From positions 3,847 to 67,846 of the forward strand of contig CALBHW010000050.1 of the NCBI GenBank assembly GCA_937893125.1: a DNA stretch of 64,000 nt, written 5' to 3'. The notes under the pieces were generated by a model, which was not told the DNA's origin, searched no databases, and was given only the letters and a program-made list of their open reading frames with translations. Shown in pieces: positions 1-64,000 of the stretch; the first letter of the stretch is position 1; each line of letters begins with the position of its first letter. The position numbers were made by a program, and so were the translations under genes. Source of the stretch: an uncultured Clostridia bacterium (GTDB lineage Bacteria > Bacillota > Clostridia > Christensenellales > UBA1242).

Positions 1-695
1 AAAATAAAGAGCCTTTTATTTTAAAACGCGACGAAGCATACATCGGAGTTCTCATTGATGACCTTGTCATAAAAGGCACAAACGAGCCTTACAGAATGAT
101 GACAAGTCGCGCCGAATACCGCTTGCTTTTAAGGCAAGACAACGCGGACATTAGACTTACGCCTTTAGGTCGAAAAGTGGGGCTAGTGGACGACGCTCGC
201 TGGGCTCTTTTTAACAAAAAATTACGCCAAATCGAGCGCGCAAAACGGGTGCTTAACCAAAAAGTTGACGGCAAAAAAGCCTGCGAATTTTTGCGTGGAA
301 TGGGCGAAGGTGAAGGCGGGGTTATAAGAACATACGCTGACCTTTTAAAGCGTAGCAAAGTGACAATTTTCGACATAAAAAGCCACTTCAATGTGCTAGG
401 TCGCATTCCGACACAAGTTTTAAATTATGTTGAAACAGAGATAAAATACGAAGGCTACATAAAAAGGCAAGAAACACTCGTCGAACAATTAAAACGCGAC
501 GAAAACACTTCCCTTTCGCCCGATTTTGACTACTCGCTTGTGAAAGGTTTAAGGCTCGAGGCGAGACAAAAACTAAACGCCATAAAACCTTTGACTCTTG
601 GTCAAGCAAGCCGTATTAGTGGTGTTTCACCTGCCGATATTGCAGTTTTGTCAGTGTATTTAAAGGTGAAAAACCGCCTTGAAAAAACGACTTAA
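1..695 (+). CDS. mnmG: MnmG (GidA) tRNA U34 carboxymethylaminomethyl-modification enzyme, C-terminal part; 5' end lies outside the window
   Basis: The frame is open from base 3. The translation contains [25 protein letters not shown] and [18 protein letters not shown], typical of the MnmG C-terminus. rsmG follows, as in gidA-gidB operons. Confidence 0.9.
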
Positions 696-940
696 AAATG
701 GGCATTGTGAACCTATTAAAGACATTTTATATACCAACAAAAAAACTTTTTTCTAGTGAAAAATCTTTAATGAATATTGGTCTTTTATATTTCTATGAAA
801 CGGTGCGTATTCGTAAAAATAGAATTTTTATACTTTCAAAAACCTATTTTGTTGTGATAAAATCTTTAATAGATATTCTCTTACGTTATTAGTTATTTAA
901 ACTATTTATAAAACTAAAAAACATCAAAAAAGGACAAAAA

Positions 941-1645
941 ATGGATTTTAAAAACCTTTTAAAAGAAAAATTTTCGCTATTTGACATCAATTTGTCTGAC
1001 TTTCAACTTTCGCAATTTGAGACCTACTATAATTTACTTAAAGAGTGGAATGAAAAGTTTAATTTGACGACAATTTTGAGCGAAGAAGATGTCGTTATAA
1101 AACACTTTTTGGATAGCGTTTTATGTGTAAAAAACTTAAAAAATGGCTCAAAAATTTTGGACATCGGCTCAGGTGCAGGCTTCCCCGCTCTTCCACTTAA
1201 AATTGTAAACGACTCACTTAATATTACAATGATTGATAGTGTCAATAAAAAGGTAACTTTTTTAAACGAAGTTATTTCAAAATTAAACCTAAAAAATGCT
1301 CACGCCTACCACACCCGCGCGGAAGATATGGCAAAAGGCGAGCGTCGCGAAAGTTTTGACTATGTTGTGTCGCGCGCGGTCGCGAGTTTAAACACGCTAT
1401 CTGAATATTGCCTTCCTTTTGTAAAAATTGGCGGTTATTTTGTAGCGTACAAGTCGGAAAAAGCGGAAGAAGAAATCGAACTTTCGGGTCGCGCAATCGA
1501 AAAATTAGGCGGAAAAATCGAAAAAACCGACGAAATCGACCTTTTTGGCGCAAAAAGAAAGTTTATTTATATAAAAAAGATTTCTTCAACACCAAAAACC
1601 TTTCCCCGAGGGAAAAACAAGCCACGCCTTGCCCCATTAACGTAG
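941..1645 (+). CDS. rsmG: 16S rRNA (guanine527-N7)-methyltransferase RsmG (GidB)
   Basis: 234 aa. SAM motif LDIGSGAGFPALPLKI, conserved position after mnmG, typical length. Confidence 0.9.
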   Translation: MDFKNLLKEKFSLFDINLSDFQLSQFETYYNLLKEWNEKFNLTTILSEEDVVIKHFLDSVLCVKNLKNGSKILDIGSGAGFPALPLKIVNDSLNITMIDSVNKKVTFLNEVISKLNLKNAHAYHTRAEDMAKGERRESFDYVVSRAVASLNTLSEYCLPFVKIGGYFVAYKSEKAEEEIELSGRAIEKLGGKIEKTDEIDLFGAKRKFIYIKKISSTPKTFPRGKNKPRLAPLT

Positions 1646-1781
1646 TTTTTTAAAAACGCTAAAAGCGCTAAAAATGCTTAAAAATTTTATAAAAAGAACT
1701 AAAAAATCTTATTTTATCCACAAAAAGTTATAAAATGTTGATATGTTTTTAATATGAATTTTCTTATAAAATACTTATATA

Positions 1782-1823
1782 AGCCTAAAAATCACGCAAA
1801 ATAAATGATTTTTGGGCTTTTTT
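1782..1823 (+). terminator. Rho-independent terminator downstream of rsmG
   Basis: 13-bp stem agcctaaaaatca / tgatttttgggct, followed by a T-run. Confidence 0.6.
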
Positions 1824-1893
1824 ATATAAAAACATATTCTTTATTGATTTTTTAGTTTGGATATGATATAATTTAAATATAGAGGAAAGAAAA

Positions 1894-2853
1894 ATGGTTG
1901 AAAATTCATTACAAAACTATTTTGATAGAAAAAATATGGAAAAATTGGGCAAAGATGACCCAAATATGCTTGCTTTATCAATGACGGCAGTCCGTTTTGG
2001 CTCGGAAATGGAAATTGAGATAGTGGGAAAAACAAAATTTTACGGTGCAAATATTAGAGCCATCGTCAAAGAATTTAATGACACTGACTTTTCTATGAAG
2101 TCAAAAGACGACATTGTTGCTTTATGTAGCGAAATCCACCAAAGATTATCCGTTAAAATGGGGGTTGAGCCTTGCAAAGTTGTTTTTAAGCAAAGTCTGC
2201 CAGGAATTGTTGATGATGTGATGAACTGCTCAAAGGACAAAAATCTAATTAGTATTTACGACTCAGATGTTAACTTGACTAGTGCGGACTATCTTTTTAA
2301 CATCCTTCACGAAACTTACCATAATTATCAGAACCAAAATGTTAACAAAATGATTCAAGGCTACGCTTACGACAAGAATGTTCTTGTTAGTGAAATGCAA
2401 GAAATTATAAATGAGTCAGACCTTGAAAATAATGTTTACGGAACTTTTGATATGGACGCAAAAAAAGCGGATAAAGAAAGGAATTATCTTGAAAGTCTAA
2501 AAGAAGTCGAAGCAAATCTATTTGCCTATGAAAATATGAAAAAATTGCAGGAAAACGGGCTTATTCTTGACGAAAAGTCGATAAAATCTTTAAAAGGAAA
2601 GAAATTTTTAGATTTTGTCTTATCTCAATATTTTGATAAAGAGAAGCGTGAAGAAATGCAAGATAGGATAAAAGACGGATATTGGAACATTAAACAAACA
2701 TACAAAAAAAATAAAGAAAAATTGCCCGAAAATTACGCAACGCGTGTTAATGACCTTTTCTATGCTCTTGACGAACGAGATGTTGACAAATATTTTGAAG
2801 ATTTTGGTAAAAAGGTTGAGCAAATTCAAGATTTTGATCGCGAACAAATCTGA
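1894..2853 (+). CDS. Hypothetical protein with an HExxH motif (HETYH); possible metallopeptidase-like fold
   Basis: 319-aa ORF with an AGAGGAAAG RBS-like stretch upstream. The only recognisable signature is ILHETYHNYQ. Confidence 0.55.
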   Translation: MVENSLQNYFDRKNMEKLGKDDPNMLALSMTAVRFGSEMEIEIVGKTKFYGANIRAIVKEFNDTDFSMKSKDDIVALCSEIHQRLSVKMGVEPCKVVFKQSLPGIVDDVMNCSKDKNLISIYDSDVNLTSADYLFNILHETYHNYQNQNVNKMIQGYAYDKNVLVSEMQEIINESDLENNVYGTFDMDAKKADKERNYLESLKEVEANLFAYENMKKLQENGLILDEKSIKSLKGKKFLDFVLSQYFDKEKREEMQDRIKDGYWNIKQTYKKNKEKLPENYATRVNDLFYALDERDVDKYFEDFGKKVEQIQDFDREQI

Positions 2854-2950
2854 TTTCATTTCTTGATATTTTAATATTTGGAACAAGAACGCGAGTAAAG
2901 CTAATTTTTTGCCCTAAATTTTGACTATTAGAAATAAGAATACAAATTAT

Positions 2951-3079
2951 GTGATGTTGCTTTGTATTCACAAGTCAATTTGCTTAACACAAATCCACAA
3001 CGAGTTGTAGCACCACTAGTTTGAATAACCATCAGTTTTGCTTGTGAGTAAACTCCCCGACAAAACTTCCGATAATATT
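2951..3079. ncRNA. Copy A of a conserved ~130-nt structured RNA-like element (unclassified; transcribed strand uncertain)
   Basis: Near-identical to 15231-15366. The predicted fold is a closing stem around three hairpins, plus a 3' hairpin. Most differences between the copies fall in predicted loops, with one compensatory pair. Confidence 0.45.
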
Positions 3080-3167
3080 CAAAATTTACTTTCTATAATT
3101 TTTATTGATAAATTTTTAAAAATAATAACTTATAGCCATAATTTTAACAATTTTATTGAAATTTTAA

Positions 3168-3200
3168 AGCGCTCAAAAATACTGGGCGTTTTATTTTTTT
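3168..3200 (+). terminator. Hairpin plus T-run downstream of element copy A
   Basis: Stem agcgctca / tgggcgtt (two G-U pairs), followed by ttattttttt. Confidence 0.4.
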
Positions 3201-3261
3201 CTAAAAAACTTATTTTTTTTCTAAAAAACTTATTTTTTTTCTAAAAAAATAAGTTTTTTAG
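3201..3261. repeat. Tandem 20-bp repeat (ctaaaaaacttatttttttt x2) followed by a partly inverted third unit
   Basis: Direct reading of 3201-3220, 3221-3240 and 3241-3261. The third unit carries ataagtttttt, the inverse of aaaaaacttat. Confidence 0.6.
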
Positions 3262-3444
3262 TGTAAAAAAGTGAAAAAAAGCAAAATTCTCACCAAAAAT
3301 AAATGAGGATTTGTTCATCTAAAAGGTAAAAATTCTGTCTCAGAACGCGATTTTTAATAAAAAAAGTGCGTTTTTTTACTAATTTTGATAAAAAAAGATA
3401 GATTTTATTTAATTTTCTGTTATAATAGTGACGAGAGGATTTAT

Positions 3445-4236
3445 ATGGGAAAAATTATTTCATTTGCAAATCAAAAGGGCGGAGTCGGGAAAACGACAAC
3501 CTGTATCAATTTGGCGGCATATGTTTCGGCACTTGGGAAAAAGGTGTTAGTTGTTGATATGGACCCACAAGGGAATGCTTCGAGTGGGCTTGGAGTTAAT
3601 AAAAATCTTAAACTTTCTACACTTTACGACGCAATTGACGGCGAAAAGGATATAACTGAAGTCATAAGACGTACGGGAGTTAAAGGTTTGGACATCATTC
3701 CAGCGACAGTTGACCTTGCTGGAGCCGAAGTTGAGCTTGTTTCTATGAGAAATCGCGAAAAAGTGGTTAAAGATTTACTAAAAAAGGTTAGAGATAACTA
3801 TGATTACATCTTTATTGACTGTCCACCGTCGCTTGGATTACTTACAATTAACGCTTTGACGGCTAGTAACTCGGTTGTTATTCCAATTCAATGCGAATTT
3901 TTTGCACTCGAAGGGCTCAGCCAACTTATGAACACGATAAAACTTGTAAAAAAGCATTTAAATGAAGAAATTGATGTCGAAGGGGTCATTTTAACGATGA
4001 AAGTGAGCCGTTCGAACCTAATTCAAGACGTTTCGACTGAAATTAAGCGCTTTTTTGGCAAAAAAGTGTTCGAAACTTTCATCCCAAGGAGTATTAGGCT
4101 CGCTGAAGCACCAAGTCACGGCAAGCCAATTATGCAATATGACGCAAAAAGCAAGGGTGGAGTAGCGTATTATGAACTCGCAAAAGAGTTTTTGACTAGA
4201 AATAAAGATAGTTATAAAAACATAACCAATTTTTAA
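3445..4236 (+). CDS. parA: Chromosome-partitioning ATPase ParA/Soj
   Basis: Deviant Walker A NQKGGVGKTT at the N-terminus after ATG 3445 (GAGAGGA RBS-like stretch upstream). The longer ORF-track start at 3385 is unlikely. Confidence 0.9.
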   Translation: MGKIISFANQKGGVGKTTTCINLAAYVSALGKKVLVVDMDPQGNASSGLGVNKNLKLSTLYDAIDGEKDITEVIRRTGVKGLDIIPATVDLAGAEVELVSMRNREKVVKDLLKKVRDNYDYIFIDCPPSLGLLTINALTASNSVVIPIQCEFFALEGLSQLMNTIKLVKKHLNEEIDVEGVILTMKVSRSNLIQDVSTEIKRFFGKKVFETFIPRSIRLAEAPSHGKPIMQYDAKSKGGVAYYELAKEFLTRNKDSYKNITNF

Positions 4237-4264
4237 AAACAATACTAAAATAAACAATTTTACG

Positions 4265-4297
4265 CCGTTAGTTATTAAAAAATAACTAGCGGTTTTT
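4265..4297 (+). terminator. Strong rho-independent terminator between parA and parB
   Basis: 12-bp stem ccgttagttatt / aataactagcgg, 4-nt loop, then ttttt. Confidence 0.7.
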
Positions 4298-4578
4298 ATA
4301 TTTTGACCATAAAAAATGATTTGCTAGTGGGTAGTTAACTATTTTTTTAAGTAAACTATCAAAGTTGCCTAAAATACATAATGTAATCTCACAAACACGA
4401 CCATTTCCAAACAATTTTTAAACTTGTTTCAAAATTTAATTCTATAGTTTTATTGGTACACTTTTTTCCCTTTTAAGGCTTATAATTATTTGTTTTAGCA
4501 AATTTGAAATATAACTTGCTTTTTTTGTTGATTTTGATTATAATATGAGTGTAAAAAATATTAAATAGGAGTGCAAAT

Positions 4579-5484
4579 ATGAAAAGGGGATTAGGAAAAG
4601 GGCTTGACGCGCTGTTTTCAATTTACGAGGACGATGAAGATGTAAAGGTTGCTGATAAGAAAGTTGAAAAGAAAGAAGAGGTTGCTCAAAACCAAGGTGT
4701 TGCTGAGATTGACATTAGAAAGATTGACCCAAACAAAAACCAACCTAGAAAGAAGTTTGACGCAAATTCGTTAAAGGAACTTGCGGAATCGATAAAACAA
4801 CACGGCGTTATTCAGCCTATTATTGTTAACGAAGAAAAAGACGGAAGATATGTAATTATCGCTGGTGAAAGGCGTTTTAGAGCAAGTATAACGGCTGGAC
4901 TTAAAACTATTCCTGCTATTGTTAGGAAATATTCGCCAAGAGAAGTTAAGGAAGTCGCTTTAATTGAGAACCTTCAAAGAGAGGACCTTAATCCAATTGA
5001 AGCGGGAAGAGCAATTAAGGAACTTATGGATGAATACAATTTTACACAAGAAGAAGTTGCTGATAAAATTGGTAAATCCCGTCCGCTTGTTGCAAATACT
5101 TTGAGGCTTTTAAACCTTTGCCCAGAAGTAATTGCTTTTATTGAAGTAAACCAACTTTCCGCAGGTCACGGCAAATGCCTCGTTGCTATTGAAGAAAAAG
5201 ATAGACAAATTGAACTAGCCAAATTTGTGATTGAAAATAAATTGACTGTTCGTGATTTGGAAAAACTTATAAAAGATGGCGCTACTAAGGCTAAAATGAA
5301 AGAACAAAAAGAAAAAATAGCGCAAAGTATTGAGCTTAAAGAATTGGGGCATAGAATGCAAAGATTGTTTAGAACCAAAGTTAAAATCGTTGGCGATGAC
5401 AATAAAGGCAAAATATCAATTGCATATTTCAATACGGATGACCTTGATAGGATTTGCTCTTTCCTTGACAAATTGGAAAGATAA
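4579..5484 (+). CDS. parB: Chromosome-partitioning protein ParB/Spo0J
   Basis: ParB box IIAGERRFRAS, an HTH region, a GGAG RBS, 301 aa. Confidence 0.9.
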   Translation: MKRGLGKGLDALFSIYEDDEDVKVADKKVEKKEEVAQNQGVAEIDIRKIDPNKNQPRKKFDANSLKELAESIKQHGVIQPIIVNEEKDGRYVIIAGERRFRASITAGLKTIPAIVRKYSPREVKEVALIENLQREDLNPIEAGRAIKELMDEYNFTQEEVADKIGKSRPLVANTLRLLNLCPEVIAFIEVNQLSAGHGKCLVAIEEKDRQIELAKFVIENKLTVRDLEKLIKDGATKAKMKEQKEKIAQSIELKELGHRMQRLFRTKVKIVGDDNKGKISIAYFNTDDLDRICSFLDKLER

Positions 5485-5591
5485 TTGTTTTCTAAATTTA
5501 ATTTTTGTAAAAAAAATAGCATATTAAATTTGTTATGTGTTTAAATGATTAAGTTAAAGTTTTAATTTCTTTTGTATCTATATATAGAAAA

Positions 5592-5620
5592 AGTCGCTTC
5601 AAAATGAAGTGGCTTTTTCT
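5592..5620 (+). terminator. Terminator after parB
   Basis: Stem agtcgcttc / gaagtggct (two G-U pairs), then tttttct. Confidence 0.5.
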
Positions 5621-5697
5621 TTGTCATATTTTTTATCACTATTTTCATTTATATTCGTCGCTTTGTCTTATTAAACTTTTACATTTTTATTTCTAAT

Positions 5698-5713
5698 TGT
5701 TTCACGTGGAACA
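5698..5713. promoter_or_regulatory. parS centromere site 1
   Basis: tgtttcacgtggaaca is the exact reverse complement of the Bacillus parS consensus TGTTCCACGTGAAACA. Confidence 0.85.
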
Positions 5714-5898
5714 ATTATTTTATCGTGCCTAGAGATGTTCTTTTAATGAATACTTGTGCGTAATGTTAATTTTCTATATAAATTTGTTTTGATTGCTGTG
5801 TCTTTGAAGTCTTCTTTGTTGGCAATATCTTTTATATAGATTTTCTATATGGTTCATTATTTGCTTATATTGTTATTCTATTTATTGGCAATAAAAAA

Positions 5899-5914
5899 AG
5901 TTCCACGTGGAACA
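5899..5914. promoter_or_regulatory. parS-like site 2 (14/16 match)
   Basis: agttccacgtggaaca, with a perfectly palindromic core GTTCCACGTGGAAC. Confidence 0.6.
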
Positions 5915-6158
5915 TTTTTTGTAAATATAATTTATTGTTTATTTCAATTTATTTTATTTCAAATTATTTTATAACAGATTATGAAGCGAACTTCCTAAAG
6001 TTGTCTAACTTCTGGGTTGCACCCCATTATTTTATATCTATTTTTATTTATTTTTCATTTATTATTTATTTTTTAATATATTATACCCGTTTTCATTATC
6101 TGTTTTAATTCTTTTCTTTTATTTTATTTTTCTGCATTAAACAAATTACATGTTAAAA

Positions 6159-6174
6159 TGTTTCACGTGGAACA
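6159..6174. promoter_or_regulatory. parS centromere site 3; overlaps the stop codon of the exonuclease gene
   Basis: tgtttcacgtggaaca is identical to site 1. The last four codons and the stop of the minus-strand ORF lie inside it. Confidence 0.85.
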
Positions 6175-7059
6175 ATTTTGAGTGGTGAGAATATCAATGT
6201 CACGAAGTGGTTTAAAATTTTTTAATAAAGCATATTCAATTGGATAAGATTCTTTAATTGGTGGATAATTGTATTTTGGTGTTGGAAGTTTAATTAAATT
6301 GTAGTTTTTTCTAATAATATCAATATTATTAACAAATTTTTGAATGTATTTGTTTGATTTCTCTTTAAACTCTTCAAGGTGTGTGTTAATAAATGAGTTG
6401 AAATTGTTTGTAAGTGAATCTAAATTTGACACATCTTGTATCGCGTTAATTATATTAACTGTCGTTTTAGGGCCCACGCCACTAATTCCCTTTATATTGT
6501 CTGATTTGTCACCAATAAGTGACTTATATAAACAAAAATTAGTTGGAAGTACTTGATATTTTTCATAAATAAAGTCTTTGTCGATATATGTAGAGTTTTT
6601 ACCTTTATAATTGATTATTTTGACATTGTTTGTAACTAATTGATAAAAGTCCTTATCAGAAGACAAAATATATGTGTTTTTGCTGTTGTTATTTGAAATA
6701 TATGCAATATAATCGTCGCACTCAAAGCCATCGGTTTCAATCCAAGAAATGTGTAGAAAGTCAAGACATTTTTTTATGTAATCTAACTGCTCAAATGGGT
6801 TGTTCTCTAATGTGGATAAGTCGGGTCTGCCCTGTTTATATTCCTCGTTTTCTTTTTGTTTATCCACAATTGAATTTTCTCCGTCAAAAACGACAAGACA
6901 ATTCTCTGCTTTGCAAAAGTTAATTGTCTTTGCTAATGCACCTATAAATCCGACTGTCGCGGTTATGTCCTTCCCTATGCTGTTTGTAAACGGAAATGGC
7001 ATTCCGAAAAACATTCTAAAAAGCAAGTTATGCCCGTCTATTAACAATAAATTATCCAT
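6163..7059 (-). CDS. 5'-3' exonuclease / flap endonuclease (Pol I N-terminal-domain family)
   Basis: N-terminal LLLIDGHNLLFRMFFG (PIN-like domain) and H3TH motif GDKSDNIKGISGVGPKT. Confidence 0.85.
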   Translation of the reverse strand: MDNLLLIDGHNLLFRMFFGMPFPFTNSIGKDITATVGFIGALAKTINFCKAENCLVVFDGENSIVDKQKENEEYKQGRPDLSTLENNPFEQLDYIKKCLDFLHISWIETDGFECDDYIAYISNNNSKNTYILSSDKDFYQLVTNNVKIINYKGKNSTYIDKDFIYEKYQVLPTNFCLYKSLIGDKSDNIKGISGVGPKTTVNIINAIQDVSNLDSLTNNFNSFINTHLEEFKEKSNKYIQKFVNNIDIIRKNYNLIKLPTPKYNYPPIKESYPIEYALLKNFKPLRDIDILTTQNCST

Positions 7060-7226
7060 TGTAACCCCTTTTGTGTAAATTTAATGTTTTTTGCTTATTC
7101 TTGACTTCATGTTTTTATTTTTTTAAAAAATGTTTGTATGTTTATGGTTGCAAATTTTGTTAAATTGCTATTCTCCCAAAAAAATTCAGATTTTTATTGT
7201 TTGTCTATTGTGCTAAAATTTTTAAA

Positions 7227-7354
7227 GTTATCAACAAAATGTTAGTTTTATGTTTGTAACTTTTTTGTAGTAAAAGTTATCCACAAAAAAAGTAATAAAT
7301 GTGTATAGTTATAAAAACATAACAAAAATTTCGAGTCGTGCTAGATGTGGATAA
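7227..7354. promoter_or_regulatory. Cluster of DnaA boxes: 7227-7235 TTATCAACA, 7277-7285 TTATCCACA, 7346-7354 TGTGGATAA
   Basis: Two perfect consensus boxes in opposite orientation plus one 8/9 box within 128 bp of an AT-rich 530-bp intergenic region. Confidence 0.5.
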
Positions 7355-7591
7355 CTTCATTATAATATCAAAATTAGTTATAAGATTATAACTATTCTTA
7401 AAAATTTTAATTACTTTTATTTGTATCTCTCTAAAACGATTTTAGCAAGTAACGCAGAAAAATGCAAATACTTTTATTTGAAGTTTTGTCCGAAAAATTT
7501 TAAAAGAAAAATTGGCAAATTTGTGCTATTTTATTTGATTTAAAAGTAATAATATGTTATTATTAGTAGTATTAAATTGGAGGAGTAATCT

Positions 7592-10054
7592 TTGAAGAAT
7601 AATAATAAGGCAAAAAGTTGGATTTTCTTTGTTATTTCTTTGCTTGCAATTGTCTTTTTGATATATTTTTCGCAAAGTGGCAATAACGGGACTAGAATAA
7701 ATGCGTTTGGCTCAACTGATGACGGCAAAGGTTCGGTTGTTGAACTTATTGGCGGGAAAAAGAACAGTGAAGGTAATTGGACTTTTACTGGTGAGAGTAA
7801 GGTAAAATATATTTCCGTAAATACAAATGGCGTCGGATTTGTTATTTTAAAGGATAGTAAATACAAAGTAGACTCAATTACTAAATATAGCGACCATTAT
7901 TTCTATATTATTGACGGCGCGCAACAAACTGAGTTGCAAGAACTCGTTGATGCGTACAACACTTTTGCTAAAAACCATAACGATGGAAAGGCTGAAACCG
8001 ATCCAAGTTATATTACGATTGTCGGCGTTGGGACAATTCCTGTCGGCTCGTCGTGGTGGGAAGCGGTACTTCCTTATCTTAGTGTCATTGTGGTTGTCGT
8101 TTTGGGCGTCATTTTGATTAGAAGCATTTTGGGCGCGAATTCAAAAAGTTTCAATTTTGGGAAAACCAAGGCGCAAGTTACGCACAACACAAATGTTAAG
8201 TTTAGCGATGTTGCTGGAATTGACGAAGAAAAAGAAGAACTTCAAGAAGTTGTTGAATTTTTGAAAAATCCACAAAAATTTACTGAACTTGGGGCTAAAA
8301 TCCCTAAGGGTATTTTGCTTGTCGGGTTGCCTGGAACGGGTAAAACCTTGCTTGCAAAGGCTATTGCGGGTGAAAGTAATGTTCCTTTCTTCTCAATAAG
8401 CGGAAGTGACTTTGTGGAAATGTTCGTTGGGGTGGGGGCTTCTCGTGTCAGAGACCTTTTCGAACAAGCCAAGAAAGAAGCCCCATGTATCGTTTTTATC
8501 GACGAAATTGACGCGGTCGGAAGACAAAGAGGCGCGGGGCTTGGCGGTGGAAACGACGAAAGAGAGCAAACTTTGAACCAACTTCTTGTTCAAATGGACG
8601 GGTTTGAAGGAAATACGGGCGTTATTGTCATCGCGGCGACAAATAGGGCTGATGTTTTGGACCCTGCCCTTTTAAGGCCTGGGCGTTTTGATAGACAAAT
8701 ATACGTCAATCCGCCTGATGTCAAGGGGCGTGAAATGATTTTGAAAATTCACGCAAGAAATAAACCTCTTGACGCGAGCGTGGATTTTAAAAATTTGGCG
8801 CGACTTACAAGTGGGTTTACGGGTGCTGACCTTGAAAACCTTTTAAATGAAGCGGCAATTTTGGCTGCACGCGAAAATAGAAAGAAAATTACAATGACCG
8901 ACATTTCCGAAAGTATAAATAAGGTTATTATGGGCCCGCAAAAACGCAGTCGTGTCGTTTCGGATAACGACAAACGCATAACCGCGTGCCACGAATCGGG
9001 TCACGCAATTGTTGGGAAAGTTCTTCCACATTGCGATGTTGTACAAGAAGTATCAATTATTGCGCGTGGAATGGCGGCGGGCTATACAATAAGTCGCCCT
9101 GACAACGACGAAGCGCATATGTCTTATAACAAACTTATCGACAATATTACAATGATGCTTGGCGGGCGAGTTGCGGAAGAGGTTTTAATAAAAGACATTT
9201 CGACTGGCGCGTCAAATGATATTGAGCGCGCGACAAAAATTGCGCGAAAAATGGTCACAGAATGGGGGATGAGCGCAAAACTTGGCTCGATAAATTACGG
9301 GTCAACAAACGAAGTTTTCCTAGGGCGCGACTACCAATCGCAAGTTAATTACAGCGAAAAAACGGCAGGCGAAATAGACGAAGAAGTTAAGAAAATTATT
9401 GACAATTGCTACAAAAGAGCGCGTCAAATTATTGAATCGCACCTTAAAGAAATGAACACGATGATTGAGATTTTGCTTGAAAAAGAAACAATCTATTTCA
9501 ACGAAGTCGAGCTCATTATGAAAGGCAAAACTGCGCGACAAATTTTGAACATTATGGAAAAAGAAGAGTCGCGAAACAAAGCAAAAATCGAAATTGAACG
9601 CGCCGAAGCAGAGCTTGAAAAGGTGAAAAAAGAGCAAGTTATTAGGCTTAAAACCGCTGAAGCACTACAAAAAGGTGGGGTGATTTCGCAAGAGGACATT
9701 GAGAAAATTAAAATTGACTCTGAACGTCTTATTAAACAACACGAAGAGCGCGTTGAAAAGGTGAAAAAAGAGCAAGGCGTAAAAGCGAATTCAGTGGTTG
9801 CTGAAAAACCAGACGAAAATTTGGGCGAAAATTCTAGTGAAAAAATTGGTGAAAATGCGGACGAAGATGTGGCTCAAAAGGCAAAAAAATCTTTAAATAG
9901 CGACCTAGAAAAAGCCACGACAACAAAAGGCGAAAATGCGGAAAATGATTTGAATGAAAAGAGCCAAAAACGACAAAAAAAGACGACTCGCGAGACAAAA
10001 AAAGGTCTAAAAAACGAAAAAAATGGGAAAAATGATACACAAAAGGACGACTAA
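7592..10054 (+). CDS. ftsH: ATP-dependent zinc metalloprotease FtsH with a long K/E-rich C-terminal tail
   Basis: Walker A GLPGTGKT, Walker [12 protein letters not shown] region, zinc site HESGHA. TTG start 8 nt after GGAGG. Confidence 0.95.
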
Positions 10055-10057
10055 AAA

Positions 10058-10699
10058 ATGAAGAAGATTATTATTTGTACGGTTTCAATTGGGCTGGTAT
10101 TGGTGGTTGGGCTTACAGCTCTTATCATGGCGCTTGTTCCTGTCGGGCAAAACAATTTTATTGTCAAGCCAACTAATGTTTACTTTTTGAACGAAACAAC
10201 CAAGAAAAATGGTGACGAATGGTGCAAGTTTAGGTCAAATTATAGTACTGACGAAAAAGAAAAACTTGATGAGCTTTATCGAATTTTTAATGAAGGGTTC
10301 TCTCAAAAAGCATTAACTGCACTCTTTAAAGGCGAACTAAATGACAAGGTTGAAACTCACTATGAAAAAAGCGTTGGAACAGAAAATTATGTTAGACGCG
10401 ACGGAGATTCAACACATTTGACAATCGTATTTGAATATGCCGAAGAACAAACAATTAAGGCTGATGACAGAAGTTATAATTATAAGTATTTGTTCTTCCA
10501 AATTAGTAATTCGACTGAACGTGTAGAATATTTGTTTGGTGTTTCGAATTCTGTTTCGCTTGAATCTTCTAGTAGGTATTTGTCCTACAATTATTGGTTT
10601 ACAACAAAAATGAACGCGACAAAACTTTATGACCATATTGCTGAACTAGAATTTAATGTTGAAGGGTCGCCAACTCACATCATCGATTCAAGAGCATAA
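10058..10699 (+). CDS. Hypothetical membrane-anchored protein
   Basis: 213-aa ORF starting 3 nt after ftsH, with an N-terminal hydrophobic helix. No recognisable motifs. Confidence 0.55.
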   Translation: MKKIIICTVSIGLVLVVGLTALIMALVPVGQNNFIVKPTNVYFLNETTKKNGDEWCKFRSNYSTDEKEKLDELYRIFNEGFSQKALTALFKGELNDKVETHYEKSVGTENYVRRDGDSTHLTIVFEYAEEQTIKADDRSYNYKYLFFQISNSTERVEYLFGVSNSVSLESSSRYLSYNYWFTTKMNATKLYDHIAELEFNVEGSPTHIIDSRA

Positions 10700-11258
10700 G
10701 TTGATAATTTAAAATTTTGATTAAAAAAAATCGGGTTTTATAATAGGCTCGATTTTTTTGTGCTTTTAAATTTTTTGACATAAAACTAGTTTCTTAATTT
10801 TCGTAAGTAAAAAGGTTTACTTAACAAATAAATTTTTATAAATTAGATTTAATAATCCGTTTTAAAACTGACCTTCCAAAAAAAAATGAAAATTTTAAAA
10901 AATTGGCTTTATAAAAAATTATTGCTTTTTGTAAATAAGTTAAAAAACTTTTAATAAAAGGATTTTTTTAAAAAAATTGGTTTAGTAAAAAAAAATTATT
11001 TATATAAAAATCTCATTAAATCTTTAAAAATATGCATAATAAAAACGGTTTAAAAGGCCGAAAAAATGATACAACTTTTTTGCAAAAATTTTTATTTTTT
11101 TCGTAAAAAAAAGACAAATAATTTTTAAAAATATTTGCCTATTTTTTTTACTATTTTTTTGTGAATTTTTAAAGAATTTTTTTATATTTTTTCGCCTTTA
11201 TTTTAAAGGAATTTATTGGTTTTTAATTGTGGTTAAAATTAAACGAAATATTCTAAAA

Positions 11259-11606
11259 TTATCTCTCAACTTCAGAGTCTTTTTTCGCGGATTTTTCCTT
11301 TAAAAGTTGTTGCCAAGATTCTGAATAATCTGTGACATCTCCTGTTGGTTCATTTGTTAAAACAAAGTGAGAATTGTTTGCATTAAAAACCATATTGTAA
11401 GACGCGTGCCCGTCGTTACCAAATGCTTTAAGTTCGTAAGGTCTAAAAGCAAAATCTTCGCTTTCTGATAGTTCGAGTGTTTCGTCTGTTAGGTTCTCGA
11501 TTGCGACTCTTCTTGGATTAAAAATTCTTCCGCTCCATTCTTCGTCAGCACAAAAACTGTTGACTGCTTTTTTAATGTCTTCTGAAGTATAAATCTTTTT
11601 ACTCAT
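11259..11606 (-). CDS. Hypothetical protein (115 aa), downstream partner of the HD-domain gene
   Basis: ORF with a GGAG RBS, co-oriented 87 nt after 11694-12497. Confidence 0.5.
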   Translation of the reverse strand: MSKKIYTSEDIKKAVNSFCADEEWSGRIFNPRRVAIENLTDETLELSESEDFAFRPYELKAFGNDGHASYNMVFNANNSHFVLTNEPTGDVTDYSESWQQLLKEKSAKKDSEVER

Positions 11607-11693
11607 TTTAAATTCTCCTTTTTTATTTAATTATTTTACATCTTTTTAGCATTTTTGCAATTCAAATAGTTGATAGAAGTATGCAAAAAACGA

Positions 11694-12497
11694 TTACAGT
11701 GCTTGCTCTTGGAATTTTTCTCTATTTTGCGCGTCTTTTTTAAAACGATAGCCTTCTTTTGTAAGAACAAAACCTTTTGTCCACTCTTTATTTAAGTTTG
11801 GGCTGTAAAGATTTGTAAGTGTGTTTCGTGTTTTGCCATAAGTCGTGTATGCCCCGCTGTCGCAAGTTTGAAGAACTCTTGCCATAGTTGACAATGCGTC
11901 TACGCTGTGCGAAGAGCAATCAAAATTATTTACTCGTAGCAACTTTTCTGACATTTTGTTTAAAACTTTTAAAGCATAGTCGTCGTTACGGACATAGTAA
12001 TTTGAAGTCGCACACTCCAAAATTTGCGTCAAATTTGTGATGAAAAGAGCAAGTTTTTTACTGTTTTCGACATCAATTTTTAGGTCAAAAAACAATTTTA
12101 GCGCTTTTTCGTTGTATAACTCAAATTTTTCGTTTGCGCCAACTAAATGTCCGCGCGATTCTCTTCGCTTTTCTTCCGCTTTTCCGATGTCGTGGCAAAA
12201 AATAATTAAATTCATTATCGCTCTTGTGTCTTTGGAACAAGCAAGCGTGTCAACAAAATTTTCTTCAAAAAAAGTCATTACTGATTCGGTATGCTCGCCA
12301 AGAGTGAAACCTTCCCAAAGTCCAATTTGGCTCGCAAAATCGGTTTTGAGTTCTTTTCTTGTGTGTGCTAAAGCGTATTCCATAACATCTTTTGGGGAAT
12401 TTGAAAAGTTGTCGATTATTTCTTCGTTTCCTAAAAGATTCGCTAAATCATTTGACAGGTCAGAGCAAATTCTCAAATTTTTTAGTTTATTTGTCAT
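11694..12497 (-). CDS. HD-domain phosphohydrolase-like protein
   Basis: His in LGEHTES followed by IIFCHDIGK (H...HD signature). 267 aa. Confidence 0.6.
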   Translation of the reverse strand: MTNKLKNLRICSDLSNDLANLLGNEEIIDNFSNSPKDVMEYALAHTRKELKTDFASQIGLWEGFTLGEHTESVMTFFEENFVDTLACSKDTRAIMNLIIFCHDIGKAEEKRRESRGHLVGANEKFELYNEKALKLFFDLKIDVENSKKLALFITNLTQILECATSNYYVRNDDYALKVLNKMSEKLLRVNNFDCSSHSVDALSTMARVLQTCDSGAYTTYGKTRNTLTNLYSPNLNKEWTKGFVLTKEGYRFKKDAQNREKFQEQAL

Positions 12498-12858
12498 TTT
12501 CCACCTTCAAGGACATTATTTTAAAACAAATAGCCCAAAAAGTCAATAATGAAAAGACTATTTGCGACAAGTTTTCCACAAAAATTAGCGTTTTGTTAAT
12601 AACTTTTTGATAGAAAAAGATATTTTTATTATTAAAAGTTGTGTTTGATGATGTGTTTTTTATAACCTATTATAATTATAACTTCGCGACACCGAAAGAT
12701 ATTTGCGCTCCGCCAAAAATTTTGACCGTTGATGACTCTATTCGTTTCATTTGTAATGACATAGCATTTCCAACACTCATTATGCGCTAGCAAAATATCG
12801 TTGTGTTAGGAATATTGTTTGTAAAAGAAATATCATTTACGCCACAAAATATCATTGT

Positions 12859-12890
12859 GAAAAAAGGAAGTCAAGCGAGACTTCCTTTTT
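12859..12890 (-). terminator. Terminator downstream of tRNA-Gly
   Basis: Stem aggaagtc / gacttcct, with A/T runs on both sides. Confidence 0.6.
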
Positions 12891-12897
12891 GTCTATT

Positions 12898-12971
12898 TGG
12901 AGCAGGTAACGGGAATCGGACCCGTATTTCTTGCTTGGGAAGCAAATGTTTTACCACTAAACTATACCTGC
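12898..12971 (-). tRNA. tRNA-Gly (anticodon CCC), CCA encoded
   Basis: The reverse complement GCAGGTATAGTTTAGTGGTAAAACATTTGCTTCCCAAGCAAGAAATACGGGTCCGATTCCCGTTACCTGCTCCA folds as a cloverleaf: 7-bp acceptor stem, D-loop with GG, anticodon loop TTCCCAA, 5-bp T-stem. Confidence 0.9.
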
Positions 12972-13232
12972 ATATTTTGACTTTAATAAGTTATCATATT
13001 TTTATAAAAAAAGCAAGTAAAATTGGAAAGTTAGTGCGGAGTTTTAAAAATAAAGTAAAAATGCACACTGATTTATTGGACAAAATGGGCAAATTAAATT
13101 AAAATATTTATAGAAAGAAAAATTTTGAAATATTTTCAAAATTTGTATCATCTAAAACGCTATTCTTATATTGGGATACGAGTAAACTTTTTGGTTTAAC
13201 TTTCGATAACATCTTGTTTTATAAGGTTAACT

Positions 13233-14036
13233 TTGGGTGGGGCATTAAAATTAAAAAAGGAGATAAAAATGGGATTTTGGACTTATGAAAGTGCTAACGA
13301 TGTAAATTTTATGTTCAACAAAAATCATTTGGTTGTCATCCTTTTTTCGCTTGTTATAATTGTGTTTTTAACGATGTATGCGTGTAGAAAGAGTCTGAAA
13401 TTTCAAAAAATTTTAATAACTGTTTTGCTACTTTTGGGACTTATTTTGCAAGGATTGAGAATTTTTTGGCGCTACAAATTTTTGGAAAATACGGGCGAAG
13501 TGATTACATTTTTAAAAGTAGTCGAGCCTAGTTTTTTCCTTTTGTCTTTTTTATTGAGCGTTCCGATTTTGATTTTTGCACTTTTTAGGAAACGAAACGA
13601 AGATTCGCGCGTGTTTGGGCTTAGTTTTGTGTACAATATTGCGACTTTAAATGGAATTATATCCCTTGTTTATCCAAATTTTTTGGTGCAGAATTTTGAA
13701 ATTTATCATTTTTGCAACCTTTCTAGCGTGCTTGTTAGGTGTTTTGTCATAACAATTGGGCTGATTTTGGCGTTTTCAAAATGGATTCCGCTTGGAGAAT
13801 ATCTCGACCTTTATCGCGCAATTTTTTCGTTGTTGTTTTTTGGAGCGGTTTGTGCTATATTAGGTTTTGTTTTGAAAGGCGACAACTTGTTCTATGTGGA
13901 ATATTGCCCAATTTTTGAAATGCTCGGATTGACGCTAAGATTTCCATTTCAATATATTGTGCTTGGGGTATTTATGTTTATGTTCCAGTGCGCGATGTAC
14001 TTGCCTTTTAGGCTAAAAAAGAAAAAAGAAGAGTAA
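13233..14036 (+). CDS. Multi-pass integral membrane protein of unknown function (true start probably ATG 13269)
   Basis: About 7 hydrophobic segments. AAAGGAG RBS before MGFWTYE. Confidence 0.6.
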   Translation: MGGALKLKKEIKMGFWTYESANDVNFMFNKNHLVVILFSLVIIVFLTMYACRKSLKFQKILITVLLLLGLILQGLRIFWRYKFLENTGEVITFLKVVEPSFFLLSFLLSVPILIFALFRKRNEDSRVFGLSFVYNIATLNGIISLVYPNFLVQNFEIYHFCNLSSVLVRCFVITIGLILAFSKWIPLGEYLDLYRAIFSLLFFGAVCAILGFVLKGDNLFYVEYCPIFEMLGLTLRFPFQYIVLGVFMFMFQCAMYLPFRLKKKKEE

Positions 14037-14045
14037 GGAGAAAAT

Positions 14046-15140
14046 ATGAAATTAGGTGTTGTTGGTTTGCCAAATGTGGGCAAAAGCACTCTTTTTAATG
14101 CGATAACTAAGGCGGGAGCGGAAAGCGCGAACTACCCTTTTTGTACGATTGAACCAAATGTCGGGATCGTTGATGTGCCAGATGAAAGGCTGGATGTTTT
14201 AACAAAACTTTATAACGCCAAAAAGACCACGCCAGCGCAAATTGAATTTGTCGACATAGCGGGACTTGTTAAGGGCGCTAGCAAGGGCGAAGGCTTGGGA
14301 AATAAATTTTTGAGCCACATTAGAGAAGTCGACGCGATTGTCCACGTGGTCAGGTGTTTTGATGACGAAAAAATTATCCACGTCGAAGGCTCGGTCAATC
14401 CACTTCGTGACATTCAAACAATAAATCTTGAACTTATTTTGGCTGACCTTGAGAGTATCGATAAGTACATTGACAAGGAAAATAAACTATTGAAAGCGGG
14501 GGCGACCACTAAAGAGCATATCGTTCTGTTAAACACGATAAAAAATACGCTTGAAAACGAAAAACCAGTCAGAAGCCTTGTGCTAAACGACGAGCAAAAG
14601 GATTATGTAGACAAGTTGTTTTTGCTTACAACGAAACCAGTAATTTATGTTGCGAACATCTCTGAAAACGACATTTTGAAAGAGCCAAGCGGAATTGAAT
14701 ATGTAAAAGAAGTGTTGGACTATGCTGAAAAAGAAAACGCGGAAGTTTTGCCTTTAAGTTGCAAAATTGAAGAAGAGTTGTCTCAACTTGACGCGGATGA
14801 GCGCGAACTTTTTAAGAGTGAACTCGGGCTAAATAAGAGCGGACTTGAAAAATTGATTGTCACTAGTTATCGCACACTGGGGCTTATGAGTTATTTGACT
14901 GCGGGCGAAAAAGAAGTGCGCGCGTGGACAATTAAAATCGGAACAAGAGCGCCACAAGCGGCGGGAAAAATCCACAGTGACTTTGAAAAAGGTTTTATCC
15001 GCGCGGAAATTGTCAAATATGACGACCTTGTTGCACTTGGAAGTTTTAACAACGCAAAAGAAAAAGGAAAAGTTTTATCTGTCGGCAAAGACTATGTTAT
15101 GCAAGACGGCGACGTTGTTTTGTTTAAGTTTAATGTCTAA
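14046..15140 (+). CDS. ychF: Ribosome-binding ATPase YchF
   Basis: G1 motif GLPNVGKSTLFNA, 364 aa, C-terminal TGS-like ...VMQDGDVVLFKFNV. Confidence 0.95.
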   Translation: MKLGVVGLPNVGKSTLFNAITKAGAESANYPFCTIEPNVGIVDVPDERLDVLTKLYNAKKTTPAQIEFVDIAGLVKGASKGEGLGNKFLSHIREVDAIVHVVRCFDDEKIIHVEGSVNPLRDIQTINLELILADLESIDKYIDKENKLLKAGATTKEHIVLLNTIKNTLENEKPVRSLVLNDEQKDYVDKLFLLTTKPVIYVANISENDILKEPSGIEYVKEVLDYAEKENAEVLPLSCKIEEELSQLDADERELFKSELGLNKSGLEKLIVTSYRTLGLMSYLTAGEKEVRAWTIKIGTRAPQAAGKIHSDFEKGFIRAEIVKYDDLVALGSFNNAKEKGKVLSVGKDYVMQDGDVVLFKFNV

Positions 15141-15230
15141 TATTTTTGCGCTTACTTAAATAAAAATATTTTTTAAAACATTTTGACTAGTGCAAATTAT
15201 AACAAGTTATGATATTGTAATGTAAACTAC

Positions 15231-15366
15231 GTGATGTTGCTTTGCTCTCTTCGTTCGCAAATCAATTTGCTAGACGCAAATCCACAACGAGTTGTGGCAT
15301 CACTAGTTTGAATAAACATCAGTTTTGCTGGTGAGCGAGCTCTCCGACAAAACTTCCGATAATATT
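15231..15366. ncRNA. Copy B of the conserved structured RNA-like element
   Basis: Aligns with 2951-3079 over its whole length. See the findings for the stem/loop substitution pattern. Confidence 0.45.
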
Positions 15367-15535
15367 AAATAACTATTAGTTTTTTAAATTACAACAAAAT
15401 TTTTGATGTTAGATAGTATTTGTTCGTGAGACAATCATAATGATATTATTTAGATGTTATTTGTTATATAAAGAGTTTTTTAGTTGAGGTTAAAAAGTAA
15501 AAGTCTATCAATTAGAAAAATGTTTTAATAAAAAA

Positions 15536-15558
15536 GCACCACTTTCGTGGTGCTTTTT
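15536..15558. terminator. Bidirectional terminator hairpin in a gene-free stretch
   Basis: Stem gcaccac / gtggtgc, loop tttc, with an A-run before and a T-run after. Confidence 0.6.
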
Positions 15559-15749
15559 AGTAAGATTGCAAGGGAACGGGATTGAAAAGAGATTATCCAA
15601 TAATTATAATTTTTGAATTTGTTCCTTGCAATAATACCCCGAGCATTGGATCAAAAAAGGGGATTTATCTTTTTTAATCCTACCATAATTATACAAGTAG
15701 ATTTCTACTTTGTCAACATATTTAAGTAAATTTCTACTAAAATAATTAT

Positions 15750-15956
15750 ATGGGCAATATAATTTCTACAAGAATTTACGAATTACGAAAGGAAAATAAT
15801 TTATCACAACTTGAACTCGCAAAACGAATCGGTGTTACTCAAAAGGCGATTGACTTTTGGGAAAAGGGGACAAACGAACCAAAAGCGACTTATATAATAA
15901 GGCTTGCGCAAGTTTTGTCTGTCACTACCGACTATTTGCTGGGACTAGAAAACTAG
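15750..15956 (+). CDS. XRE-family HTH regulator (68 aa)
   Basis: LSQLELAKRIGVTQKAIDFWEKG HTH and C-terminal DYLLGLEN, typical of the Cro/C1 family. Confidence 0.75.
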   Translation: MGNIISTRIYELRKENNLSQLELAKRIGVTQKAIDFWEKGTNEPKATYIIRLAQVLSVTTDYLLGLEN

Positions 15957-16226
15957 TTTTTAAAGTTTTAATCGCGTATATTTTAAGGCAGACAAGATTT
16001 ATAAATTTAATTTAACAAATTTTTTTTGGACGCTTATAAACATCAAAACTAACATTTGAGCGTCTATTTTTTTGTGCCTTTAAAAATTATTTGATTATTA
16101 TTTCCTTTTACCCACATACTAATTCTAGCACTATAGATAGGCTTTGTCAACTCAATAGTTGTATTATTTTAGGGAAATATAAATTATACTGGTGTAAAAT
16201 TTAAACTATTGCGGAGAAATTGAATA

Positions 16227-16505
16227 ATGGAACCAGAAGAAATAGGTAAAAGAATTAAGTTGTTAAGGGAAGTTAGGGGACTCAAGAAAAATACACTTGC
16301 CAATTTAGCGGGTGTTGCGCCAACATATCTGAATGATATTGAAGCGGGACGAAAATGTCCAACCGTCGCATATCTTAGTTATATTTGTCAAGGATTGAAT
16401 ATTTCTTTAAGTGAATTTTTTGCGGAAGATTCGGTTATGATTGATGTTTCAAATTTGAGCGAGCAACAACGAATTTTACTTAATAACTTTATAAAAAGTT
16501 TGTAA
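16227..16505 (+). CDS. XRE-family HTH regulator (92 aa)
   Basis: LKKNTLANLAGVAPTYLNDIEAGRK HTH. Confidence 0.75.
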   Translation: MEPEEIGKRIKLLREVRGLKKNTLANLAGVAPTYLNDIEAGRKCPTVAYLSYICQGLNISLSEFFAEDSVMIDVSNLSEQQRILLNNFIKSL

Positions 16506-16649
16506 TGCTACTTTTTCGGAAGATAAGTTTTCTTTTTAAAACGAAATTTTTTTATAAAAGTTTTTTAGAAAAGAAAAGCGGACGATAAAAATTCTCGAAA
16601 AGGGTAAAAGACTAAAAAAATAAAGAAATAAAAAAGGGAAAAAACAAAA

Positions 16650-16673
16650 GGCGGACTATTTATCCGCCTTTTT
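16650..16673. terminator. Bidirectional terminator between the XRE gene and gap
   Basis: Stem ggcgga / tccgcc, flanked by A and T runs. Confidence 0.6.
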
Positions 16674-16867
16674 GTGTTGTGTTACTTAATTGATTATCAT
16701 TGATTTTTAAAAAAAGATTGATAAATTAAAAATCTAAAAATTAAGTTCAATTAAGGCTATTAAATTTAGTTTTAAAAATATTACTAAAAATTTAAGATAT
16801 TATGAAATTTAAAACATTTATTTTTAGATAACGAATAAAAATCTGATAATTTTTAAAAAGCAAAAAT

Positions 16868-17920
<1,053 letters not shown>

Positions 17921-18187
17921 TTAAGATTTACATAAAATTTTGTCCAATTTGTTGTCAATCAAACACATTTTTGGCACAAACTCTTACAAACAACTAAATT
18001 ATATAACAATTTTTTCTTAATACAAAATATTTTTTTAATAAAAGTGGCATTTAATTTGATTTTAAGCCTTACTTTTTTTGTTGCTTCACGGGTGACAATG
18101 CAATATAATTTCTATTTTTTTAACACTTTATTTTGTGTGGTTTGTAATTTTTTTTGTTTTTTGTTTGATGATTTGACTGAAATTTTT

Positions 18188-19114
18188 TTAATTTTTTTGT
18201 TGGAAGTGTTTGATGATGCCTTTTTTTTGACCACCTATTTTTTGAGCAGTGGCTTGTTTTTCTTTTCTTTGGGTGACTTCTTTCTTTTTTTCTAGCGTTA
18301 CAGTCTCAAAAGTTGCGCCTTGTTTTTTTGTGCGGATGTCAAGAAAATGTTTTGGAATGAGAAGTGTTATCCCTGCTAAACTTCCAAGTACCGCAAAAAT
18401 CGACAGTGACATAAGTAGCCTTTTTGAAAAGACGGCACCTAGGACGACTCCCGCGATTGAAATTAGATTTAATCCTAAAAAGACAAAAATTGTTTTTAGG
18501 CTACTTGTCATAGTGCGGAAACTTTCTTTGTAAGGCTTAATGCTATCTTGAACAAAAATTGTGCGCCCGTCGTAGCCGTAGAAGTCGTTTGTATTTTTTA
18601 AAAAGCACGCTTTATGTGGAAGAGTTCTTAAAATGTCAAGGAGATTTTTGTCGATAAGCCCAAGAGTTGGAACATTAAACTTATCTTTTTTGCCAGTGTA
18701 AATTGAAAGAAAAAGGTTAATAAATTTTTCCTTTAAATTTGCAAAGAAGCCCTTAAATTTTCCGTATCGTTTTTTGATATGGACAATGTTTGCGCCGTCC
18801 TTATTTTTCTCAATACACTTTTCAAAAAGTTTGCCCAAATTTGAGACTTTTGTGTCACCAAGTAGCAAAATGTCGCACGAAGAATTGAGACTTAGATAGT
18901 CGAGAAAGGCGTCATTTATATTAAAATTTTTTTGGGCTTTTCTTATTTCGTAACTCGACGTTGTTGGAACTTTTTTTAAAAAATCAAGAGTAGCGCCTTC
19001 TTTTACATAAAAATAGTAGGTTGCGTTGGTAGTTTTAGCAAAGTTTGAAGAAAAATATGTGCTAAAAAAGTCGTTTGAATTTTCGAAAACGGGAAATAAA
19101 ATATCAATTTTCAT
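18188..19114 (-). CDS. Hypothetical membrane protein: a GT-A-like N-terminal region and two C-terminal transmembrane helices
   Basis: 308-aa ORF. The resemblance to family-2 glycosyltransferases is weak (KIDILFPVFENS at the N-terminus). Two hydrophobic helices near residues 210-260. Confidence 0.4.
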   Translation of the reverse strand: MKIDILFPVFENSNDFFSTYFSSNFAKTTNATYYFYVKEGATLDFLKKVPTTSSYEIRKAQKNFNINDAFLDYLSLNSSCDILLLGDTKVSNLGKLFEKCIEKNKDGANIVHIKKRYGKFKGFFANLKEKFINLFLSIYTGKKDKFNVPTLGLIDKNLLDILRTLPHKACFLKNTNDFYGYDGRTIFVQDSIKPYKESFRTMTSSLKTIFVFLGLNLISIAGVVLGAVFSKRLLMSLSIFAVLGSLAGITLLIPKHFLDIRTKKQGATFETVTLEKKKEVTQRKEKQATAQKIGGQKKGIIKHFQQKN

Positions 19115-19302
19115 ATCAAAATTATATTATATTCCTAAAAAAAAGAAAAATACTTTTGCCTATTTTGAGAAAAAAGAGAGAGCAATTTCGTTTTTGCACA
19201 AAAAATGTTTGATTTTAGGGCGGAAAGAGGCGAAAAAAGTTTAACTTTTTAAAAAATATAGGTTAAAATATATGTATAATTGTTGAAACAAGGAGAAAAA
19301 TT

Positions 19303-20217
19303 ATGAAAAAATATTTGCTTAAAGACGCTCTTGAAAAAGGGTATGCTATTGGTGCTTTCAATTTTGCGACGCTTGAAGTTTTAAAAGCCATTATTGCGTC
19401 CGCAGAAAGTAAAAATTCGCCAGTTATCGCCCAAGTGAGCGAGTCGGGAATCGCTTTTTTGGGTGACGACTACCTTAAAGGAATCATTGAGAGCGCGAGA
19501 AAAAATTGTCGCGTGCCTATCAGTTTTCATCTTGACCACGGCAAATCTTTCGATATTGCAAAACGCGCAATTGATATTGGCTTTGATAGCGTGATGATTG
19601 ACTGCTCAATGTTGCCATTTGAAGATAATGTCGCAATAACAAAAAAAGTCGTCGACTATGCGCACGAAAGGGGAGTTTTTGTCGAGTCGGAACTTGGCTC
19701 TATTGCGGGAATTGAGGACGATTTAAAGGTTGCAGACAAAGATAGCCTTTATACATCGCCTATTCAAGCAAAAGAATTTGTCGAAAGAACGGGGACGGAC
19801 AGCCTTGCAATTGCAATCGGCACGAAACACGGCGCATATAAGTATAGTGGGGAAGCGAAATTGAGATTTGATATTTTGGAAGAAATAGAGAAACTCATCC
19901 CTGACATTCCGCTTGTTTTGCACGGCGCGAGCGGGGTTGAAGCGCGTGATGTTGCAAGACTTCTTGAAATGGGAGTTGACATTCAAGGCGCAAAAGGTAT
20001 TCCAGAAGAACTTTTAGCCAAGGCGAGCAAGCACCATATCTGCAAAATTAACGGCGACACGGATATAAGAATTTCGCTTTTGGTCGGCATTCTCGAATAT
20101 ATCGGCAACAACAACTCAAATATTGATTATAGAAAATATTTGGGCGCGGGGATGACCGAAGTCGCAAACCTTGTTGCGCACAAAATCGATGTTTACGGCA
20201 GTGCAAATAAGGCGTAA
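19303..20217 (+). CDS. fba: Class II fructose-bisphosphate aldolase
   Basis: GAFNF near the N-terminus, FHLDHGKS, LVLHGASG. Confidence 0.9.
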   Translation: MKKYLLKDALEKGYAIGAFNFATLEVLKAIIASAESKNSPVIAQVSESGIAFLGDDYLKGIIESARKNCRVPISFHLDHGKSFDIAKRAIDIGFDSVMIDCSMLPFEDNVAITKKVVDYAHERGVFVESELGSIAGIEDDLKVADKDSLYTSPIQAKEFVERTGTDSLAIAIGTKHGAYKYSGEAKLRFDILEEIEKLIPDIPLVLHGASGVEARDVARLLEMGVDIQGAKGIPEELLAKASKHHICKINGDTDIRISLLVGILEYIGNNNSNIDYRKYLGAGMTEVANLVAHKIDVYGSANKA

Positions 20218-20246
20218 AATATACATTAAAAACAATTTAAGTATAA

Positions 20247-20275
20247 AAGACACTCTATTTGAGTGCCTTTTTTTG
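20247..20275 (+). terminator. Terminator after fba
   Basis: Stem agacactc / gagtgcct with one mismatch, then a T-run. Confidence 0.55.
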
Positions 20276-20392
20276 ATATAAATTGTTTAAAAAATACATT
20301 TTATAAAAGCCAACAAAATGTACTTAAAGATTTTCTCTTTAAAAGCATATTATTCCTTTTTGTTACACAAAATAGGTGGTGAAGGGAAAAAT

Positions 20393-20824
20393 ATGAACAT
20401 TGAACGCAACAAAAACGAACTTAATCCGCAAGATAGTATCGGCAAGGCGACAGGCTTTTTTCTTTTTCGTAATCTTGTAAATAATTACAATATTGACAAA
20501 GAAAAGCAAGAGGATGAAAGGAAAAGTATCAAAAAGTACGGCAGAACTTCGCTTATTTTGTCCTTTATTTCCATTCTTCTTGGCGTGTGTTCGCTTGTTT
20601 GCAAGTTTGCAAACCTTGAACTCGCGGGCTTTTCAAATTTACTCATTGTTGTCATTTATATTTTGAGCGGAATAGTCGTTTCGACAATTTTGTCTCTATA
20701 TGCTTTTGTGTTCGCCGTTTTGCAAACAAGGCTTAATAGAAAATCAATTGGAATAATTGGGCTTATTGTGTCCATTCTTTCCATTATGCTTGTTTTGACG
20801 CTGATTTTATTTTTGCTTATTTAG
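20393..20824 (+). CDS. Small membrane protein (about 3-4 TM helices)
   Basis: ATG 20393 preceded by GGTGGTGAAGGG. Hydrophobic C-terminal two thirds. Confidence 0.5.
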   Translation: MNIERNKNELNPQDSIGKATGFFLFRNLVNNYNIDKEKQEDERKSIKKYGRTSLILSFISILLGVCSLVCKFANLELAGFSNLLIVVIYILSGIVVSTILSLYAFVFAVLQTRLNRKSIGIIGLIVSILSIMLVLTLILFLLI

Positions 20825-21793
20825 TTGCTCTTGCGCTGGCTTGTTTTTTCTAAAACGCTTTTCAATAAAAAACCATTTTGCAATAAACACCGCGATTATT
20901 GTCGAAAATGCGCCGACAAAAACATCGGTGAAGAAGTGTGCGCCTGCGACAATTCTTGATAACATTACAAGGAAAGTATAAACACAAGCGGTTGTCATAA
21001 GTGCGATTTTGCAACCTGTTGTGTTTGTTCTCTTGACAAAACAAGGGAGCAAAACGAGAAGAAAAGTGCTCGCCCCAGCGCACGAATGCCCTGATGGGAA
21101 CGACTTATAAAAGTCGCCAATAAAAGGCACGTCGTCCACCACGGCAAAGCGGTCTTTATTGATTTTAAACCAATTTGTATAGTGCGAAAATTCGGTGTCG
21201 TCCATATAATTCATCGCCCTAAAACGCGTTCTGCCCCAAAAAAGTTTGAGCCCTTGGACAAAAGCGTTTGAAACAGCACTGATAATTAAAACCCAAATTG
21301 CCCATTTTGAAAGGTCGCGCAAAGTCTCTTGTTTGACCCTAATGAAACACAAGAAAATGCAGAAGGTTACGACAAGTGACATCGCAAAAAGGGCGAGTTT
21401 GCCTATCGTTGTTTCCCTAAAATCGCTCAAACCAAAATCAGTGTAAATGCCAATATATTTTGACATTTTGTAAAAACAGTAAAATCCAACAAGCGCGCCT
21501 AAAATGCACATTGCTATCATAAGAAGAGTGTTAAGCCACTTTTTTTCAAGTGGGGAGCGTAAAAGGTGGAAGAAAAGTATCGCGCACGCACAAGTTAAAA
21601 AGCCGTAAAGCACTTGTTCGCCCAAAATTTCGCCTAAAACGGCAAAAATATTTTCGGAGTAATAGGCTCCGCGGGGAAGGTCAACAAATAGCTCGCTGAT
21701 TTGCAAATCAAAAATCGTTCCCAAAACGAAAATCCCAATGAGTAGTCCCCAAACGATTGATGTTGTTATTATAAATGCTTTTTTATTTGTCAT
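20807..21793 (-). CDS. PAP2-family membrane phosphatase
   Basis: PAP2 motifs PSGHS and SRIVAGAHFFTDV. Multi-pass membrane protein. Confidence 0.8.
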   Translation of the reverse strand: MTNKKAFIITTSIVWGLLIGIFVLGTIFDLQISELFVDLPRGAYYSENIFAVLGEILGEQVLYGFLTCACAILFFHLLRSPLEKKWLNTLLMIAMCILGALVGFYCFYKMSKYIGIYTDFGLSDFRETTIGKLALFAMSLVVTFCIFLCFIRVKQETLRDLSKWAIWVLIISAVSNAFVQGLKLFWGRTRFRAMNYMDDTEFSHYTNWFKINKDRFAVVDDVPFIGDFYKSFPSGHSCAGASTFLLVLLPCFVKRTNTTGCKIALMTTACVYTFLVMLSRIVAGAHFFTDVFVGAFSTIIAVFIAKWFFIEKRFRKNKPAQEQLNKQK

Positions 21794-22006
21794 TTTTATA
21801 ATCCTTTTTATATAATTTTCGCGTGTTTAGATTTTACGCAGTTTAAAATAGATATTTATCTGTAAAAACTTTTAGTAATTTTTGTTCGTTTTATTGCTAA
21901 ATAGTTCTATTTTTTTTGTGGAGTTTTTAGTTTTTTTTGCGCGTTTAAAATAAACGTAAATATTCTTATGACTTTTTCTTTTTAATTAGAATTTAGACAA
22001 GTGTTT

Positions 22007-22381
22007 TTAATTATTTTGTGGCGCGCCACAGTAAGGGCATTTGTCGAGATTTTTGGCAAATTTGCATTTGCAATACTTGCAAGTTGTCTTATTGTCAACA
22101 AGTTTTGGACGAATAGGGGCTTGCGTTACGCAATGAGTGTGGTCGCAAATATGCTCGCCTGATGTCGTCGAATTTTGTGTGTTGCTCGTTTGGCTCGCGG
22201 GACTTTTTTTGTCGTCTTTTTTTTCTTCTGGGTTCATTAAAAGAAACATTCCAGCAAGCGTTCCAATTGCGCCCATAAGGACAAGCCCGATTGAAAAAAC
22301 ATCTGCTTTGTAAAATAAAAGCAAACACAACCCGCCAAGTAGCGCCAATATTGAAATGAATAAATAGGTGTTATTTTTCAC
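22007..22381 (-). CDS. Membrane-anchored protein with a C-terminal zinc-ribbon
   Basis: Two N-terminal TM helices. C-terminal CKYCKC...CPYCG. Confidence 0.55.
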   Translation of the reverse strand: MKNNTYLFISILALLGGLCLLLFYKADVFSIGLVLMGAIGTLAGMFLLMNPEEKKDDKKSPASQTSNTQNSTTSGEHICDHTHCVTQAPIRPKLVDNKTTCKYCKCKFAKNLDKCPYCGAPQNN

Positions 22382-22671
22382 AACATTTTCCTTTTAATAC
22401 AATATTACTATTTTTTGACCATTTTTTCAAGTAAATGTCTTATTTTTGTTATGCAAAAAAATAATTTAAAATATATTGCTTTATTTTTTGCGAAAAAAGT
22501 CGAAATAATTTTTAAAATGTCATAAATTTAAGAACAAAATATCAAAAATTAAATTTTTTCTAATAGGGCTCTATTTTTTTTAAAAAAATGTCTAAAATTG
22601 TTTTGATTTGTAAAATTTTGTTTAAAAAAGTCGTAAAATCAAGATTTTGCCGTTTAAAAGGCGCGCACAAA

Positions 22672-23376
22672 TTAAAGTTTTGCTGCCGTTTCAAGAGCAA
22701 TTACAAACATTTCGGAATAATTATTTTGTCTTTCGCGACTGGTAGCCCCTTTACCACTATAAATTTCGTCGCTTACTGTGCACAAACAAAGTGCATTCTT
22801 TTTGTAGTCAAGTGCATTTTTGTATAGCGCGGAGCATTCCATTTCAACGCCCAAGAAGCCGTCGCGAGAAAGTTTTTCGTTTGTGCCTTCCTTTGCGTAA
22901 AAGGTGTCGGTCGAGAAGATTTTTCCCGAAGTGATTTTGATATTTTTTTCTTTTGCGATTCTTAATAGGACATCTAAAATCTTTTTTGAACATTTCATAT
23001 TTGTTGCGTTATTAGTCAAAATATCTCCGTAATTTGAGTCAGTGTCGATATTTTCTCCCACAATCAAGTCGCCAATGTGAAGGGCGGGATTTAGCGCGCC
23101 GATTGTTCCCACGCGAATAATATTTTTGACCTTATAAACATCAAAAAGTTCGTGCGAGTAAATGCCCATTGATCCTGACCCCATTCCGCTTGACATAATG
23201 GAAACGGGCGTATCCTTATAAAACCCCGTGTAACAAAAATTGTTGCGTGTTTTACTAACTAGCCTTGCGCCGTCCAAAAATTTTTCTGCCATTTTTTTGG
23301 CTCTCAACGGGTCGCCTGGCATAATAACTGTTGGCGCGATTTCGTTTAAATTCGCGTCGATGTGTGGTGTACTCAT
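22672..23376 (-). CDS. deoD: Purine nucleoside phosphorylase DeoD type
   Basis: TPHI...VIMPGDPLRAK and SSGMGSGSMGIYSHEL, 234 aa. Confidence 0.9.
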   Translation of the reverse strand: MSTPHIDANLNEIAPTVIMPGDPLRAKKMAEKFLDGARLVSKTRNNFCYTGFYKDTPVSIMSSGMGSGSMGIYSHELFDVYKVKNIIRVGTIGALNPALHIGDLIVGENIDTDSNYGDILTNNATNMKCSKKILDVLLRIAKEKNIKITSGKIFSTDTFYAKEGTNEKLSRDGFLGVEMECSALYKNALDYKKNALCLCTVSDEIYSGKGATSRERQNNYSEMFVIALETAAKL

Positions 23377-23745
23377 ATTATTTTTCCTTTTTGTGTTATT
23401 GATTTTTTATTTATAAGCAAAACTTATTTTGTTAGTGTGTAATTTTTTGTGTTATCGTTGCATTTTAAAGATGTTCTTTAATAATTTTATTTTAGAAAAA
23501 AAGTCTTTTTAAGTCAAACTTTATACTGCGAAAAGGCAAAAACAGTGATTTTTATTTTGAAAAAGTGAAAATTGATTGTAAAATAACTGTGTAAACTAAC
23601 CGCTATCTATGGCACTTTGTGTTTTTGATTGTTAAACATTTAAAGACCAAATTTAAAATTGTACAAATGCTACATTATTACTAAATAAAACGCGTAGGGG
23701 CTAAAAAATAGCGGGAAGTTAAGAAAAGAAAAAAGGAACAAAAAT

Positions 23746-24408
23746 ATGTTTAATATTACAATTGACGGGGTTGCGGGGTGCGGAAAATCGAGTTTGGCGG
23801 ACGAGTTGTCAAGGCGTTTAAACTTAAAAAAGTTTAACACGGGGATGGTTTATCGTGCGATAACATGTGAATATTTATCTCGTTTTAAGGGTAAGCCTGA
23901 CAAGGAAAAAATAGCAAAACTTCTTTCGTTATTAAATGTCGATGTGGAGTTTAAAGACGGAAAACAAGTCGTTTTTGTGAATAATCACGACTATTCAAAT
24001 GTTCTTCGCGACGAAGAAGTCAGCAATATGACGCCATATGTTAGCGGTTACGACGAACTTCGGGAAAAAGTGCGCGAAATTCAAAGAAATTTTGCAAAAA
24101 ATAACGATTGCATTATGGAAGGGCGTGACATTGGACAGGTTGTTTTAAAGGACGCGCAAGTCAAACTATTTTTGACTGCAAGTGACGAAGTCCGCGCGAA
24201 AAGGCGTTTTGACCAAATGAAGGGAAAAGAAAATTGCCCAACATTTGAAGAGATTTTAGTAGACATAAAAAAGCGGGACGACGAAGATAGAAAAAGGGAA
24301 CACGGCGCAATGATTCCAGCAAAAGACGCAGAAATTATCGACAATTCAAACGAAACGTTAGACCAAACCGTCGCGCGTTGCATTAAGTTAATCAAAGAAA
24401 GAAGATAA
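23746..24408 (+). CDS. cmk: Cytidylate kinase
   Basis: P-loop IDGVAGCGKSS, 220 aa, ...EGRDIGQVV. Confidence 0.9.
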   Translation: MFNITIDGVAGCGKSSLADELSRRLNLKKFNTGMVYRAITCEYLSRFKGKPDKEKIAKLLSLLNVDVEFKDGKQVVFVNNHDYSNVLRDEEVSNMTPYVSGYDELREKVREIQRNFAKNNDCIMEGRDIGQVVLKDAQVKLFLTASDEVRAKRRFDQMKGKENCPTFEEILVDIKKRDDEDRKREHGAMIPAKDAEIIDNSNETLDQTVARCIKLIKERR

Positions 24409-24593
24409 TAAAATTCACTGGGCTCATTTCATTTGCCCATGGATTTTCTATTGTTTTTCATCAAACCGTTTAGGACTCTTAATAACTTTGGTAGAGATTT
24501 TATTTTTTTGATATATATATAAGGAAAAAATCTAAAATTTTTAAAAAAGGTCACACAAAAAACAAATTAGAAATATCTTTATTTAAAAAAAGA

Positions 24594-24622
24594 CGCAAAA
24601 TGCGTCTTTTTGTTTTACCCAC
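24594..24622. terminator. Bidirectional terminator (serves the minus-strand operon 24709-26116 and possibly cmk)
   Basis: Stem agacgca / tgcgtct, with an A-run before and a T-run after. Confidence 0.6.
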
Positions 24623-24708
24623 AATTTGAGTAGAATGTGTGAATAAATATAGTGGTTAGGTGGAGCGTTTTATGGCCCGTTTAATTTGAAGATGTTTTGA
24701 TATAGGAA

Positions 24709-25338
24709 CTATCTTTCTTGCTCTTCTTCTTTTTCTCTTTTAGTAATGTTTTCAAGAATAGAAAATAGTTTTATATCGTTGTTTGCTTTTTTAAATTCTT
24801 CAAAATTGTTTGGCTTTTCGACTGTCGCTTGTGCTTCTGTCATGCGGGCTTTTAGGCGGTTAACGATAGCATTTTTGTCTCTTTCGTCCAAATTGTTAAA
24901 GGAAGATTTAATATCAAGTTTACCTTTTTTCAAATCTTCTGAATTATTTTGAACAATCTCGAGAGTGTCAAGATAGCCATTAACCTTGCTATCGTAGTAA
25001 ATTTCATAAACCGAGTAAGCACTTCTAAGCATAAAAGTGTGGTGGTTTAGGATTGTGCCTTTTTCCAAATTGTCTAGCATTGACATTGTACTATGATAGT
25101 GTCCAAGTTTGTTGATACAGTCAAAAATTTCAAATCTTTCTTCGGTTGTCATACCGTCGAGTTTTGAGACAATCTCCTCGCTTTCTTGTTTAACAGTTTT
25201 CTCCGCTTGTGGGTTTGAAACTTTGCGTGGGCGGAAAAATCCTTTTATCATAGAATCAACCGCATAGTCCCTTCTAAGTGCAGAGTGCATAAGGTTGTCC
25301 GCGATTTTGTATTGTTCTTCTGTGTAATCTTTTTTCAT
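24709..25338 (-). CDS. Hypothetical acidic protein (209 aa)
   Basis: ORF with a GGAG RBS, second gene of a two-gene operon. No recognisable motifs. Confidence 0.55.
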   Translation of the reverse strand: MKKDYTEEQYKIADNLMHSALRRDYAVDSMIKGFFRPRKVSNPQAEKTVKQESEEIVSKLDGMTTEERFEIFDCINKLGHYHSTMSMLDNLEKGTILNHHTFMLRSAYSVYEIYYDSKVNGYLDTLEIVQNNSEDLKKGKLDIKSSFNNLDERDKNAIVNRLKARMTEAQATVEKPNNFEEFKKANNDIKLFSILENITKREKEEEQER

Positions 25339-25387
25339 TTTTTTTCTCCTTTTTATTTTAAATTACTTTTTTGAACTATTTTTCTAA

Positions 25388-26116
25388 TTACATCTCTTTT
25401 TCAGTTTCGCTTTTTTGAGCGCTAATGTCAAGTGCTTGTTCAATAAAATCTTGTAGTAACCCTTCGCTAGCGACAATTTGCGTGCATTGTTTTAAATCTT
25501 TTCTATTTTTTGTTCTTTCTGCTCTTTCGACGGCTTTTTCTCTAATGTCGCTTAAAAATGGTCTTACAAACTTTTTTTCTGTAACCGTCGCGCTATCAAT
25601 GTCTTTTTTTATTGCGTACATTGCTTTGCCAAATTCTTCGTTATTTTCAGCGTCAAAAAGTTTAACTGCGTTTGCGATTTTTTCGCGGGCAAGGTTTTTA
25701 AAATAAAGGTCAAGAATTCTATGGCATCCGTCGCGTTTTGGGTTAAAATTCACATAACCATCTTGTTTTAGTGGCTTTTCGTACTCGTCGGTGCTTACTT
25801 GTGACCTATAAATCCAGTCTACTTGGCACAATATGTCGTCACGCGCTTCGTCGTCTAGCGCTTTGAGTGTAGAAATAATGCTTTTTTGCGCTTCTGCTTT
25901 TTCTAGAACAAAGTCGCACGCGTTCTCAAGTTGTTCGACGTCGTCATATTTGCTCAAAAAATATTGCGCCCTGTCATAGTCGTTTGCCCAAGTGATAAGT
26001 TTAGGGATTAGTCGCCTATGTGGATATTTTTCTCTTTCTTCGCGGATTTCTTTGCAAATTTTTTCTATCTCTTCTTTTTCGTTTTTTGTTAATTCCATTT
26101 TTTCTCCTTTTAACAC
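25388..26116 (-). CDS. Hypothetical acidic protein (about 236-242 aa)
   Basis: ORF with a GGAG RBS before MELTKNE. No recognisable motifs. Confidence 0.55.
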   Translation of the reverse strand: MLKGEKMELTKNEKEEIEKICKEIREEREKYPHRRLIPKLITWANDYDRAQYFLSKYDDVEQLENACDFVLEKAEAQKSIISTLKALDDEARDDILCQVDWIYRSQVSTDEYEKPLKQDGYVNFNPKRDGCHRILDLYFKNLAREKIANAVKLFDAENNEEFGKAMYAIKKDIDSATVTEKKFVRPFLSDIREKAVERAERTKNRKDLKQCTQIVASEGLLQDFIEQALDISAQKSETEKEM

Positions 26117-26455
26117 CGCTTGAAGTTATGTGGTATTTTTATTGTAAGCTTGTTCAAGGGATTTTTTATATTTTTTTTGTCGACATTAAATACTATAAAA
26201 ATTTTTAGATTTCTTTTGTAACGAACGATATGTGTTTAGATTTTCAAGTCTTGCCAAAGTTATAAAAATATGCTCATATTTTTATTATATATATAATATA
26301 TCAAGTTTTAACAATTATTTCAATAGGCAAATTGCACGAAAATATTTTTTTTGTTTGTGTCTAATAATTTTTTTTGGTTTACCCTTGCAAATCCACAAAT
26401 TCTTATTCACTTCTAAACTTCTCGATTTTGTAATCTTGCCATATTCTTTCTTCTT

Positions 26456-26562
26456 TTGACCGAAAAACTCCTTAAATTCGCAAACTTTTTCGGTTCCAGA
26501 CCGAAAAACTTTGTCAAATTTCCAACTTTTTCGGTTCTTGACCGAAAAAGTGTTGATTTTTT
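26456..26562. promoter_or_regulatory. Array of five alternating half-sites, consensus G(A)ACCGAAAAAGT, upstream of the ATPase gene
   Basis: gaccgaaaaa at 26458, 26499 and 26540. The inverse ctttttcggttc at 26485 and 26526. A putative promoter TTGATT-N17-TAAAAT follows at 26553-26581. Confidence 0.45.
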
Positions 26563-26602
26563 AATTTCTTTTTGATAAAATGCTTTTGAAAGGAAAAGAA
26601 AA

Positions 26603-27796
26603 ATGATTGTTAGAAATGATTATATTGAAAAGTTAAAACCATATATAGAAGTTAAGCTTGTAAAAATTCTTGCGGGAATAAGAAGATGTGGGAAGTCTAC
26701 AATTTTGGAGATGTTAAGAAATGAGTTGTTATCGCGCGGAATCGATGAAAAACATATAGTTGTTAGGAGATTTTCAAATGAGGATTATGACTCAAATTAT
26801 ACTTCAAAAGAAATGTATGATGAACTAAAATCTGTTATTGTTGACGACAAAAAGTATTATTTTTTGCTTGACGAGTTGCAAGAAATTGAAGGGTGGGAAA
26901 AGGTTGTTAACACTCTTCTTGAAGAATATAATACGGATATTTATGTGACTGGTTCAAATTCAAGGTTGATGAGCAGTGAGATTTCGACTTATCTTACTGG
27001 TAGATACATTACAATTCCAGTTTATACTTTGTCGTTTAAAGAATATTTGACCTTCAAAAAGAAATCTAGAAAAAGCATAAACGAAAAACTCTTTGATTAT
27101 ATTTTGTTTGGTGGTTTTCCACTTGTTGCGAGTTCCGACTTTAATGTGGAAACGACTTATTCGATTGTTGAAGATATTTACAATTCTGTCGTTGTAAGTG
27201 ACATATCAAATAGACATCAAATAACAAATATTGACTTATTTAATAGAGTTGTTCGCTTTGTTGTTGAAAATATTGGAAAAACATTTTCAGCAAATTCAAT
27301 TGTAAAATTTTTAAAGTCTGAAAAACGGGCAATTTCCGTCGAAACAATATACAATTATTTGGATTGGCTGGAAAAGGCGTTTGTGATCTATCGTTGTAAA
27401 AGATACGACTTGCAAGGAAAAAATGTTTTAAAAACGCAAGAGAAATTTTATATTGCCGACCAATCAATAAAATATGCGCTTTTTGGGTTCAGTCCCACAT
27501 CGGTCGCTTCAATGATGGAAAATTTAGTGTTTTTTGAGTTAAAAAGGCGTGGATATGAAGTTTACATCGGGAAAAATGGCGAAAAAGAAATAGATTTTGT
27601 GGCTACAAAGCGGGAAAACAAAATGTACATTCAAGTGTGTCGTGAGTTGCCAAAAGAGTCGGATAGAGAAGTCAATAATCTAATGGAAATAAAAGACCAC
27701 TTTCCTAAAATAATAGTAACACTTGACGACTATGCGGGCGGAAATATTAACGGTATAAGTGTTGTTAAACTTGCAGATTTTTTACTTGGCAAATAA
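26603..27796 (+). CDS. AAA-type ATPase with a DUF4143-like C-terminal domain
   Basis: Walker A GIRRCGKST, Walker B YFLLDELQ. Length and layout are typical of the AAA_14/DUF4143 family. Confidence 0.75.
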   Translation: MIVRNDYIEKLKPYIEVKLVKILAGIRRCGKSTILEMLRNELLSRGIDEKHIVVRRFSNEDYDSNYTSKEMYDELKSVIVDDKKYYFLLDELQEIEGWEKVVNTLLEEYNTDIYVTGSNSRLMSSEISTYLTGRYITIPVYTLSFKEYLTFKKKSRKSINEKLFDYILFGGFPLVASSDFNVETTYSIVEDIYNSVVVSDISNRHQITNIDLFNRVVRFVVENIGKTFSANSIVKFLKSEKRAISVETIYNYLDWLEKAFVIYRCKRYDLQGKNVLKTQEKFYIADQSIKYALFGFSPTSVASMMENLVFFELKRRGYEVYIGKNGEKEIDFVATKRENKMYIQVCRELPKESDREVNNLMEIKDHFPKIIVTLDDYAGGNINGISVVKLADFLLGK

Positions 27797-28001
27797 AATT
27801 AGTTTAAAAAAAATAATTTTTTTTAAAAGACATCTTAATGGGATTACGTGTACAAGGTTCATTTCATAGAGATGTCTTTTTCATTTCAAATTGACACACT
27901 TATTCCAAATTTATTCCAAATTAGCAAATTTCAACCTTAAAACCGAAATAAGTTCTAAATTTGATTATTAGTAATAATTTTAAAAGCAAATTTAATTGCG
28001 T

Positions 28002-28039
28002 AAAAAAAGTGCAAGACAACGGGGCGTCTTGTACTTTTT
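28002..28039. terminator. Bidirectional terminator downstream of tyrS
   Basis: 9-bp stem gtgcaagac / gtcttgtac, flanked by A7 and T5. Confidence 0.65.
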
Positions 28040-28046
28040 AGTTGTT

Positions 28047-29270
28047 TTAGATTAGGTTGATTTTTAGGAATGTTTTTTTGCCTTTTTTAAGGACGGGGGA
28101 AGTCGAAAGTTCCGCTAGGCACAAAGTGTAAAATGTGTCGGTGATTTGTCTCCCGTCAATTGAAACACCACCGCCAGTTATGAGTCTACGCGCCTCACTT
28201 TTTGATGGAGCAAGGTGGGTTAGAGAGAGCAAGTCAATAAGTGAAATTTTGTTGTCTTTTAGTGCGTCCTTTGGAAGGTCAAATTTTGGCATATTTTCAT
28301 CGTTGTGGTCGCCAGAAAAAAGTGCTTGCGCGCTCTTTCTTGCGTTATCAGCGTCCTCTACTCCGTGGACATCTTTTGTGATTTCGTATGCCAAAATTTC
28401 TTTTGCGCGATTTAATTCTTCGCCTTTAAGTTGCGCGAGTTTATTGATTTCATCCATTGGAAGGAATGTCAACATTTTCAAAAATTTTATTACATCCGCG
28501 TCGTCAACATTTCGCCAATATTGATAAAATTCAAATGGAGTGGTCTTTGTCCTGTCAAGCCAAACAGCGCCTTTTGCTGTTTTGCCCATTTTTTTGCCTT
28601 CGCTTGTTGTGAGAAGGTTAATGGTCATTGCACTTGCGTCTTTGCCGAGTTTTTTTCTTATAAGTTCCGTCCCAAAAAGCATATTTGACCATTGGTCGTC
28701 ACCGCCAAATTGAAGATTGCAGTTGTAGTTTTTGAACAAATAGTAAAAGTCGTATGATTGCATAATCATATAGTTAAATTCAAGGAAAGAAAGCCCTTTT
28801 TCCATCCTTTGCTTGTAACATTCTGCCCTTAACATATTGTTGACCGAAAAACAAGCGCCGACTTCACGCAAAAGTTCAATATAATTAAGTTTCAAAAGCC
28901 AATCGGCGTTGTTTAGTGCAAGCGCCTTGCCGTCGCCAAAATCTATAAAACGCTCCATTTGCTTTTTAAAACATTCGCAGTTGTGCCTTATTGTCTCTGG
29001 CGTCAAAACATTTCGCATATCCGTTCTTCCCGATGGGTCGCCGACATAACCCGTGCCACCGCCCAAAAGAACGATTGGTCGATTGCCACCCATTTGGAGA
29101 CGCTTAATAAGCGCCAAAGTCATATAATGTCCGACATGTAGCGAGTCGGCCGTTGGGTCGAAACCGATATAAAAGGTCGCTTTGCCAGTGTTAATCAAAT
29201 CTTTAATTTTTTCTTCATCGGTCGTTTGCGCAATGAGTCCACGCGCGACCAAATCTTCGTATAATTGCAT
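28047..29270 (-). CDS. tyrS: Tyrosine--tRNA ligase
   Basis: HIGH-type motif SLHVGH, KMSKS-type KMGKT, C-terminal S4-like domain. ATG at 29270 lies 6 nt after GGAG; the ORF-track TTG start at 29285 overlaps the RBS. Confidence 0.95.
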   Translation of the reverse strand: MQLYEDLVARGLIAQTTDEEKIKDLINTGKATFYIGFDPTADSLHVGHYMTLALIKRLQMGGNRPIVLLGGGTGYVGDPSGRTDMRNVLTPETIRHNCECFKKQMERFIDFGDGKALALNNADWLLKLNYIELLREVGACFSVNNMLRAECYKQRMEKGLSFLEFNYMIMQSYDFYYLFKNYNCNLQFGGDDQWSNMLFGTELIRKKLGKDASAMTINLLTTSEGKKMGKTAKGAVWLDRTKTTPFEFYQYWRNVDDADVIKFLKMLTFLPMDEINKLAQLKGEELNRAKEILAYEITKDVHGVEDADNARKSAQALFSGDHNDENMPKFDLPKDALKDNKISLIDLLSLTHLAPSKSEARRLITGGGVSIDGRQITDTFYTLCLAELSTSPVLKKGKKTFLKINLI

Positions 29271-29321
29271 AATATTCTCCTTCAAGCACCCTTATTGTAC
29301 CATTTTTATTTAAAAAGACAA

Positions 29322-29351
29322 GCGTTTTGCGCCTAAAAAGCAACAAAACGC
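29322..29351 (-). terminator. Leader hairpin plus U-run about 35 nt upstream of the tyrS start (possible attenuator)
   Basis: 8-bp stem GCGUUUUG / CAAAACGC on the minus strand, followed by UUGUCUUUUU. Confidence 0.35.
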
Positions 29352-29528
29352 CTTATTATTTGCTATGAGAACAATAATGTTTGTTTTTTGTGATAGATAA
29401 AATTAAAAATTTGTTTTAGACGACGCCCTAATCTTTCAAAACTTAATAAATCAAAATCAAACGCGCAAACAAATTGAAATTAAGTTGTTTTTAACAAAAT
29501 AATAAAACTTAATTTTTAAGGTAGAAAA

Positions 29529-29867
29529 CTATAAATTTACTTCGGTTACGACGATGTCGCTATTGAGCTCTAAAATGTTGCGAATAAAAATGTCGCCAAC
29601 CTTGATTTTTTGTGGGGATGGTTCATTTTTAATAGCACGCAAAACATCGTCAACTTTTCCTTTTGGAACGGGGCAAGAAGTCTTTAAACAAATAGTTCCA
29701 TTTTTATAACTTTTAACGGTCGTGACAATGCGTTCGGGTGCGGTTGTTTCTTTTATTCCGTACTCGTGACCGCGTGGGCAAGAGTTGCCTGTGACGACAA
29801 TTTCGTTCCCTTTTTTTGTAACCGTTAATGTACATCCAACGGGGCACATAATGCAAGTTAGTTCCAT
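29529..29867 (-). CDS. DUF1667-family small Cys-rich protein
   Basis: CIMCPVGCTLTV...GNSCPRG pattern. Third gene of the glycerol-3-phosphate oxidoreductase cluster. Confidence 0.8.
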   Translation of the reverse strand: MELTCIMCPVGCTLTVTKKGNEIVVTGNSCPRGHEYGIKETTAPERIVTTVKSYKNGTICLKTSCPVPKGKVDDVLRAIKNEPSPQKIKVGDIFIRNILELNSDIVVTEVNL

Positions 29868-30108
29868 TTTACCTCCTTTTTATCTGTTATATTTTTATAA
29901 CAAAATTTGTGATTTATCACTTTTTATGCGACAAAAGGCAATTTTAATATTGTGTTATATATTTATAACTTTTTTTGTAAGTGAAAAATGATTTAGTAAA
30001 TGTTTTTTTGTTAAGTGAAAAATTGTAATGATGAAATTTGTTTTAATCTAGGATTTTTTTTAAAAAAAGGTTTTTGTTTATGTGGCAAAATTTAGTCGTT
30101 TTAAGAAA

Positions 30109-31398
30109 TTATTTATTTTCAATATAAACTTTTATATTGGCTTTTAGCCCAGTTTTAGATAAGATAACCGTTTCCATTTCGGCGGGCAGTATGACTTTTT
30201 TAGGCACACGCCTAATTTCTTTGTCTCCACAAGTTACAACAATGTCGCAGTTTTTAAAAATTGCGGACGACCTAAAATTTAAAGTTAAGATGCCGTCACT
30301 TTCGTAAAATTTTGTTGGGTTAATGTACCTTAGCCCCGTGCCAAATTCAATGTCGTGTGGGTTGTCTAGTTTAAGTTGTCCCTTAACATATTTTCCCGCG
30401 TTTTCGCCCGCGCGCTCGGATTCTTTACTGACATTGTCGACGATGTCGTGAACGTGGAGAACATTCCCACAAGAAAAGACGCCCACTTTATCGGTCATAA
30501 GATATTCGTCGACTTTTGCTCCGCCCGTAATAAAATTTGGGGTGGCTTTTAGGTGAGACAAAAGGTCATTTTCGGGAACAAGCCCGATACTTAAAATCAC
30601 GGTGTCGCAGGGAATAAATTCTTTTTTGTCTAGGTCAAAGGAAAAATCAGCCTTGACGGGCGCAACCCATACGCCTTCGACCCTAGTTTTACCCACGACT
30701 TCGACGATGGTTTTTGAAAGGTGCAAAGGAATATTATAGTCCTCAAGGCATTGAATGATGTTGCGTTTTAGACCCGATGGGTGGGGCATAACTTCGTAAA
30801 CGCCAAGGACATTCGCGCCTTCGTACCTAAGCCTTCTAGCCATAATAAGCCCAATGTCGCCACTGCCTACGATGACGATATTTTTGCCGACCATTTTGCC
30901 ATAAATGTTGACCATTTTTTGTGCCGAGCCTGCCGACATAACGCCCGCAGGTCTTGTCCCGCAAAGGTTTATCGCTCCGCTTGGTCGCTCTCTACAACCT
31001 AGCGCACAAATGACTGCTTTTGCGTTTAGTTTAAAAGAACCTTTTGGGCTAATACACGAAATTTCGTAACGCGGACTTGTTTCGCCACTTAAAAGGTCGT
31101 TTTTATTTGACACTTTTTCCTTTAAATCAAGAACGGTCGTTTCAAGCATAACATCGATTTTGGTTTGATTTACCTTATCAGAAAACCTTTTTGCGTATTC
31201 GGGCCCCGTCAACTCTTGCTTAAAATAGTTGAGTCCAAAGCCGTTATGAATGCACTGATTTAAAATTCCGCCCAGCCTATTTTCGCGCTCAACTATGGCA
31301 ATTTTCAAACCTTGCTCGCTTGATTTTAGTGCGCTTGCCATTCCTGCACTTCCACCGCCTAGGACCACGATGTCGTATTCTTTATTCATAAATTCCAC
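30109..31398 (-). CDS. FAD/NAD(P)-binding pyridine-nucleotide-disulfide-type oxidoreductase
   Basis: Two Rossmann signatures, VVLGGGSAG and IVGSGDIG. Overlaps the upstream gene by 17 nt. Confidence 0.85.
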   Translation of the reverse strand: MEFMNKEYDIVVLGGGSAGMASALKSSEQGLKIAIVERENRLGGILNQCIHNGFGLNYFKQELTGPEYAKRFSDKVNQTKIDVMLETTVLDLKEKVSNKNDLLSGETSPRYEISCISPKGSFKLNAKAVICALGCRERPSGAINLCGTRPAGVMSAGSAQKMVNIYGKMVGKNIVIVGSGDIGLIMARRLRYEGANVLGVYEVMPHPSGLKRNIIQCLEDYNIPLHLSKTIVEVVGKTRVEGVWVAPVKADFSFDLDKKEFIPCDTVILSIGLVPENDLLSHLKATPNFITGGAKVDEYLMTDKVGVFSCGNVLHVHDIVDNVSKESERAGENAGKYVKGQLKLDNPHDIEFGTGLRYINPTKFYESDGILTLNFRSSAIFKNCDIVVTCGDKEIRRVPKKVILPAEMETVILSKTGLKANIKVYIENK

Positions 31399-32821
31399 CT
31401 TCCTTTATATCGCCCGAGACGACGCTTGAAAAGCCTTTAAAATCGATTTCTTCTTCGGGGACTTTGTAGTAGTCTGCCATAATTTTGACTATTTTTGGAT
31501 AGCAAAACGCCCCGCCACAATGCCCCATTGTTGTCCTAAGTCGCCTTTTTAGCCCGTCGGTCGTGAGTTGATAAGGGGTTGATTTTAAAACATCTAAAAT
31601 CTCACCTTTTGTCACTTTTTCGCAATTGCAAACGATTTCGCCATATGCTTTATTTTTTAGAATGAGTGCGTTTTGTTCTTTTAAACTTAGGTCTACAATA
31701 TGTGGAACGACTTTCAAGGTCTTTGGCGTAAATTTTCTTACCTTTACATTTTGCTTTAAAATGTAATTTGTAACATCTTCGGCAATCGCGGGGGCACTAG
31801 ATAACCCAGGCGAACAAATGCCAGCAAGGACGATGTAGTTAGGGTTTTTGTTTTTGAAACTCACAACAAAATCGTCGCCCGATATGACACGAACGCCCGC
31901 ATAAAGTTTTATGGTTTTCCTAAAATTTATGTGGTCGACCATATTTGTGACTTTTTCTTTAATAGAACCAAGGGAAGAATAGGAAAAGGCGGTGTCGTAC
32001 TCTTTTTCGTCAACGGCGGTTGGCCCAAAAAAGATGTTTTGATGCACAGTTGGACACGCTAAAATTCCTTTCCCGTGCTTTGTTGGAAGTGGAAATATTG
32101 GACGATTGACAAGCCCCGACTCCGAGTTGTCAAGAAGGATGTATTCGCCTTTTTTAAAGGTCAAATTAATTTTATTTTCGTTAAGGAGCGTCCCTATTTC
32201 ATTAACTCCCGCGCCCGCGCAATTTATGATAAAGTCCGCTTCAAAACTTCGCCCGTCAGAACTTAAAATGACATATTTTTCGCCCACTCTTTCAATTTTT
32301 GTTGTATTGAAATTAAGGAGCAAATCTCCGCCGTTAATGACACCCTCATTTACAAGAGAAATGCAAAAATGGTAGGGAGAAATGATTTTTGCGTCTTTAG
32401 AAAAAAGAGCATAATTTATGTCTTTTTTCAAATTTGGCTCCATTTTGTGTAAAGTGGTCGAATCCAAAATTTCAAGGTTTTTAACCCCGTTATTTTTCCC
32501 GCGTTCTAAAAGGACTTTAAGGGCGGGCAAATCTTCTTCTCGTCCCACAACAAACGACCCGCAAGGAATGATTTTTTCGCCGAGTCTCTTCGCTAACTTT
32601 TCGTACATTTTGTTTCCGCGAACATTATATTTTGCTTTTAGCGTTCCAGTTTTTGCGTCATATCCTGCGTGAATTATTCCGCTATTTGCCTTAGTCGCAC
32701 CAAGTGAGACATCATTTTCTTTTTCCACTAAAACGCAACTTAGACCAGACAAAACAAGCGAATTAAAAATGTTGCTACCAATAATTCCCGCTCCAAAAAT
32801 TGCGACTGAATACTCCTTCAT
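31382..32821 (-). CDS. FAD-dependent glycerol-3-phosphate dehydrogenase/oxidase-like protein with a BFD-like [2Fe-2S] region
   Basis: IFGAGIIGS dinucleotide motif. C-terminal CNCEKVTKGEILDVL and a CGGAFC cysteine cluster. Divergent from glpK. Confidence 0.8.
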   Translation of the reverse strand: MKEYSVAIFGAGIIGSNIFNSLVLSGLSCVLVEKENDVSLGATKANSGIIHAGYDAKTGTLKAKYNVRGNKMYEKLAKRLGEKIIPCGSFVVGREEDLPALKVLLERGKNNGVKNLEILDSTTLHKMEPNLKKDINYALFSKDAKIISPYHFCISLVNEGVINGGDLLLNFNTTKIERVGEKYVILSSDGRSFEADFIINCAGAGVNEIGTLLNENKINLTFKKGEYILLDNSESGLVNRPIFPLPTKHGKGILACPTVHQNIFFGPTAVDEKEYDTAFSYSSLGSIKEKVTNMVDHINFRKTIKLYAGVRVISGDDFVVSFKNKNPNYIVLAGICSPGLSSAPAIAEDVTNYILKQNVKVRKFTPKTLKVVPHIVDLSLKEQNALILKNKAYGEIVCNCEKVTKGEILDVLKSTPYQLTTDGLKRRLRTTMGHCGGAFCYPKIVKIMADYYKVPEEEIDFKGFSSVVSGDIKEGGIYE

Positions 32822-33269
32822 ATTGACTCCTTTTAGGCTTTTGTGGCTTTTAAAAGTTTGTAGTAATGATTTTTTCCGCGTCCAAATTTTAATGATTAAA
32901 GATTTTTTTCGTTATAACAACTTTTAGTATTTTAAAATTTTTTTTTAAAAAGTCGAAAAGTTTATTTTACAAAGTTATCCACAAAATGCCTACCAATTGT
33001 TCATAAATAAGGATAATTATTTTACAAAAAAAGGTCAAATAAATTATGGACTTTAAGTGGTTATTTTATTTTGATAATTTATAAATAAATGTTAAAATAC
33101 TATTAGTATTATCATTATATAGTTGTAATTGTTGTTTTTTAGTTTTAATTTTGACGACAAATTAGGAGCAAAAATTTGTTTTAGGGTTTTGACTAAATTA
33201 GATAAAAAACAAAAAAATGAGACTAAAATTAAAAGGCGTGCAACTATATTAAAAAAAGGGAAAAGGCGT

Positions 33270-34736
33270 ATGAAATACATTTTGACCATTGACGAAGGAA
33301 CGACATCTCTTAGGGCGATTTTGTTTGATGTTAAAAAGGGCGAGTTTGCGAGAGTTGAACAAATGCCTTTTAAACAATATTTTCCAAAACCAGCGTGGGT
33401 GGAGCACGACGCGGAAGAAATTTGGGAAAAGACAAAAAAGTGTCTTGAAAAAGTTATGGAAGGGATTGACCCAAAAGAAGTTTATGGCATTGGGATAACC
33501 AACCAAAGAGAGACAGCCGTTTGTTGGAGTAGAAAAACTGGCAAAGCGCTTTATCACGCCATTGTGTGGCAATGTAGAAGGACGAGCAAACTTTGCGAAA
33601 AACTCAAAAAATCGACAAAATCTAACACGATAAAATCAAAAACGGGACTTATTCCAGACGCCTATTTTTCGGCAACAAAATATAAGTGGCTACTAGACAA
33701 TGTGCCAGAAGTCGCAAAAGCCAAGCGCTCGGGCGATCTTTGTTTTGGGACGATTGAGAGTTTTCTTGTGCACAAGTTGACGGGCGGGAAAAGTTTTGTG
33801 AGCGACATCACAAATGCAAGTAGAACAATGCTTTTTAATATTAAAACCTTAACTTGGGACGATTATCTATTAAAACTTTTCAACATCCCATTGTCAACTC
33901 TTCCAAAAGTCGTTGATAATGACGATGTTGTTGGCGAATGCACTCTTTTTGGCGGAAAAATCAAGGTGGCGGGACTCATCGGCGACCAACAAAGTTCGCT
34001 TTTTGGGCAAGGCTGTTTTGATAAGGGAATGGCGAAAAATACGTACGGAACGGGCTGTTTTATGCTTGTTAACACTTCAAAAGATAGAGTGTCAAGTAAG
34101 CATGGGCTTTTGACGACCATTGGATATAAGGTCGACGGAAGATTGTGCTATGCACTTGAAGGAAGTGTTTTTAATGCGGGTTGCGTCGTCGATTGGGCGA
34201 TTGACAATTTGGGGATTGCAAAAAATCCAAAGGAACTCACTGACCTTGCGACCGATTTAAAATCTAACGACGGAGTTTACCTTGTTCCAGCCTTTACGGG
34301 GCTTGGCACGCCTTATTGGGATATGGAGGCGCGCGGGCTTCTTTGCGGGCTTACTCGCGGGACGGACAAGCGTCACATAGCGCGGGCGGTGCTTGAAGGA
34401 ATGGCGTATTCGACTTATGATGTTTTAAAAACGGTTGAAAAAGACGCAAAAATGAAAGTGCGTGTTTTGCACGTCGATGGCGGGGCGAGTGTTAATGAGT
34501 TCTTAATGCAATTTCAATCAAACCTTATTCAGAAGAAGTTGGAAAGGTTTAATAAGGAAAGCACTTGTATGGGCGCAATCTTTATGACGGGGCTCGCAAC
34601 TGGTGCGTATAAAAATTTGGCGGAAATTAGAAGTAGAATTAAGTCGGAAAGGATTTATCTTCCAAATTGCGACGAAGAAGATGTTAAGCCACTTTTAAAA
34701 GGTTGGAAGAGTGCAATAAATAGGACGCTTGACTAG
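33270..34736 (+). CDS. glpK: Glycerol kinase
   Basis: MKYILTIDEGTTSLRAILFD, GITNQRET, DGGAS. The ORF-track N-terminal extension from 33129 is non-homologous low-complexity sequence. Confidence 0.95.
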   Translation: MKYILTIDEGTTSLRAILFDVKKGEFARVEQMPFKQYFPKPAWVEHDAEEIWEKTKKCLEKVMEGIDPKEVYGIGITNQRETAVCWSRKTGKALYHAIVWQCRRTSKLCEKLKKSTKSNTIKSKTGLIPDAYFSATKYKWLLDNVPEVAKAKRSGDLCFGTIESFLVHKLTGGKSFVSDITNASRTMLFNIKTLTWDDYLLKLFNIPLSTLPKVVDNDDVVGECTLFGGKIKVAGLIGDQQSSLFGQGCFDKGMAKNTYGTGCFMLVNTSKDRVSSKHGLLTTIGYKVDGRLCYALEGSVFNAGCVVDWAIDNLGIAKNPKELTDLATDLKSNDGVYLVPAFTGLGTPYWDMEARGLLCGLTRGTDKRHIARAVLEGMAYSTYDVLKTVEKDAKMKVRVLHVDGGASVNEFLMQFQSNLIQKKLERFNKESTCMGAIFMTGLATGAYKNLAEIRSRIKSERIYLPNCDEEDVKPLLKGWKSAINRTLD

Positions 34737-34830
34737 GCGACCAAGGTGTGACAGTGCTTAAAGCCCGCCACACCTAGACCGCCACTTAACAATACACAAG
34801 TTGACATAAAAATAAAAGGGGAAAAGAAAA

Positions 34831-35727
34831 ATGAAAGAAGGCTTTTTTGAAAGTTTTGATAAGGAAAAAATTTATTATTACGAATGGGACGATGTGGAAA
34901 GTCCAAAGGGGGTTGTCCAAATTATTCACGGAATGAGTGAACACGCGTTTAGATATGACGAGTTTGCTAGGAGTCTTAATAAGGCGGGCTTCATCGTTTT
35001 TGCGGATGACCATAGGGCGCACGGAAAAACGGCGGGGGACATAAGCCGAATTGGGAAATATGACAAAGATAATTTGTTCCTTGACACTCTTCAAGACGAA
35101 ATCTTTATAAGTAAAATGCTTAAAAAATATAATTTGCCTTTATATGTTTTTGGACATAGTTATGGCTCGTTTTTGACGCAAGCATATATTGAAAAATGCA
35201 AGTTGTACGAAAAAGCAATTATTTGCGGAAGTGCACTTATGAAAAACCGCGCAAAAGTTAAAGCGGGGCTACTTATCGCCAAAATTACTATGCGTCATAA
35301 GGGCAAGGACGCGCCTGCAAAACTTATCGAAAAAATGAGTTTTAATAGTTACAACAAAAAATGCAAGGGTGGATATTGGATAAATAGTGACGAAGAAGAA
35401 GGCAAAAAATATTACGCCGACCCACTTTGCACACAACCTTTTTCGGCAAAATTTTATGTCGACTTTTTTGGCGCTTTTTCGACAATTTATAAAAAGGAAT
35501 ATGTGGACGCAATTGATAAGTCAAAGCCAATTCTTTTAATTGCGGGGAAAGAGGACCCAGTTGGCGACTACGGGAAATCGGTCGTTAATTTGTACAAATT
35601 TTATATGGGGCTTGACATAAAAGATGTCCAAATGAAATTGTACGATAATGCGCGTCACGAAATTTTAAACGAGCCAAAAATTAAAGACCAAGTCACAAAA
35701 GACGTCATCGACTTTATTGAAAAATAG
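34831..35727 (+). CDS. Alpha/beta hydrolase (lysophospholipase / monoacylglycerol lipase-like)
   Basis: HG oxyanion motif IIHGMSEH, nucleophile elbow GHSYG, C-terminal His (ARHEIL). Confidence 0.8.
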   Translation: MKEGFFESFDKEKIYYYEWDDVESPKGVVQIIHGMSEHAFRYDEFARSLNKAGFIVFADDHRAHGKTAGDISRIGKYDKDNLFLDTLQDEIFISKMLKKYNLPLYVFGHSYGSFLTQAYIEKCKLYEKAIICGSALMKNRAKVKAGLLIAKITMRHKGKDAPAKLIEKMSFNSYNKKCKGGYWINSDEEEGKKYYADPLCTQPFSAKFYVDFFGAFSTIYKKEYVDAIDKSKPILLIAGKEDPVGDYGKSVVNLYKFYMGLDIKDVQMKLYDNARHEILNEPKIKDQVTKDVIDFIEK

Positions 35728-36766
35728 GTTATTAAAATTGGATACACAAAAATATTTAAGGGAAGTAAGGGGAAAAATATCGACACTTGATAGTTATGTT
35801 GAGGGTGAAGAACGCTTGCTTGTAAGGCTTACATTAAATGTTACAAGCGCGCAACTTTTTTTGCTAAAAGAACTAAGTCCCGAGCAAGTGGAGAAAATTG
35901 AAAAAGTACTCAAAAGGCGAATGAAAAATGAGCCACTAAGTAAGATTTTTAAAAGTGCCGAGTTTATGGGATATGAATTTTACATCAATAAAAATGTTTT
36001 GTCCCCTAGAAAGGAAAGCGAAATTTTGGTTGAACTTGTGATAAAAAGCGCGCAAGGAATGTTGACGAACAATATAAAGGGTGAAGAAAAATATGGAAAA
36101 AATGGAAGTAAACTCAAAGGTGACAAATCAAAAAAAAGAGAAGAAAATTCAACCGCACAAGATAGGAAGGCAAGCGGGCGAGACAACCTATGGGGTGATT
36201 GTGGACGGGGAGATTTTTCCGTTTCCCTAGACCCAAGAACAAATAACAAGGTACCTAGAAAAAACAAAATAAATATTCTTGATATGTGTTGCGGGAGCGG
36301 GTGTATTGGGCTGTCGATAAAGAAATTTTTAGGTGACGCGACAAACGTGACGCTCGCTGATTTATCAAGCGAAGCACTTAAAGTAGCAAGGAAAAATGCA
36401 CAAAACGAAAGCGTTAAAATTATAAAAACCGATATGTTTCAAGACTTGAAAAAGGACGAAAAGTTTGATATAATCGTGTGTAATCCGCCATACATTTCAA
36501 AAAAGGAATATGACGATTTGTCGACTTCCGTCAAAAATTACGACCCCGAAATGGCGCTTGTTGGTGGGGTTGACGGGTTAAAATTTTATAGAATTTTAGC
36601 TAGAGACGGAAAAAGATATTTGAAAACAGGCGGACAAATAATTATGGAAATAGGATATAACAAGCGAGAAGATGTCCAAGCAATCTTTGAAAAGGCGGGA
36701 TTCAAAACGAGTGCCTATAAAGATTTTTCGGGGCTCGATCGCGTTATTGTGGCAAACGGAGAATAA
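35717..36766 (+). CDS. prmC: Release-factor glutamine methyltransferase PrmC (HemK) with a ~65-aa charged insertion
   Basis: SAM motif [10 protein letters not shown] and catalytic NPPY. Sits immediately upstream of prfA. Confidence 0.85.
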
Positions 36767-36768
36767 AT

Positions 36769-37839
36769 ATGATTGAAAAACTAGAAAGCATTGCAAAAAA
36801 ATATGAAGAATTGACCTCAAAAATTATTGACCCACAAGTCATTGCGGACAATAGAACTTGGCAAAAACTTGTTAAAGAGCATAGCGAACTTAAACCAATT
36901 GTCGAAAAATTTGAAGAGCTTAAAAAGTGCGAAAACGACCTTGCGGGCGCAAAAGAGCTTTTAAAGGAAGAAAAGGACAAAGAACTTTTATCCCTTGCCG
37001 AAGAAGAAGTCACGGAAAACGAGAAACTTCGCGAAACTTTGCAAGACGAACTCAAAATTCTTCTTCTACCAAAAGACGAAAACGATGACAAAAATGTTAT
37101 CATAGAAATTCGCGCGGGCGCGGGGGGAGACGAAGCGGCACTTTTTGCGAGCGAACTTATGCGGATGTATATGATGTATGCAGAAAGGCACAGATACAAG
37201 ACCGAAGTCGTGAGCATAAACGAAATTGAACTCGGCGGAATAAAAGAAGTTGTTTTCCAAATTTCGGGCGCGGGCGCGTTTAGTAACCTTAAATACGAAA
37301 GTGGCGTTCATAGAGTGCAAAGAGTGCCAGAGACGGAAAGTCAAGGGCGCGTGCATACTTCGACAGTGACCGTTGCGGTTTTGCCTGAACTTGAAGAAGT
37401 GGAATTTGATATTGAAGATAAAGACTTGCGCGTTGACACATATAGAAGTAGTGGCGCGGGCGGACAACACATTAACAAAACGGACAGCGCGATAAGAATT
37501 ACGCACCTTCCAACGGGCATTGTTGTTTCTTGCCAAGACGAACGAAGCCAACTTAAAAACCGCGAAAAAGCGATGATGGTTTTAAAGGCTAAACTTTACG
37601 ACTTTTATCAAGGGCAAAAGAATAAAGAGTATGCAGAAGAGAGAAAGTCGCAAGTCGGCACAGGCGACAGGTCGGAAAGGATAAGGACGTACAACTTTCC
37701 ACAAGGGCGCATAACTGACCATAGAGTGGGCTACACGGCGTATAATTTGCTTGATTTTATGAACGGCAACTTAGACGAACTTATTGAAATTTTAAAACTC
37801 GATAACCAACGAAAAAAGTTGGAAAATTTGAATATTTAA
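36769..37839 (+). CDS. prfA: Peptide chain release factor 1
   Basis: GGQ motif [10 protein letters not shown] and the [10 protein letters not shown] codon-recognition region. Confidence 0.95.
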
Positions 37840-37870
37840 ACTAAGTTTTAGGCAAAAAAGGGGGAATAAA

Positions 37871-39925
37871 ATGTCGGAAAATTTTAATGACACTAAGAGC
37901 GAAAAGGAAATTAAAGACATAGTTAACAGTGCGTCCGCAAAGTCAAATGATGAAGCAAAAAAGGACGAAAACGCGGAATTTTCTTATTCGCGAACAAACG
38001 GCGAGTCTATTGTTGACCCTTTTGCGGTCAAAAGTTGCAAAAACGAGCAAAATCGCGACATAATTGAGAACGGGCGCCTTGGCAGTTACGACGAGTACGG
38101 CAATTATTTGTTTATTCCTGAGATTAGGCAAGAACTCATAGAGATTCCTAAACTTATTTACAACACCGCTATAAAAGACGGCAGAACGACCTACGATTTG
38201 CGCGCGATTATCCCCATTTTTGGCGATATGTATTTTAAACTTAGAATAAATAAGTACGAAGCAAAACTTTTACTTATCGAAAATGTCACTCGCGAAGCGG
38301 GGCAATATGTCGAAGTCTACGAAGAACTTGTCGACAGTATTGCTCTCTCTGAAACCGAGCCAGTGTCAACTGATGTTATTTTCACTCTTTTTCATATTTA
38401 CGAAGATGATGATGACTACGGAATGGAATTTGACGCTTACTACGGCTTTGAAAATATTTTGCTCAAAAAAATATATATGGGACTCCTTGCAAACGAAATA
38501 AAAGATTTAACCGCAAGTGACGAGCACGCGTGCTATCTTGAAATGATGGAAATTATCGAAGAAAGTGGCGAGTATGGCGAGAGAATTAAAAAAGAATTTT
38601 TGACACGCCTTAAAGATAGACGCCAAATTTTTGACATAAAAGACGAGTACTCTTACGATAGGGCGGTTAACGAGATTTTGCTTTCGAGTGTTGACATTGC
38701 AACCACAAAAGAAGATAAGGAAAACCCAAAAACGCGTGCAGTTTACAACAAAATTATAAATGTTAGAAACAAAAATCTTGCAAAATACATCGAGCAAGCG
38801 GAAGAACGCGTTGACGAAAATTATGTTAAAAATGTGGAAGAAAGAGCGGTCAAATCCTTTATAGAAAAGAACTACGAAAGGGCAAAAGAAGTTAAACTTG
38901 AATATCTTGATAAACTTACTTTTGTTTCAAAAAAAGAAAAGGAAAAAATCGCGAAATCAGAAACAAAACGCGAAAAACATACGCTTGATAAACCTCTTAT
39001 GAAGCAACTAATAGCGCAAAAAAAGAAAGAAGAAGAAAAGAAACCTTTGACAAAAGAAGAAAAGATTGCGCAAATTGTTGACAAGAAAAAGGAAGAAAAG
39101 AAAGAAGTTAAAAAGGTTACGCCGTCAAAAGCCCAAAAGGCAAAAGCAAAGGCGAAATCAAAAAGCAAGGGAAAAGCGAAGAAGGGCGGAAAGAAAAAGG
39201 GGGGTGCAAAAGTAAAGTCAAAAGAAAAAGTAAAAAAAGGCAACCCTAAGTCGGCTAAAAAAGCGGGCGGAAAATTAAAGAAAGACGCTAAGAAAAAGGA
39301 CAAGGGGAAAGATAAAAAGGACGAAAAGAAAAAACCACTCGTTTTCTCAGTTGAAAAATTGGCACTTTTTGAGAAAAATCACCGCGCAAAACTCCTTGCA
39401 AAAGAGATTCAAGACATAAAAGAAAAACCTTTAAAACAAGAAGCGGTCGCACCACAAAAGGTCGCTCAAAAGGTCGAAGAAAAAGAAATTGAAATTGAAG
39501 AACCACTTGAAAAAGAGTCTGAATTTGGCGATGTTTTTGAAGCGGTTGATTTAAGAACTTCTAATAAGGATAACGCGGAAAAAGAGCAAAATCTTGTGAA
39601 TAACATTGAGAAAGTCTACATTGAAGATGTTAAATCGGAAAAACAACCTGATGAAGACAAATTAAATGTTGTTTTGGAAAGACACGGTGTTGAAAATGTT
39701 TTTGAAGGCTCAAAAGAACCGCCAGTAGAAAAAGTGACGGACGGCGAGGTAGAAAAGTCTTTTGAAGAAAATGTTACAAGTAAGGAAAAGGCGCAAGAAA
39801 CAACGACGCTAAATATCGAGCAGTCGGAATTTATAAAGGAAGAACAACTTAGTTCTATGTCTCAAAATGTCCAAAAATTTGCACAAGAGATTAGGCAAAA
39901 TATGGGACGAGAAATGGAACACTAA
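37871..39925 (+). CDS. Large hypothetical protein with a highly basic K-rich centre and an acidic C-terminus
   Basis: 684-aa ORF with a GGGGG RBS, containing KAKAKAKSKSKGKAKKGGKKKGG. No catalytic motifs recognised. Confidence 0.6.
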   Translation: MSENFNDTKSEKEIKDIVNSASAKSNDEAKKDENAEFSYSRTNGESIVDPFAVKSCKNEQNRDIIENGRLGSYDEYGNYLFIPEIRQELIEIPKLIYNTAIKDGRTTYDLRAIIPIFGDMYFKLRINKYEAKLLLIENVTREAGQYVEVYEELVDSIALSETEPVSTDVIFTLFHIYEDDDDYGMEFDAYYGFENILLKKIYMGLLANEIKDLTASDEHACYLEMMEIIEESGEYGERIKKEFLTRLKDRRQIFDIKDEYSYDRAVNEILLSSVDIATTKEDKENPKTRAVYNKIINVRNKNLAKYIEQAEERVDENYVKNVEERAVKSFIEKNYERAKEVKLEYLDKLTFVSKKEKEKIAKSETKREKHTLDKPLMKQLIAQKKKEEEKKPLTKEEKIAQIVDKKKEEKKEVKKVTPSKAQKAKAKAKSKSKGKAKKGGKKKGGAKVKSKEKVKKGNPKSAKKAGGKLKKDAKKKDKGKDKKDEKKKPLVFSVEKLALFEKNHRAKLLAKEIQDIKEKPLKQEAVAPQKVAQKVEEKEIEIEEPLEKESEFGDVFEAVDLRTSNKDNAEKEQNLVNNIEKVYIEDVKSEKQPDEDKLNVVLERHGVENVFEGSKEPPVEKVTDGEVEKSFEENVTSKEKAQETTTLNIEQSEFIKEEQLSSMSQNVQKFAQEIRQNMGREMEH

Positions 39926-40244
39926 CTTAAAATTTTGTTAGATTTTTAAACATAAATCACAAAAAATAGCAAAATAATTTTTATGTTTTTTTGTAAGAAA
40001 ATGGGCGTAAATTGTTAATTTTGGAGACTTTTATTTTTAAAAAAGTTGCTAAATTTTAAAAAATTTGTAGAAAAAATGTTTAAAAAAACAACTAGAAAAA
40101 GTACATTTTTTGGACGCTTTTTAGGGGTTAAATCAAGAAAAAATTGTTTTTTTGTGCAAAAAGACGATTAAAAATTTTAAATTGCCTATTTACAAGAAGA
40201 AAAAGGTGTGTTATCATACGATTAGAAAAAAGGGAGAGATGATT

Positions 40245-40958
40245 ATGGCACATGCTATGATGGAAGATATGGTTGATTTCGAATACTATGCACCTTATGA
40301 TAGCGAATGTTTTAGAAATCCTAACAGTAACGAAACCGTCAGCACACTTAACAATATTATTCGTAGAATGATTGTGAATGACAATTATGACGACAATATA
40401 GACAGCCTTACTTTTGTTGCGACAAACAATTACAAAATGGACCAAAACGTGCTTGGAAGAAATGTGTCGCCTGAGCTTTACGAAGAAAAAAAGTCGCAAA
40501 TGGGACTTAGAATTTATACGGTTATTGATACAAATGACCCTAGAAGGTATTATAGAGATGTTGACGCGCGTGGTTCAATTTCGCCTATTGACAATTCGCA
40601 AAAGTCTTATGTCGCAATTCCGCTTGTTTATACGGGGAAAGACCCAGAAAGAAGACTTGACCCATTTAATTACGACCAAAAAGATGGCCCTGATTGCTAC
40701 TCGCTTTTGTACCCACCACAATGGGAAGTTATTAGACGTAACTATCCAGAATATAAGTCTCTTATTGACACTGAAATTACAAAACGCCACGCAAGTTATT
40801 TCCACAACAAAATGTACTACTCGGAAGATAAAAAGTGCTGGGTAAAATGTGGGGTCGGTCGTGCAAGAGACCTTGTCGAACATATCACCAACAAATACTA
40901 CAATAAATATATCAAAGGACCAGTGCTTAATTCGCAAAACGCGGAGCAAAATAGATAG
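40245..40958 (+). CDS. Hypothetical protein (237 aa)
   Basis: ATG 6 nt after AGGGAGAG, followed by its own terminator. Confidence 0.55.
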   Translation: MAHAMMEDMVDFEYYAPYDSECFRNPNSNETVSTLNNIIRRMIVNDNYDDNIDSLTFVATNNYKMDQNVLGRNVSPELYEEKKSQMGLRIYTVIDTNDPRRYYRDVDARGSISPIDNSQKSYVAIPLVYTGKDPERRLDPFNYDQKDGPDCYSLLYPPQWEVIRRNYPEYKSLIDTEITKRHASYFHNKMYYSEDKKCWVKCGVGRARDLVEHITNKYYNKYIKGPVLNSQNAEQNR

Positions 40959-40975
40959 GTTTTTAAAAAACAAGT

Positions 40976-41014
40976 GAACATCGCTTTTTAGATTATAGGC
41001 GGTGTTCTTTTTTT
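40976..41014 (+). terminator. Rho-independent terminator
   Basis: 9-bp stem gaacatcgc / gcggtgttc, then T7. Confidence 0.7.
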
Positions 41015-41322
41015 GTCAATCTATTGTTGTTTTTGCTAAACTATATTTTTAGATACTTTTTTTGTAATAAATATTGCTTAATTTGCTGATAAATCCCACA
41101 TTTAGTTGTTTTTTTTTGTAAAAATAAAAAATACAATTAAGGCAAATTATTTGACCACGAAAAGAGCAATATATATAATTATAGCGTAGAAAAACTTTTT
41201 AAGTAGAAAAAAAGAAAATTGTTTTGAAAATAAAAAAATTGGTTTTAAGATATGATTTTGATAGAAAAGTGGAGAAAATCTTAAAAAATTGATATTAAAA
41301 AAGCACAAAAAAGGAGAAAAAA

Positions 41323-41820
41323 ATGTTAAAATTAGAACAATATCGCGACCCGTGGCTAAGTGAAAAAATGGGGGAATTTATAGGCTTTTATCCAAGAGAA
41401 TTTTTTGTTTTTGACAACTTTTCGTCGTTTAAAGTGTGTGTGGACGGTGTTACATATAGCACAGTTGAGCACGCATATCAAGCAACAAAATTTTTAAAGA
41501 GCGCTCCTGAAATAGCAAAGGAAATTATGGATAGTTATTCCGCTCACGACGCACAAAAAATCGCGTACAAAAATAAGGATAAACAGTGTGAAAACTGGGA
41601 CGAAATCAAACTTTCCGTTATGGAAAAGTTGTTAAGACTTAAACTGGCGCAAAATCCATATGTCAAGAAAAAATTGCTCGAAACGGGGGATTATACTATT
41701 TGCGAAGATTCGCCAAAAGATAGTTTTTGGGGAATTGGACTTGACAGAAAAGGGCGAAACGAACTCGGCAAACTTTGGATGAAATTGCGTGAAGAATTAA
41801 AAGGAAAACAAAATGTTTAA
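41323..41820 (+). CDS. NADAR (YbiA/DUF1768) family protein
   Basis: FSNF-like FDNFSSF, VEHAYQATKF and FWGIG motifs. 165 aa. Confidence 0.8.
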   Translation: MLKLEQYRDPWLSEKMGEFIGFYPREFFVFDNFSSFKVCVDGVTYSTVEHAYQATKFLKSAPEIAKEIMDSYSAHDAQKIAYKNKDKQCENWDEIKLSVMEKLLRLKLAQNPYVKKKLLETGDYTICEDSPKDSFWGIGLDRKGRNELGKLWMKLREELKGKQNV

Positions 41821-42310
41821 CGAACTAACTCAAGACGATATTGACAAAATGCAAAAGGAAATCGATTATCGAATCGCGATTTTGCGCCCACGCATTTCGC
41901 AAGAAATTGTCGAAGCAAAAGCCCACGGCGACCTTAGCGAAAATGCCGAATATCACGCAGCGCGAAAGGAAAAGGGCAAGAACGAAGGACGAATTGAATA
42001 TTTGCGCGCGATGATAAAAACGGCAAAAATTATCAAAATAAATAGCAACGCGGACGAAGTTGGAATTTTTGATAAAGTGGAAGTTTTGTTCGAAGAAGAC
42101 GGTACGACGGAAACTATGCAACTCGCGACCACAATGCAAAACGATGTCTCACAAAATATCGTAAGCAAAGAATCACCTTTTGGCAAAGCGGTTATGGGGC
42201 GACACATAGGCGACCGTGTTGAAGTGCGCGTCAGTCCCGATTATTCTTACCACGTTGTCATAAAATCAATAAAGAAAGCCACATCTGGCGTCGACCTAAA
42301 ATTAAGTTGA
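41813..42310 (+). CDS. greA: Transcription elongation factor GreA
   Basis: AKAHGDLSENAEYHAARKE coiled-coil tip and a C-terminal globular domain. Confidence 0.95.
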   Translation: MFNELTQDDIDKMQKEIDYRIAILRPRISQEIVEAKAHGDLSENAEYHAARKEKGKNEGRIEYLRAMIKTAKIIKINSNADEVGIFDKVEVLFEEDGTTETMQLATTMQNDVSQNIVSKESPFGKAVMGRHIGDRVEVRVSPDYSYHVVIKSIKKATSGVDLKLS

Positions 42311-42455
42311 TTTTAAAAATTCATAAATGATTAAAATTTAGGGTTACATAAAAAAACTAAATAAGTAGAAGTGGTAAGATAAAATTAAGAAAAAATAATA
42401 GTCCTTATAAAATTTAAGAGAAAATGTGTTCTGAAAATAAAAAAAACATTAGAAA

Positions 42456-42485
42456 AACACCCCGTTTGGAGACAAACGGGGTGTT
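42456..42485. terminator. Bidirectional terminator at the host/prophage junction
   Basis: 13-bp stem aacaccccgtttg / caaacggggtgtt. The minus-strand side is followed by a T-run. Confidence 0.75.
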
Positions 42486-42494
42486 TATGTTTAT

Positions 42495-42698
42495 CTAATC
42501 TTCTAACCCTAAAAGATAATCAACAGTTACATTAAAATATTTTGATAAAATGATAAGTTGGTTACATCTAATGTCGGATTGATTATTTTCCCACCTACAT
42601 ATAGAAGTAGCACCAATTCCGATATCTTTTGCCATTTTTTGAATAGAAACACCCTTATCTATTCTTAAATCTCTTAATTTTTCTCCAAAATTACTCAT
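42495..42698 (-). CDS. XRE-family HTH protein (67 aa)
   Basis: VSIQKMAKDIGIGATSICRWENN HTH and C-terminal DYLLGLED. Confidence 0.75.
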   Translation of the reverse strand: MSNFGEKLRDLRIDKGVSIQKMAKDIGIGATSICRWENNQSDIRCNQLIILSKYFNVTVDYLLGLED

Positions 42699-42781
42699 TA
42701 TTTTCTCCTATCCAAATTATAGCAGAAGAAAGATGTCTATGTCTTTGAAATCCCTAAAACGGGATGAAATTAAAAAAGTTG

Positions 42782-44350
42782 TTAGAGAATTTTCACTAAC
42801 AACTTTTTAGTTTGGCGGGGCGGAGGCGTTAATGTTTGAACCCCTATAAGCCCCGTTTTTTCAATATCTTTTATTGCCTCATCGGTATCGTCTTTACCAA
42901 TAAATGCCGTTTCTTTACCGCCTTTTATATTGAAATAAATAACAATTCTATCGTCATATAAGTAAAAAGCATTTATCAGGTTATCAATAATTCTTTTTTG
43001 GAAATCCTTATCGTGCGGGTCGCCTTGGATAAACTCTGTAATAAAAGTAACAATATCGTCTTTTGTGTATTGCATACCTTGCTCAATCTCAATTTTAGAT
43101 TGGTGGATAGTTAAATCGTTTAACAATTGTGTTAATTCGGTTATTTTTTTATCAAGTGTTTTAATAACTGTTTGTGATACGCCCGATACCAAAAGATTAA
43201 CTGCATTGTCAATCTCTTTTTGTGTTTTAATGCGCTCGGCTTGTATGCGTTTCAACTCGTCATTACAAGTACGCGACTCATAATATTTAATAACATCGTT
43301 TGCAATAATATTAACACGCCTTGGGTCGCTTAAATATAATTGTGTTTGCTCCACGGCATACCACTCGGCAAATCCTTTATCTTCACGCTTTTTATTACAA
43401 GTGTGTTTTCTACTTGCTTTACAACTATAATAATGATAGGTTTTGCCTGTTTTACTCGTGCCTCCGTCTGCGACCATTGGCGAGCCACAATGCCCACAAT
43501 ATAATTTACCTGTTAATAAATAATCAACCTTGGCGGAATTAGCACCCGAAAAGTATTTATTTTGACTTAATCTTTTTTGTACTTTTTCAAACAATGCGTG
43601 GTCGATAATTTGCGGATATGTGTTTGTGCATAATCGCTCGCCAAAATAAAATGAGCCTGTATATTTTTGATTTGATAATATTCGGTCAAAACTTCGCCCC
43701 TTAAATGGTTTACCATTATATCGATAACCTTTTGAGTTTAAATCGTCGGCAATATCCTTTTTTGATACACCATTAGCATATTGCTCAAACACATATTTAA
43801 CAATTGGTGCTGTTGTTTCGTTTAATTGTACAACTTTTATATTACGGGTGGCGGTTAAGGGTTTTTCAACAACCTTATATCCATAATTTATAAATCCACC
43901 TGTAAAAGTACCATTTGCGACGCTCGTGGTTAAACCTTCACGCACACGCTTTGATAATCTTTTACTATATTTTTCTGCCTCCCACTCTAAAAACATTTGA
44001 TACAATTCGCCTTCTTCACTCTCGGTAATGTTTTGGGTGGCGGAAATAACTTTGACATCATTTTGTGCTAATTGGAAGGTATACATTGTGCTATAATATC
44101 GATTACGGGCAAATCGGTCGAGCATATAAACAATTATATAACTAAAAGAGTTTGTTTTTGCGTCGTCAATCATTTTTTGAAATTGTGGACGATTAACATC
44201 AGTACCTGTTTTATGTTTATCAATATAAGTATTAATTATATTCAAGCGATGTTGTGCTGCATACTCTTTACAAACCCTAATTTGACCCTCAATTGTTTGC
44301 TCATTTTGTCCGTGTGAACTATATCGAGCATATATGACGGCATTTTGCAT
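42782..44350 (-). CDS. Large serine recombinase (phage integrase)
   Basis: N-terminal resolvase catalytic motif AVIYARYSSHGQ, then a recombinase domain and a zinc-ribbon (CGHCG...CKASRKHTC). 522 aa. Confidence 0.9.
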   Translation of the reverse strand: MQNAVIYARYSSHGQNEQTIEGQIRVCKEYAAQHRLNIINTYIDKHKTGTDVNRPQFQKMIDDAKTNSFSYIIVYMLDRFARNRYYSTMYTFQLAQNDVKVISATQNITESEEGELYQMFLEWEAEKYSKRLSKRVREGLTTSVANGTFTGGFINYGYKVVEKPLTATRNIKVVQLNETTAPIVKYVFEQYANGVSKKDIADDLNSKGYRYNGKPFKGRSFDRILSNQKYTGSFYFGERLCTNTYPQIIDHALFEKVQKRLSQNKYFSGANSAKVDYLLTGKLYCGHCGSPMVADGGTSKTGKTYHYYSCKASRKHTCNKKREDKGFAEWYAVEQTQLYLSDPRRVNIIANDVIKYYESRTCNDELKRIQAERIKTQKEIDNAVNLLVSGVSQTVIKTLDKKITELTQLLNDLTIHQSKIEIEQGMQYTKDDIVTFITEFIQGDPHDKDFQKRIIDNLINAFYLYDDRIVIYFNIKGGKETAFIGKDDTDEAIKDIEKTGLIGVQTLTPPPRQTKKLLVKIL

Positions 44351-44478
44351 AATTAACTCCTTTTAATTAGTATGGTAGTAGCAACATAAATGTCGTTACC
44401 AAAATTTAACTTGCTTGTAATTTGCTTGTAACTTGCTGAAGTTGTCAACGACATAAATGTCGCCAACATAAATATTGT

Positions 44479-45255
44479 TTATTGTTTGCTAATTATTTGA
44501 ATATTGCAACCAAACTTATTATCGATACCATTTGTTATATCTGCAATTTTGCCAATCAAAACAAAGTCGTTTTCAAACTCCAAAACAAGCATTTTTGCTA
44601 AATCTTTTTTAATACTTCCCAAAATTTGATTTGTACGCGTATTAATTGCTATTGTTGCTTCAGGATATTCTGCCGTTGGTTTATGTGTTATCAATATATC
44701 GTCGCCGATTTGACTGTTTTTAATATTTTCTTGTCTATTGTCAAAAGTTACACCAACCAATTTTGCAAACATAGGCAACTCAACATCAATAAAGTTGTGT
44801 GTAAAAGATGTTTTTATTACAAATTCGTCGTCAACATTTTCATTATCACTAGATGTATTGTTGTCAATATCCTCGTCGGGTACATCTTCGACAATCTCAA
44901 TATCTTTTGCCTCGTCGGCTGTGTAATGTTTAAAAGTACCGTCACCATATCTTACATCAAGACTTCCGTCAGGATTTTTTGCAATCAAAGTACGACCCGT
45001 ACCTTTTGGTATTGGTTGTTTTTTTATCTTTTCTTTTTTTGGTTTTTGTGTGTTATATGCTTTAACGGCAAAAACAGTAAAGAATATACCAACCGCTAAA
45101 AATAAAACACTTAACAATGATTGCCAAGTAGACATATTATCGGTATTATTGCCAATAATAACTCCCATAATAAACATTGGCAACCAAGCACCAACCGCAA
45201 TTAAAACTCTATATTTATTTTTTAAATTATAAAACCACTTCATATAAAACCTCAC
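44479..45255 (-). CDS. Membrane-anchored protein with a C-terminal HIRAN-like domain
   Basis: Two N-terminal TM helices and an acidic linker. The C-terminal ~100 aa (VGVTFDNRQENIKNSQIGDDILITHKP...ILGSIKKDLAKML) follow the HIRAN pattern. Confidence 0.5.
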   Translation of the reverse strand: MRFYMKWFYNLKNKYRVLIAVGAWLPMFIMGVIIGNNTDNMSTWQSLLSVLFLAVGIFFTVFAVKAYNTQKPKKEKIKKQPIPKGTGRTLIAKNPDGSLDVRYGDGTFKHYTADEAKDIEIVEDVPDEDIDNNTSSDNENVDDEFVIKTSFTHNFIDVELPMFAKLVGVTFDNRQENIKNSQIGDDILITHKPTAEYPEATIAINTRTNQILGSIKKDLAKMLVLEFENDFVLIGKIADITNGIDNKFGCNIQIISKQ

Positions 45256-45292
45256 ATAATTATCATTTTACCGACATTGGCAAATTCTAAAT

Positions 45293-45679
45293 TTATTTTT
45301 TTGACTCACTCAAAAGAGCGGTAGCGTAAGACAACACATCGCTTTGTTGTTTTTCGGTTAATGCAGAACAAACCGTAACAATGGCATTTTGTATTGGCGT
45401 TAAATGTTTGCCATTTGATATATTATTGTTTTGATTGTTGTTGCCAATGATACCATTATTAATACCATAATTAACATTATCTTCTAAACCCATTAAATAA
45501 CTAGGCGAAACATTGAAGTAATCGGCAAGTTTTTTAATCGAAGTGCGTTTCATATTCTCAACAGCACCACTCTCATATTTTCTAATTGCCGATTTTTGAA
45601 CGCCAATAATTTTGCCTAATTCCTCTTGCGTTAAGCCCTTTTGTAACCTTAATTGCTTTATAATATCGCTCATTTTCAT
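45293..45679 (-). CDS. cI-like phage repressor (XRE HTH)
   Basis: LTQEELGKIIGVQKSAIRKYESG. Divergent from the early operon. Confidence 0.8.
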   Translation of the reverse strand: MKMSDIIKQLRLQKGLTQEELGKIIGVQKSAIRKYESGAVENMKRTSIKKLADYFNVSPSYLMGLEDNVNYGINNGIIGNNNQNNNISNGKHLTPIQNAIVTVCSALTEKQQSDVLSYATALLSESKK

Positions 45680-45771
45680 AACTTTTACCTCGTCCAGTGT
45701 CTTTATTGTAGCATAAAGTTTCTAATAATTCAATAAAATATTCATAAAATTAAAAAATATGCGAAAAATAG

Positions 45772-45800
45772 TTGACTTTGATTTTTTTCTTTGCTATTAT
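45772..45800 (+). promoter_or_regulatory. Early rightward promoter
   Basis: TTGACT-N17-TATTAT. Confidence 0.55.
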
Positions 45801-45803
45801 GAA

Positions 45804-45823
45804 AGTGTCTTAAAAAGATACTT
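45804..45823. promoter_or_regulatory. Palindromic operator, copy 1
   Basis: agtgtcttaaaaagatactt (half-sites GTGTCTT / AAGATAC) overlaps the predicted +1. Confidence 0.5.
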
Positions 45824-45844
45824 ATAAAAATTTGGAGGTAAACA

Positions 45845-46048
45845 ATGGATAAAAAATTGTTTGAAAGCAAAATGAAATTGTACGGCGACTCTAATGTAAC
45901 GCTTGCAAAATATCTTGGTATTGCACCGCAAACATTAAGTGCAAAAAAGAATGATAATGCGGATTTTACACAAACCGAAATTGTTAAAATTAAAACAAGA
46001 TATAATTTAACAGCAGCAGAAGTCGACGCAATTTTTTTTGCAAATTAA
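45845..46048 (+). CDS. Cro-like / small HTH early protein
   Basis: 67 aa. VTLAKYLGIAPQTLSAKKN HTH. GGAGG RBS. Confidence 0.65.
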   Translation: MDKKLFESKMKLYGDSNVTLAKYLGIAPQTLSAKKNDNADFTQTEIVKIKTRYNLTAAEVDAIFFAN

Positions 46049-46067
46049 GTGTCTTAAAAAGATACTT
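46048..46067. promoter_or_regulatory. Palindromic operator, copy 2 (identical 20-mer)
   Basis: Exact repeat of 45804-45823, starting at the stop codon of the cro-like gene. Confidence 0.5.
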
Positions 46068-46084
46068 TACAAAAAGGATTAACT

Positions 46085-46273
46085 ATGAAATGGGTAACTG
46101 AAGGTAAAAAACAAATCGCCAAAGGCGATGACGGAAGATTTGAAATCGAAAAACGACGCGGTTTTTATTATGGTAAGTATATTGGCAAGGACGCAAATTT
46201 TAACTCCCCAAGGACTACCAAGATAAAAGAAATGAAAGACCATATGTGTGATAATTTTTATTGGGAGGAATAA
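46085..46273 (+). CDS. Hypothetical phage protein
   Basis: 62-aa ORF in the early operon. Confidence 0.45.
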   Translation: MKWVTEGKKQIAKGDDGRFEIEKRRGFYYGKYIGKDANFNSPRTTKIKEMKDHMCDNFYWEE

Positions 46274-46278
46274 GACAA

Positions 46279-46476
46279 ATGAAACAATCAAACCAAACCG
46301 AAAATCCATTTATTAAATTTGGCACACCAACACAATTGGTAGTAAATGGAATTAAAGAGCCTAGCGACGAAATCGCGGAGTGCTTGGAATTATTACATAA
46401 AAATCTAAACGAGGTTGTTGCGTTTACATTTTGCTTGATTAATGGCACGGTCAAGTTATATGTGGCAACGGTATAG
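46279..46476 (+). CDS. Hypothetical phage protein
   Basis: ATG 10 nt after GGGAGG. Confidence 0.5.
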   Translation: MKQSNQTENPFIKFGTPTQLVVNGIKEPSDEIAECLELLHKNLNEVVAFTFCLINGTVKLYVATV

Positions 46477-46485
46477 GTGGCGGAT

Positions 46486-46710
46486 ATGTTAAATGAAAGT
46501 TTAATTTTAAGCCGCGCCAAATGGCTTTACTTCAGCAAATGTTTATCAAATGTCGAGGCGTGTATCGAGCGTGCAATTTATGATTTGACACCAATTAACG
46601 ATTTACGCGACGCTTACGCTTTATACGATATAACAATAAATGACCTTGTGGCTCATTTTAAAAATAAAATATGGAGGAATAAAGACAATGACACAAACAA
46701 ACCAAATTAA
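46486..46710 (+). CDS. Hypothetical phage protein
   Basis: ATG 5 nt after AGGTGG. Confidence 0.5.
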   Translation: MLNESLILSRAKWLYFSKCLSNVEACIERAIYDLTPINDLRDAYALYDITINDLVAHFKNKIWRNKDNDTNKPN

Positions 46711-46900
46711 CCAAACAAACCAAAACAGCACAACAATAAAAGGATATAAAATACATCACATTTTTATCAACCTTGCAAAACCAATAAATAATGTGATTGT
46801 TGATAAAAAGACAAATAAATTGTCTTTATCACTTTTTAACTGTTGTGCTTTTTCTAATTCTTGGAAAAGACATCGCAAGGAGGTTTTGTTAAATGATTAA
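46688..46900 (+). CDS. Doubtful small ORF (low-complexity N-terminus) overlapping a stem-loop-rich stretch
   Basis: GGAGG RBS 9 nt upstream, but the sequence 46727-46849 also folds into nested hairpins. Confidence 0.3.
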   Translation: MTQTNQINQTNQNSTTIKGYKIHHIFINLAKPINNVIVDKKTNKLSLSLFNCCAFSNSWKRHRKEVLLND

Positions 46901-48281
46901 AATTTTAATTGGAGGCTCGCCTTGTACATTTTGGAGTATAGCACAAAAAAATAATAGAGAAATAACCGCAGAGGGTCAAGGTTGGGAGTTGTTTAAAAAC
47001 TATCTTATTGCAAAAGAAAAATTTAAACCAGATATATTTTTATATGAAAATAACAAATCGGCGGCACAGCCTATAAAAGACCAAATTAAACAAGAGTTAA
47101 GTGTTGACGAAATCAATAACCACTATATTGAAATAAATTCGGCTCTTGTTTCTGCACAAAACCGACAAAGGTTTTATGTACATAATTGCGGAAATGTAAA
47201 ACAGCCCGAAGATAGACACATTTATTTAAAAGATATATTACAACCAACACTAATTTTAAATGAAGGTTACGAATTAAAAAACATCAAACGCTTCCCTCAA
47301 TATGGAAATCAGGATAAATCAAGACCAATCACAGCACATTATCCTAATAATTGCGGAGGTTGGTTTGATAGAATTAATGACCCAAATCCAGCAAAGCAAC
47401 AAATTGATATGATTGCCGAGCCTGTAATACTTCAACGACCACACGGATTTAATAAGGGTGGTGTTAAAAAAGAAAAAGCACCAACAATAACAGCAAATGG
47501 TGCATATCAAGAAAATAATTTAATAAGCGAGCCGATAAGACTTGGCGATATAGGAAGTAGTAGCCAAGCACATCGTGTTTATTCTTATCAAGGTAAAAGT
47601 GTAACCATAAATGCAGGTGGCGGAGGTCAAGGTGGTAAAACAGGACTCTATGCCTGCCCTGTTAAACTTGGAGAGATTGGCAAAGGCGGTCAAGGTAATA
47701 GGATTTATTCGCCAAATGGCAAATCGGTTGCACAAACAGCACAAAGTGGAGGCGTTGGCTCAAATACGGGATTGTATTTTTGCCCAATAACCATAACAAG
47801 CGAGGACGGCACAAATATACCAGTTTATACAGTAAAAAATAATTACATTTTTATAAATAACAAAGAGTATCCAATCCCATTAGATGACGGGTATTACATT
47901 ATAAGAAAATTAACCCCTATCGAGTGTGAAAGATTGCAAACAATGCCCGACAATTATACTGAAGGTGTAAGTAATGCACAAAGATACAAAGCACTTGGCA
48001 ATGGTTGGACGGCGGAGGTTGTATTACATATTTTAAACAATGCTTTAAAAGATGTTTCAAAGGACGAGCAAATCGTTGTTTTGTCAATGTATGACGGAAT
48101 TGCAACGGGCCGCTATATTTTAGATAAATTAGGATTTAAAAATGTTACTTATTATGCTTATGAAATTGATAAATATGCAATACAAATCGCTCAAAAAAAC
48201 TATCCTGACATAATACAATGTGGCGACGCTTTTGCGGTACGCAATGAAAATTGGAGGTTAAACAATGAAGGTAACGAATAA
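46893..48281 (+). CDS. DNA (cytosine-5)-methyltransferase with a circularly permuted motif order and a tandem TRD-like duplication
   Basis: Motifs in order: IV GGSPCTFWS, VI FLYENN, VIII SAQNRQRFY, IX RKLTPIECERLQTMPDNY, X LGNGWT, then I LSMYDGIATG, II YAYEID, III QCGD. Confidence 0.85.
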   Translation: MIKILIGGSPCTFWSIAQKNNREITAEGQGWELFKNYLIAKEKFKPDIFLYENNKSAAQPIKDQIKQELSVDEINNHYIEINSALVSAQNRQRFYVHNCGNVKQPEDRHIYLKDILQPTLILNEGYELKNIKRFPQYGNQDKSRPITAHYPNNCGGWFDRINDPNPAKQQIDMIAEPVILQRPHGFNKGGVKKEKAPTITANGAYQENNLISEPIRLGDIGSSSQAHRVYSYQGKSVTINAGGGGQGGKTGLYACPVKLGEIGKGGQGNRIYSPNGKSVAQTAQSGGVGSNTGLYFCPITITSEDGTNIPVYTVKNNYIFINNKEYPIPLDDGYYIIRKLTPIECERLQTMPDNYTEGVSNAQRYKALGNGWTAEVVLHILNNALKDVSKDEQIVVLSMYDGIATGRYILDKLGFKNVTYYAYEIDKYAIQIAQKNYPDIIQCGDAFAVRNENWRLNNEGNE

Positions 48282-48504
48282 AGAAAAAGTTATAATTAAC
48301 ATTTTTGATAGCAATAAAAATATTGCTCAAAACATCATAGTTGACAAAAAGGACCGTGAAAAAGTAATCGAAAAAATAAACAACTTACAAAGACGCAAAA
48401 ATCAAGACCCAATATCTTTTATTTTAGACAAATTGGAGTCAAGCAAGGATATAACAATTGAGTATTTACCTTGCGAAGATATTTATATTAATGGAGGACA
48501 ATAA
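48265..48504 (+). CDS. Hypothetical phage protein
   Basis: 79-aa ORF with a GGAGG RBS, overlapping the methyltransferase end. Confidence 0.5.
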   Translation: MKVTNKEKVIINIFDSNKNIAQNIIVDKKDREKVIEKINNLQRRKNQDPISFILDKLESSKDITIEYLPCEDIYINGGQ

Positions 48505-48506
48505 AA

Positions 48507-48695
48507 ATGGAAGATAATACATTTTATCCAACTTGCCGATATTGCGGCAAACAAAAATTACCAATGGCAAATTATGAAAGCCAAGAGGTGGCGGACGAGG
48601 CAGCGACTATTAGTTGCGATTGTTACGACGCCAAAAACTATCAATATGAATTAGAAAAGAAAAGCGAGCGCGAAAAAAACATTGTTAAATTATGA
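48507..48695 (+). CDS. Small Cys-rich phage protein ending at TGA
   Basis: CRYCG...CDC pattern and a GGAGG RBS. Confidence 0.55.
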   Translation: MEDNTFYPTCRYCGKQKLPMANYESQEVADEAATISCDCYDAKNYQYELEKKSEREKNIVKL

Positions 48696-48917
48696 CAAAG
48701 CATTGACGATTTTGCGGAATATTGCGACAAGCGTGGTGCGGAATTAACCGACGAAATCCACACACTTTTACTTAATACAGGCATTGCAGTATTGGACAGC
48801 GTTATCACTTCGGCTAGTTTTAAGTTTGCACGCTTAAAAGTTAATATATCCCAAAACAATAAAGGCAACATCGTTATTGGTTTTACTTATAGCGACGGTG
48901 CAAAAGTAGAGGTGTGA
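48696..48917 (+). CDS. Start-less coding-like stretch (73 sense codons) in frame with 48507-48695 behind its TGA
   Basis: No ATG/GTG/TTG gives a long ORF. The stretch fills the gap exactly and ends 1 nt before the next gene. The translation QSIDDFAEYCDKRGAELTDEIHTLLLNTGIAVLDSV... looks protein-like. Confidence 0.45.
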   Translation, partial: QSIDDFAEYCDKRGAELTDEIHTLLLNTGIAVLDSVITSASFKFARLKVNISQNNKGNIVIGFTYSDGAKVEV

Positions 48918-48918
48918 T

Positions 48919-49308
48919 ATGCGTGAGATAGAATTTAGAGGAAAAGACAAAACAGGAATAATGTACAAAGACTGGTTTTATGGGAGTTTAGATTTAACAA
49001 CAAATCCTGAATTCCCAACAATTTTATGCAAAGATAAGTTTGATAATGTTATGCATATACAGGTTGATAAAGAAACAATCGGTCAATACATTGGCTTAAA
49101 CGATAATTGCAAGCAAAAAGTATTTGAGGGCGATATTATGCAAGACCCGTTTGACCCCGATGAAGTTTTTGTTGTTGATTTTATAGACGGCGAATTTGTG
49201 TTGCTTAATGATGTTAATGTTATTGTCGATATTGAACAGGTACATTTTTTAAATATTATTGGCAATATACACGATAATAAAGAATTTTACAAAAGCGAGG
49301 ATAATTAA
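48919..49308 (+). CDS. YopX-family phage protein
   Basis: MREIEFRGK...WFYGSL...IGNIHDN pattern, typical of YopX. Confidence 0.7.
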   Translation: MREIEFRGKDKTGIMYKDWFYGSLDLTTNPEFPTILCKDKFDNVMHIQVDKETIGQYIGLNDNCKQKVFEGDIMQDPFDPDEVFVVDFIDGEFVLLNDVNVIVDIEQVHFLNIIGNIHDNKEFYKSEDN

Positions 49309-49309
49309 A

Positions 49310-49555
49310 ATGTTTAATAGAGAAACACCCGAACAAAACATCAATCGTAAATGTAGCGAGATTGATTGTTTAACGAGATTATTGGCTCAAATCGATAGGA
49401 TAAAAATAAACAACGAAATACAAATCAAAGTTGTGGTGGCGGGATTATCTTTTGATATTACTTGCAACTGCAACAAACAAAACAAACAACCATTAGATAT
49501 ACCACCATTTATGAAGAAATTTTACAATCCTGAAGGTGGCGGTAAATTATGGTAA
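49310..49555 (+). CDS. Hypothetical phage protein
   Basis: ATG directly after the preceding stop. 81 aa. Confidence 0.5.
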   Translation: MFNRETPEQNINRKCSEIDCLTRLLAQIDRIKINNEIQIKVVVAGLSFDITCNCNKQNKQPLDIPPFMKKFYNPEGGGKLW

Positions 49556-49773
49556 AAGAAGTTTATATACAAGTTGGCGTAACGGCTTTGCGCTCCCCAA
49601 CGGGCGAGCCATTGCCTGCCGTGCCATTATACATAAAAGGTACGCAATTAAAAAATAGCGGGCTTACACAGGCAGAGGAAAATTTAATGCACGACATCTC
49701 GGGTTTATTTGTGGAAAAGCACAAAGAAAAGCAAACAAAATCCCAAAGTGGAGGCAAAAATGTCAAAATATAA
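49549..49773 (+). CDS. Hypothetical phage protein
   Basis: 74-aa ORF with a GGTGGCGG RBS-like stretch upstream. Confidence 0.5.
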   Translation: MVKEVYIQVGVTALRSPTGEPLPAVPLYIKGTQLKNSGLTQAEENLMHDISGLFVEKHKEKQTKSQSGGKNVKI

Positions 49774-50251
49774 AAAAATAATGCTCGATAACGGCATTAT
49801 GCAAAAGGATTTATTGGAAGTTATCCACCGTGTTGATAATCGTGTGGATAAATCACTTTTAAGCAAAATGATAAACGATGTTTGTTTACCGATACCAAAA
49901 GTATTAGAAACAATCTGCGATTATCTTAATTGTAATGTCTTGGATTTGTACGATATTCGCGAGATTAATATTGCTCCAAGCAATACAAATTTAGTGATGA
50001 CGGCTATAAAACGCCAAGATTGTGGCGGAAAATCGCACGGCGACAATATTTATAATTTAACAATTGAATTATGGCGCGATGTTGCCGAGCGAGTTTTTAA
50101 CAAACAGTCATTAAAATTGTTAGGATTTAAAAATAAAACCGAGTGTATAAGACATTTGGTTTATACACTCGATAAGAAATTAAAAAAGATAAAAGAAAAA
50201 GCCGCCAATGATAATAACATTACCAATGGCGACCAACCAATTGCCAATTAA
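49760..50251 (+). CDS. HTH (XRE-like) DNA-binding phage protein
   Basis: ATG after GGAGG. N-terminal IMQKDLLEVIHRVDNRVDKSLLSKMIN helix-turn-helix-like segment. Confidence 0.55.
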   Translation: MSKYKKIMLDNGIMQKDLLEVIHRVDNRVDKSLLSKMINDVCLPIPKVLETICDYLNCNVLDLYDIREINIAPSNTNLVMTAIKRQDCGGKSHGDNIYNLTIELWRDVAERVFNKQSLKLLGFKNKTECIRHLVYTLDKKLKKIKEKAANDNNITNGDQPIAN

Positions 50252-50319
50252 CATTGACACAAGCATTATAACAAATGTTATTTTGCAAGTCAATTAATTG
50301 CTAAAAACTTAATATAAAA

Positions 50320-50350
50320 GGCTGTCGCAATTTTGGCACTCGCGACAGCC
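50320..50350 (+). other. GC-rich hairpin after the HTH gene
   Basis: 9-bp stem ggctgtcgc / gcgacagcc with a 13-nt loop. No T-run. Confidence 0.4.
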
Positions 50351-50592
50351 TTCGGGATTGACAAGACATCAACCAAACCTACAAATAGTATAGCATATTT
50401 GCCCCATTATGTCAATAAACGAAAACAAAAAATTGTGCTATTAGCGTCCTTGTAATGAAGTATTATTTAATCAACGAAGTATTTAAAAACACACAAGTAA
50501 TTTACAAGAGAAAAATTAAAGCAGGATTTAAAGATTAAAGATTATTTTTATTGATTACCAAACGGGTCAAGGGTGTAACGCCTTGTCGTCCT

Positions 50593-50630
50593 GCAAGCGG
50601 CGAAACGCTTGCGTATTCTCTTTATTATTT
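50593..50630 (+). terminator. Terminator-like hairpin in the rep leader
   Basis: 7-bp stem gcaagcg / cgcttgc, followed by the U-rich gtattctctttattattt, about 30 nt before the rep RBS. Confidence 0.45.
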
Positions 50631-50659
50631 AATATTTAAAAATTATATGGAGGCAATCA

Positions 50660-51550
50660 ATGCACAATTATAGTGTTGACAAGTTTGATAAAGAAGATTT
50701 GTTTTTATTGGAACTAGAAAACCAAGAGAGATTATCGGCATTACAAGATAAACACATTGTCCATTATAGAACAAAGACAATTAAAAGCGGTAAAGTGTTG
50801 GAGTGTGAAGTTTATCCTGTTTGGGACACAAGAGCGTCATTGTCGAGATGTAGAAAGATACGAGAAAGTCGTGAGGCGCAAAAAAGACTTAATCAAAAGA
50901 ATGCTGTTAAAAATCTTGTACGCCTAGTTAATACAAATTTTACCGATAAAGACATTTGGGGTACATTTACATACGAAACATCAAAGTTGCCTAAAAGTGT
51001 CGAGTTGGCACAAAAAGAAATGGTTAAATTTATTAGACGCTTAAAGTATTATGCAGATACTCACAATTTTGAGCCACTTAAATATGTTTATGTTACCGAA
51101 TTTGAAGACGACGAAGAAAAAGGAAAACACCGTGTACACCACCACATTGTTACCAACTTCCCCGATAGAGATATTGCCGAGAAATTATGGTGCAACGGTG
51201 CAAGAAAACAAACAAGAAGATTACAGGCAGACGATAGCGGTTACGAGGGTATGATTAGATATATTCTAAAAGACCCAAGAGGCACAAAGCGATATGTTAC
51301 ATCAAAGAATTTAAACAAGCCAATAATTACTGTTGCCGATTATAAACTTACCCGTAAAAAAGTAAATAAAATTGTTAGAGGCGAGGTTAGTCCATACAAT
51401 GTGTTTGAGGATATGTATCACGACCAATACAAATTAGTTGATTGTTTTAGTAAAACAAGCGAGTATGTATCAGGTGCTTATATCTATGCAAAAATGGTAA
51501 AGCGAAATCAAAAAGGAGGACGATGTCAAAATGAAATATTTAGGGAGTAA
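50660..51550 (+). CDS. HUH-superfamily rolling-circle replication initiator (Rep)
   Basis: Motif 1 WGTFTYE, motif 2 RVHHHIVTN, motif 3 MIRYILKD, in canonical order and spacing. Confidence 0.7.
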   Translation: MHNYSVDKFDKEDLFLLELENQERLSALQDKHIVHYRTKTIKSGKVLECEVYPVWDTRASLSRCRKIRESREAQKRLNQKNAVKNLVRLVNTNFTDKDIWGTFTYETSKLPKSVELAQKEMVKFIRRLKYYADTHNFEPLKYVYVTEFEDDEEKGKHRVHHHIVTNFPDRDIAEKLWCNGARKQTRRLQADDSGYEGMIRYILKDPRGTKRYVTSKNLNKPIITVADYKLTRKKVNKIVRGEVSPYNVFEDMYHDQYKLVDCFSKTSEYVSGAYIYAKMVKRNQKGGRCQNEIFRE

Positions 51551-52268
51551 ATCAAAACTTGCAAAAGAAATTGTATCAATATTGCAAAACTTGATTTATA
51601 AAAACAATATCAAAACATATATAGAGCCGTTTGTTGGTGGTTTTAACATTATCGATAAAATCATTTGCGAAAACAAAATCGGCAACGACATTGACCCTAT
51701 TGTTATAAATCTTGTTGAAACTTGTCGTAACAATCCCCAATTGTTAAATTTAATCGAAACTCCAACAAAAGAGCATTATTACGATGTACGCGACAATGAG
51801 TTTAAATATCAACCTTGGTATCGTGCAGCAATATTATTATTTGCGTCATATAACGCCTGCGTGTATGGTGGTTGTTATGGTGCGATTGCCAACACCAAAG
51901 AAGGCAAAACAAGAAATTATTTTGAAGAAAGCAAAAGTAATTTTATAAATCAATTACCAAATTTAAAAGATATTTTACTTGCTTGTGGCTCGTATGAGTC
52001 AATAATCCCACCGTCAAGACAATGTTTAATATATTGCGACCCGCCTTATGCTGAAGGTGTTGGATATTGTAAAAAGTTTAATACGCAAAGATTTTGGCAA
52101 TGGTGTAGAGATTTATCAAGGCAAGGACATATCGTTGTTATAAGCGAACATAACGCACCCGACGATTTTGTTTGTATTTGGCAACACGAAACATTATCAC
52201 ACTTAAACAACCGAAACAAAATCGCCAAAATAGAAAAATTATTTGTTTTCGGTGGCGCTTATGATTAA
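51531..52268 (+). CDS. DNA adenine methyltransferase (Dam-like, D12 class)
   Basis: N-terminal KYLGSKSKL and catalytic DPPY. Confidence 0.85.
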   Translation: MKYLGSKSKLAKEIVSILQNLIYKNNIKTYIEPFVGGFNIIDKIICENKIGNDIDPIVINLVETCRNNPQLLNLIETPTKEHYYDVRDNEFKYQPWYRAAILLFASYNACVYGGCYGAIANTKEGKTRNYFEESKSNFINQLPNLKDILLACGSYESIIPPSRQCLIYCDPPYAEGVGYCKKFNTQRFWQWCRDLSRQGHIVVISEHNAPDDFVCIWQHETLSHLNNRNKIAKIEKLFVFGGAYD

Positions 52269-52485
52269 AAAAAGGAAAGTGGAAGTTTTGTATTTAGCCG
52301 TTACGGCTGATGACTTGGAGTTGCCTATCGGTGTATTTGATACGATAAAGGAAATTGCAAAATATGCACATTGCTCGTACAGATACGCAAAAACTATGGT
52401 ACATCGTCAAAGTATATACAAAAAATTAAAATGCAAATTTATTAGAGTCGAAATTGGAGGATTTGGTAAAAATGAAAAAAATTAA
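52261..52485 (+). CDS. Hypothetical phage protein
   Basis: ATGATTAA start/stop overlap with the Dam gene. Confidence 0.45.
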   Translation: MIKKRKVEVLYLAVTADDLELPIGVFDTIKEIAKYAHCSYRYAKTMVHRQSIYKKLKCKFIRVEIGGFGKNEKN

Positions 52486-52687
52486 AAATTTAATAAGTGT
52501 ATTTTACTTAATATCAATGCTTGTGATTATCTTCTGCTTGCCAATAAGTGCGATAATGATAATTTGTAAATTATGTAAAGCAACATTATTGAGTTGGATT
52601 AATTGTTGTACCCCGATAATTATAACAATAGCACTTACACCGTTTATTATTTTATCAAAAATATTGATTGATAATAAGGAGGATTAA
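52472..52687 (+). CDS. Small membrane protein (two TM helices)
   Basis: Hydrophobic 71-aa ORF with GGAGG upstream. Confidence 0.5.
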   Translation: MKKIKNLISVFYLISMLVIIFCLPISAIMIICKLCKATLLSWINCCTPIIITIALTPFIILSKILIDNKED

Positions 52688-52688
52688 A

Positions 52689-53261
52689 ATGCCGAAACAA
52701 TCAAAAAAACAAGATATGGAAAAGAAAAAAACAAAACAAAGTCAAAAGGCGACTAAAATAACCAATAAAAAAACAACACAAGAAAAAAAGAAAACAGGTT
52801 TACCAAGTCAGTACGCAAATAAGGTAAAACCTTATTTGGACGACATCGAAAGATATGTGCGTTGTGGAGTTACCGAAGGACAAATTTGTTTATATTATGG
52901 CGTTGGCAAAACTCAATGGGCGCAATATAAAAAAGATAATCCCGAACTAAACGAAACACTTTTAAAAGCAAAAACAGCATTAAAGGTTGATTTAATCAAC
53001 AAAGCGTATCAAGTTGCCATTGGTTATAACTATGAAGAAATCACCACACAAGAGTATAAAGACGACAAAGGTAATATCACAGGAACTAAAACAATAACTT
53101 ATAAACGCCACGCAAAAGCCGACGCAGGTATGTTGCAATTTTTATTAGTTAATCGTTTTAGTGAAGAATTTGCACGCGACCCACAAATGGTGGAATTGCG
53201 CAAAAAAGCGTTAGAATTACAACAATCAGGCAAATTGCCATTTGATACGGAAGGTATTTGA
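52689..53261 (+). CDS. Basic DNA-binding phage protein (terminase-small-subunit-like HTH)
   Basis: K-rich N-terminus, then CGVTEGQICLYYGVGKTQWAQYKK. AAGGAGG RBS. Confidence 0.5.
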   Translation: MPKQSKKQDMEKKKTKQSQKATKITNKKTTQEKKKTGLPSQYANKVKPYLDDIERYVRCGVTEGQICLYYGVGKTQWAQYKKDNPELNETLLKAKTALKVDLINKAYQVAIGYNYEEITTQEYKDDKGNITGTKTITYKRHAKADAGMLQFLLVNRFSEEFARDPQMVELRKKALELQQSGKLPFDTEGI

Positions 53262-53263
53262 TT

Positions 53264-53950
53264 ATGGCGCTAGACCCAATACACGCATTTTATTGTCGTA
53301 AAGATTATTTAACATTGGCGTTGCAATGCAAAATTAAGAGCGGTGGTAAGTGTGCAGAGTGTGGCGAGATATTTGATATTGACGAATTGCGACCACATCA
53401 TATTATTGAATTAACACTTGATAATATTGACGATGTAAACATTACGCTAAACCCCGACAATATCGAGGTGTTGTGTCATAATTGCCATAATAAGCGCCAC
53501 GCAAGATTTGGCAATGTTGTCGGACAAAAACATATTTATTTAGTCTATGGCTCGCCTTGTGCAGGTAAAAACCTTTATGTTGAAACCGTAGCAACAAGAA
53601 ATGATTTAATTATTGACCTAGATAAAATACATAAAGCAATTTGTATTTGTGGTATGTATGATAAACCCGACGCAACAAAGCGCGTTGCATTTGATGTTAG
53701 AGATTATTTATTAAATGTGGCAAGATTGGCGGGAACTCGTCGCCGTTGGCAAAACGCATATATAATACAAACCTGCCCCGAAAAGTACGACCGCGACGAA
53801 ATGGTTAAATTGTATGGTTGTGAACTTATCCATATTGACACAACAAAAGAAGAATGTGTTGCTAATTGCAAAAGAGATATAAAAAGACAAGCAGTACAGG
53901 ACGCAGTACTTGGTTGGATTGATGATTATTGGTCGCGTTACAATGAATAA
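53264..53950 (+). CDS. HNH endonuclease fused to a P-loop NTPase/kinase-like domain
   Basis: CAECG...HHIIEL...N...CHNCHNKRH, then Walker A GSPCAGKN. Confidence 0.75.
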   Translation: MALDPIHAFYCRKDYLTLALQCKIKSGGKCAECGEIFDIDELRPHHIIELTLDNIDDVNITLNPDNIEVLCHNCHNKRHARFGNVVGQKHIYLVYGSPCAGKNLYVETVATRNDLIIDLDKIHKAICICGMYDKPDATKRVAFDVRDYLLNVARLAGTRRRWQNAYIIQTCPEKYDRDEMVKLYGCELIHIDTTKEECVANCKRDIKRQAVQDAVLGWIDDYWSRYNE

Positions 53951-53967
53951 CAAAGGAGTATTTAATT

Positions 53968-54276
53968 ATGTCAAAAATAAAAACAATCAATATGAAAAAA
54001 TTAATAAATGGACTTGGTATTAATAAAGGCGATATTGTTGTCGTTGATAACATTTGTTTAGTTTGCAACGATAAGTACGATTTAGTGCGCATTGACAACT
54101 CGTACAATAGTGCAATACCAAACATAATTGTTGGTATGGTAAGTGGTAAACATAGTTACAAGATTTATCAAATGCAACAAGAAGTGTTGAGTGAGATTGC
54201 GCAAGCGTCAATAAAAAACTCTACAAACCATTTGAAAGAGTATAAAAAATGTAAACCTGTTATAGTTGGTAAATAA
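53968..54276 (+). CDS. Hypothetical phage protein
   Basis: 102-aa ORF with a GGAG RBS. Confidence 0.5.
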   Translation: MSKIKTINMKKLINGLGINKGDIVVVDNICLVCNDKYDLVRIDNSYNSAIPNIIVGMVSGKHSYKIYQMQQEVLSEIAQASIKNSTNHLKEYKKCKPVIVGK

Positions 54277-54483
54277 ATGAACAGTGCTGACAACCTACTT
54301 GCCAAGGTATTACAAGGCTTGAAAGCAATGTGTAATCATTGCCAAATAAAAGATTGTAATTATTGTTGGTCGCATTATATATGCGAGGATATTCAAAAAT
54401 ATTTTGAAACAATCCCCCCACCTCACTCAAATTTTTCAAAATCAAAAAGACTCCAAGCCCCAAACACGAAAAACACACACTAA
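54277..54483 (+). CDS. Hypothetical Cys-rich phage protein
   Basis: TAAATG junction with the previous gene. CNHC...CNYC. Confidence 0.4.
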   Translation: MNSADNLLAKVLQGLKAMCNHCQIKDCNYCWSHYICEDIQKYFETIPPPHSNFSKSKRLQAPNTKNTH

Positions 54484-54536
54484 AATTTTGACTTTTTCTA
54501 TAAAAAATCTAAAAAAGATAAAACGGGAGGTTTTTT

Positions 54537-54875
54537 GTGAAAACAAACACAAACACAACAAAACAACAAATAGTCGATAAAGAATATAACCGACTTATCA
54601 ACAAATATAAGTCGGCAAATGTTGACGAAAACAAACTCGCAATTAACGACTCTTGGATTAGAAAGGTGGCGGAACTGTTCGCCGTGCTTGAAATGATAAA
54701 GGACTTACCGTCTATTATCTACAACCCTAAAAACCCAATTGAGCAGCAAGAAACAGCAGCGGGCAAAGCGCGTGTTAAGTATATGGCACAATATACATCG
54801 TCAATGCAAAAATTAAACAAGGATTTGCTCGGCTCTATTGTTGAGCAGGACGACGACCTTGACGATTACGAATAA
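54537..54875 (+). CDS. Probable terminase small subunit (P27-like)
   Basis: GTG start after GGGAGG. 112 aa, acidic C-terminus, positioned directly before TerL and after the HNH gene. Confidence 0.55.
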   Translation: MKTNTNTTKQQIVDKEYNRLINKYKSANVDENKLAINDSWIRKVAELFAVLEMIKDLPSIIYNPKNPIEQQETAAGKARVKYMAQYTSSMQKLNKDLLGSIVEQDDDLDDYE

Positions 54876-56697
54876 TGATTTGATTGAGTGGAAATTAGTC
54901 AATCCCGATATTGTGCCAATAGACGGTTGGACTGTACTCAATGAAGAATTTGACGGCAGGCATAGTTATTTGGTTGAATATTATAAACTTTGTCGGTCGG
55001 GCAAAAAGAATATTGGTCGTGAATTAAAAACAATGCTTGAAACACTTATACAAAATATATATTTTCACGGCGATATATATCACTTTGATTTAGAGCAGGC
55101 ACACAAGCGTATCAAGTTTATTGAAAATGAAGTTAAACATTTTGAAAGCCCCTTTGCAGGCAAACCATTTTTATTAGAGATTAATCAAAAAGCAATCGCC
55201 GAGGCGTTATTTGGTTTTTATATCTTTGACGACGAATTGCTTGGCGGCGGTCGTTGGGTGCGTCAATACAAAGAGTTTTTATTGTTTATGGCTAGAAAGA
55301 ATGGCAAGACACCATTTGTTGCGGCGTTAGTATTAGCGGAGTGGTTTTGTGGTGAGGCAGGTCAAAAGGTTATGTGTGCGTCTAACGACTATGAACAGGC
55401 TGCATTGATATTTGATTGTATTAACAACTTCCGTGAGGAGTCGCGTGCAATGCAAAAAGTTACCCGTAAAAATATCAAAGGTATATTTTTCGGTAATCCA
55501 AAACAAAGAAAGAAAACGGGAAAATTTAGCAAACAAAATAAAGGCTCTATCAAAAAAATGTCTGCTCTTGCAGGAGCAAAAGAAGGTCGTAACCTTAAAA
55601 TTGTAATTGTGGACGAAGTCCACGAAATGAAAGACCGTACAACCGTAATGCCGTTAAGGTCGTCATTAACAACGCAAGACGAGCCATTGTATATTGAAAT
55701 TACGACCGACGGGGTTGTACAAGACGGATACCTTGACGAAAGATTAGCAGAGGCAAGAAAAGTTTTAAAAGGCGAAATTGATAAGCCTCGTTGGCTTGTA
55801 TGGTTATATACACAAGATAGCGAGGACGAAATTTGGAACGATGAGTCAAGTTGGACGAAATCAAACCCAATGCTTGGTGTTGTCAAAAAAATTAGCGACT
55901 TACGCGACTTGGTTGAGGACGCAAGAAGCAACGGCGCACAAAGGGCATTTACATTAGCCAAGGAGTTTAATTGGAAACAACTTGCGATTGGTGCTTGGCT
56001 TAAAGAAGAATATATAATAAACGAGGCAACATTTGATTTAAGCGACTTTAAAAATAATTGGTGTATCGTGGGTGCGGATTTGGCGGAAACAAACGACCTT
56101 TGTGCAGTAACATTTTTGTTTATGAAACCGAACGACCCAACGATATATATGCACACAATGTATTTTGTAACTTCGCTAAAAGCAAACGACGGACAATCCA
56201 CCGACTCGCCAACAAATCCAGAAAAAAAAGATTATAAACAATGGGCAGATGACGGTTTGTGCAGGATTATTGATGGCGGAATTATTGACGATGATGTTGT
56301 TGCAAATTATGTGCGTGAGGTTTACGACAAATTTGGTATCCGTCCATATAAAGCAGGATACGACCAATGGCACGCCAAAGAATTTGCGAAGATTACGGCT
56401 AAAAACTTTGGCGACAATGTCCCATTAAAAATAAAAATGAATTATGACACATTAAATATTCCAACAAGAACATTGGAAGTTGAATTGCGTGCGCACCACA
56501 TCAATTATAACAACAATGAGATGTGTCGTTGGTGCTTGAAAAATACAGCCGTAAAACACAATAACATCGGATATGTTATGCCTGACAAGATTGGGGGCTA
56601 TATCGGCAATAAGATTGATGGTACAATGTCAAAGATTATAGCGCTTGCAGCATTGCGTGAGTGTAAAACAGCATTTATGTCTAAAATTGGAGGTTGA
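54838..56697 (+). CDS. Terminase large subunit (start uncertain, between 54838 and 54877)
   Basis: Walker A ARKNGKTPF, Walker B VIVDEVHE, C-terminal nuclease region. About 610 aa. Confidence 0.9.
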   Translation: MLSRTTTLTITNNDLIEWKLVNPDIVPIDGWTVLNEEFDGRHSYLVEYYKLCRSGKKNIGRELKTMLETLIQNIYFHGDIYHFDLEQAHKRIKFIENEVKHFESPFAGKPFLLEINQKAIAEALFGFYIFDDELLGGGRWVRQYKEFLLFMARKNGKTPFVAALVLAEWFCGEAGQKVMCASNDYEQAALIFDCINNFREESRAMQKVTRKNIKGIFFGNPKQRKKTGKFSKQNKGSIKKMSALAGAKEGRNLKIVIVDEVHEMKDRTTVMPLRSSLTTQDEPLYIEITTDGVVQDGYLDERLAEARKVLKGEIDKPRWLVWLYTQDSEDEIWNDESSWTKSNPMLGVVKKISDLRDLVEDARSNGAQRAFTLAKEFNWKQLAIGAWLKEEYIINEATFDLSDFKNNWCIVGADLAETNDLCAVTFLFMKPNDPTIYMHTMYFVTSLKANDGQSTDSPTNPEKKDYKQWADDGLCRIIDGGIIDDDVVANYVREVYDKFGIRPYKAGYDQWHAKEFAKITAKNFGDNVPLKIKMNYDTLNIPTRTLEVELRAHHINYNNNEMCRWCLKNTAVKHNNIGYVMPDKIGGYIGNKIDGTMSKIIALAALRECKTAFMSKIGG

Positions 56698-56891
56698 TTA
56701 TGATTGAAGATTTAAGAAAATCACAAGACAAGAACAAACCAACTATGTCGATTAATCAAAAGGATATTCGTTGCCCGATACATAATTGTTTGATAGGAAA
56801 ATATGACACGCGAGTTGGTATATGTAATGCAACTTTTTATTGTCATAAATGTGGGATAGAATACACTTTTACAATCAAGGCTCAAAAGTGA
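56694..56891 (+). CDS. Small zinc-ribbon protein
   Basis: CPIHNC...CHKCG. ATGA overlap with TerL. Confidence 0.5.
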   Translation: MIMIEDLRKSQDKNKPTMSINQKDIRCPIHNCLIGKYDTRVGICNATFYCHKCGIEYTFTIKAQK

Positions 56892-56895
56892 TTAG

Positions 56896-56924
56896 TTATC
56901 ATTTTTAATTTTTTATGTTATAAT
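56896..56924 (+). promoter_or_regulatory. Sigma-70-type promoter with an extended -10
   Basis: TTATCA-N17-TATAAT with TG at -15/-14 (tgttataat). Confidence 0.55.
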
Positions 56925-56930
56925 GGTTGC

Positions 56931-57040
56931 GTTAAAAAATATATAGCCACACAAGGTGGCAGTACTCCAACCATAGATTGGTTAAGTGAGTCGATAAAAT
57001 TAGGCTTATGCCCTACTTTTTGTCGGCTCACTTTTTATTT
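56931..57040 (+). ncRNA. Candidate ~110-nt phage sRNA: two small hairpins plus a 14-bp terminator stem
   Basis: Hairpins gccac/gtggc and aacca/tggtt, then gtgagtcgataaaa / ttttgtcggctcac followed by tttttattt. No ORF. Confidence 0.45.
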
Positions 57041-57059
57041 AGTACGGGGAGGTAAAAAC

Positions 57060-58322
57060 TTGGGAACTATCAAAAAGGCAATCGAAAATCTGCTTGGTTG
57101 GAATAAGACAAATGTTTTTAATAGTAAGTTTATTACCGCTAATCAAGTTTTGTTTTCGTCTTTTGGTAAAGACATTACGGCAAGCGATATTGTTAAAACA
57201 GCAATACATCGTATAGCAGAGGAAGTGTCAAAATGTAATATCAAATCAGTTATTGAGAAAAACAGTCCTAAAACCGTTGAAATACTTGACGATGATATAA
57301 ATGCCGTGTTTTCACAAAGGCTCAACCCTTTATGTGGTTTAAAGGATTTTTTATACAAGATTACATATTTAACAATGGTAAATCAAAACTGCTTTATTTA
57401 TTGGAAATATGACGAAGTGCCAATCAAAGGTACAGAATATGTAAGGCGTGTTACAAGAGGCTTTTATCCTATCGAAAATGCAAAGGCACACATATATCTG
57501 ACAAGCGAAAATGAAATGCGTATCGAATTAACAAGCCTATCAAACGATGTTGTGTTTGATTTGCCATATAGCGATGTAATACACATTAGACATCGTTACG
57601 GCGCTAATCAATATTTAGGTGGCGGAATAAATGGCTCGCCCGATAATCGTGGACTGTTGGAAAATTTACAAACAATACAGGTTATCAAAGAGGCTATACC
57701 AAAATCATTAGAGGCAAGTTTATCGTTAAAAGGAATTTTAACAATGAAAACTGTTGCCGATGTTGATAAAAAGGTAATCGCTCGCGACGAATTTGAGGAG
57801 CATTTGTTTAATTCTAAATATGGAATTATGGCAACAGATTACGAAAGCGATTTTACGCCCGTAAATATTAGTGCGACCGACATACCCACAAATATTTTAT
57901 CATTTTTACGCGACGAGATATTATCGCCGCTTGGTGTAAGTTTACCAATTTACTTAGGTAAATATACTGACGACGAATACACGGCATTTTACCAAACAGC
58001 AATTGAAGGTTTATTGCTTGAAATACAACAGGCATTTAAAATTGTATTATTTACCGATAGGCAGATACAATACGGACACACTATTAAATGCTATGACAGA
58101 TTAATACAATCATTATCTTTTAGTAGACGACAAGAAATTTGCGAAATGACACGCGACGACGCATTGTTATCACGCACGGAACGCCGAGAGTTGTTAGGAT
58201 ATGAACCTGACGGCGAACCAACCCGTATGTCGCTAAACTATATCGACACCTCGATTGCTAACAAGTATCAATTGGAAGATATAAAAAATAAAGCACAGGA
58301 GGATAACAATGCCACAGGTTAA
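57060..58322 (+). CDS. Portal protein (HK97 family)
   Basis: 420 aa. Position after the terminase. TTG start after GGGGAGG. Confidence 0.85.
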   Translation: MGTIKKAIENLLGWNKTNVFNSKFITANQVLFSSFGKDITASDIVKTAIHRIAEEVSKCNIKSVIEKNSPKTVEILDDDINAVFSQRLNPLCGLKDFLYKITYLTMVNQNCFIYWKYDEVPIKGTEYVRRVTRGFYPIENAKAHIYLTSENEMRIELTSLSNDVVFDLPYSDVIHIRHRYGANQYLGGGINGSPDNRGLLENLQTIQVIKEAIPKSLEASLSLKGILTMKTVADVDKKVIARDEFEEHLFNSKYGIMATDYESDFTPVNISATDIPTNILSFLRDEILSPLGVSLPIYLGKYTDDEYTAFYQTAIEGLLLEIQQAFKIVLFTDRQIQYGHTIKCYDRLIQSLSFSRRQEICEMTRDDALLSRTERRELLGYEPDGEPTRMSLNYIDTSIANKYQLEDIKNKAQEDNNATG

Positions 58323-59010
58323 TTTTAAAAACGAAATTGAAAGGCGTCAATACACAAGAGATTTAACACAAGCAAACATTGACCCTATTGCAGGATTTGT
58401 TGAAGGTTATGCTATTGTGTTTGAGAAAATAACCCCTATTGGCGATTTATTTTATGAGATTATCGACAGACACGCACTTGACGAGGCGGATTTGAGTGAT
58501 ATTAAATTTTTTATTAATCATAACGATATGATGTTACCACTAGCCCGTCATAGACGCGGTAAAAGGTCAACAATGGATATATCTATTGACGACCACGGAT
58601 TAAAAATTAATTCAAATCTCGACATCGAAAACAATGCCGACTCTAAAAAACTTTGCTCAGCAATTATTAGAGGTGATGTTGAGGATATGTCTTTTGCCTT
58701 TGGAATAACCGTTGAAGGCGAAAGTTGGGAAAATATGAGCGATACAATGCCAATTAGGCGTATCACAAAAATTGGGAAGGTCTTTGAGGTTAGCGCCGTT
58801 AACGACGGGGCGTATCCCCAAACTTCAATATCAGCCCGCTCGGCGTCGTTGGAAAATGAAAAAAGTGCGTTGGAAAACGCACGCGCCAAAGCGTTGGAAA
58901 ATGAAAAAAGGGTTGAAACCGAAAAGCGACAAGCGGCTTTATTGCTTGAAAAAAAGAAATTTTTATTTTTGGAGGAATTAAAATATGACACTAGAAGAAT
59001 TAATCGCTAA
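58309..59010 (+). CDS. Prohead maturation protease (HK97/S78 family)
   Basis: GYAIVF...FFINHN...FEVSAVNDGAYP pattern. Located between the portal and capsid genes. Confidence 0.8.
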   Translation: MPQVNFKNEIERRQYTRDLTQANIDPIAGFVEGYAIVFEKITPIGDLFYEIIDRHALDEADLSDIKFFINHNDMMLPLARHRRGKRSTMDISIDDHGLKINSNLDIENNADSKKLCSAIIRGDVEDMSFAFGITVEGESWENMSDTMPIRRITKIGKVFEVSAVNDGAYPQTSISARSASLENEKSALENARAKALENEKRVETEKRQAALLLEKKKFLFLEELKYDTRRINR

Positions 59011-60259
59011 AAGGAAGGAACTTTTGGCACAAGTAGCAGACGCAGACGCTGAAATGTTTGCCAAAATACAAGAAGAAATAAAAAAGGTTGATTACCAAAT
59101 CGAAGAAACCGAAAAGCAAGAAGAAAACGAAAGAAAGGCTGCGGAAACTGACGCAGAAAAAAGAGCAGCACGCAAACCAAATTATAGTGCAGACTCGAAA
59201 AAAGATGATGTAACCTTATTTAGAAGTGTAGATAACGCGGAAGATAAAGAACTTACAAAAGAACAATCATTAAGATTTGCAAAAATTGCCCTTGGTAAAC
59301 AAGTAAGAGCGAAATTAATGGATTTAAAGATAGATTTGTCTAAAAACGAAAAAAGAGCGCTTGGTATTGCGGTTACCACTTCAGCAACAACATATACAGC
59401 GCCAAGTGAAAGTGCTAATGGAGTAAATAATGGCGGTATTTTTATACCACAAAATGTACTTTATGATTTGCTGGAACTTGAACAGGTTGACAGCCCATTT
59501 TTACGCGATGTAATGCCAACACATATCAAAGGTGCTACAATATTCCCTTATGTTATTGAAAGTAGCAACGGCACTACAAAAGGTAAAAAAGAAACAGTTG
59601 CGGCAGATGACCGCACTATTAAATGGGGAAAACTTACTCTTGCGCAAGGTAACTACCCACTTACAATTGAAGTTACAATGGAACTATTGGCAATGACCGA
59701 CGAAGAGTTTGCAACCTATTTGCTTAATGACCTTGGTAATGAGGTTAACTTATTGCTTGCTGATGAGGCTCTTTACGGTACAGGCTCTGATGATAGGATT
59801 GCGGGAGTTACAGTTGGTGCTATTCAAGGCACAGCATATACAGCAGGAAGTGAGGCTGACGCAATTAAAACAGGTTTACTAACTTTATCTAAACGCGCAA
59901 GAAAAGGAGCAAAAGTTTATATCTCTCGCTCGATGTCATTGGCAATGGTGTTTGAGAAAGATAGTCAAGGTAGATACCAATTCCCAATTTATAACAATGA
60001 CGGTATTACTTCAATCGCAACAGTTCCTGTTGAAGTAGAAGAAGGATTGTCTAACGGCGATTTTGTTATTGGTAATGCAAAAAATTACAAACTTAACTTT
60101 GTCAAAGCGACTGAAATTTATCCTGAACTTCACGGAAAAACAAGAGTTATTGAATACACCGCACATCTTATGGTTGCAGGTAAAGCAGCACCTAACAAAT
60201 TCTATTATGGGAAGAAATCTACAACCACAACCCCAACAAATAACTCTGGCAATAATTAG
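58985..60259 (+). CDS. Major capsid protein (HK97 fold) with an N-terminal delta/scaffold-like coiled coil
   Basis: 424 aa. Coiled-coil N-terminus MTLEELIAKRKELLAQV, conserved gene order. Confidence 0.85.
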   Translation: MTLEELIAKRKELLAQVADADAEMFAKIQEEIKKVDYQIEETEKQEENERKAAETDAEKRAARKPNYSADSKKDDVTLFRSVDNAEDKELTKEQSLRFAKIALGKQVRAKLMDLKIDLSKNEKRALGIAVTTSATTYTAPSESANGVNNGGIFIPQNVLYDLLELEQVDSPFLRDVMPTHIKGATIFPYVIESSNGTTKGKKETVAADDRTIKWGKLTLAQGNYPLTIEVTMELLAMTDEEFATYLLNDLGNEVNLLLADEALYGTGSDDRIAGVTVGAIQGTAYTAGSEADAIKTGLLTLSKRARKGAKVYISRSMSLAMVFEKDSQGRYQFPIYNNDGITSIATVPVEVEEGLSNGDFVIGNAKNYKLNFVKATEIYPELHGKTRVIEYTAHLMVAGKAAPNKFYYGKKSTTTTPTNNSGNN

Positions 60260-60319
60260 TATTTGATGTGTTTTTAAGGGTCGCTTATGCAATCCGCAAA
60301 TAAAATTTAGGAGGACTTT

Positions 60320-60613
60320 ATGGCAGTATTAACCGATGTTGACAAAATACTTTATAAATTGGGGTATTACAACAGCGACCCAAATAAGACGCAAGAAATA
60401 CAAGGATATATCGACGAGGCTGTTGAGTTTATGAAGGAAAGTGGAATAACCGACAATCAACTAACAACTCAACGAGCCTTTGCGATAAAATCCATTTGGG
60501 CGGATTGTCGCGATAGAGGCGATGATAACAATATTATCCGCAAGGACGGTATGATAGTAAGTCTAATATCACAATTAAGAAGGTCAAAGAATGGCAGCAC
60601 AACAAACACCTAG
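60320..60613 (+). CDS. Head-tail connector (gp6-like)
   Basis: 97 aa. Position and size. Confidence 0.6.
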   Translation: MAVLTDVDKILYKLGYYNSDPNKTQEIQGYIDEAVEFMKESGITDNQLTTQRAFAIKSIWADCRDRGDDNNIIRKDGMIVSLISQLRRSKNGSTTNT

Positions 60614-61007
60614 AAAGCGAAGAACGCTTGTAAAATTCGCAATACAAAAAAGCGTTTATACACAAGGTCAAGGCGCAAGTACACAATGGTTAACAATACA
60701 AGTACCAATAGTTAAAGACAATGACGGTAATGTAATTGAGCAGACCGATTGTTTTTATTGCGAGTGGCTTGGTAGTTATGGTACAACAGCCATTGAACAG
60801 CAGGCAAATGGCGCGATTGACACCGCGCGTGTTCGACTACCTTATGTTGCCGAAATTTTGGAGGCTCTTAAAACAAAAGATGTTAAAATTTACAAAAACG
60901 GCAAAACCGACGCGCAAAATACATATCAATTAAATTCGTCGGCAGATAATTACCTTGAAAGCAATAAAATGATTGAGTTTCAAGTAAAAAGACGCGAGGA
61001 AAAATAA
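60591..61007 (+). CDS. Head closure / head-tail adaptor protein
   Basis: 138 aa. Position. Confidence 0.55.
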   Translation: MAAQQTPRKRRTLVKFAIQKSVYTQGQGASTQWLTIQVPIVKDNDGNVIEQTDCFYCEWLGSYGTTAIEQQANGAIDTARVRLPYVAEILEALKTKDVKIYKNGKTDAQNTYQLNSSADNYLESNKMIEFQVKRREEK

Positions 61008-61417
61008 TGAAAATAAGGAATTTGATACAAAACAAATTAGATGATTTGCTTTTAAAAGACGGAATTATGTCGCACCATATTAGGCGTGTTGAGATTGATG
61101 TAATAACCGACACAAAAGGCAATCAAATTAATATAAACAATGACGAGTATGTTGTTTATCGTGTTGTATCAAACAAAAGTCGTTTTTATGCGGACGGCAA
61201 GGCTGTTGCAACACAATTTTTTATAGATATTAGTTATTATTATCGATACAACAAAAATAATTTACAAATAGATGTGGCGGAGATAAGAATAAAATCAATC
61301 ATTGACTATTTTTTGAGCGACACACATTTTAAACTTATAAATGGTCAAAACGATTTGCCTGATATAGATAATACATATCGTGGTGTAAATTTTGAGTTTT
61401 CTTATTTAGGGGTGTAG
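61007..61417 (+). CDS. Neck/tail completion protein (unknown family)
   Basis: 136 aa. ATGA overlap with the previous gene. Confidence 0.45.
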   Translation: MKIRNLIQNKLDDLLLKDGIMSHHIRRVEIDVITDTKGNQININNDEYVVYRVVSNKSRFYADGKAVATQFFIDISYYYRYNKNNLQIDVAEIRIKSIIDYFLSDTHFKLINGQNDLPDIDNTYRGVNFEFSYLGV

Positions 61418-61419
61418 TT

Positions 61420-61794
61420 ATGGCAAAACAAACATCGCTTGAAAATTTAGCAGACAATTTGGACGAAATTTTTAAAGATTTTATCCACTCGTCTTTTGAA
61501 AAAAGACAAGAGGCTTTACAAGCAGGTGCGGAGGCATATATTGCAATTTTAGAAAGCACAGCGCCAAGAGATACAGGCGAATACGCACAATCATTTAGAG
61601 TTAAAACAAAATATAAAGACCGACGCTATGTTGGCAATATTAAAACCGTAAGTGGTGGCGGTAAAGACTCAATACCGTTATCAAACATTTTGGAGTATGA
61701 CAAGGAAGGCAAACATTTTGGCTTTATGCGTCAAACTTTTGATAATAATGAGTCAACAATTTTTAATGCTATTAAAAACAAATTAAATAATTAG
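61420..61794 (+). CDS. HK97 gp10-family tail completion protein
   Basis: ILESTAPRDTGEYAQSFRVK matches the gp10-family signature region. Confidence 0.65.
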   Translation: MAKQTSLENLADNLDEIFKDFIHSSFEKRQEALQAGAEAYIAILESTAPRDTGEYAQSFRVKTKYKDRRYVGNIKTVSGGGKDSIPLSNILEYDKEGKHFGFMRQTFDNNESTIFNAIKNKLNN

Positions 61795-61805
61795 GAGGAT
61801 TTACT

Positions 61806-62438
61806 ATGCCTAGTAATGAAAATAAAACTCTTGTAAGATTTAATATTCAAAATATTAAATATGCAACTATGAATGCGCAAGGTACATATAATACACCCGT
61901 ATCATATGGTACAGCCATTAAAATGGCTTTGGAGGCTAACTCTTCAATTAAAGACATTTTTGGCGACGGACGCAGAATTTGCTCAATTGTAAACGATAAA
62001 GGTAAAACGGGTACAATGACAACAAACAATATTAGCGACGATTACGAAGTTGCTATGGGTCGTAAAATTGTTACAGCAGTTGGGCTTGCTGATATACAGC
62101 AAAGAAAAAATGTTGTACACGCAATCTATTTTGAAACTAGCGGATTAAAAGGCGACGGCTCAATGCCACTGTCTAAAACTTGGCTGTTCGGTGTTACATC
62201 TTCAAGACCAAGTGAGTCGTACGACCAAAATACTGACGATGTCAACGAGTCAAGTTTTGATACCCCACTTGTTATTAGTGGTACTAATCTGTTAAATGCT
62301 GACGATACAAAATATGTTGACGATAAAGGCAACGAAGTAATGGTATGGCAATTAACGGTTACACCTGATGATGAAAATTTTGCAACATTTGGCAATGCTG
62401 TTGTGTTGCCTAAAATGGCTAGTGCAACGGAGGGCTAA
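61806..62438 (+). CDS. Major tail protein
   Basis: 210 aa. Located immediately before the chaperone pair and the tape measure. Confidence 0.7.
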   Translation: MPSNENKTLVRFNIQNIKYATMNAQGTYNTPVSYGTAIKMALEANSSIKDIFGDGRRICSIVNDKGKTGTMTTNNISDDYEVAMGRKIVTAVGLADIQQRKNVVHAIYFETSGLKGDGSMPLSKTWLFGVTSSRPSESYDQNTDDVNESSFDTPLVISGTNLLNADDTKYVDDKGNEVMVWQLTVTPDDENFATFGNAVVLPKMASATEG

Positions 62439-62834
62439 ATGTTAAATACAAAATTACCAATTGTTAAAAAATCATTTGACGAAACAACACAAAAATTAAA
62501 TGTGGTGCAAGATGAAATCGAAGTGTTGGTTGATACTTCTCTTTTTGCTGAGGAGCGCTGGGAAATAAACTTCCCAACAAATGCAAAAAAAGAAACCTTA
62601 TTTGCCTACATTGAAAGAGTGAAAGAAACGGGACTTATTGAAAGCAAGGCAAATATTTTGTCAAATCTTAAAGCCTTATATTGTTTTTTGGAAGGCAAAG
62701 ATATTGCGGACTTTAAGTCCTTTTGTCAATTATTCGACCTTGCTGAAGGCGAATATCTTAACAAGTTGATTGAAAAAATTAAACTTATCTTTGAATTGGT
62801 TTTAAAAAGTAGTGCAACAAACTCAAAAAACTAA
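62439..62834 (+). CDS. Tail assembly chaperone (gpG analogue)
   Basis: 131 aa. Ends at a slippery heptamer plus TAA. Confidence 0.7.
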   Translation: MLNTKLPIVKKSFDETTQKLNVVQDEIEVLVDTSLFAEERWEINFPTNAKKETLFAYIERVKETGLIESKANILSNLKALYCFLEGKDIADFKSFCQLFDLAEGEYLNKLIEKIKLIFELVLKSSATNSKN

Positions 62835-63139
62835 TTGAGCATAGTCAAAAACTAAAACAATTATACGATAAGGTTAAAATGCCTGACGATAATTATAAAC
62901 GGTTGGCTATGCCCCGTGTTTTAACAATAATGCAAAAATGTGTTGAACATAAAATACAAGATACTTTGTTAAATAGACTTCATTTTAACGATTTGTATTG
63001 TTTACTTTTATCATTAGATATTGCTAATTTAAGGCAATTAATAAAACAACAAAACAAAATGAAAAATAAAAACAAAAATAATATTGTTAAAGATATATCG
63101 CAAGAGGAGGCTGTAAAATTCTTAAAAGGAGGACAGTGA
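62439..63139 (+). CDS. Tail assembly chaperone frameshift product (gpGT analogue), -1 shift at 62825-62831
   Basis: The downstream ORF is in the -1 frame with no stop between the slip site and 62879. Confidence 0.6.
62825..62831 (+). promoter_or_regulatory. -1 programmed ribosomal frameshift site A_AAA_AAC
   Basis: The heptamer is in the correct zero-frame phase (tcA AAA AAC taa). The -1 frame is open from here into ORF 62879-63139. Confidence 0.65.
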
Positions 63140-63143
63140 TAAA

Positions 63144-64000
63144 ATGGCAACATCAATAAGAGGATTAACCGTTGAAATTAGCGCCGACGCGTCAAAGTTT
63201 AATAAATCAATGAAAGCGTTAAAAGACGACGCAAAGTCAGCGCAAAATGAATTAAACGCCCTCCAAAAAAGCCTTGAACTTGAATTTGATAGCAAAAAAT
63301 TTGAACAGGCACAAAAGAAAATGCAAGAAGTCATTGACTTATCTGCCGAAAAAGCAGATTTTTTGCGTCAAAGATTAAAAGAATTGGAAGATGTCGGAGC
63401 AGCAGATACAACACATTATCGAAAGATACAAGCCGATTTAGCACAGGCTGAATTAGAGGCACAAAAACTTCAGCAACAATTTGAAAAATTAAATGCTATG
63501 AAGTTTGAACACCTTGGCAATGCAATTGGCGATGTTGGCAACAAAATTACCAATGTGGGTAAAGCATTAACACCAATAAGCGTATTAAGTGCGGGTGCAT
63601 TAACGGGTTTGAGTGGTTTAGGAATAAAAGCAGCCGCAACAGGTGCTGAGATTGACGACCTATCAAATCGATTTGGTTTATCTGCCGAAAAAATACAAGA
63701 ATGGCAATATTTAGCAATGCAAACGGGTGTTGATGTTGAAGTGTTTAACAAGGCGCTTATCAAAGTGCGTGCAACAATGCTAGATTTAGCAACAGGCACA
63801 GAAAATAACGCAACAAAAGCATTGCAATCACTCGGTTTAAGTATGGAGCAATTTAATTCACAAGAAGAAATGTTTGACGGTGTAATTAATGCCCTTGCAG
63901 CAATGAAAGATAAAACATTGCAAGCAGCGTATGCTAATGAAGTATTTGGCGACAAGATTGCAACACAAATGTTACCTTTTTTAAATGCAGGCGAGGAAGA
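63144..64000 (+). CDS. Tape measure protein, N-terminal part (continues beyond the window)
   Basis: Open frame from the ATG after AAGGAGG. Translation MATSIRGLTVEISADASKFNKSMKALKDDAKSAQNELNALQKSL... is typical of a TMP N-terminus. The minus-strand ORFs in the track here are antisense artefacts. Confidence 0.85.
   Translation, partial: MATSIRGLTVEISADASKFNKSMKALKDDAKSAQNELNALQKSLELEFDSKKFEQAQKKMQEVIDLSAEKADFLRQRLKELEDVGAADTTHYRKIQADLAQAELEAQKLQQQFEKLNAMKFEHLGNAIGDVGNKITNVGKALTPISVLSAGALTGLSGLGIKAAATGAEIDDLSNRFGLSAEKIQEWQYLAMQTGVDVEVFNKALIKVRATMLDLATGTENNATKALQSLGLSMEQFNSQEEMFDGVINALAAMKDKTLQAAYANEVFGDKIATQMLPFLNAGEE

Follow-up and report, generated by a model that had tools for sequence, protein, structure and literature searches.

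Circular permutation is a textbook route for the divergence of DNA methyltransferase classes. Plant DRM enzymes, for instance, carry their motifs in the order VI–X followed by I–V. Multispecific C5-methyltransferases of Bacillus phages were reportedly described by Wilke and colleagues in 1988. Peisajovich and colleagues, who engineered permutants in 2006, reportedly found a 'new class' in natural genomes later. A 2018 survey of REBASE listed only one natural type of C5-methyltransferase permutation, Type H; all natural permuted C5 enzymes shared one pattern, and the topology most active in the laboratory, with a break between motifs II and III, was surprisingly absent in nature (PMC5944983). 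Engineered M.HaeIII permutants starting between motifs III and IV were active, as were tandem-duplicated fusions of M.MpeI and M.SssI (PMC5944983). The gene studied here encodes a protein that is broken between III and IV, a topology that differs from the only natural type in that survey (PMC5944983). We consider it likely that the gene specifies a functional, orphan phage C5-cytosine DNA methyltransferase, circularly permuted and with two recognition cassettes for two targets.

The gene occupies positions 46893–48281 on the forward strand of the window, the 64,000-nucleotide stretch of DNA that was analysed, and is, as the preliminary description had it, a complete coding sequence for 462 amino acids plus the stop codon. 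A genuine start at motif IV is supported by the strong Shine-Dalgarno sequence AAGGAGG (46877–46883, forward strand) read 9 nt ahead of the ATG. The motif order was IV-V-VI-VII-VIII, variable region, IX-X and I-II-III, and thus not the canonical linear order from I to X. The Pfam profile PF00145 (E = 2e-22; 80.5 bits against a cut-off of 22) matched residues 2–383 with profile positions 62–321 of 324; since the match begins at profile position 62, the N-terminus corresponds to motif IV. TIGR00675 scored 69.8 bits, under its cut-off of 100.65, as expected because the chain is permuted. In phmmer searches of the PDB, residues 4–96 aligned with M.HhaI 74–168 (IV–VIII), residues 337–383 with M.HhaI 271–317 (IX–X) and residues 390–450 with positions 3–64 of the DNMT3A catalytic domain (I–III). 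DNMT3A/B/C were the best PDB matches of this last block, which also aligned with M.HhaI 14–55. Additionally, residues 339–445 were collinear with plant DRM2 173–279 (IX-X-I-II), and the best 120 database homologues all covered approximately 99% of the protein. The profile and PDB searches agree with the preliminary description of the locus, which had placed motif IV at the start of the chain and a DNMT3-like motif I, with II and III, at its end. It had also reported no motifs I–III upstream, and a tblastn search of the window for a second copy of either end (residues 1–100 and 385–462) gave self matches only.

The catalytic block (residues 1–100; 46893–47192, this and all following segments of the gene on the forward strand) contained motifs IV (GGSPC, with Cys11), V, VI (YENN, Glu52), VII and VIII (QNRQR, Arg91 and Arg93) and corresponded to M.HhaI 74–168. 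It was followed by a variable region (residues 101–214; 47193–47534), the length and content of which differed between homologues (alignment A2), and by two abutting repeats. Ahead of motif IX, a small β-strand segment, PVYxVKNGxIxIxxKxYPI (residues 299–329; 47787–47879), was conserved in alignments A1 and A2. Motifs IX (IRKLTPIECERLQ) and X (helix GNGWTAEVV) were located in residues 330–388 (47880–48056), equivalent to M.HhaI 271–317. After an X-to-I linker of approximately 10 residues, the SAM-binding block (residues 389–455; 48057–48257) contained motifs I (LSMYDGIATG), II (YAYEID, Glu424) and III (QCGD, Asp445). The C-terminal tail of seven amino acids plus stop (48258–48281) resembled the start of the canonical III-to-IV linker, judged by the '...CGDVTTADFTQYKGFDLVIGGSPC' of the canonical-order relative P0243. 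The required C5-methyltransferase motifs were all present: P10-C11, E52-N53, Q89/R91/R93, G369-N370, Y400-D401-G402...G406, E424 and D445.

The two repeats, R1 (residues 215–256, IRLGDIGSSSQAHRVYSYQGKSVTINAGGGGQGGKTGLYACP; 47535–47660) and R2 (residues 257–298, VKLGEIGKGGQGNRIYSPNGKSVAQTAQSGGVGSNTGLYFCP; 47661–47786), were identical at 22 of 42 amino acids and 69 of 126 nucleotides. Both matched end-to-end a unit profile built from 22 sequences, with 77.9 bits for R1 and 79.4 bits for R2. The sole match of this profile in the PDB was M.HhaI 227–267 (E = 3e-10), a TRD core that includes recognition Loops 1 and 2, to which each 42-aa repeat aligned end-to-end; the earlier reading of the two repeats as TRD units is thereby upheld. 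R2 also matched M.HhaI 226–266 directly with phmmer. Its homologues were 70–98% identical, with Q267, R270, Y272, S273, G276 and K277 invariant. A search with the unit profile for further degenerate modules 5' of the repeats yielded no more than a marginal remnant resembling a TRD (KAPTITANG, residues 195–203), with approximately 1 bit, a score reached by 6 of 500 shuffles. M.HhaI (recognition sequence GCGC; PDB 1MHT) shares the fold, the catalytic motifs and the TRD core with the protein, but it has the canonical motif order and one TRD and belongs to a restriction-modification system.

The multispecific phage enzymes are characterised by two or more adjoining TRD modules placed after motif VIII and before IX, and the two abutting 42-aa cores have this arrangement. 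M.SPRI, M.Phi3TI, M.SPBetaI, M.Rho11sI and M.H2I of Bacillus phages are likewise phage orphans with contiguous TRD modules of approximately 40 aa at this place, combinable in different orders, but their motif order is canonical. When 50,697 phage records were searched by tblastn with the repeat block (low-complexity filter on), three gut-phage records and no Bacillus phage were retrieved. Multispecificity is argued by analogy, because the repeat block has no detectable similarity to the Bacillus-phage TRDs. Across the family, the unit types (R1, R2 and others) were discrete; a protein could carry a single unit or an array of as many as five, and the order of types was not fixed. The enzyme is probably bispecific, as each of R1 and R2 is found by itself, ahead of or behind the other, and next to units of other types. 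The catalytic core would be shared, with each cassette working on its own as in the Bacillus-phage enzymes, so that the enzyme would cover two distinct target sequences. A 5'-GC core is probable for the two targets, since the Loop-1 Gln and Arg of M.HhaI are kept in R1 as well as in R2. With two interchangeable cassettes, phage DNA would probably be protected at two kinds of site.

An unlikely alternative is a monospecific enzyme, in which a single cassette reads DNA next to a pseudo-TRD or spacer, or both read one longer or bipartite site. R2 could be weakened or a pseudo-TRD, because it has Ala-Gln at the position of the Thr-Leu/Ile dipeptide that is conserved in M.HhaI and R1. R1 alone was by far the commonest architecture (85 of 185 family proteins) and R2 alone was rare (3 of 185; P0023, P0056 and P0104). 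Inactive 'pseudo' TRDs in Bacillus-phage enzymes have reportedly been found by the Trautner laboratory. Against a single specificity, R2 was conserved as strongly as R1, and its Loop 1 was almost identical to residues 231–241 (GKGGQGERIYS) of the active M.HhaI. R2 also occurs alone, before R1 (P0008 and P0029) and alongside partners of other types, which is hard to square with a role as spacer. Returning to the bispecific enzyme, site counts gave no more than a hint of its specificity. In the phage part of the window, ACGT, AGCT, CATG, CCGG and GATC were absent, with 35 GCGC and 28 GCNGC sites; in the host part, GCNGC was 5-fold depleted. Grouping 30 related loci by unit type did not give a clean separation by site avoidance. 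As HhaI-type TRD cassettes on a constant core, the recognition modules of the family would make up a compact natural collection, which could help to predict or engineer m5C specificities and to interpret restriction arms races between gut phages and their hosts.

In an AF2 model of the monomer, the core had a pLDDT of 80–97 (pTM 0.68) and the strand order was β4, 5, 6, 7 ... IX, X, β1, 2, 3. The strands of the catalytic block (2–8, 48–54, 77–82 and 92–97) were modelled with a pLDDT of approximately 87–97, those of the segment before motif IX (300–327) with approximately 69–85, and β1 (394–400), β2 (418–423) and β3 (441–444) with 81–96. Helices in the IX–X region spanned residues 342–348, 361–369 and 374–385. 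Residues 181–298, spanning both repeats, had a pLDDT <50. A second run, for which 28 homologues with two units were aligned and curated, was worse: the mean pLDDT was 54.7 and residues 117–303 were <50. The structure prediction suggested in the preliminary description reproduced the permuted strand order of the core and gave the repeats no reliable position, as both runs were below 50 there. The top Foldseek matches of the model were M.HhaI, DNMT3A/B/C and DRM. The chain would run from β4 (motif IV, Cys11) through V–VIII and a variable region ending in two head-to-tail HhaI-type cassettes to IX–X, and the short linker would tie helix X straight to the SAM-binding half (I–III, β1–β3), which is N-terminal in ordinary enzymes. 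The usual seven-stranded methyltransferase fold would be retained, with only the chain ends shifted, into the III–IV linker.

An obligate domain-swapped homodimer, in which the I–III lobe of one subunit completes the IV–X half of another, is rather improbable. The linear order IV...TRD...I is that of β-class amino-methyltransferases, which are reported to be dimeric (PMC7544214); for the nearest structural matches, DNMT3 and DRM2, the entry titles name oligomeric or complexed structures; and the AF2 model covers the monomer only. However, this model set the I–III lobe confidently inside one chain, engineered single-chain C5-methyltransferase permutants are active (PMC5944983), and an X-to-I linker as short as this one is expected if helix X packs by β1 of the same chain. 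The resemblance of the single-chain enzyme to the β-class amino (N6A/N4C) methyltransferases, which also have a catalytic IV block, a TRD and a SAM motif I block (PMC7544214), a succession that the protein shows as well, is topological only, because the motifs for its chemistry are of the C5 kind. The β-class has a DPPY-type motif IV and methylates exocyclic nitrogen, whereas the present protein has the Pro-Cys nucleophile and all C5 motifs.

Two other groups of permuted enzymes could be distinguished from the protein by the position of the break. The Type H enzymes (M.BssHII, M.Alw26I, M2.Eco31I, M.Esp3I and M2.BsaI) are permuted C5-methyltransferases with a direct X-to-I junction, but their chains start within the variable region (TRD/IX–X, then I–VIII), whereas here the N-terminus lies at motif IV and VIII is ahead of the TRDs. 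Plant DRM2/ntDRM is also permuted with an X-to-I junction and was among the top Foldseek matches. In contrast to DRM, which is eukaryotic, RNA-directed, equipped with extra domains and without a TRD array, the present enzyme is a single-domain prophage protein with motifs IV and V at its N-terminus. The collinearity with DRM2 reflects the shared X-to-I junction and not the same permutation, and the similarity of the two around this junction appears to be convergent. Among the engineered permutants (M.HaeIII, Peisajovich et al. 2006; M.MpeI/M.SssI), activity extends to forms starting at II/III or III/IV and to fusions, both tandem and partly truncated. The forms found in nature mirror these, but they are artificial constructs, in contrast to the natural, widespread lineage found here.

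The gene was located in the early region of a prophage with a serine integrase. The left prophage end was marked by a large serine recombinase (42782–44350, reverse strand; phrog_95, 3e-95; Resolvase, Recombinase and Zn_ribbon_recom Pfam domains on the same gene in L043). A cI-like HTH repressor (45293–45679, reverse strand; phrog_8, phrog_4 and phrog_3) was divergent from the early operon that holds the methyltransferase. The neighbours were small unknown ORFs, YopX, an HTH protein, a Rep protein, a second, unrelated phage methyltransferase of the D12 class (N6-adenine; 51531–52268, forward strand; PF02086, 1.8e-18; phrog_56) and a terminase. Portal and capsid genes were also present in the prophage. 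Searches of the neighbourhood with Pfam and PHROGs detected no restriction nuclease adjoining the gene, the sole HNH being a terminase-associated protein 5 kb away, although a novel nuclease may be hidden among the small neighbouring ORFs. The proposed orphan status is supported by this phage setting and by the neighbours scanned. Expression from the early lytic operon would lead to methylation of phage DNA, which would be shielded from host restriction enzymes; from the phage context, we infer an anti-restriction role. It is very improbable that the C5-methyltransferase fold performs another chemistry here, such as the first step of cytosine hypermodification (5mC to 5hmC and onward) or a non-methyl transfer. 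Phage C5-methyltransferase homologues that feed TET-like hypermodification and a C5-carboxymethyltransferase are on record (PMC8256090, PMC12783734), but no dioxygenase, glycosyltransferase or CmoA-like match was obtained in the larger neighbouring ORFs (Pfam/PHROGs) or in the precomputed Pfam annotation of L043, and the active-site motifs are standard.

For the C5-cytosine methyltransferase, at least 185 full-length homologues were found, which begin with 'M-IK-LLIGGSPC' and finish just past motif III. N-termini reading 'MIK[LI]LIGGSPCT' were found in >100 homologues, and the family median of the tail after motif III was 4 aa. Among the best 150 cluster representatives for the junction IX-X-I-III, 67 were complete permuted proteins; another 48 were C-terminal fragments that shared this junction and ended at the same place. 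In alignments of 64 and 28 homologues, P10, C11, E52, N53, Q89, R91, R93, G369, N370, D401, G402, G406, E424, G444 and D445 were invariant, and D426 was so in the 64. The family of gut-phage enzymes is large and apparently monophyletic. Its close canonical relatives were phage and bacterial C5-methyltransferases of the 'SLFDGISCG' type (for example P0243, P0221 and P0236), with 41% identity over IV–X and 53–65% over I–III. They share the DNMT3-like motifs I and IV (GGSPC), the HhaI-type TRD unit and the conserved segment before IX, but have the normal I-to-X order, and the permuted proteins were placed in a separate clade. In a neighbour-joining tree, crude in that it used identity distances and a midpoint root, the permuted proteins formed one clade; identity in conserved blocks was 75% inside this clade versus 49% between the permuted and canonical clades. 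The alignment with P0243 was that of a clean circular permutant broken in the III–IV linker (query 4–385 with P0243 66–436, 41% identity; query 396–446 with P0243 3–53, 53% identity). The cut at the III/IV junction, which the preliminary description had noted for the single protein, is a trait of the family.

Tandem fusions (P0184, P0151 and P0036) and partly truncated fusions (P0183 and P0192) were found, which fits the prediction of the permutation-by-duplication model. The P0184 cluster was represented on contigs from two sources, and phage Perkons carried three tandem C5-methyltransferase genes. Two tandem copies would have fused in frame and then been trimmed at both ends, apparently once, before the family radiated among phages and prophages of gut Firmicutes. 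The I–III block, for which the preliminary description had considered a 5' remnant of a second, truncated gene, probably did come from the 5' portion of a second tandem copy, but it now belongs integrally to the enzyme and is conserved. That the gene is an inactive relic, joined from one gene's end and another's start, or an assembly or frameshift artefact is close to refuted and barely conceivable: the block does look at first sight like the start of another gene and phages do carry tandem C5-methyltransferase genes, but the termini recur in the >100 homologues, the catalytic and SAM-binding residues are all invariant, the identical protein is encoded in two independent assemblies (ENA ERZ27300227, a 111-kb contig, and Logan ERR8981363), tblastn revealed no other methyltransferase fragment in the window, and AF2 modelled the Rossmann core completely and confidently.

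With confidence that is about evenly balanced, we propose that the permuted methyltransferases, with the present enzyme as their first example, form an undescribed natural topological class with the β order IV–VIII / TRD / IX–X / I–III. It would have had a single origin by tandem duplication, fusion and trimming, with intermediates (tandem genes, full and half-trimmed fusions) still extant, and would serve gut phages as a combinatorial platform of one to five shuffled 42-aa HhaI-type cassettes matched to the restriction repertoire of their hosts. A literature search on the III/IV-break topology, a characterised member or a DNMT3-like phage clade returned nothing specific. A large natural family broken at III/IV would fill the reported gap in natural C5 permutations, and the extant canonical relatives, tandem fusions and half-trimmed fusions would provide a natural test bed for permutation by duplication.

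In a search of phage records with the junction only, no more than six showed X and I joined without interruption; the majority of phage relatives were canonical. Three of the six (Phage nd4, MT836645 and MT835543) seem to hold genuine permuted genes. In Perkons, the X-to-I match spans two adjoining annotated coding sequences, and in Pseudoalteromonas phage H40/1 it probably does so as well. ICP1 and the Pelagibacter, Proteus and E. coli phages, which had multi-piece tblastn matches, were ruled out as permuted members by the junction-only search. In databases, members of the family were labelled 'DNA methylase', 'DNMT3A' or 'hypothetical protein', generic labels that expose an annotation gap.

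The predicted methyltransferase gene (46893..48281, plus strand; 462 aa) had an AAGGAGG sequence 9 nt 5' of its ATG, and at its stop codon it ran 17 nt into the next small ORF. Pfam profile PF00145 matched residues 2-383 with positions 62-321 of its 324 (E=2e-22). Since the match opened at profile position 62, the chain begins at approximately motif IV. In a search against PDB sequences, residues 4-96, 256-296 and 337-383 aligned with M.HhaI 74-168 (motifs IV-VIII), 226-266 (TRD) and 271-317 (IX-X), and the DNMT3A/B/C catalytic domains aligned through their first 60 residues with residues 390-450 (I-III). Residues 339-445 were collinear with plant DRM2 173-279; DRM2 provides the sole solved structures with the X-to-I junction, which it has in common with the prophage enzyme. 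The AlphaFold2 model of the core (pLDDT about 80-97, pTM 0.68) had the element order beta4, alphaD, beta5, alphaE, beta6, beta7 ... IX, helix X, beta1, alphaA, beta2, alphaB, beta3, with HhaI, DNMT3A/B/C and DRM as the best Foldseek matches.

A canonical relative among the database homologues, P0243 (438 aa), matched residues 4-385 with its residues 66-436 in one HSP (41% identity) and residues 396-446 with its residues 3-53 (53% identity). The pair reads as a textbook circular permutation, with the breakpoint inside the III-to-IV linker, which is 13 residues long in P0243. The preliminary description, which had claimed a permuted motif order with no motif I-III sequence upstream, was borne out by the PF00145 span, the PDB alignments and the P0243 comparison, and neither half was duplicated elsewhere in the 64-kb window. 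Its interpretation of the protein was essentially correct.

A 111-kb contig from an ENA metagenome, evidently the origin of the window, and an independent Logan assembly each encoded an identical protein. Among 5.8 billion clustered proteins, each of the best 120 homologues covered approximately 99% of the sequence; they shared the N-terminus 'M-IK-(L/I)L(I/L)GGSPCT' and ended a few residues past motif III. The gene is genuine and conserved rather than an artefact. The residues on which catalysis and SAM binding should depend were all invariant in 64 homologues: P10-C11, E52-N53, Q89/R91/R93, G369-N370, D401-G402-G406, E424 and D445. With the IX-X-I-II-III segment as sole query, a search of 1.84 billion cluster representatives gave 215 matches (E<=1e-30). 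The best 150 of these comprised 67 full-length permuted proteins, 48 fragments sharing the junction and C-terminal end, 19 canonical-order relatives and 15 proteins with the junction whose chain ran past motif III. In reference genomes the family occurred chiefly in gut Clostridia MAGs, and also in Butyricicoccus pullicaecorum and Criibacterium bergeronii. Among the 50,697 deposited phage genomes, a permuted gene that looked genuine was present in only three: Phage nd4 and two gut 'Bacteriophage sp.' contigs. Phage relatives were mostly canonical (phi92-like coliphages, ICP1, Bacteroides and Mycobacterium phages). Database labels of family members were 'DNA methylase', 'DNMT3A' and 'hypothetical protein'.

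Motif blocks (A, IV-VIII; B, IX-X; C, I-III; t, TRD unit) were mapped on 268 retrieved proteins. The great majority had the permuted order A-(TRD)n-B-C, and about 14 the canonical C-A-TRD-B. Three were double enzymes in tandem: P0184 (962 aa, C-A-t-B-C-A-B), P0151 (618 aa, C-A-B-C-A-B) and P0036 (787 aa). The P0184 cluster had two sources, a 62-kb Logan contig and a 212-kb ENA contig. P0036 joined a permuted to a canonical copy, and also had a long acidic, coiled-coil-like tail. P0183 and P0192 were fusions trimmed at the N-terminus (B-C-A-B). Psychrobacillus phage Perkons (locus L046, MT325768.1, 64386-67339) carried three tandem C5-methyltransferase genes on one strand, with gaps of 63 and 44 nt; the first and second genes shared a reading frame, so that a tblastn match crossed the gap between them. 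Tandem genes, double enzymes and trimmed fusions make up the series that the permutation-by-duplication model postulates, and these evolutionary intermediates are still extant. Laboratory work on M.HaeIII, M.MpeI and M.SssI has reproduced the series; tandem fusions were active, as were M.HaeIII permutants beginning between motifs III and IV (PMC5944983). In a crude neighbor-joining tree of re-ordered conserved blocks, all permuted proteins formed one clade (75% identity inside the clade versus 49% to other proteins). This clade held no canonical member. The tree suggests a single permutation event, and the family is large and apparently monophyletic.

Besides the M.BssHII group, plant DRMs are the other permuted case, with the order VI-X then I-V. 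Reported natural permuted C5-methyltransferases of the M.BssHII group have their N-terminus in the variable region, and no other type turned up when 20,677 REBASE entries were scanned in 2018 (PMC5944983). The prophage enzyme, in contrast, begins at motif IV, a topology that the published list of natural C5 permutants lacks. Beta-class amino-methyltransferases have the same linear order (PMC7544214), but the chemistry here is C5. A literature search found no paper describing the family or characterising a member, although an earlier mention is possible.

The two repeats (residues 215-256, R1; 257-298, R2; plus strand) had 22 of 42 residues and 69 of 126 nucleotides in common. The sole PDB match to a profile of 22 diverse units was M.HhaI, aligned end-to-end over 227-267 (E=3e-10), the segment with recognition Loops 1 (233-240) and 2 (250-257); this upheld the earlier assignment of the repeats as TRD units. 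Exactly two bona fide units were present, scoring 78 and 79 bits. Across the family, units fell into discrete, strongly conserved types: R1 (...SxSQAHRVYS..GKSVTINAGGGGQGGKTGLY), R2 (...GxGGQGNRIYS..GKSVSQTATSGGIGSNTGLY) and many others (x), some with a longer Loop 1. Of 185 full-length permuted proteins, 85 had R1 alone, 35 another type alone, three R2 alone and 20 no detected unit. The remaining architectures were R1-R2 (13), x-x (6), x-R2 (6), R1-x (5), R1-R2-x (4), x-R1 (4), R2-R1 (2), x-R1-R2 (1) and the largest array seen, five consecutive HhaI-type units in P0147 (532 aa). Most two-unit arrays were head-to-tail with zero spacer, and the organisation matched that known from multispecific Bacillus-phage enzymes. 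The comparison gives strong support, but not proof, that each cassette is independently functional, and the two repeats are a single example of a combinatorial cassette system. The large family, its uncatalogued topology, the extant intermediates and the combinatorial cassettes extend the preliminary description.

Methyltransferase activity and specificities are predicted. The Gln and Arg found in Loop 1 of HhaI were conserved in both cassettes, and Loop 1 of R2 (GKGGQGNRIYS) was one residue from that of HhaI (GKGGQGERIYS); on these grounds we infer targets with a common 5'-GC core and a differing 3' part. As a hint, the phage part of the window (42601-64000) retained GCGC and GCNGC while 4-bp palindromes were otherwise purged, but the pattern was not clean when extended to related loci. 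GCNGC was depleted 5-fold in the host part (1-42600; 11 versus 56 expected) and much more mildly in the phage part (28 versus 49). Avoidance of short palindromes in the window was extreme: not one CCGG occurred in the 64 kb, against Markov expectations of 42 for the host part and 25 for the phage part, and the phage part had no ACGT, AGCT, CATG or GATC and one GGCC (39-54 expected each). GCGC, CGCG, TGCA, GTAC and CTAG were not avoided.

The prophage started with a large serine recombinase on the minus strand (42782-44350), and the methyltransferase gene lay within its rightward early operon. A cI-like repressor, a cro-like ORF and small ORFs preceded it; YopX, an HTH protein, a Rep_ORF2/G2P-type initiator, a D12-class adenine methyltransferase, terminase, portal, protease and capsid followed. 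No accompanying nuclease was found among its neighbours, in agreement with the orphan status proposed before. As an orphan early phage gene, and given established phage biology, its natural reading would be an early-expressed methyltransferase for self-protection against host restriction. The D12 N6-adenine methyltransferase (51531-52268, plus strand; PF02086, 1.8e-18) overlapped the end of the initiator gene; its target is probably not GATC, since the prophage part has none. The replication protein (50660-51550, plus strand; REP_ORF2-G2P, PF23343, phrog_3584) was a rolling-circle-type initiator in a phage otherwise resembling a tailed temperate phage. Between the small and large terminase genes, a 230-aa protein (53258-53950, plus strand) had an HNH nuclease domain and a weak AAA_33 kinase-like match under the Pfam cut-off. 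A 258-aa ORF between integrase and repressor (44479-45255, minus strand), with N-terminal hydrophobic segments, matched nothing in Pfam or PHROGs; lysogeny-expressed 'moron' or superinfection-exclusion genes typically occupy this position. Host genes for a NADAR-domain protein and GreA (41323-42310, plus strand) lay directly left of the prophage, and the attachment site should be within 42310-42782.
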